This document shows positions 1-44,350 of a stretch of DNA of 44,350 bases, one piece after another. The position numbers and the translations under genes were made by a program. The notes under the pieces are model-generated. The model had not been told where the DNA came from, made no database searches, and saw nothing but the letters and a program-made list of their open reading frames with translations. Every line of letters begins with the position of its first letter. Position 1 is the first letter of the stretch. Source of the DNA: Puniceicoccales bacterium. GTDB taxonomy: Bacteria > Verrucomicrobiota > Verrucomicrobiia > Opitutales > LL51. The DNA lies in NCBI GenBank assembly GCA_031270475.1, contig JAISXO010000046.1:1-44350 (forward strand). Reading direction: 5' to 3'.

Positions 1-117
1 AATCCCGGTAGGGATTGGGCCTTTGGCCCCCCGCGGCGAAGCCGCGGGGCCGAGCTGGCGAAAAAGAGGTCAAGGAGTTTGTGCCTCCTTGAGAGGGATG
101 AGGCAGAGTTCCGTGGA
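1..117. repeat. GC-rich palindromic REP-like element, truncated by the window edge: half of a four-way-junction module, a CCGCGGC-GAA-GCCGCGG hairpin and a degenerate CAAGGAG..CTCCTTG / GGGGCAGAGCCCC module
   Basis: 1-26 is the exact reverse complement of 2231-2256; hairpin at 29-49; TCAAGGAG/CTCCTTGA hairpin at ~70-92. Confidence 0.85.
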
Positions 118-242
118 TGGATAAATTTTTTGCGGAAGACCAGAAAAGGAAGCTTTTTAGCAACAAAAATATCCAAAGCAAAAAAAATAATTGACAAAGT
201 CATTTGGTCTCAAAAAAATTACAGCGAAAGGTATATCAGCTT

Positions 243-2108
243 ATGGACAAAACGGTCATTGAACAAATTGCACGGAAACAGCCGCTTCTCGAGCGGGAAC
301 TCGAAAAATTAGAAAATATCAGTGATGGGACTTATTGTGTCCATCAAAGCTGGGGTTTAGGCCAAATTTTGGGCTACGAATCCGCGACGAATGTATTAAA
401 AATTGTTTTTGAAGACCAAACGGAACATCGAATGAATCCTGTCTTTTGTGTCAAAAAGCTGGAGATTTTGTCCGATAACAATATCCTTGTACAATTTAAA
501 AATAATCCCGATATGATTTTTGCGAAGGCTAAAAATGAACCCGTTGCACTTATCCGCTCACTCATCGAAAATACTCCCCATAAGGAGTTGGCATTGAGCG
601 AAATTGAATTCATTTTTAAGCGCATTATTGGCGAATCTGGATTTCGTCGTTGGTGGTCGAGTACAAAAAAATTACTTGCAAAAGATCCCCTGATTACTTT
701 GTCGCCTAAGCGTCTCAATACTTATATTTTGCGGGAACAGCCCGTTAGCATCGAAGAAGATATCATGGATCAAATCCAAATGAATAAGGATCCCATTAAG
801 AAAATTGAGATCGCCGCGAAAATTTTGGATCTACCACGGGAAAATCAGGAAGTCATTGCCATCGAAATTAAGAAGGTCGTCGACGATTTGAGTGCTATTC
901 TTGGAGCAAATGATAAGCGTCTATCGATTGCGCAGAAATTGGCCTGTTGCTGGATTCGCAATGATTTGGCTGGAATTATCGGCGATGAAATTGAATATTT
1001 TGAACCGACGCCGGAATCCCTAATTCGCGATTGTAATAATTTGGGCAAATTGGTCGAAGAACTACCCTCCAATTACTATGAACGATTTTTGCTCCTAGTG
1101 ACCTGCGCATTTCCCGATGAATGGGAGTCTCGCTGTGCTAATTTATTAAAAAACAGTCAGGGGAAATTTACAAATGAATGTGTTTTGTTTCTCATTGAAC
1201 GTGGTTGTCACGACTTTTTAAGGGATTGTTTTAATCGTTGGCTAGGCGAACGTGCCTTAAAATCGCCGGTTTTGCATTGGATTATTAAGAATCGCCACGT
1301 GCGAAAATTTGCCGATGTTATTTCTAAGGAATTGGTTGGGTATAAACTTCTCAATGCAATTTTCCTAGCCATCGATATGGAAGCGCTAGCCAATGCTTCG
1401 TCGAAGCGGATTCCTTTGGCCGAATTGGTCAGCGAAGATCGTAACTTGATCCGCGATTTACTTTCCGATGCAACGGAAGAACATGCGCGAAGCTTGTGTC
1501 AAATGTTAATGCAAAATCAGTGGTTCGATTCGCTGACAAAAAAATTGTTGTTTGCACGGTTTATTAAGGAATTTCCTTCGGTTCAAACCCTAATTTCTGA
1601 TAAGCTTTCCGATAAACAAAGCGCGGATGCTTCCCTTATGGTTTCTCGAGAGAGCTTCGATGCAAAGAAGAAGGAATACGAAATATTGATTAATGAAAAA
1701 ATTCCAGCCAATAAAAAGGCCATCGAAATTGCCCGTGAACAAGGCGATCTCAGTGAAAATTCAGAGTACAAAATGGCACGGCAAGATCAAAGTATTTTGT
1801 TGTCGCGGCGTGATCAATTGGAAATCGATCTCAAAAAGGCGCAAATTATTGATTTTGTTACGGCAAGCGATGATGTGGTGGGCATCGGTACTGTCGTTCA
1901 TTTGGTAAATGCATCCAATGAAAGTGCAGAATATGCGATTTTGGGCGCCTGGGATGGTGATCCCGATAATAATGTCCTTTCCTATAAAACACCCTTGGCT
2001 CAGGCACTGCTCGCAAAACAGGTCGGTGATGATGTGGAAATAACGATCGGTGATCAAGTTTCATCATGGAAAATTAAAGCCATTAGGCGCTATGTGGATT
2101 GTGTGTGA
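243..2108 (+). CDS. greA: GreA/GreB-family transcription elongation factor with a large N-terminal extension (PVC/Chlamydia-type long GreA)
   Basis: C-terminal GreA motifs AREQGDLSENSEY and SYKTPLAQALL; ORF track 204..2108, first ATG at 243. Confidence 0.88.
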   Translation: MDKTVIEQIARKQPLLERELEKLENISDGTYCVHQSWGLGQILGYESATNVLKIVFEDQTEHRMNPVFCVKKLEILSDNNILVQFKNNPDMIFAKAKNEPVALIRSLIENTPHKELALSEIEFIFKRIIGESGFRRWWSSTKKLLAKDPLITLSPKRLNTYILREQPVSIEEDIMDQIQMNKDPIKKIEIAAKILDLPRENQEVIAIEIKKVVDDLSAILGANDKRLSIAQKLACCWIRNDLAGIIGDEIEYFEPTPESLIRDCNNLGKLVEELPSNYYERFLLLVTCAFPDEWESRCANLLKNSQGKFTNECVLFLIERGCHDFLRDCFNRWLGERALKSPVLHWIIKNRHVRKFADVISKELVGYKLLNAIFLAIDMEALANASSKRIPLAELVSEDRNLIRDLLSDATEEHARSLCQMLMQNQWFDSLTKKLLFARFIKEFPSVQTLISDKLSDKQSADASLMVSRESFDAKKKEYEILINEKIPANKKAIEIAREQGDLSENSEYKMARQDQSILLSRRDQLEIDLKKAQIIDFVTASDDVVGIGTVVHLVNASNESAEYAILGAWDGDPDNNVLSYKTPLAQALLAKQVGDDVEITIGDQVSSWKIKAIRRYVDCV

Positions 2109-2198
2109 TTGAGGAGTGCTTTTTCCCCCGTAAGTCAACTCGGAGGGCGCTGTTGCCTGGGTTCCTTAATTTTTTTGTGGCCGAGTTTGGAGCAAATG

Positions 2199-2368
2199 CT
2201 CGGCCCCCACCCGCGGCGAAGCCGCGGGGGCCAAAGGCCCAATCCCTACCGGGATTGGCAACAAAGTTGCTGCCCTCGTCGCTTCGCGACGAGGGCGGGC
2301 CTTTGGTCGAAATCCGGGTTCAAGGAATGGTATTTCCTGGCGGGGATTTTAAGGGCGCATAGTCCTTA
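2199..2368. repeat. Composite REP-like element: GAA hairpin (2211-2227), perfect four-way junction (2231-2306) and degenerate third module
   Basis: Stem 2231-2240/2297-2306 encloses hairpins 2241-2256, 2257-2271 and 2272-2296; lies between convergent greA and gatA. Confidence 0.9.
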
Positions 2369-3832
2369 GGCCATGTTGGGGAAGCATCGATAAAAGTCGT
2401 GTGCAATTTCGAATTGATGGGCAACGGAAAGCAATTCGGACTCGTGAAATGCTCTACCGATCAATTGAAAGCCGATGGGCAGACCTACCTTTGAAAATCC
2501 ACAAGGAATGGAAATGCCAGGTAAGCCAGCCAAATTTACCGCTACGGTATAGATATCTTCCAAATACATTTGTAAAGGATCATCCATTTTTTCGCCAAAT
2601 TTAAAGGCAGTTGCTGGGGATGCGGGTGATAGAATGACGTCTACAGCTTCGAATGCCCTAGCGAAATCTTCACGAATCCGTGTCCTAACTTTTTGCGCAC
2701 GAATATAATAGGCATCCAAGTGATCACTACTCAATACATAGGTTCCTAAAATGATACGTCGTTTAGCTTCCGAGCCAAAGCCTTCCGTCCGAGATTTGAA
2801 ATAAATATCCAGGGCATTCGTCGTCTTTGGACTACGCCTAGAGTAACGAATGCCATCGAAACGTGCCAGATTAGAAGAAACTTCCGCTGTCATAATCGTA
2901 TAATACGTTGGGATTGCGTAAAGGATATTGGGCAGGGAAATATTGATTATGGAGTAGCCATTTTTCCGATAAAATTCGATGGCATTTTCGATGGTCTGGC
3001 GGACTTCCCCGTCAAGACCTTCCGAAAAATATTCCTTTGGAACGCCAATACGACGAGGTTGTCGATCATTTTTTAATAATTGTCGATAGTTAGGAATTTC
3101 CGTTTTACAGCTCGTAGAATCGCGGTCATCGTAGCCGGCAATAACCTGTAGGAGGAGTGCCAGATCTATTACATTATGGGCGAAGGGTCCAATTTGATCA
3201 AGGGAACTCGCCATTGCCGATAATCCATAGCGGCTAACGAGGCCATAGGTTGGCTTTAATCCCGTTATACCGCAGCAAGTCGCCGGTTGACGCACCGATC
3301 CCCCCGTATCGGAGCCGAGGGCAATGGGGACTTCTCCTACACAAACTGCTGCCGCTGATCCGCCACTACTGCCTCCGGGGACATACTCCAAATTCCAGGG
3401 GTTATGCGTCTTTTGATAGGCCGAATTTTCTGTAGAAGATCCCATGGCGAATTCATCCAGGTTCAAACGTCCGAAGAGGACTGCTCCGGCTTCATATAAG
3501 CGTTCCGTAACCGTCGCGTCGTAGGGACTGATGTAGTGTTCCAAAATTTTGCTACCACAGGTCAAGGGCTGTCCTTTTTCCGCAATGATATCCTTCATAC
3601 CGATAGGAATACCGTCCAATGGTCCGAATACTTGTCCTTTAGCCCGTCGCTCATCGGAAGCTTTGGCCTGTCTAAGGGATTTTTCTTCATCGAGCGATAG
3701 GAATGCTTGAATTTTAGGTTCTACGGCTCGGGTACGTTTGAGAAAAATTTGGATTAATTCCACAGCAGATATCGATTTTTGCGTTAGCATTTGTGCCAGT
3801 TCTTCTGCTGATTTAAAAAAAAGTTCTTCCAT
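2366..3832 (-). CDS. gatA: Asp/Glu-tRNA(Asn/Gln) amidotransferase subunit A
   Basis: Amidase signature PGGSSGGSAAAV, GSDTGGSVRQPA, SSNLARFDGIRY. Confidence 0.97.
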   Translation of the reverse strand: MEELFFKSAEELAQMLTQKSISAVELIQIFLKRTRAVEPKIQAFLSLDEEKSLRQAKASDERRAKGQVFGPLDGIPIGMKDIIAEKGQPLTCGSKILEHYISPYDATVTERLYEAGAVLFGRLNLDEFAMGSSTENSAYQKTHNPWNLEYVPGGSSGGSAAAVCVGEVPIALGSDTGGSVRQPATCCGITGLKPTYGLVSRYGLSAMASSLDQIGPFAHNVIDLALLLQVIAGYDDRDSTSCKTEIPNYRQLLKNDRQPRRIGVPKEYFSEGLDGEVRQTIENAIEFYRKNGYSIINISLPNILYAIPTYYTIMTAEVSSNLARFDGIRYSRRSPKTTNALDIYFKSRTEGFGSEAKRRIILGTYVLSSDHLDAYYIRAQKVRTRIREDFARAFEAVDVILSPASPATAFKFGEKMDDPLQMYLEDIYTVAVNLAGLPGISIPCGFSKVGLPIGFQLIGRAFHESELLSVAHQFEIAHDFYRCFPNMA

Positions 3833-3834
3833 AA

Positions 3835-4122
3835 TTATTCTACAATTCGAGGGACAACAATCTGATTATTTTTTTGTTCCGGAGCATTCATAAGAGCTGT
3901 TTCGACGGAAAAATTTTCTCCGGGATCATCTGTCCGCAAAACATTGCTTTCTTCAAAAGGATGTAGAGTTGGTTCTACGCCGTTGACATCCACTTCCTTC
4001 AATTGCTGTAAGTGAGCGAGCATGGTGTCGAGTTGACCAGGAAGGGTTTTTTGTTCTTCATCTGTCAGCGCAAGACGACACAGCTTCGCAATGTGATCGA
4101 TATCGATATGTTCCAATGTCAT
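3835..4122 (-). CDS. gatC: Asp/Glu-tRNA amidotransferase subunit C
   Basis: IDHIAKLCRL...DVNGVEPT...NAPE...VVPRIVE; directly upstream of gatA; ATG at 4122. Confidence 0.93.
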   Translation of the reverse strand: MTLEHIDIDHIAKLCRLALTDEEQKTLPGQLDTMLAHLQQLKEVDVNGVEPTLHPFEESNVLRTDDPGENFSVETALMNAPEQKNNQIVVPRIVE

Positions 4123-4270
4123 ATTTCCGCTAAAAACTGCATAGTAAATCTCAAAGGTCAAGTTGTATTTCTCTCTGAGCTTGACGTCTACCACTTTTTG
4201 GTATTAATAAATTCTGTTTTAAGGATGAGACGTCGGTTAAATATGGCAAATAATTTAAAAAATATTAATA

Positions 4271-5074
4271 ATGGAGAATGCGCTACGATTGGAATCTTTG
4301 GTTGTTGATTATAAAAATCGGCGTCTTTTCCCTCGGAAAAGAGGCGGTGTCGTACGGGCAGTTGATGGCGTTTCGATGGCCCTAAAATGGGGAAAAATTA
4401 TGGGAATTGTTGGCGAAAGCGGTAGCGGGAAATCTTCTTTGCTCAGAGCAATTTGTAAATTCGCTCCCGTTGAAAGTGGCCGCGTTTTTATCGAAAATGT
4501 CAATGTGACCAATTTTTCGGAGAAGGAATTTTTTCCCTATCGCAAAAAAATACAGATGATCCCTCAGGACTTTTGCGATACATTTAATCCCAAAATGACG
4601 GTTGAAAAAATTTTGGAAGAACCGTTGGAGATCCATTTTCCAGATCTAAATTCCAAAGAAAAAAAAATGCGCGTTCTCGAATTGTTGGAATCGGTGGAAT
4701 TGGATGAAGTCTTAATTGGTCGGTTTCCATCGCAATTGAGCGGAGGACAGCGGCAACGCATTTCCATCGCACGGGCTCTGGCAGTGAATCCTAAAATATT
4801 GATTTGCGATGAAATCGTGAGTGCCTGCGATCTGTATACGCAAAAACAGATTCTATTGCTTTTACGAAAACTTAACCAAATAAAGCGTCTTACAATGTTA
4901 TTTGTTTCACACAATATTGCCGTTGTCTCCTATTTGTGCCATGATATTGCGATAATGTGCCAAGGAAAAATTCTTGAACTTGGCCCTTCGGAAAAGCTCT
5001 GTGGAGTTTCTAGCAATAGCTATATGCGATCCCTGATCGATGCCATTCCCCGCTTAAAAATGATAGGAAAATAA
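4271..5074 (+). CDS. Oligopeptide/dipeptide ABC transporter ATP-binding protein (OppF/DppF-like)
   Basis: Walker A GESGSGKS, LSGGQRQR signature, ILICDE Walker B, SH switch. Confidence 0.92.
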   Translation: MENALRLESLVVDYKNRRLFPRKRGGVVRAVDGVSMALKWGKIMGIVGESGSGKSSLLRAICKFAPVESGRVFIENVNVTNFSEKEFFPYRKKIQMIPQDFCDTFNPKMTVEKILEEPLEIHFPDLNSKEKKMRVLELLESVELDEVLIGRFPSQLSGGQRQRISIARALAVNPKILICDEIVSACDLYTQKQILLLLRKLNQIKRLTMLFVSHNIAVVSYLCHDIAIMCQGKILELGPSEKLCGVSSNSYMRSLIDAIPRLKMIGK

Positions 5075-5128
5075 TTGATTTTGAGCTCCAGGTTTAATAA
5101 ATCTTAAAAATAAATATCTCATTTTCTA

Positions 5129-5190
5129 ACGTGCCGCTCGTTCTTACCCTCTACTTTTCAGCCTTGGAAGAAAAGTGAAAGCTGTCAAGT
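5129..5190 (-). promoter_or_regulatory. 62-bp dispersed promoter-leader element, copy A (TTGACA-N17-AAGGCT plus 31-nt G-rich leader), divergent from the pilin-like gene
   Basis: Aligns without gaps to 6184-6245(-), 18335-18396(+) and 21507-21568(+). Confidence 0.7.
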
Positions 5191-5241
5191 TGTTTCTGAA
5201 AAAATAATTTCCGAAAAATAAAAATATTTTGTATTTTCCAG

Positions 5242-5269
5242 TTGACACGATTTACGAAATCGCGATAAT
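5242..5269 (+). promoter_or_regulatory. Putative sigma70 promoter of the pilin-like gene (TTGACA-N16-GATAAT)
   Basis: TTGACA 5242-5247, GATAAT 5264-5269; the paralogous loci keep the -35 but have lost the -10 region. Confidence 0.6.
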
Positions 5270-5286
5270 CATTATATGGTTTATTT

Positions 5287-5381
5287 ACAATGCAACAATG
5301 CAACAATGCAACAATGCAACAATGCAACAATGCAACAATGCAACAATGCAACAATGCAACAATGCAACAATGCAACAATGC
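5287..5381 (+). repeat. Perfect 8-bp tandem repeat (ACAATGCA) x ~11.9 containing 12 ATGs
   Basis: Read directly from the sequence; overlaps the translation start of the pilin-like gene. Confidence 0.98.
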
Positions 5382-6161
5382 GTAAAAAGTAAAAGTAAAT
5401 CTTTTACGCTGATTGAGATCGTTTTTACGATTTCCATCATTGGTATTTTGTTAGCCATTTTATTGCCCGCAATGAGTGCCATCAAACTCAATGCGCAGAA
5501 AGTAAAAGATCAGTCGAATTTACGAAAAATCGCCGAGGCCTGGAAAACTTTTTATGTGGAAAAAGGTATAGGTCATATAGGATCTGGGGATTGTACTGCT
5601 CTGGATATGGTTGCATCTTATGCTGGTACTTGGTGGAAAGATGGGCCCGTGTTAATAAATGATCCTCACGTTTATGTTTCCTCGGCTGATCGTTACGCTT
5701 CTCCCGTTCTCGGAGAGTCCGTTCTTGGCGATTTTCCCGGTGGGTTCCAGGGTACGGCCTTCAAGGCGGTTAATAATTTTCTGACAGATGGTGAAAGCGT
5801 CGTATTTAGTTATTGCCTCATTGATCGAATTGAGATCAGTGTTCCCCTGGAAACAACACCCATTGCCTTTACCCGTGGACTCAAAGAAAATGGCCTTTGG
5901 GACGAAAAAGCAGGCCTTTATGGCGCGAAAGGAGGCTTTGTTGTTTTCGGGGACGGTCACATAAGCTGGTTCGATGGAAGTAAACCAGCAAAATTCCTGA
6001 AATGGGATGGGTCGGGTTATACGAATAACATTGTGGAAGCATTACCTGCTGCCGGATATGGATTCGATGGAGCTTACATTGGCGCTGGATTTTATTTGCC
6101 AAGCGACTTAGAGAGTGAGCAGGACGGTTCGCGGATTTTGCTTAATGTAAACTACACCTGA
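5370..6161 (+). CDS. Prepilin-type N-terminal cleavage/methylation domain protein (pilin/pseudopilin-like, PVC 'DGH' family); only intact member of its variable subfamily
   Basis: MQQCVKSKSKS|FTLIE, hydrophobic helix, TPIAFTRGL, FGDGH; in-frame ATGs at 5298, 5322, 5346 and 5370, so the true start is uncertain. Confidence 0.85.
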   Translation: MQQCVKSKSKSFTLIEIVFTISIIGILLAILLPAMSAIKLNAQKVKDQSNLRKIAEAWKTFYVEKGIGHIGSGDCTALDMVASYAGTWWKDGPVLINDPHVYVSSADRYASPVLGESVLGDFPGGFQGTAFKAVNNFLTDGESVVFSYCLIDRIEISVPLETTPIAFTRGLKENGLWDEKAGLYGAKGGFVVFGDGHISWFDGSKPAKFLKWDGSGYTNNIVEALPAAGYGFDGAYIGAGFYLPSDLESEQDGSRILLNVNYT

Positions 6162-6183
6162 TTTTACTTGGTGCGTAATTTTT

Positions 6184-6245
6184 GTGTGCCACTCGCTCCC
6201 GCTCTTTACTTTCTAGCCTGTCTACCATTTATAAAACTGTTAAGT
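6184..6245 (-). promoter_or_regulatory. 62-bp promoter-leader element, copy B (TTAACA-N17-CAGGCT plus leader), pointing antisense into the 3' end of the pilin-like gene
   Basis: Direct repeat of copy A on the other side of the gene. Confidence 0.65.
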
Positions 6246-6339
6246 AATTTTTTTTAATTAATAAAAAATAAATCCTTTGCTTCGAAAAAGAATAATAGGT
6301 TGCATGTGTGTGTAAAGTTGCATCGTAGATGAAAATAGT

Positions 6340-7107
6340 ATGGATCGTATGAGCGAAAAATTGGGGAGTTTGTTTGCCGAAGCACGCCAAAAAAAAGGGC
6401 TTTCGCTGGATGAAGTGGCGGAAGCGATACACATTAAAGCGGAATATTTGGAAGCAATTGAAAATGAGCAATTTGATTTCAATTTGCCCGATATTTATCG
6501 CCGTGGGTTTTATAAGTCCTATGCCGATTTCCTTGGGCTAGATCGGGAGGCAATAATGCTCAAATGTCCTATTAAATCATTTGAAACACTGGAATCTTCT
6601 CAGAAACGTCGAGATATGGTGTCGCAGGTCGCCAAAAAAACGCAGGAAGTAAATCTCGATCAGGTAAAAACTTCATTTTCAGATGACATAGATGGAGCTC
6701 AGGAAGACTTTCAATCCCGGACCATGGACAGTATAACAGCCATAAAAATGATAGGTGTCATTGGTGGAACCGTTTTGCTTGTTTCGCTGCTGATATACCT
6801 AATTATTAGCATTGTTTCTCGTCCAAACCTATCGCCTTCAAAGGCCACACAACAGGAAAATATTAGTGCAATTGTTGAAAAGAAAATCACTATGCGAGCC
6901 AGTGGAGACGTCAAAGTGATGGTACGTTCCGAGGAAGATAAGGCGAAATTATTTTCAGGAATGGTACAAAAGGGTACGGAACAGATCGTTACCTATAGGG
7001 CACCGATTCAAATTTTCTTTGATCGGGGAGAGTTTTTGGTCATTGAATTAGCCAATGGGGAGTTTCTTCATCCCGACTCGGGACGCGGAGGCATTCAAAT
7101 AAAATAA
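6340..7107 (+). CDS. rodZ: RodZ-like HTH / transmembrane cell-shape protein
   Basis: N-terminal XRE HTH (LSLDEVAEAIHIKAEYLEAIE; YRRGFYKSYADFLGL), one TM segment, C-terminal beta domain. Confidence 0.75.
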   Translation: MDRMSEKLGSLFAEARQKKGLSLDEVAEAIHIKAEYLEAIENEQFDFNLPDIYRRGFYKSYADFLGLDREAIMLKCPIKSFETLESSQKRRDMVSQVAKKTQEVNLDQVKTSFSDDIDGAQEDFQSRTMDSITAIKMIGVIGGTVLLVSLLIYLIISIVSRPNLSPSKATQQENISAIVEKKITMRASGDVKVMVRSEEDKAKLFSGMVQKGTEQIVTYRAPIQIFFDRGEFLVIELANGEFLHPDSGRGGIQIK

Positions 7108-7144
7108 ATCTTCAAAAATCTTAGAATCTACTTAGATTCCAATT

Positions 7145-8596
7145 ATGCCTTTTGGTGAAGATTTTAAGTGGGTGCGTAAAATAAAATTGCTGAATAAAAT
7201 ATTGGGTATAGTGGTTATTGTACTCGTCGTTGTGGCCATTAATATATTTTCTCTGCACCATTTCATTCGCTTTGATTGGCAAAAGAAACACAATTTTGCC
7301 CTCGAAGAGTTTTCACTCAATGTGCTCAATATCTTGGAAGATCCCGTCGAAATTTGTCTTTTTTACGGCCGCTTACAGGACGATGCTATCCCTTTTTTTG
7401 TAAATGATTTGCGTAATTTATTGAAGGAATATAAACATGCAGCGCCCCAATGGATCAGAGTGAAATTTATTGATACGGTGCAACAGCAGCGCATGGCTGA
7501 GGAGTTATCTCTACGATTTGGGGCCGTTACGAGTAACAGTATCGTGATTTCGAATCGAGAGCATTTTCGCATTATTCCTGCCTTCGAGCTCTATGAATTT
7601 AAGGATGGTATTGTTTCTGGATTTAAGGGGGAGCGGATTATTTCCGACGAGATTTTAAAACTTTCCAACCGCGAAACAAAAAAGGTACTCTTTTCGATGG
7701 GCCATGGCGAAATCGACATTGATAGTGTACATCCGCTCTGTGGCAGTTCCAGTGTCAAGGAACTTCTTCGGCAAAACGGTTATCGGGTTGAAAAAGTGAA
7801 ATTGACGGAAAAGATTGACGATGGCAATGTGCGGCTACTCGTCATTGCTGGAGCTCAAACGAATTTTGCGGAAAAAGAAATCCAAATTTTGCGAAATTTT
7901 TTGAAACGGGATGGACGCATTTTAATCCTGCTCTCGCCGCCAAAGGTATGTGGTTTAGAAGATTTATTTTTCGACTGGGGGATTTTAGCCGACGACATGT
8001 TAGTTATTAGCAATAATGATCATTTGGGGATTTCCGGAGATAATATGATCGATAATTTCGCGGAACACCCGATCACCCAACCTATGATTACCATGCAATT
8101 GGTGGCGTTATTTGGATTATGTCAGCCGGTCCGCGTTGATATTGGAGCTCCGGCGAAACAGTACAGGGCACTGCCGTTATTATCTTCTGGAGAAAAAACA
8201 TTTGCAAAACTCGATTATTTACAGCGCAAGCTCCAGTACAATCCTTCGGAAGATTTAGCGGGGCCTGTTTCCGTATCCGTTTTATCGGAGCATATGATCG
8301 ATGAAAAAACTCCTGGAACACAGGGGAAAATACTGGTTATCGGGAGTGCAGATTTCGTCAATAACAATCGTTTTTGCGTTTTAGGGAACAAAATTTTATT
8401 CAACTCAATGGTAACGTGGCTATTAGAAGAAATGGATCCTCTGTCGATTTCCGTTAAAGTACGTCCTGCGGAAAATTACAAAATCACCCTTTCGCGGTCA
8501 GAGTTGTTTAAAATTGGGATTATTTTACTTTTAATTCCATTTTTTATTCTATTATTTGGCTATTTGGTCGCCTTTATTCGGAGGAACGCGCGATGA
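7145..8596 (+). CDS. GldG-like ABC-type auxiliary membrane component
   Basis: N- and C-terminal TMs, FSMGHGE motif, HPITQP, LVIGSADF..N...N. Confidence 0.75.
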   Translation: MPFGEDFKWVRKIKLLNKILGIVVIVLVVVAINIFSLHHFIRFDWQKKHNFALEEFSLNVLNILEDPVEICLFYGRLQDDAIPFFVNDLRNLLKEYKHAAPQWIRVKFIDTVQQQRMAEELSLRFGAVTSNSIVISNREHFRIIPAFELYEFKDGIVSGFKGERIISDEILKLSNRETKKVLFSMGHGEIDIDSVHPLCGSSSVKELLRQNGYRVEKVKLTEKIDDGNVRLLVIAGAQTNFAEKEIQILRNFLKRDGRILILLSPPKVCGLEDLFFDWGILADDMLVISNNDHLGISGDNMIDNFAEHPITQPMITMQLVALFGLCQPVRVDIGAPAKQYRALPLLSSGEKTFAKLDYLQRKLQYNPSEDLAGPVSVSVLSEHMIDEKTPGTQGKILVIGSADFVNNNRFCVLGNKILFNSMVTWLLEEMDPLSISVKVRPAENYKITLSRSELFKIGIILLLIPFFILLFGYLVAFIRRNAR

Positions 8597-9840
8597 AATG
8601 GGGTCATACTTTAACTTTAATTTTTATTATTTTAGTATTGTGTGTACTCAATTGGCAATTATTTCGTACGGCGAGGTCTCCAAACGGAGAAACGTTAGTC
8701 AATGATACCTTTTCTTTGGAGCAAAAAATTCGTAAGATTTGTATTATATTTCGAGAAGAACGCATCGAAATCGAAAAAAATGATCACAATGGCTGGCAAT
8801 TAACGGAACATTTCCATTGGGCGGTCAATCCATTTGCGGTAAAAGAATTTTTCCGAGCATTTTTTGCGGAAAAAGTTCTCCCTGAGAATACAATCATCAT
8901 TTTGGAGCGGAAAGATGGCACTCAAACGACATTTATGTCGGACGATAGCGAGGCAGATGACCATTTCCGTGAAACGGAATTGATGCGTATTTTAAAACAG
9001 GGCATTAGTTTTTGGTGTGAAGGGAACCTGTGTCCTTTAAAACTTTGGGAAATTGCTCAAATTGATCTCATTTTCCACCAAACACAACAGAAATTTTCCC
9101 TTGTAAAAAAAGGAAATCGCTGGGAATTTTTAAATCCCATTGCTATCGAAGCCGATAATGAGGAAGTGGAAAAGTTTTTAAAACATATTATTGCCTGGGA
9201 AGTTTCACCTTTTAGAGATAAAAATTTACAAAACAACAACAATAGTGCCGTTGATTCGGAGGCAACCATGGAAAATATTGAAATTACGATGACTCTTTGC
9301 GACATCCGCCAACACCAGTTGAGTGTTCATTTAAAGAAAAAAGTTTTCGATTCAAATTCCAAAAGAGATGTGTATTTAGGCTATCTTTCAGGAAATGATG
9401 CCTATTTTTTTGTTCCGTTGAACGACGTATTTGACCATCCTTTACAATCTTTATGCCATCGGTCTCTATTTCCAGAAATTCATTCCGTTGCGCTGCGTTA
9501 CCGTGAAAAAAAATTATTTTTATCACGCAACGAATCGAGAAAGTGGAGTGCATTCAAACTTCAGGAAAAGGAGACAGCTTTGCAATTATTGGAAAATTTT
9601 GATGAAAAAAATATTTTATTGCATTTATCGCTCATTCGCCCTTTAGATGTGCGAGAAAAGTCGGCGCTCGATGCCGAATGGGATGATGGAAAATTGATTT
9701 TGGAAATCAATGAAACGTTAAAATTTGAGCTGGGTATTATAAAAAATGAGGCTTATCTCGTTCCCATTGATAAGCACTATGCCCTGAGAATTGAAAATAA
9801 TTCCGTAAAAAAATTGGTTGAAATTTTAGAAAAAGAGTAG
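8593..9840 (+). CDS. Membrane-anchored protein, DUF4340-like
   Basis: N-terminal TM, repeated K..W.L..P...A.N motifs, ATGA overlap with the GldG-like gene (typical pairing). Confidence 0.55.
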   Translation: MKWGHTLTLIFIILVLCVLNWQLFRTARSPNGETLVNDTFSLEQKIRKICIIFREERIEIEKNDHNGWQLTEHFHWAVNPFAVKEFFRAFFAEKVLPENTIIILERKDGTQTTFMSDDSEADDHFRETELMRILKQGISFWCEGNLCPLKLWEIAQIDLIFHQTQQKFSLVKKGNRWEFLNPIAIEADNEEVEKFLKHIIAWEVSPFRDKNLQNNNNSAVDSEATMENIEITMTLCDIRQHQLSVHLKKKVFDSNSKRDVYLGYLSGNDAYFFVPLNDVFDHPLQSLCHRSLFPEIHSVALRYREKKLFLSRNESRKWSAFKLQEKETALQLLENFDEKNILLHLSLIRPLDVREKSALDAEWDDGKLILEINETLKFELGIIKNEAYLVPIDKHYALRIENNSVKKLVEILEKE

Positions 9841-9847
9841 ATTGGCC

Positions 9848-10927
9848 ATGGGTGAAAATCGGAGAGTGACCGTAGCGATGTCCGGCGGAGTAGACAGTTC
9901 AGTTGCGGCGTTATTGGCGAAAGAATCGGGTAGGGAAGTGCGGGGTGTTTACATGCGCACCTGGCACAATGACGATGCGATTGCTCCCATTGGCAAATGT
10001 CCTTGGCGGGTTGATTCGGAGGATGCACGTCGGGTGGCGGATCAAATCGGAATTAATTTTGAAATCGTAAACATGATTGATTTTTACAAACAATGGGTCG
10101 TTAGGCCTTTAATTGACGGCTATCGCAGCGGTATTACACCCAATCCAGATATTTTATGTAATCAATTTGTTAAATTCGGAGCCCTGGCGGATATAGCGAA
10201 GGCCAATGGCAGTATGGCTCTTGCAACGGGGCATTATTGTAAAAAAAGAAAGAACATCGATGGAACATTTGATTTGGTTGAACCGGAGGATAAAAATAAG
10301 GATCAAACTTATTTTTTGGCCTATTTGAATCAGGACCAGATTAAATTGGCGGAGTTTCCGATTGCGGATTTGACGAAGGGCAAAGTACGCGCGTTGGCGG
10401 AAAGGGTGGGGCTTACAACGGCGCACAAAAAGGATAGCCAAGGAATTTGTTTTTTAGGAAAGGTCAAGGTACAGGATTTTTTAGCCCATTACATTGAAAA
10501 AAATCCGGGAAATATAATAAATTCTGAGGGAAAGATCGTTGGGAGACACGAAGGGTTACATAATTTTACCATTGGCCAGCGGCATGGATTGAATATTCCT
10601 TCCAATTCGGATTATAATTTTTACGTTGTAGTGGGAAAAGATCGAGAGCGCAATGAATTGAAAGTAGCCTTTGAAAGTGAAAAAATTTTATATCATCATC
10701 GGTTTAAGATTTACAATTTGAATTATACGAATCGAACATTTCCGGAACATTGCGATTTACTATGTCGGCCGCGTTATCGCGATCCTTATCAAGAAATTTA
10801 CTTCGAAAAAACCGCCTTGAATGAGGCAATAATTGAATTTAAGAAATCGCAGCGAGCATTGTCGAGTGGTCAGGTTGTTGCATTTTACAAGGAAGGCGTT
10901 CTTCTCGGTGGTGGAATTTATGCCTAA
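9848..10927 (+). CDS. mnmA: tRNA-specific 2-thiouridylase
   Basis: AMSGGVDSSVAA, TPNPDILCN, ATGHY, KDQTYFL, KDSQGICF. Confidence 0.97.
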   Translation: MGENRRVTVAMSGGVDSSVAALLAKESGREVRGVYMRTWHNDDAIAPIGKCPWRVDSEDARRVADQIGINFEIVNMIDFYKQWVVRPLIDGYRSGITPNPDILCNQFVKFGALADIAKANGSMALATGHYCKKRKNIDGTFDLVEPEDKNKDQTYFLAYLNQDQIKLAEFPIADLTKGKVRALAERVGLTTAHKKDSQGICFLGKVKVQDFLAHYIEKNPGNIINSEGKIVGRHEGLHNFTIGQRHGLNIPSNSDYNFYVVVGKDRERNELKVAFESEKILYHHRFKIYNLNYTNRTFPEHCDLLCRPRYRDPYQEIYFEKTALNEAIIEFKKSQRALSSGQVVAFYKEGVLLGGGIYA

Positions 10928-10928
10928 T

Positions 10929-11183
10929 TTATTTTAATCTAAAATTGTCTACATCACGCATCTTTCCCTTAGAATTGACAGCCGTGGCCCCATAAACAGT
11001 TGTCTGTCCTTTGCCTAATTTTTCTCCTAACGTTATAGTTGCTTTTTCCGGAATGGCCTCCAATGGATCCGGATTAGCAATTCGATATTTTGTAACATCT
11101 ATCGAATTATAATCTGCAATGGAGAAAGCCGAAAAAAGAATATCAAACGATAAAAGCGATACGATAGAATATGTTTTTTTCAT
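10929..11183 (-). pseudogene. Short signal-peptide ORF ending just after a protein-kinase subdomain-I-like motif; probably a truncated remnant
   Basis: MKKTYSIVSLL... leader; ITLGEKLGKGQTTVY resembles the kinase Gly-rich loop; no catalytic lobe. Confidence 0.4.
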
Positions 11184-11278
11184 AGCGCAAACCATTCTGA
11201 AGAATTTTACACAAACGCCAGGATGTTTTTAGCGAAAATTTTATTTCAAATTAAATTTTTGGCTTATTTTCAAAAGTT

Positions 11279-11362
11279 CACAGGCCCGCGGCTTCGCCGC
11301 GGGCCTGTGGAACAGGTCGAGGAACAATGTTCCTCGCGGGAACATGGGGCAGAGCCCCGTGG
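11279..11362. repeat. REP-like element: 14-bp-stem TTC/GAA hairpin, CGAGGAAC hairpin and CATGGGGC-AGA-GCCCCGTG hairpin
   Basis: Hairpins at 11279-11309, 11318-11336 and 11343-11361; core shared with 31-47, 2211-2227, 24741-24757 and 28471-28487. Confidence 0.88.
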
Positions 11363-11430
11363 TAAAACTCATCTAACGTTCCTAGTAACATTTGCTTGAA
11401 GATTGGCGCTTCTCTTTTAAACCTATTGCC

Positions 11431-12828
11431 ATGACTAAAAATCTGGAACAGGGAATGGTCTATGATATCGCCGTTATTGGTAGTGGATTAGCGGGTTTGA
11501 CGGCGGCCAATTATCTGGCAAAGTTGGGTTATCGAGTTGCGCTGTTTGAGCAACACTATGTTCTCGGTGGTCTCGCCGCTTATTTTTCCCGCAAAAATCA
11601 TATTTTTGATATTTCGCTTCATGGATTTCCCGGTGGAATGATTAAGTCCTGTAGAAAATATTGGTCTCCGGAAATTGCTGACCATATCGTCCAATTGAAA
11701 CGCATTCGTTTTGTAAATCCACAATTTGACATTGAAACAACTTTTACCCGGGAAGATTTTACGAGAATATTGATTGAAAAATTTTACATTACACCGGAAA
11801 AGGTTGAAAACTTTTTCAACAAATTACGCCAGATGAATTTTTACGATAACGATCGTCGATGTACGCGCGATATTTTTGAAGAATTTTTTCCGGGGCGCAG
11901 CGATGTGCATCGCCTGTTGATGGAGCCCATCGCCTATGCCAATGGGTCAACTTTGGACGACGCAGCGATTACCTATGGCATTGTGTTTTCTAATTTTATA
12001 GGTAAAGGCGTTTACACCTTTGAGGGCGGAACGGATCTGCTCATAAAAAAAATAGCCGAGGAATTGACGCACAACGGTGTGGATATTTTTAAGCGTAGTA
12101 GAGTTGAAAGAATTTTGTTAAACAACGCTCGAGTGGTTGGTGTCCACGCCAATGGAGTCGATGTGAAATGTCGCGCCATTTTGTCCAATGCGCATGTTTT
12201 GAATACGGTTGAAAATCTCGTTGGCAAGGAACATTTTTCGTCGGAATTTTTGACAAAAGTTAGTAAAACGCGGATCAATAATAGTTCCTGTCAGGTTTAT
12301 ATCGGTATTAAATCGGCAGAAACCATCGATGATATCGGCGATTTAATTTTTACTTCCGAAAATGAACGCTTTGATAGTGAAGAATTAAAAGATTTTTATA
12401 CCAAAAGTCGGACTTTCTCCCTCTACTACCCTAAAACTCGGCCAAATGAAAAGCCCATGTACGCAATCGTCGCATCGATGAATGCCAATTGGGATGATTG
12501 GAATCGTTTGGATGGCGAAAACTATCGGCGCGAAAAAAATCGAATCATTGAAGAAAGTGTTCAATGTTTGGAAAAATTTGTTCCCCATATTCGCGAAAAA
12601 ATTGATCATACCGAATCCGCTACGCCTAAAACATTTTTTCGATATACTAACCATCCCTGTGGAACTTCTTTTGGAACAAAATTCGAAGGACTTGAAATCT
12701 CAATGGGACTTCCTGAGGAAATTCCTGGACTTTACCATGCCGGTTCCGTTGGGATTATTATGTCGGGGTGGCTTGGGGCGATGAATTATGGTGTAATCGC
12801 AGCCCATAAACTCGCAAGCCATCTATAA
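11431..12828 (+). CDS. Phytoene-dehydrogenase-like FAD-dependent oxidoreductase
   Basis: VIGSGLAGL Rossmann motif, [25 protein letters not shown]. Confidence 0.85.
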
Positions 12829-12843
12829 TGCCGTCGGTAAATC

Positions 12844-12916
12844 AAAAAGATCCGTCCGGCACTTCATGCCGGACCAGGCAACCTCGTTGCCGATCCCTTC
12901 GGGATCGGGCCTTTTT
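12844..12916 (-). repeat. Four-way-junction palindromic element in reverse orientation; may also act as a bidirectional terminator
   Basis: Stem 12844-12853/12907-12916; hairpins 12854-12874, 12877-12891 and 12892-12906; between convergent genes with A/T-run flanks. Confidence 0.85.
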
Positions 12917-12954
12917 AAAAAAACCAAGAAACCGCAGAGTTCCTGCGAGACATA

Positions 12955-13701
12955 TTACCCCTGTGACTGTACTTTCGGAACATAGGTATACCCAATGCCG
13001 TGGGAAGTACGAATGACGTCATCGGTTTCGATACCGTGTGCACTAAACATCTTTCTAAGTTTAACGATATACTGATCCAAGGAACGACTTTTAACATTTG
13101 CGTGTTCTCCCCAAACGTTATGGATAATACTTTTCCGACTGAGAATAAGATGAGGATTTCGGGCGAGATAGGATAGGATTCCAAATTCCTTACGTCCAAT
13201 TTTTTCGAAGGAGCCATCTTTGAATCGAATTTCCAGACGACTTGGATCGACTTCTGTACCCAAAAACTCAAAGGTTCCATCGGTGAGAGAAGTATTTGCG
13301 GTCAATTGAGCATCTCCCGAACGGCTTGTCCGACGCAACACGGCGGATATCCTCGACAATAGCTCGCTCAATCCAAAAGGTTTTGTCATGAAATCATCAC
13401 CACCAGCCTCCAAGCTTGCGACTTTGATCTCTTCCCTATTTTCACCTGAGATGAAAATAGTGGGAATCGAGATACTTCTTTTCTTTAAATCTTCGAGTAA
13501 GGATAGACCATCTTTCCCTGGAAGATTAAGATCCAGTAACATTAGGTTCGAAAAGGAACGTTGTAGAAATCTCAATGCATCATCTGCATTATAAAACTTC
13601 TGCGCGTCCATTCCGGATACCTGCAGTTGCCTTTCAATCAATTCGGATAATTCACTATCATCCTCTACAACCAAAATCAGGGGTTTTACTTTCGCTGCCA
13701 T
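12955..13701 (-). CDS. OmpR/PhoB-family response regulator (no cognate kinase adjacent)
   Basis: ILVVEDD, LLDLNLPG, DDFMTKPF, C-terminal winged helix (IRTSHGIGY). Confidence 0.93.
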   Translation of the reverse strand: MAAKVKPLILVVEDDSELSELIERQLQVSGMDAQKFYNADDALRFLQRSFSNLMLLDLNLPGKDGLSLLEDLKKRSISIPTIFISGENREEIKVASLEAGGDDFMTKPFGLSELLSRISAVLRRTSRSGDAQLTANTSLTDGTFEFLGTEVDPSRLEIRFKDGSFEKIGRKEFGILSYLARNPHLILSRKSIIHNVWGEHANVKSRSLDQYIVKLRKMFSAHGIETDDVIRTSHGIGYTYVPKVQSQG

Positions 13702-13903
13702 AATTGTTAAGAGGTATTGCATCTAAGAAACTTTTGTCAAGCGTAATTTACTCAGTTTTTTTAAAAAATTCTAATTTATCTTTTTTTTAGCAGTAAATAC
13801 CTAGGAAAAAGAGCATTTCGAAAAAAAACAAAAATAATTTTCGAAAAGAGTTGTATTCTGCAAAAGGCGTGTTACTAGTAGCTGAAATTTTTTAAAACAA
13901 ACC

Positions 13904-15052
13904 ATGAATACGAAAAAACGCATCATTATTTTTGGGGCGACCGGATCCGTTGGAACGACGGTTTTGGAAGAAATTGCCTGTTTTCGAGAACATTTTGAAG
14001 TTGTAGGAGTTTCTTGCCATTCGAATATCGAATGTGCCGAAGGAATTATTAAAAATTTTTCCATTGGAGCGGTGGCGGTGACGAATTCTAGGATTTCTGT
14101 TCCGAAAAATCTTTGTGGAAAAATCTTTCGCGGAATTGATGGCTTAACCGCCATGGTAGAATCGCTCGAATTCGATATCCTGGTTGTTGCGATGACCGGG
14201 ATTGATGGTTTACGGGTGGTACTGCGGGCAATCGATCGAGGAAAGACGATCATCCTGGCAAGTAAAGAGATATTGGTCGTTGCCGGAGAAATGGTAATGA
14301 ATTTGGCTAAAAATAAGGGAGCGACGATTTTGCCCCTCGATAGCGAACATAACGCGATTTTTCAGTGCACGCGAGGCGATAACCGTTTCATTGGACGGCT
14401 TTGGCTAACGGCTTCGGGCGGAAGATTTTGGAATCAGGATCGCCAAACGATTGAAAATGCGACCGTCACCGAAGTATTGCGGCATCCCAAGTGGTCCATG
14501 GGAAAGAAAATTACGGTGGATTCGTCTACGATGGCCAATAAGGGCCTAGAAATCATCGAGGCAATGCATCTCTTTGGAGTCGAGCCAACGCGGATCGAAG
14601 TGGCCATTCATCCCGCTTGTACGGTACATTCTCTGGTCGAATTTTGCGATGGTAGCTTTCTTGCACAACTGTCGCCCGTTTCGATGAAGTACGCTGCACG
14701 CTACTGTTTGTTTTACCCGAAACGCGTCGATGCTCGGGAGCAATCCCTGGATCTCTTCCATTTGGGAGATTTACAATTCTTCCGTCCCGATCTTGAAAAA
14801 TTTTCATGTCTAAAACTGGCGATGGAGGTAGCTCAAGGTAAGCAAAGTCAGCGCATCGCCTATAATGCGGCCAATGAAGTCGCCGTGGAATTGTTTTTGG
14901 AAGAAAAAATTGCCTTAAAGGCGATTCCGGAAATTATTCGGGATACGTTGACCAAAATGGAGGATAAGAATTATACAACTTTAGAAGAAATTTTGGCGGT
15001 CAATCAGATGGCGCGGAGTAGGGCAGGACAATTAGCAAAACGGTTTTTCTAG
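13904..15052 (+). CDS. dxr: 1-deoxy-D-xylulose-5-phosphate reductoisomerase
   Basis: GATGSVG, LPLDSEHNAIFQ, HPKWSMGKKITVDSSTMANKGLE, NAANEVAV. Confidence 0.97.
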   Translation: MNTKKRIIIFGATGSVGTTVLEEIACFREHFEVVGVSCHSNIECAEGIIKNFSIGAVAVTNSRISVPKNLCGKIFRGIDGLTAMVESLEFDILVVAMTGIDGLRVVLRAIDRGKTIILASKEILVVAGEMVMNLAKNKGATILPLDSEHNAIFQCTRGDNRFIGRLWLTASGGRFWNQDRQTIENATVTEVLRHPKWSMGKKITVDSSTMANKGLEIIEAMHLFGVEPTRIEVAIHPACTVHSLVEFCDGSFLAQLSPVSMKYAARYCLFYPKRVDAREQSLDLFHLGDLQFFRPDLEKFSCLKLAMEVAQGKQSQRIAYNAANEVAVELFLEEKIALKAIPEIIRDTLTKMEDKNYTTLEEILAVNQMARSRAGQLAKRFF

Positions 15053-15061
15053 GCTTTCTTT

Positions 15062-15138
15062 GGTGCACCCGTCCGCGGGGAACCCGCGGCGACCTTTCGA
15101 AGAAAGGTCGGGGAGGCTTCGCCTCCCACGGGTGCACC
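15062..15138. repeat. Perfect four-way-junction palindromic element
   Basis: GGTGCACCCGT/ACGGGTGCACC encloses CCGCGGG-GAA-CCCGCGG, CGACCTTTC-GAA-GAAAGGTCG and GGGAGGC-TTC-GCCTCCC with no unpaired junction base. Confidence 0.92.
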
Positions 15139-15220
15139 CAAACGCAACAAACGCAATGCAGCGTTCCAGGAATTTAATTTTCTTGAGCCCATGCGGATCT
15201 TTTTTTGACTTAACGGTGCC

Positions 15221-16120
15221 ATGGGTTTTGAAAATTTAGTCATTATTGGCAGTGGTTGTGCGGGGCTAACGGCGGCGATTTATGCAGCTCGAGCCGATTT
15301 AAATCCTTTCGTTATCGAGGGCGATCAACCGGGGGGCCAATTGATTCGGACGACTAACATTGAAAATTTCCCTGGATTTCCCGAAGGCATCAACGGCTTT
15401 GATTTGATGAGTAATATGCGTACACAGGCGGAAAAAATGGGTACCCGTTTTCGATCCGGTGTAGTTGAGCGCATCGATTTAAGAAGGAAGCTTATAAGTT
15501 GTGACGGCGATGGGATTGAGTCTCGAACAATAATTATAGCGACGGGGGCATCACCGCGCATGCTCAATATTCCTGGGGAGGAGGAATTTTTCGGGGGGAA
15601 GGGAGTGAGTACCTGTGCAACCTGCGACGGTGCATTTTACAAGAACAAAACCGTTGTAGTGATTGGAGGAGGGGATTCGGCCTGTGAGGAGGCTCATTTT
15701 TTGACTCGTTTTTGCGCGAAGGTTTATCTTATTCATCGGCGGGATCAATTACGGGCATCAAAAATCATGGCAGATCGAGTATTATCGAATCCGAAGATTG
15801 AAATTCTTTGGAATACTATTCCTCTTAAAATTTGTGGAGAAAAGAAAGTGACGTATCTTCAGCTAAAGGCTCAAAATAACGAGTATGATTTACCTTGCGA
15901 CGGCATATTTTTAGCAATTGGGCATATTCCTAATACGAAGATTTTTGCGGATCAAATTGAATGTGATTCGGAAGGATATATCCTTACGGATGGCGTTAGT
16001 ACGAAGATTTCGGGAGTATTTGTAGCGGGGGACTGTTGTGATCGGCATTATCGGCAAGCGATTACGGCGGCGGGAATGGGAGCGGCGGCGGGAATTATGG
16101 TGGAGCGCTATTTATCATGA
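15221..16120 (+). CDS. trxB: Thioredoxin-disulfide reductase
   Basis: IIGSGCAG, ENFPGF, CATCDG, GGGDSA, YRQAITAAG. Confidence 0.97.
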   Translation: MGFENLVIIGSGCAGLTAAIYAARADLNPFVIEGDQPGGQLIRTTNIENFPGFPEGINGFDLMSNMRTQAEKMGTRFRSGVVERIDLRRKLISCDGDGIESRTIIIATGASPRMLNIPGEEEFFGGKGVSTCATCDGAFYKNKTVVVIGGGDSACEEAHFLTRFCAKVYLIHRRDQLRASKIMADRVLSNPKIEILWNTIPLKICGEKKVTYLQLKAQNNEYDLPCDGIFLAIGHIPNTKIFADQIECDSEGYILTDGVSTKISGVFVAGDCCDRHYRQAITAAGMGAAAGIMVERYLS

Positions 16121-17112
16121 GTGATTCTTTTCGATTTAGGGTAGAAAATCCGGCGATTTCCAATCTGAGGCCAACGGCGCTTAGTGATTTCATGGGACAA
16201 AGTCGCGTACTCGAAAAGTTGCGCATTATGACATCGGCAGCCCTTCAGCGGCAAGAGCCTCTAAACCATATCCTGCTGAGTGGACCGCCTGGACTGGGAA
16301 AGACCACGCTAGCCATGATCCTAGCGGTTGAAATGCACGCGAATATTCGCATTGCGTCCGGTCCGGTGATCGAGAAGGCGGGGGATCTCGCGGGCATGCT
16401 GACCGGGCTAGAATATGGCGACGTCCTATTCATCGATGAAATTCACCGCCTCTCGAAAACGGTGGAGGAATATCTTTATTCCGCGATGGAAGACTATCGT
16501 ATCGACGTGATAATTGATCAGGGGCCGAATGCACGAAGTATCCGTTTGGACATCCCAAAATTTACACTTATCGGTGCAACGACGCGTACGGGTCTATTAA
16601 CTTCCCCCCTGCGAAGTCGTTTCACATTACAGGCGCGCTTGGACTATTACGAGGCGGAAGATTTGTCAAAAATTTTGGAGCGAAGTGCGAAACTTTTAAA
16701 TATCGCCATTCAAGGGGAAGCAGCCTTTGAGATCGCACGCCGCTCCCGGGGAACGCCGCGAATTGCAAATAATTTATTATTTTTTGTGCGCGATTATAGC
16801 CAACAAAATTCAAAAGAAATTACCTTGGTCCATGCCCAAGAAGCTCTCTCACTATTAGATATCAATGAACATGGGTTGGACGAAATGGATAAGCGGATAT
16901 TGGAAGTGATTGGGCAGAACTATGGCGGCGGACCGGTCGGTGCGAATACCATTGCCATTGCGATTGGTGAGGAGCGACAGACATTGGAAGAGGTCCACGA
17001 GCCTTTTCTGATCCAGGAAGGGTATCTCCAACGTACTCCCCAGGGCCGTGTATTGACCTCCAAGGCTTGGCAATTAATCGGGATTAATCAAAAGCAGGAG
17101 GATTTTTTTTAA
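16117..17112 (+). CDS. ruvB: Holliday junction branch-migration helicase RuvB
   Basis: LRP..., GPPGLGKTTLA, FIDEIHRL, FTLIGATTR, RGTPRIAN, RTPQGR. Confidence 0.97.
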   Translation: MSDSFRFRVENPAISNLRPTALSDFMGQSRVLEKLRIMTSAALQRQEPLNHILLSGPPGLGKTTLAMILAVEMHANIRIASGPVIEKAGDLAGMLTGLEYGDVLFIDEIHRLSKTVEEYLYSAMEDYRIDVIIDQGPNARSIRLDIPKFTLIGATTRTGLLTSPLRSRFTLQARLDYYEAEDLSKILERSAKLLNIAIQGEAAFEIARRSRGTPRIANNLLFFVRDYSQQNSKEITLVHAQEALSLLDINEHGLDEMDKRILEVIGQNYGGGPVGANTIAIAIGEERQTLEEVHEPFLIQEGYLQRTPQGRVLTSKAWQLIGINQKQEDFF

Positions 17113-17251
17113 AATGATGAAAATATCTTAATATTTGTTATGCAAAGCTGTTAATGTTTTTGTTGATTCTTCCGAAATTTAAAAAAATATTGTGAAGGCG
17201 TTAAAATACTTGTTTGTTTTTTTTTATTTTCGTAAAATCAATTATCGTTTT

Positions 17252-18017
17252 ATGATAGTAGTTCGAGATAGTTCAAGTTCAGGTTATTCTTATGCAGATC
17301 TCAATGCTGAAGCGAAAAAAAGAGGTTTGCTCTCAGCAATGATAAAAATTTTTTACTGATACGCCAACGGGATGGTTCTAAAATTACTAGAACTTTAGTT
17401 GATATGTCAAAACTTTCTGAAGCGAGCCGAGTAATCCTTTTATCTAGACTTACTGAAAAAGGAAGCGGTAAAGATATGAAAAACTTGAAAGGAACATTGC
17501 AGCAATATGTCAAACAACTTGAAACAGAAAACACTTCAGGAATAAAGACCATGGAATATAAGAAAGGGGAACTTAGTTCCACTAAAACTGCGAAGGCTGA
17601 AGAACTTCAAAAGATGATGAGCCCATTAATAGTGGAGGAAAAACCGATAACAAAAATAACAGTCGGCTCAATGGAATATGCGATTCCTGCCAAAGCAATT
17701 TCTGAAGCTGGGGTTGATGAGGGTTATGTTGAAAAAGCAATCCAACATGGAAAGCAATTATTAGATGAAATCAATGCTTTATCGGAAGCGATTGAAGGTG
17801 TACCGTATGTTCTCCGATTAAATCGCGCCAAGCTATGGTCGATTTAATGTGGGCATTGGATGCCGAAGCTTGGCAAGTTGATGAACATTATCAGTCGGGG
17901 TCAAGTTCAATGTATGTTTCTGGAACAAAAATATATGATGCATTAGCACATGCAAAACAACCAGATGGAATCTCTTTGTGTTATTCACGTGGAGGCCAAA
18001 ACGACAGTTCCCATTAA
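17252..18017 (+). pseudogene. 5' part of a frameshifted orphan gene (segments 17252-, 17404-17847, 17835-18017), cut at the inversion breakpoint
   Basis: Successive overlapping ORFs in different frames; last segment ends ...GGQNDSSH* and continues in frame as DSSHLQPF on the minus strand from 34743. Confidence 0.6.
18002..18015. repeat. 14-bp inverted repeat, left arm (CGACAGTTCCCATT); inversion breakpoint
   Basis: Exact reverse complement of 34730-34743. Confidence 0.9.
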
Positions 18018-18262
18018 TACATAACTATTTGCATAGCATTTCCGTCCACCCATGGCGTTCTAAAACCTTTTTCTATGTAATAAATTTTCCAACCCTCGGC
18101 GATTTTTTGCGAATTGGATTGGTCTTTTACCTTTTGTGCTTTGAGTTTTATGGCACTCATTGCCGACAGAAGAATCGCTAGTAAAATGCCGATGGCGGAA
18201 ATAGTAAAAACAATTTCAACTAATGCAAAGGATTTACTTTTACTCTTTACGCGTTGCTGCGT
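18014..18262 (-). pseudogene. N-terminal half of a pilin-like gene with ACG in place of ATG and no -10 box
   Basis: (T)QQRVKSKSKSFALVEIVFTISAIGILLAILLSAMSAIKLKAQKVKDQSNSQKIAEGWKIYYIEKG...; nearly identical to 35440-35620. Confidence 0.88.
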
Positions 18263-18334
18263 TGTGAATTAATCGTGTCAAGAGGAAAATACAAATTTTT
18301 TTATTTTTTGGAAATTATTTTTTCGGAAAAAATC

Positions 18335-18396
18335 ACTTGACAAGTACCAGGTTTAGGCCAAGACTAGCAAATAGAGGGTGGGAGCAAGCGGCATGT
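18335..18396 (+). promoter_or_regulatory. 62-bp promoter-leader element, copy C (TTGACA-N17-AAGACT plus leader), divergent from the pilin remnant and reading into lysS
   Basis: Gapless alignment with copies A, B and D. Confidence 0.7.
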
Positions 18397-18465
18397 AAAA
18401 ATTTTTCACCCTTCGATTTCTCTTTACTTTGAAAAAGTTCCATTTAGGGTCCCTCTAGTTTCACG

Positions 18466-36270: not shown

Positions 36271-36738
36271 TTAACGATTACGATGGGCGAGAAAACGCTC
36301 CGTTTCGCGCATTTCAGTACGCTTGCGGAGATTCTGGCGCTTGTCGTAGAGCTTTTTACCCTTACAAAGGGCAAATTGGATCTTTACTAACCCATGGGAA
36401 ATATACATTTTAAGCGGAATTGCCGAAAATCCTTCCCTTTCAATGGCATTTCGAATTTTCCTGATTTCACGCCGATGGAGCAGCAAAAAACGTTGACGTT
36501 TTGCTTCGTGATTTTCCAAATTACCAAAAGCGTATTCATCGATTTGAGCATTAAAAAGGACGAGAGCTCCTTTTCGATCGGTACGTACGAAAGCCTCTTT
36601 TATTTGTGCATTTCCCAGCTTAATTGACTTTACCTCCGTTCCTCGAAGAACAATGCCCGCATCAAAAATATCTCCAACGACGTAATCATGGAAAGCTTTT
36701 TTATTTTTTATTTCAATGGCAGTCGAATGTTTGATCAT
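36271..36738 (-). CDS. smpB: SsrA-binding protein
   Basis: NKKAFHDY, AGIVLRGTEVKSI, LLLHRREI, KGKKLYDKR. Confidence 0.96.
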   Translation of the reverse strand: MIKHSTAIEIKNKKAFHDYVVGDIFDAGIVLRGTEVKSIKLGNAQIKEAFVRTDRKGALVLFNAQIDEYAFGNLENHEAKRQRFLLLHRREIRKIRNAIEREGFSAIPLKMYISHGLVKIQFALCKGKKLYDKRQNLRKRTEMRETERFLAHRNR

Positions 36739-36776
36739 GGGATATGAGCATAACCAATCCCAATTGAGAGTCAAAA

Positions 36777-36980
36777 CTACTTCTTTTGGGGGACTTCGAA
36801 ATTAATCTTTCCCTCGATAATTTCACGGAGAGCAATATCCTCCGGCTCCAGTTTTTCCAGTGAATAAATCAGAGGCCGTTCGCCAAATTTTAATTGTCGG
36901 ACACGCTTCGAAATAATATTAATTAAAATCATCGGGTCCTGAATAATATTTTGAGCCGCTGCTAAATAATCATTTCTCAT
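36777..36980 (-). CDS. rpoZ: RNA polymerase omega subunit
   Basis: ISKRVRQL...PL...IALREI..GKI. Confidence 0.85.
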   Translation of the reverse strand: MRNDYLAAAQNIIQDPMILINIISKRVRQLKFGERPLIYSLEKLEPEDIALREIIEGKINFEVPQKK

Positions 36981-37086
36981 AATTGGATACTATCGATAGG
37001 GACCATTTCCGTGATCTTTGAGAAAAAGTCAAGTTTTTTGGAATATTTTGTTGATTTTGGAATTTCCATCCCTTGAATAGAATTCA

Positions 37087-37692
37087 ATGATTCTTGAGGA
37101 AGAGGATGATGAAGAGGTGGTAAATGATATTCCCAAGGGAGGGAATCATTTATCCATGATCCAGAAAAAATTTTTAGAGGAACGGAAAATTTTTCTGTGG
37201 GGTTCCGTAGATGATCGTTCTGCAAAGGATATTACAGAAAAGTTGCTCTATCTCGAATTGACGGATCCTGGGGAAAAAATTCAATTTTTTATCAATACGC
37301 CAGGAGGTTCGATTACGGCAGGAATGGCAATTTACGACACGATGAAGTTAATTGTATCTCCCATTGAAGTGATCGTTATGGGATTAGCAGCGAGCATGGG
37401 ATCGATTATACTATGTGGTCCTCAAAAAGGCAATCGCTTACTTTATCCCAATGCGCGGGTACTCATTCATCAGCCGCTCATTTCGGGGCGGTTTTATGCC
37501 CAGGCAATTGATATTGGCATTCAGGCGGAGGAAATGGAAAAGACTCGGGCCGAGATGAATCGCATTCTTGCCGAAGCTTCGGGACAGCCTTTGGAAAAAA
37601 TTCAAAGGGATACGGATCGCGATTTCTACATGAATGCCCAGGAGGCAATTGCCTATGGGTTAGCAGATGCGATTGTGGAGAAAATTTGGTAA
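37087..37692 (+). CDS. clpP: ATP-dependent Clp protease proteolytic subunit
   Basis: INTPGGS, GLAASMG, LIHQP, DTDRDFYMNAQEAIAYGLAD. Confidence 0.96.
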   Translation: MILEEEDDEEVVNDIPKGGNHLSMIQKKFLEERKIFLWGSVDDRSAKDITEKLLYLELTDPGEKIQFFINTPGGSITAGMAIYDTMKLIVSPIEVIVMGLAASMGSIILCGPQKGNRLLYPNARVLIHQPLISGRFYAQAIDIGIQAEEMEKTRAEMNRILAEASGQPLEKIQRDTDRDFYMNAQEAIAYGLADAIVEKIW

Positions 37693-37713
37693 TTTTTTAA
37701 TAAGGAAAGAAAT

Positions 37714-38352
37714 ATGAAGAAATTAGTTGCTCTTTTATGTGTTGTTGGTGTGGGTTATTTGTCTGCCCTAGATTCCGGGAAGACGGCTTCAGATTCCGGG
37801 AAGGTGTCGCTGTCGGCATCGTTGCCATTCAAGGATATAGCGATCGTGCATACTTCGCGAATCAAGGATAAGTACTATAAGGTCAAGGAACTCAATGATA
37901 TTTTGGGGAAGAATATCGATGCCGTGCAAAAAGAATTATTATCGATGGCAAGCGATTTTGATAAAACAAGAAAGGAATACCAGGAATTGATCGATAGATC
38001 GGAAAATCCGGCATTGACCGAAGAAGCTAAAAAGAAGGTTAAAACGGAAGCGGAAGATAAATTGATAGCACTGAAACAAAAGGAAAATGCTATCCTAGAT
38101 TTTAAAACGAATTCTGAAAACCGCATCTCTAAATTGAGCTCGGAGGAGGGGGCTAAAATTGTGACGATGATTCGACAAAAAATTGAGAATATTGCTAAGA
38201 CACAGGGGATTCTATGCGTGTTAGATAGCGATAGTCCGGGTGTGTTATATGGAGAGGATAGTTTGGATATAACGGATAATGTCATTGGGGCGTTGAATGC
38301 GGATCAGCCGAAACCAGTAACGTCGTCTTCAACGGCATCTGCAAAGAACTGA
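37714..38352 (+). CDS. skp: OmpH/Skp periplasmic chaperone
   Basis: Signal peptide, IAIV beta strand, long coiled coil, VLYG...DITDNVI. Confidence 0.8.
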   Translation: MKKLVALLCVVGVGYLSALDSGKTASDSGKVSLSASLPFKDIAIVHTSRIKDKYYKVKELNDILGKNIDAVQKELLSMASDFDKTRKEYQELIDRSENPALTEEAKKKVKTEAEDKLIALKQKENAILDFKTNSENRISKLSSEEGAKIVTMIRQKIENIAKTQGILCVLDSDSPGVLYGEDSLDITDNVIGALNADQPKPVTSSSTASAKN

Positions 38353-38942
38353 TGAATATTGCAAATTACGTAACATTATCACGTATCCCATTGCTTTTTA
38401 TCGTCGTTGCGCTGATGTATTTTCGGATACCATTTGGTTCGACTCTTTGTTTTTTTGTGTATTTGCTCGCGGCGTTGAGTGATTGGTTGGATGGTTATCT
38501 CGCCCGACGCTGCGACATGGTTTCCACATTTGGCAAATTTATGGATGCTTTGACCGATAAAATTTTTATGATCGGGTTATTTGTGGCCATTCTTGTACTG
38601 GGAATACTGCCACAATGGGCGCTATTTTTTGTGCTAATCATCATTGGTCGGGAATTTTTGGTGACCGGAGTACGATTGGTAGCATCAAGTCGCGGCATCG
38701 TATTGGTTGCGGAACGTACGGGAAAATTTAAAACGGTTATGCAAGTTGTAACGATTGGTTTTTTCATACTTTGGCGAATGATTATACAAGATCTTACATT
38801 TTTTCCGGATTGGTTTGGGGAATTGATCTACGAAGTTGCGTTAATTTTATTTTGGGTTTCGACCTATTTGACGATTTCCTCGGGTTGCTATTATATTAGG
38901 CGCTACCAATATTTATTTGATGATCAAAAGGAGGACAAATGA
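38352..38942 (+). CDS. pgsA: CDP-diacylglycerol--glycerol-3-phosphate 3-phosphatidyltransferase
   Basis: N..TLSRI, DWLDGYLARR...FGKFMDALTDK, REFLVTG.R. Confidence 0.95.
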   Translation: MNIANYVTLSRIPLLFIVVALMYFRIPFGSTLCFFVYLLAALSDWLDGYLARRCDMVSTFGKFMDALTDKIFMIGLFVAILVLGILPQWALFFVLIIIGREFLVTGVRLVASSRGIVLVAERTGKFKTVMQVVTIGFFILWRMIIQDLTFFPDWFGELIYEVALILFWVSTYLTISSGCYYIRRYQYLFDDQKEDK

Positions 38943-39436
38943 CCCGTATTTTGCGCGCATTACCGACGAAATTTGTACTCAATGTCGCGACATTAGGCGC
39001 ACTCGGACGTAGTCGTTTTGCCCCGGGAACATTGGGTTCTTTGGCTGGAATTATTTGGTATACGGTTGGGTTTTGGCATGTAACATTCTTTCAATTTGCC
39101 CTCGGATTTTGTGCTTCGGCCTTTGTTGGGACCCTATTTTGCGGGGAAGCCGAATATCGCCTGCAGAAGAAAGATCCGTCCTGTGTAATTTTGGATGAGT
39201 TTTTAGCGATGCCTCTCTGTTACTGGGGAATTGAGCGATTTGCGAGTCAAGTCGTTCTATGGAAAATTTTGATCTATGGGTTTTTATTGTTTCGGATTTT
39301 TGATATGCTCAAACCCTTTGGAATTCGTTCATTGGAGCGGTTTCAAGGTGGAGCCGGAATCATGCTCGATGATATTGCTGCCGCTTTGATGACTTGTATC
39401 GTGCTTCATATAACGGTTCCTCTTGTTTTCACCTAA
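38939..39436 (+). CDS. pgpA: Phosphatidylglycerophosphatase A
   Basis: APGTLGS, KDPSCVILDE, FRIFDMLKPF, GIMLDDIAA. Confidence 0.93.
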   Translation: MTRILRALPTKFVLNVATLGALGRSRFAPGTLGSLAGIIWYTVGFWHVTFFQFALGFCASAFVGTLFCGEAEYRLQKKDPSCVILDEFLAMPLCYWGIERFASQVVLWKILIYGFLLFRIFDMLKPFGIRSLERFQGGAGIMLDDIAAALMTCIVLHITVPLVFT

Positions 39437-39529
39437 GCGTTCAAGATTTTTCGAGTCACTCCACAAAAAATTATATTTTTTTAAATTTAGTATTTGACTA
39501 AAAATTTACCCCAATATAATGCAGGACGT

Positions 39530-40411
39530 ATGGATGGTGAAAGGAAGCAGCCTAATGGGATGTTAGGTGTGGTATTATTGGTTTTTAGTTTATTGCTATC
39601 GGGTTGTGGCGTGGTGACATTATTCAATAACCTGGAGGAAAAAGAGGCCAATGAAATGATCGCTATATTGAAACAATATGGCGTTTCGGCGACAAAAATA
39701 ATTGGAAAGGAGAGCTGTGCGTTATCCGTTCCAAGTGGAAGTTTTTCAATTGCGATCGACCTATTGAATGCTCAAGGGTATCCTTTACCGAAATATCAGA
39801 CATTGGGAGATGTTTTCAAAAAATCGGGTCTCGTTTCTTCGCCATTGGAAGAGCGGGTACGATTCATGAATGCGCTTGCGGAGAGTATTGCGCTAACATT
39901 GAGTAAGGTTCCCGGCGTATTAAAGTCACGGGTCCATATCGTTTTGCCAGAAAATGATCCTTATGCGGAAAAGGTTATACCATCATCGGCGGCCGTTTTC
40001 CTGGCGTACCGATCCGATTCGATGGTTGAAGATTATGTGCGCGATATTAAATATCTGGTGACGAATAGCATTGAGGGATTGGAGTTCGACAAAGTGACGG
40101 TCGCATTATTCCCGGTGACGTTGCCGCCTCTACCGAAAGCGTTGGGCAAAAGCGATACCTTATTTTCCATAGCCGGTATCGAAATGACGGAAGGTTCAAA
40201 GATGCAATTTTTTGTAATCATAGGGATATTGATTGCAACCATCGCGGCTTTCTTGGGAGCCATGGCGTTTATATTAATATCGGCGAAGCGTAAAAAGAAA
40301 GGAAAAGAAGTTAAGGTAGAAAATTTAGCGGAGGCGGCGGATACTCTACCCTCCGAAGGTGCTGTGGGAGAAGAAACATTGGATGGCGAATCATCCGGTA
40401 CTTCGAGCTGA
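39530..40411 (+). CDS. sctJ: Type III secretion inner-membrane ring lipoprotein SctJ (YscJ/HrcJ)
   Basis: Lipobox LLSGC; LFNNLEEKEANEM; F..SGLVSSPLEER.R; RVHIVLP; C-terminal TM. Confidence 0.93.
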   Translation: MDGERKQPNGMLGVVLLVFSLLLSGCGVVTLFNNLEEKEANEMIAILKQYGVSATKIIGKESCALSVPSGSFSIAIDLLNAQGYPLPKYQTLGDVFKKSGLVSSPLEERVRFMNALAESIALTLSKVPGVLKSRVHIVLPENDPYAEKVIPSSAAVFLAYRSDSMVEDYVRDIKYLVTNSIEGLEFDKVTVALFPVTLPPLPKALGKSDTLFSIAGIEMTEGSKMQFFVIIGILIATIAAFLGAMAFILISAKRKKKGKEVKVENLAEAADTLPSEGAVGEETLDGESSGTSS

Positions 40412-40447
40412 AGAGTGAAAGGATAAAGAGTTTTTTAGCAGGGATGG

Positions 40448-41140
40448 ATGAAAATGGAAACGGTGGCATATATTTCAGATTTGTTACGCAGCAATATGCG
40501 TTTATTTTCGGCGATCTATGATTTTAACAATGGAATGATCGATTACATGCATGGGGATTTTGTTCCCGGAATATTATCTGAGAAATTCGTTAAACCTCTG
40601 ATGCAGTCAACCTATCGCGGAAAATTTTTGGAGTATATTCGTCAATTGCTAGGAATTGAAAATCAAGGATGGTATAATTTTTCGGACCCGCGCTATTTCC
40701 TTTGCCTATTGTCAGCGGAGGAAATTCATCGCATTATTTGTTACATTGGCGGTATTTGTTTTTCAGAGCAGATTCGAAAGATTATCTGGGGCCGCGAGCT
40801 AATAAAAATTAAAGGAACTATCGGCAATGACGCCTATCTCTTTTCGATTCGCAGCGCATCTTTAATGCTAAAGGCGGAGGCCGCAGAAAGTTTCCGCACG
40901 GAGGGATCGACGCTCGTAGAAAGTATTTTTAATACGGGAAAGACGATTATTGAAATGGGGTTAGCAGGCATACCGCAAGAGATCGCCCAGCGCTTTATTT
41001 TAAAATTTCCGAAGAATTTTGGATGGGAATTTAATCAGAGGGTCAATGATCCGCAGTACTATTTTGAGTTTATAAAAAAAGTTGTAAAACGTGCCCTTGC
41101 GGAAAGTACTAGCATTGCCGTTTCCATAATAAAGGCCTAA
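40448..41140 (+). CDS. sctK: Type III secretion sorting-platform protein SctK (YscK-like)
   Basis: Position between sctJ and sctL, appropriate size; weak motif evidence only. Confidence 0.6.
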   Translation: MKMETVAYISDLLRSNMRLFSAIYDFNNGMIDYMHGDFVPGILSEKFVKPLMQSTYRGKFLEYIRQLLGIENQGWYNFSDPRYFLCLLSAEEIHRIICYIGGICFSEQIRKIIWGRELIKIKGTIGNDAYLFSIRSASLMLKAEAAESFRTEGSTLVESIFNTGKTIIEMGLAGIPQEIAQRFILKFPKNFGWEFNQRVNDPQYYFEFIKKVVKRALAESTSIAVSIIKA

Positions 41141-41142
41141 CT

Positions 41143-42108
41143 ATGTTACACATTAGCAGAGAAAGATTTCAGTTGTTACCGGAAGGAAAGGTGCTCAAGC
41201 GGGAAGATTATTGTGCTTACCTGGAAGCCGAAAATGCCATCAATCACGCCTATCAGGAAAATAATAAACTCATCCAACACGCGAGCCAGCTTTGCAATAA
41301 GCTCGTTGCGGATACCAATACCAAAATTACGACACTCGTCGGTGCAGTTAATGCTCGGGCACAAGAATTGATCGACAGGGCTAATCAGAGCGCTGAAAAG
41401 ATTATCCAAGAAGCGAATGAAAAGAGTCAGAAGATTTTAGATGAAGCCCTTGATAAGCGGGAACAAATTTTTGAAGAAGCTAAAAAATACTACGAAGATG
41501 AAGCCAAGCGCGGCTATGAAGACGGTTACGCGACCGGTAAAACGGAAATGGCTAAGCAACTCGCCGAACTCTCCGTAAAAAGCGCCGATAATGTAAAGTA
41601 TTTGGAGAGCAGTATCGCGGGACTCGTGGTAAAGGCCTTGCAGCGCATTATCGGAGAGGTCGATCGCCGGGAGCTGATTGTAAATGTCGTTCGCCAGGCA
41701 TTGAAAGCCGTAAAAAATCAACAGGAAGCCATTCTAAAAGTTTCACCCCAAGATTCCCAGGCGGTACGCGATAATTTGAAAGAAATTTTATCCGACGGTA
41801 TTGTTGACTACTTGGAGGTAATAGCCGATTCACGGCTAAAACCGGGGACCTGTATTTTGGAGACCGATCTGGGCGTTATCGATGCCAGTTTAGATATTCA
41901 ATTGGAAGCAATTATTGGGGCATTCAAAAAAGTAATGTCTAAGGACAGTGTAGCTACGATCCAAGATGATGCATCGGAGGGAAAAGAAAGTACGGCCGAA
42001 GAAGATTTAGAAAAAACATCTCTAGAAAAGGAAGAAAATAACGCAACCGAAACGGAAGAGGCCGGAGTAAAGGATTCCGGTGAAGCAACGGAAAAGGAAG
42101 AAATCTAG
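41143..42108 (+). CDS. sctL: Type III secretion stator SctL (YscL/FliH family) with acidic tail
   Basis: KVLKREDY, AxxxGxxxG repeats ([11 protein letters not shown]), [20 protein letters not shown]. Confidence 0.9.
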
Positions 42109-42115
42109 GAGAATA

Positions 42116-43477
42116 ATGAAAAAGAAAACTTCAGTGATCAATTCGAATCCATTTGGCCAGGTAGCGGCGACGCTCGACCAACTCCTCGAAGAAACTAAAA
42201 CCGTTAAAACAAAGGGGAAAGTAATCCAAGTCGTCGGAACCATTATAAAGGCAATGGTTCCCAATGTTAAGGTTGGTGAGCTCTGTATTTTGCGTACGCC
42301 ATGGGAGGATACGGAGGTTTGGACAGAAGTAGTTGGCTTCGAAAAACAGGCAGCGATTTTGACTCCTCTCGGCGAACTCATGGGTGTTTCTTCGGCAACG
42401 GAGGTAGTTCCGACGGGTGATGTGCATAAGGTTGGGGTCGGTGACGATTTATTGGGACGGGTTGTCGACGGTCTGGGCCGTGTAACCGTGGAATCAATTC
42501 AGGATAAGGGCGAATTTATTCCAGAAAGAGAATATCCCGTGTATAACGATCCACCGGCGGCGATGTCCCGGGCTCCCATTGCCGTACCCATATCGCTCGG
42601 CGTACGGGCATTGGATGGCTTACTAACCTGCGGCGAAGGCCAGCGACTCGGTATATTTGCTGCGGCTGGCGGTGGTAAAAGTACGCTTTTGGCGCAGATT
42701 ATTCGCAATACGGAGGCGGAAATCAGTGTATTGGCGCTGATCGGCGAACGTGGTCGTGAGGTACGCGAATTTGTGGAAAAAGACCTCGGCATAGAAGGTA
42801 TGAAGCGGGCGGTTTTGGTTATTGCGACGTCGGAGCGATCGGCAATGGAGCGTTTGAAGGCGGCCTACGTTGCAACGGCAATTGCAGAATACTTTCGCGA
42901 TAAGAATAAAAAGGTTCTTCTCATGATGGATTCCGTGACGCGTTTCGGTCGTGCACAGCGCGAAATCGGGCTAGCAGCGGGTGAACCTCCGGCGAGAAGA
43001 GGATTTCCGCCATCCGTCTTTGCAACGCTTCCAAAACTGATGGAACGGGCAGGACAATCGCCCAAGGGATCAATTACGGCGCTTTACACCGTATTGGTCG
43101 AAGGTGACGACATGACCGAACCTATCGCCGATGAGACGCGATCTATTTTAGACGGCCACATCGTTCTATCACGGAAACTAGGTTCGGCGAACCATTATCC
43201 GGCAATCGACATTTTGGCGAGCATTAGCCGTTGTATGAGTGCAATTGTGGATGATGCCCATAAGGCGGCAGCCGGGAAATTGAGAAGTATTTTGGCAAAA
43301 TACAGTGAAGTTGAGTTACTCGTACGCATCGGTGAGTATAAGCGTGGCTCAGATCCAGTAACGGATGAGGCGATTGACCGAGTCGATGGCTGTAATAATT
43401 TTCTCAAACAAGGGCAAAAGGAATGTAATACATTTGACGAAACGGTTCAAATGCTTAAAAAAGTAGTGGGAATGTAA
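42116..43477 (+). CDS. sctN: Type III secretion ATPase SctN (YscN)
   Basis: [55 protein letters not shown]; AGGAGA RBS before ATG 42116. Confidence 0.96.
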
Positions 43478-43482
43478 TTGCT

Positions 43483-43956
43483 ATGGCGCGAAAATATGAG
43501 TTAGATGATTTGCTACGGGTACGGAAGATCCGTAAAGATCGCGCCGAAAAAAATTTGAAAGAGGCCCAACAACTCCTGAAAGAGGCGGAACAAGCAGTCG
43601 TCAAAGCCAAGCAGGAATTGGAAAATTACAAGATTTTTGTCGTCAAGGAGACCAAGCGATTGTATGATCAAATTTTAAAAAAACGTATTAATAAAAATGA
43701 AATTGATAACATAAATTTCATGGTAAAGGAATTGCAAAACAGAATTTTTGATTATCAAAAGCGGGTGGAAGAAGCCATATTGGCCTGCGATAAGGCAAAG
43801 GAAAATTTAGATAATTGTCGGGAAGAATTAAGACTTGCAGAGCGGAATATTGATAAAATCGAGTCAATGAAAGATGTTTGGCGCGAACAAGTTAAATTGG
43901 AAGAAGAAAGGCAAGCGGATGCGGAAGTTGAGGATCTTCCGGCAAAACGAAGGTAA
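43483..43956 (+). CDS. sctO: Type III secretion stalk protein SctO (YscO)
   Basis: Y.L..LLRVRKIR.DRAE, all coiled coil, directly after sctN. Confidence 0.85.
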   Translation: MARKYELDDLLRVRKIRKDRAEKNLKEAQQLLKEAEQAVVKAKQELENYKIFVVKETKRLYDQILKKRINKNEIDNINFMVKELQNRIFDYQKRVEEAILACDKAKENLDNCREELRLAERNIDKIESMKDVWREQVKLEEERQADAEVEDLPAKRR

Positions 43957-43981
43957 AATTTTATAGAAAGGATGGAGGAGA

Positions 43982-44350
43982 ATGAGTGAAATAAAAATCA
44001 ATACCAGCGATACAAATACAAAACCGGTTCGAGCGGAATCGGTTCCAATGAAGGTTCGGGAGCCGCTTGATGTGCGAGATGTGGATCATTTTCAAGCCCT
44101 TTTAGGCGAGCGAGTCGAAGGCGATCAAAAGAAAGATTCCAAGCGGGATTCGAAAAAGGACGAAACCGGACTGAAAGAATCTAGAGATAATCTTCTTGTT
44201 TTTGGAGTAGATTTAGGAGATAAGGTAGGAGATAAGGTAGAGAAGGAAGAGGTAAAGGATTTAGGAGATAAGGTAGGAGATAAGGTAGAGAAGGAAGAGG
44301 TAAAGGATTTAGGAGATAAGGTAGGAGATAAGGTAGAGAAGGAAGAGGTA
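43982..44350 (+). CDS. Partial ORF, open at the window end; putative SctP needle-length ruler
   Basis: GGAGG RBS; MSEIKINTSDTNTKPVRAES... with no stop; follows sctN-sctO; absent from the ORF track because it is truncated. Confidence 0.6.
   Translation, partial: MSEIKINTSDTNTKPVRAESVPMKVREPLDVRDVDHFQALLGERVEGDQKKDSKRDSKKDETGLKESRDNLLVFGVDLGDKVGDKVEKEEVKDLGDKVGDKVEKEEVKDLGDKVGDKVEKEEV
44210..44350 (+). repeat. Perfect 48-bp in-frame tandem repeat (DLGDKVGDKVEKEEVK), at least 2.9 copies
   Basis: Units start at 44210, 44258 and 44306. Confidence 0.97.

What the first reader, a model, noticed from the sequence alone, without database searches (positions are those of the whole stretch)
5287..5385. 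Start-codon-containing 8-bp repeat: candidate phase-variation switch on the pilin-like gene
Seen: (ACAATGCA)x11.9 provides 12 ATGs cycling through all three frames. The paralogs have only a 2-unit equivalent (ACAACGCAGCAACGC), which places the ancestral start at the first unit. With 12 ATGs the first one (5290) is out of frame and stops at TAA 5383; the last gives MRKK*. With 2, 5, 8 or 11 ATG-bearing units the first ATG would be in frame. Extra MQQCNNAT units fall in the leader removed at S|FTLIE if that site is processed, so the mature protein would be unchanged. Inference: slipped-strand ON/OFF contingency locus, or a rheostat if internal ATGs (5298, 5322, 5346, 5370) also initiate.
Basis: partly seen in the sequence, partly recalled or inferred. 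Interest (0 to 1): 0.8.

Follow-up and report, generated by a model that had tools for sequence, protein, structure and literature searches.

The report
Repeat-switched pilin-like gene, currently off
A perfect run of twelve 8-base repeats sits just after the start codon of a pilus-subunit-like gene in an uncultured Verrucomicrobium and most likely acts as a slippage-driven on/off switch, the kind of device best known from pathogens such as Neisseria.

Summary
The repeat is real: (ACAATGCA)x11.9, 100% perfect, window 5287-5381. It lies in the leader-coding part of a prepilin-like gene (N_methyl motif, FTLIEI at 5403, stop 6161).

It sits 6 nt after a TTGACA-16-GATAAT promoter, where transcription should start. 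Paralogs here and in five congeneric Puniceicoccales genomes share this promoter and ATG, then carry different 8-nt (one 5-nt) repeats at the same spot. Copy numbers run from 2 to 22 and frame states are mixed: 19 of 41 scorable copies are in frame, and 5 of 15 with five or more units.

This fits an opa-like slipped-strand translational switch. With 12 units the copy is out of frame with ATG 5276, giving a 38-residue peptide. It would be in frame at 10 or 13 units, not at 2/5/8/11.

The ATG inside the unit looks incidental: one C-to-T change from the paralogs' ACAACGCA. The in-frame internal ATGs could still give leaky expression.

No read or population data could be obtained, so switching itself is inferred. 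Earlier reports of this scan reached the same reading on other copies and genomes (e1-2075882, e1-2302659, e1-2587792).

The parts
5123..5189 (+). Upstream copy of a genome-wide intergenic repeat element of about 70 nt. It flanks the pilin cassette on the left.
   Evidence: 42 copies in the 968-kb genome match a 19-nt core with at most 4 mismatches. The core here is at 5136.
5196..5241 (+). AT-rich region upstream of the -35 hexamer, conserved among paralogs (UP-element-like; this role is inferred).
   Evidence: Upstream sequences of the paralogs.
5242..5269 (+). Sigma-70-type promoter: TTGACA, 16 nt, GATAAT.
   Evidence: 11 of 12 consensus matches, the best site in 4900-6400. The same module stands before the paralogs.
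5276..5278 (+). Conserved family start codon at the predicted transcription start (leaderless AUG). It is out of frame with the pilin ORF at 12 units.
   Evidence: It lies 6 nt after the -10 box. The spacing from the -35 start to the ATG is 34 nt in 22 of 41 copies and 33-35 nt in 29 of 41. The distance from ATG to the F codon is 127 nt, so mod 3 = 1. The translation ends at 5392.
5279..5286 (+). 8-nt linker between the start codon and the repeat.
   Evidence: aligned by eye with the paralogs.
5287..5382 (+). Octanucleotide array: 11 perfect ACAATGCA units plus a twelfth ending in G. This is the proposed slippage tract. It is free of stop codons in all three frames.
   Evidence: Stop-free test.
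5298..5372 (+). Four internal ATGs in the pilin frame (5298, 5322, 5346, 5370). They are possible weak alternative starts.
   Evidence: One public gene call starts at 5298 (287 aa) and another at TTG 5229 (310 aa).
5383..5392 (+). TAA stops that close both non-pilin frames just after the repeat: 5383-5385 and 5390-5392.
5382..5402 (+). Lys/Ser-rich end of the leader (VKSKSKS), directly before the F(+1) codon.
   Evidence: It is conserved in the paralogs.
5403..6161 (+). Coding region of the mature pilin-like protein (FTLIEI..., 252 codons) plus the stop codon.
   Evidence: N_methyl PF07963 scores 24.8 bits against a cut-off of 21.2. The copy keeps all 34 columns that are invariant across the family. 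The AlphaFold model has pLDDT 90.8, with an N-terminal helix at 4-56 and a beta head.
6177..6244 (+). Downstream copy of the same intergenic repeat element, flanking the cassette on the right.
   Evidence: core at 6191. The cassette is absent between the same two neighbour genes in all 13 congeners.
35421..36184 (+). Decayed paralog. It has 2 units (ACAACGCA, GCAACGCG), has lost the -10 box and the ATG, and its body is frameshifted.
18059..18290 (-). Paralog fragment of about 60 codons with the same deletion of the -10 box and ATG.

Best explanation
The octamer array is the hypermutable tract of a slipped-strand translational switch on a prepilin-like gene. Transcription from TTGACA-16-GATAAT (5242-5269) should start at or next to A5276, giving an mRNA that begins with AUG (inferred). 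Ribosomes starting there read an 8-nt linker and then the repeat. The repeat has no stop in any frame and encodes part of an N-terminal leader that stays cytoplasmic and, if the site is processed, is cut off before F(+1). Because 8 is not a multiple of 3, gain or loss of one unit during replication shifts the frame. With 12 units, translation from 5276 ends at TAA 5390 after 38 residues (OFF). With 10 or 13 units it would run into the pilin frame (ON), giving a leader of 37 or 45 residues. Two TAA codons directly after the array close both wrong frames. The gene is one member of a birth-and-death family, with about 7 promoter-bearing copies here and up to 27 matches in congeners. Each copy has its own array, so a population would display random subsets of these surface or periplasmic pilin-like proteins. 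In this copy the unit happens to contain ATG, so the in-frame internal ATGs may add low constitutive expression. Shown directly: the anatomy, the family-wide architecture, the differing copy numbers between paralogs and the mixed frame states. Inferred: the transcription start, slippage in living cells, the effect on expression and leader cleavage.
For: (1) The array is perfect and 95 nt long, against 0.00 expected by chance. Paralog flanks differ by 6-36%, so the array is younger than its surroundings. (2) The arrays are specific to one position. The only three 100%-perfect octamer arrays with at least 4 copies in the 968-kb genome (C8, C44, C54; one search listed 33 arrays of period 12 or less with at least 4 copies, from 691 TRF rows) all lie at this same spot in family members. 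(3) The ATG is conserved at a fixed distance from the promoter: 34 nt in 22 of 41 copies, 33-35 nt in 29 of 41. Genome-wide, TTGAC piles up 34-40 nt before crude gene starts (50 of 139 occurrences in 7 of 115 positions). Shine-Dalgarno-like motifs are rare (23% against 12% background, 482 crude starts). Leaderless or near-leaderless starts are therefore plausible in this organism. (4) Of 21 distinct units (20 octamers, 1 pentamer), 0 contain a stop codon in any frame of the coding strand, against 33% of random genomic octamers. This is what one expects if the array is translated. (5) Paralogs with the same unit have different copy numbers: ACAAAACG 3, 3, 4, 4, 4, 5, 7; CAACG 6.6, 12.6, at least 13.2, 21.6; CAGAAATG 6.8 and 7.8; CAGAAGTG 10.4 and 15.6; GGCATACA 3.2 and 9.5. 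(6) Frame states: among arrays of at least 5 units, 5 of 15 are in frame, the 1/3 expected for free switching. Among shorter or absent arrays, 14 of 26 are in frame. OFF copies fall in both wrong frames (8 and 14), so there is no uniform programmed frameshift. (7) OFF copies, this one included, keep intact ORFs of 230-270 codons, and this copy keeps all 34 family-invariant residues. (8) The machinery is present: an A24 prepilin peptidase and three T2SS-E/PilB-type ATPases. MutS and MutL are also present, so the arrays are not a by-product of lost mismatch repair. (9) The design is proven elsewhere: opa CTCTT repeats in the leader-peptide coding sequence (PMC3745409, passages) and licA CAAT repeats that align start codons with the ORF (PMC2212159, passages).
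Against: There are no population data. This protein's 90% cluster holds only the window's own two gene calls, and all 105 homolog clusters sit on one contig each, so variation in copy number at one locus has not been seen. Twelve of 26 copies with short or no arrays are also out of frame. These include 2-unit copies in three species with the same 47-nt ATG-to-F spacing. They cannot switch often and point to decay rather than regulation for part of the family. Fragments and frameshifted copies are common. The transcription start is inferred from promoter geometry only. The stop-free statistic is weakened because the units are related to each other and poor in T (8% T), and the complementary strand also has stops in only 2 of 21 units. 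Four in-frame internal ATGs could make this copy constitutively expressed. The residue before F(+1) is Ser or Ala in 43 of 43 members and never the canonical Gly, so leader cleavage is uncertain. The sequence is a metagenome-assembled consensus.
Confidence: 0.62

Rival explanations
1. The gene is effectively always on, or graded rather than switched. Translation starts at one of the in-frame ATGs inside the repeat (5298, 5322, 5346, 5370). Because every third unit supplies an in-frame ATG at any copy number of 3 or more, repeat length changes only the leader length or the expression level (rheostat).
For: In-frame ATGs are present. One public gene call starts at 5298. Shine-Dalgarno-like motifs are rare before crude gene starts (23% against 12% control), so a start without one is normal here. 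The leader RNA is no more structured than shuffles (z = -0.18). In licA, different start codons give different outcomes (PMC2212159).
Against: Only 2 of 21 family units contain ATG, no more than chance, so the family design cannot depend on internal starts. The ATG here differs by one C-to-T change from the paralogs' ACAACGCA. The conserved, promoter-locked ATG 5276 and the out-of-frame ATGs at 5290 and beyond would compete with them. Both wrong frames are closed right after the array, as in true switches.
Confidence: 0.15
2. This is a decaying or neutral copy. The family is undergoing birth and death in a reduced genome. The array is a selectively neutral microsatellite that expanded from a proto-repeat, and the out-of-frame state is simply the first step of pseudogenisation.
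For: The cassette is a species-specific insertion, absent between the same neighbour genes in 13 of 13 congeners. Two other copies in the window are clearly dead. In this genome 5 of 6 scorable full-length copies are out of frame. Copies with only 2 units are out of frame in three species.
Against: The 252-codon ORF is intact and keeps all 34 invariant family residues. The array is perfect, whereas decaying tracts such as the 2-unit copies are interrupted. The arrays recur at one position with 21 different units and are never seen elsewhere in the genome. Mismatch repair genes are present.
Confidence: 0.13
3. The frame is restored without any DNA change, by programmed ribosomal frameshifting or transcriptional slippage on the A-runs just after the repeat.
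For: A5, A4 and A3 runs and stops in both wrong frames lie at 5384-5399. Some paralogs have A7-A9 runs.
Against: Out-of-frame copies need a +1 shift in some cases and a -1 shift in others (8 against 14 of 22), and the window copy and C53 need opposite shifts. There is no canonical slippery heptamer and no stimulatory structure. Nothing in Rfam matches: the only hit is mir-33 at 18.3 bits against a gathering score of 50.
Confidence: 0.03
4. The copy number is an assembly artefact and the real number is in frame.
For: The genome is a 55-contig metagenome assembly. Contigs often break at family members.
Against: The array lies 5 kb inside a 44-kb contig with unique flanks. The same architecture recurs in independent assemblies of five other species.
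Confidence: 0.03

Closest known systems
Neisseria opa genes (CTCTT pentamer repeats in the leader-peptide coding sequence; about 11 copies per genome)
   Same: The repeat lies in the part that encodes a leader removed from the mature protein. The unit length is not a multiple of 3. It is a multigene family of surface proteins, each copy with its own array, in mixed ON and OFF states (PMC3745409, passages read).
   Different: The units are octamers (one pentamer) of at least 21 different sequences rather than one shared pentamer. The leader is a class III (prepilin) type, not a Sec signal peptide. The start codon appears to be at the transcript's 5' end. The host is an uncultured Verrucomicrobium, not a pathogen. 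Switching has not been measured.
Haemophilus influenzae licA (lic1A) CAAT tetranucleotide switch
   Same: The repeats sit just downstream of the start codons, and the copy number decides which start codon, if any, is in frame (PMC2212159, passages read). This is the nearest precedent for the 'several ATGs' reading.
   Different: In licA the alternative ATGs lie upstream of the array. Here the extra ATGs are inside the unit and look incidental. licA is a single gene and not a pilin.
Octanucleotide GCATCATC repeats upstream of hmw1A/hmw2A in H. influenzae biogroup aegyptius
   Same: The unit is 8 nt with 12-15 copies, and the number differs between strains (PMC3309571, passage read). Octamer tracts are therefore accepted candidates for phase variation. 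See also the criteria in PMC7383803.
   Different: Those repeats lie in the putative promoter region and would act on transcription, not within the translated leader.
Neisseria pilC poly-G tract in the signal-peptide coding region (recalled; no call made)
   Same: It is a pilus-associated gene switched by a frameshifting tract in its leader-coding part.
   Different: It uses a homopolymer rather than an octamer and has two copies rather than a large family. I did not check a paper for this.

Membership tests
Simple-sequence-repeat contingency locus (translational phase variation by slipped-strand mispairing) | A perfect tandem repeat, with unit length not divisible by 3, lies inside the translated region downstream of the start codon. 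| tested here: met
   8-nt unit, 11.9 copies, 100% perfect. It starts 8 nt after the conserved ATG 5276.
Simple-sequence-repeat contingency locus (translational phase variation by slipped-strand mispairing) | The repeat number at the same locus varies among cells or strains. | not testable with these tools
   No other allele of this locus could be found. Only differences between paralogs were seen.
Simple-sequence-repeat contingency locus (translational phase variation by slipped-strand mispairing) | A change in repeat number switches expression. | not testable with these tools
   The only support is frame arithmetic: 127 nt from ATG to the F codon, in frame at n = 10 or 13. One natural in-frame paralog with 4 units exists (C20).
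Simple-sequence-repeat contingency locus (translational phase variation by slipped-strand mispairing) | Wrong frames terminate soon after the tract, while the tract itself is open in all frames. | tested here: met
   TAA at 5383 and 5390. 0 of 21 units carry a stop.
Type IV pilin / T2SS pseudopilin (class III signal peptide, PF07963) | N-terminal methylation motif with F at +1, E at +5 and a hydrophobic helix. | tested here: met
   PF07963 scores 24.8 bits against a cut-off of 21.2. F(+1) and E(+5) are present in 43 of 43 members. The model has a helix at 4-56.
Type IV pilin / T2SS pseudopilin (class III signal peptide, PF07963) | Gly at -1 of the prepilin peptidase cleavage site. | tested here: not met
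   Ser in 33 of 43, Ala in 10 of 43, Gly in 0 of 43. Six of the eight other pilin-motif genes in this genome (motif hits outside this family and excluding one non-pilin match) have Gly at -1; two have Ser.
Type IV pilin / T2SS pseudopilin (class III signal peptide, PF07963) | Pilin fold: an N-terminal helix packed on a beta-sheet head. | tested here: inconclusive
   With VIA-align the top rows are pilins and pseudopilins, but weak: PilA4 Z 4.5, rmsd 3.9, 118 aligned; EpsG Z 4.2; PulG Z 3.9. Foldseek against the PDB gave nothing at E <= 0.001.
Type IV pilin / T2SS pseudopilin (class III signal peptide, PF07963) | A prepilin peptidase and an assembly ATPase are encoded in the genome. | tested here: met
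   PF01478 scores 48.9 bits at C22:9845-10192. Three PF00437 matches are above cut-off.
DUF1559 / H-X9-DG prepilin-associated proteins (PF07596, TIGR04294) | A match to the family model. | tested here: inconclusive
   PF07596 matched 2 of 43 family members at E <= 1 and not the window protein. No NCBIfam hit of this kind appeared at E <= 0.01. One source nevertheless names many homologs 'H-X9-DG protein'.
Leaderless mRNA | The start codon is at the transcription start. | tested here: inconclusive
   The ATG lies 6 nt after the -10 box, with family-wide fixed spacing, and there is a genome-wide TTGAC peak at -34 to -40. No 5' end has been mapped.

The most novel reading that the evidence does not exclude
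A genome-reduced, uncultured Verrucomicrobium devotes 1-3% of its genome to a combinatorial coat of pilin-like proteins. Each is gated by its own private octamer tract on a leaderless mRNA. In this copy a point mutation put an ATG into the unit and turned a binary switch into a three-level one. The level is high when the 5'-terminal AUG is in frame and low when only internal AUGs are in frame, and the gene is never fully off. This would be a natural example of a contingency locus evolving into a rheostat, outside any pathogen.
Probability: 0.18. Interest if true: 0.65.

Novelty: new member of a known kind. Interest (0 to 1): 0.5.

Why it matters
Contingency loci are regarded as a hallmark of host-adapted pathogens. 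Finding an opa-like system in uncultured Puniceicoccales with genomes of about 1 Mb would extend the principle to another phylum and lifestyle. The system here has up to 27 copies per genome, private octamer tracts and apparently leaderless starts. It would imply strong fluctuating selection on pilus-like surface structures, for example from attachment partners or from phages that use pili. There is also a practical point. Gene callers mis-start these genes (287 aa and 310 aa for this locus) or label them frameshifted, so the family is invisible in annotation. My literature searches found no description of it. I searched Puniceicoccales/termite/reduced genome, octanucleotide repeat/phase variation, Nucleococcus/Verrucomicrobia/termite and leaderless/phase variation/SSR/signal peptide. 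Only listings and abstracts were seen for those hits.

Tried and rejected
No RNA holder was listed.
- Metagenome scan: I scanned with the 22-nt junction of the 5' flank and the first unit. It gave one hit (L055) that is an unrelated chance match with no repeat. No second scan was allowed.
- Exact look-up of five possible products: only the window's own two gene calls were found.
- Homolog search: 105 proteins at E <= 1e-30 among 614 candidates, every cluster on a single contig, so no multi-sample alleles. Sixteen of the 105 were read. They show gene calls running through the promoter and further leaders with an 8-residue period.
- Genome-contig scan: only one relative was returned (L056), which gave the name 'Puniceicoccales bacterium'.
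- Syntenic orthologs: none exist, because the cassette is absent between the ABC-ATPase and RodZ-like genes in the 13 congeners.
- Invertible-promoter reading: rejected. The flanking elements are direct repeats, and the only inverted pairs are a weak AT-rich 23-mer (78%) and a palindrome.
- Known RNA family: none.
- Leader RNA structure: not different from shuffles.
- Foldseek against the PDB: no match at E <= 0.001.
- Uniform programmed frameshift: rejected, because both shift directions would be needed.
- Rows dropped before the ON/OFF count: 18 of 59 motif hits were left out. Fifteen had no recognisable promoter plus ATG or lay at a contig end. L002 had an ORF of 51 codons, L031+1833 an ORF of 191 codons, and L008 has a conventional upstream region that my rule mis-called. 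For L031+772, L042, L047, L003, L009 and C23 the choice among neighbouring ATGs is uncertain. For L003, L009 and C23 the ON/OFF call is the same either way.

Full report
OBSERVATION. Window 5287-5381 holds (ACAATGCA)x11.9 with 100% matches and no indels (TRF score 190). A twelfth unit, ACAATGCG, ends at 5382. A three-unit probe finds 10 overlapping matches, against 0.00 in 100 dinucleotide-preserving shuffles. There are twelve ATGs (5290 to 5378). ATG 5290 runs to TAA 5383. The frame of ATG 5378 ends MRKK* at TAA 5390. ATGs 5298, 5322, 5346 and 5370 are in the frame of the long ORF 5229-6161.

THE GENE. The ORF encodes a prepilin-like protein. PF07963 N_methyl scores 24.8 bits against a cut-off of 21.2, and there are weak hits to PilA, GspG and ComGC models. 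An alignment of 43 family members has 34 invariant columns, all kept by this copy. It gives a confident model (pLDDT 90.8, pTM 0.87) with a long N-terminal helix (4-56) and a beta head. The best structural neighbours are pilins and pseudopilins, but only weakly: PilA4 Z 4.5, EpsG Z 4.2, PulG Z 3.9. Foldseek found nothing at E <= 0.001. F(+1) and E(+5) are present in 43 of 43 members. The residue at -1 is Ser (33) or Ala (10) and never Gly, so cleavage by the genome's A24 peptidase is plausible but unproven. Three PilB/GspE-type ATPases are present.

A strong promoter, TTGACA-16-GATAAT at 5242-5269 (11 of 12 matches), is followed 6 nt later by ATG 5276. That is upstream of the repeat, where transcription should begin. 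The whole genome (968 kb, 55 contigs; the window is contig C8) holds about seven copies with the same module. The module reads: promoter, ATG, an 8-nt linker, an octamer array, a Lys/Ser-rich tail with TAA codons in both wrong frames, then FTL(I/V)E. The units differ between copies:
- GCAACGCA x3.9 (C20)
- GAATCAAC x10.9 (C44)
- AATCGAAA x4.2 (C54)
- GCAAGACA x2.5 (C23)
- two GCAAAGCA-like units (C53)

The only three perfect octamer arrays of at least 4 copies in the genome are at this position in this family. The window unit differs from the paralogs' ACAACGCA by one C-to-T change, and that change creates its ATG. They are otherwise broken as well.

THE GENUS. All 31 related genomes searched have a match to the protein. 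Matches per genome in the 13 congeners (0.6-1.1 Mb) range from 2 to 27. One congener is titled 'MAG: Puniceicoccales bacterium', and public names of homologs agree. I fetched 53 loci from relatives and scanned them together with G000, finding 59 family-type motifs.

Forty-one of the 59 had a recognisable promoter plus ATG and an ORF of at least 200 codons. The 18 dropped rows are listed under Tried and rejected. The results for the 41 are:
- The spacing from the -35 start to the ATG is 34 nt in 22 copies and 33-35 nt in 29.
- Arrays occur in G000, G006, G009, G010, G011 and G012, with 21 distinct units: 20 octamers and the pentamer CAACG.
- No unit has a stop in any frame of the coding strand, against 33% of random genomic octamers. 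The units are related and poor in T, and the complement has stops in only 2 of 21, so this test is weaker than its nominal P of 3e-4.
- Two of the 21 units contain ATG, which is what chance predicts (13.5%).
- Paralogs sharing a unit differ in copy number: ACAAAACG 3-7, CAACG 6.6-21.6, CAGAAGTG 10.4 and 15.6, GGCATACA 3.2 and 9.5, CAGAAATG 6.8 and 7.8.
- Relative to the conserved ATG, 5 of 15 copies with at least 5 units are in frame, and 14 of 26 copies with shorter or no arrays are in frame. Out-of-frame copies fall in both wrong frames (8 and 14).
- In G000, one of six scorable full-length copies (C20, 4 units) is in frame.

THIS COPY. The distance from ATG 5276 to the F codon at 5403 is 127 nt (mod 3 = 1), so at 12 units translation from 5276 gives a 38-residue peptide. 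In-frame states are n = 1, 4, 7, 10, 13, giving leaders of 37 residues at n = 10 and 45 at n = 13. In-frame copies elsewhere have leaders of 8-36 residues. The cassette lies between two direct copies of an intergenic element of about 70 nt (42 copies genome-wide). It is absent between the same ABC-ATPase and RodZ-like genes in 13 of 13 congeners, so it arrived recently.

SUPPORT FOR A LEADERLESS START. Genome-wide, TTGAC accumulates 34-40 nt before crude gene starts: 50 of 139 occurrences fall in 7 of 115 positions, across 610 starts. Shine-Dalgarno-like motifs precede only 23% of 482 crude starts, against 12% in a control stretch. The same scarcity means the internal ATGs of this copy cannot be dismissed as starts. 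The leader RNA is no more structured than shuffles.

ALTERNATIVES.
- A uniform programmed frameshift is unlikely, because both shift directions would be needed.
- No Rfam family matches.
- There is no invertible-promoter signature.
- Mismatch-repair genes are present.
- Decay is real for part of the family: there are fragments, and 2-unit copies are out of frame in three species. It remains a rival for this copy, although the perfect array and the intact, fully conserved ORF argue against it.

WHAT IS MISSING. No sequencing run could be listed. The metagenome scan gave only a chance hit. The protein collection holds this locus once. Variation in copy number at one locus, the transcription start and the effect on expression are therefore all inferred.

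COMPARISON. The design matches Neisseria opa, which has CTCTT repeats in the leader-peptide coding sequence, about 11 genes and switching of about 1e-3 per generation (PMC3745409, passages). It also matches H. influenzae licA, where CAAT repeats align start codons with the ORF (PMC2212159, passages). Octamer tracts have a precedent upstream of hmwA (PMC3309571, passage). I therefore file it as a new member of a known kind. Earlier reports of this scan reached the same reading on another copy of this genome (e1-2075882) and in other Puniceicoccales genomes (e1-2302659, e1-2587792, e1-2587790). They are AI notes, not independent evidence, and I had reached my reading before I opened them.

Noticed in passing
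window 5123-5189 and 6177-6244, also 18389(-) and 21561(-); 42 copies in G000: An intergenic repeat element of about 70 nt, with a conserved C-rich core and a terminal CTGTCAAG, is scattered through the genome. It brackets the pilin cassette as direct repeats, which suggests that cassettes move by recombination between element copies. An earlier scan note (e1-2075872) reads the opposite strand as a promoter-like mobile repeat.
   Followed up: partly
G000:C44:6546-6632: This is the second long perfect octamer array, (GAATCAAC)x10.9, at the same position in a paralog. It is also out of frame with its promoter-proximal ATG (6538) and would come into frame by loss of one unit or gain of two.
   Followed up: partly
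G000:C10:65279-65289: A poly-C tract of 11 lies at the junction of a 1093-codon ORF and an overlapping 241-codon ORF in another frame. The first ORF has a hydrophobic pilin-like N-terminus. This may be a homopolymer frameshift switch in a large gene.
   Followed up: no
window 44210-44350: A perfect 48-nt tandem repeat (2.9 copies) runs into the contig end. A similar Lys/Glu/Gly-coding 12-nt periodic array sits at the start of contig C55.
   Followed up: no
G000, many contigs: There are dozens of tandem duplications of 100-380 nt (about 2-7 copies, 75-98% identical, most above 87%), many at gene borders. This is unusual for a 1-Mb genome. Earlier scan notes describe the same habit (e1-2075875).
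   Followed up: no
G000 genome-wide: TTGAC peaks sharply 34-40 nt upstream of crude ATG starts, and Shine-Dalgarno-like motifs are scarce. This suggests that leaderless or very short-leader mRNAs are common in this organism.
   Followed up: partly
window 29988-31973 (-): Three tandem pilin or pseudopilin genes have the canonical Gly at -1 and ordinary upstream regions. They contrast with the expanded family, which has Ser or Ala at -1.
   Followed up: no
L006 (G007:C12), leader of a family member: A congener without octamer arrays carries an A9 homopolymer between the promoter-proximal ATG and the F codon. It is one base out of frame (29 nt), so it may be a homopolymer version of the same switch.
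   Followed up: no
window 5229-6161: Public gene calls disagree on the start of this gene: 287 aa from ATG 5298 and 310 aa from TTG 5229, the latter reading through the promoter. Neither uses ATG 5276.
   Followed up: yes
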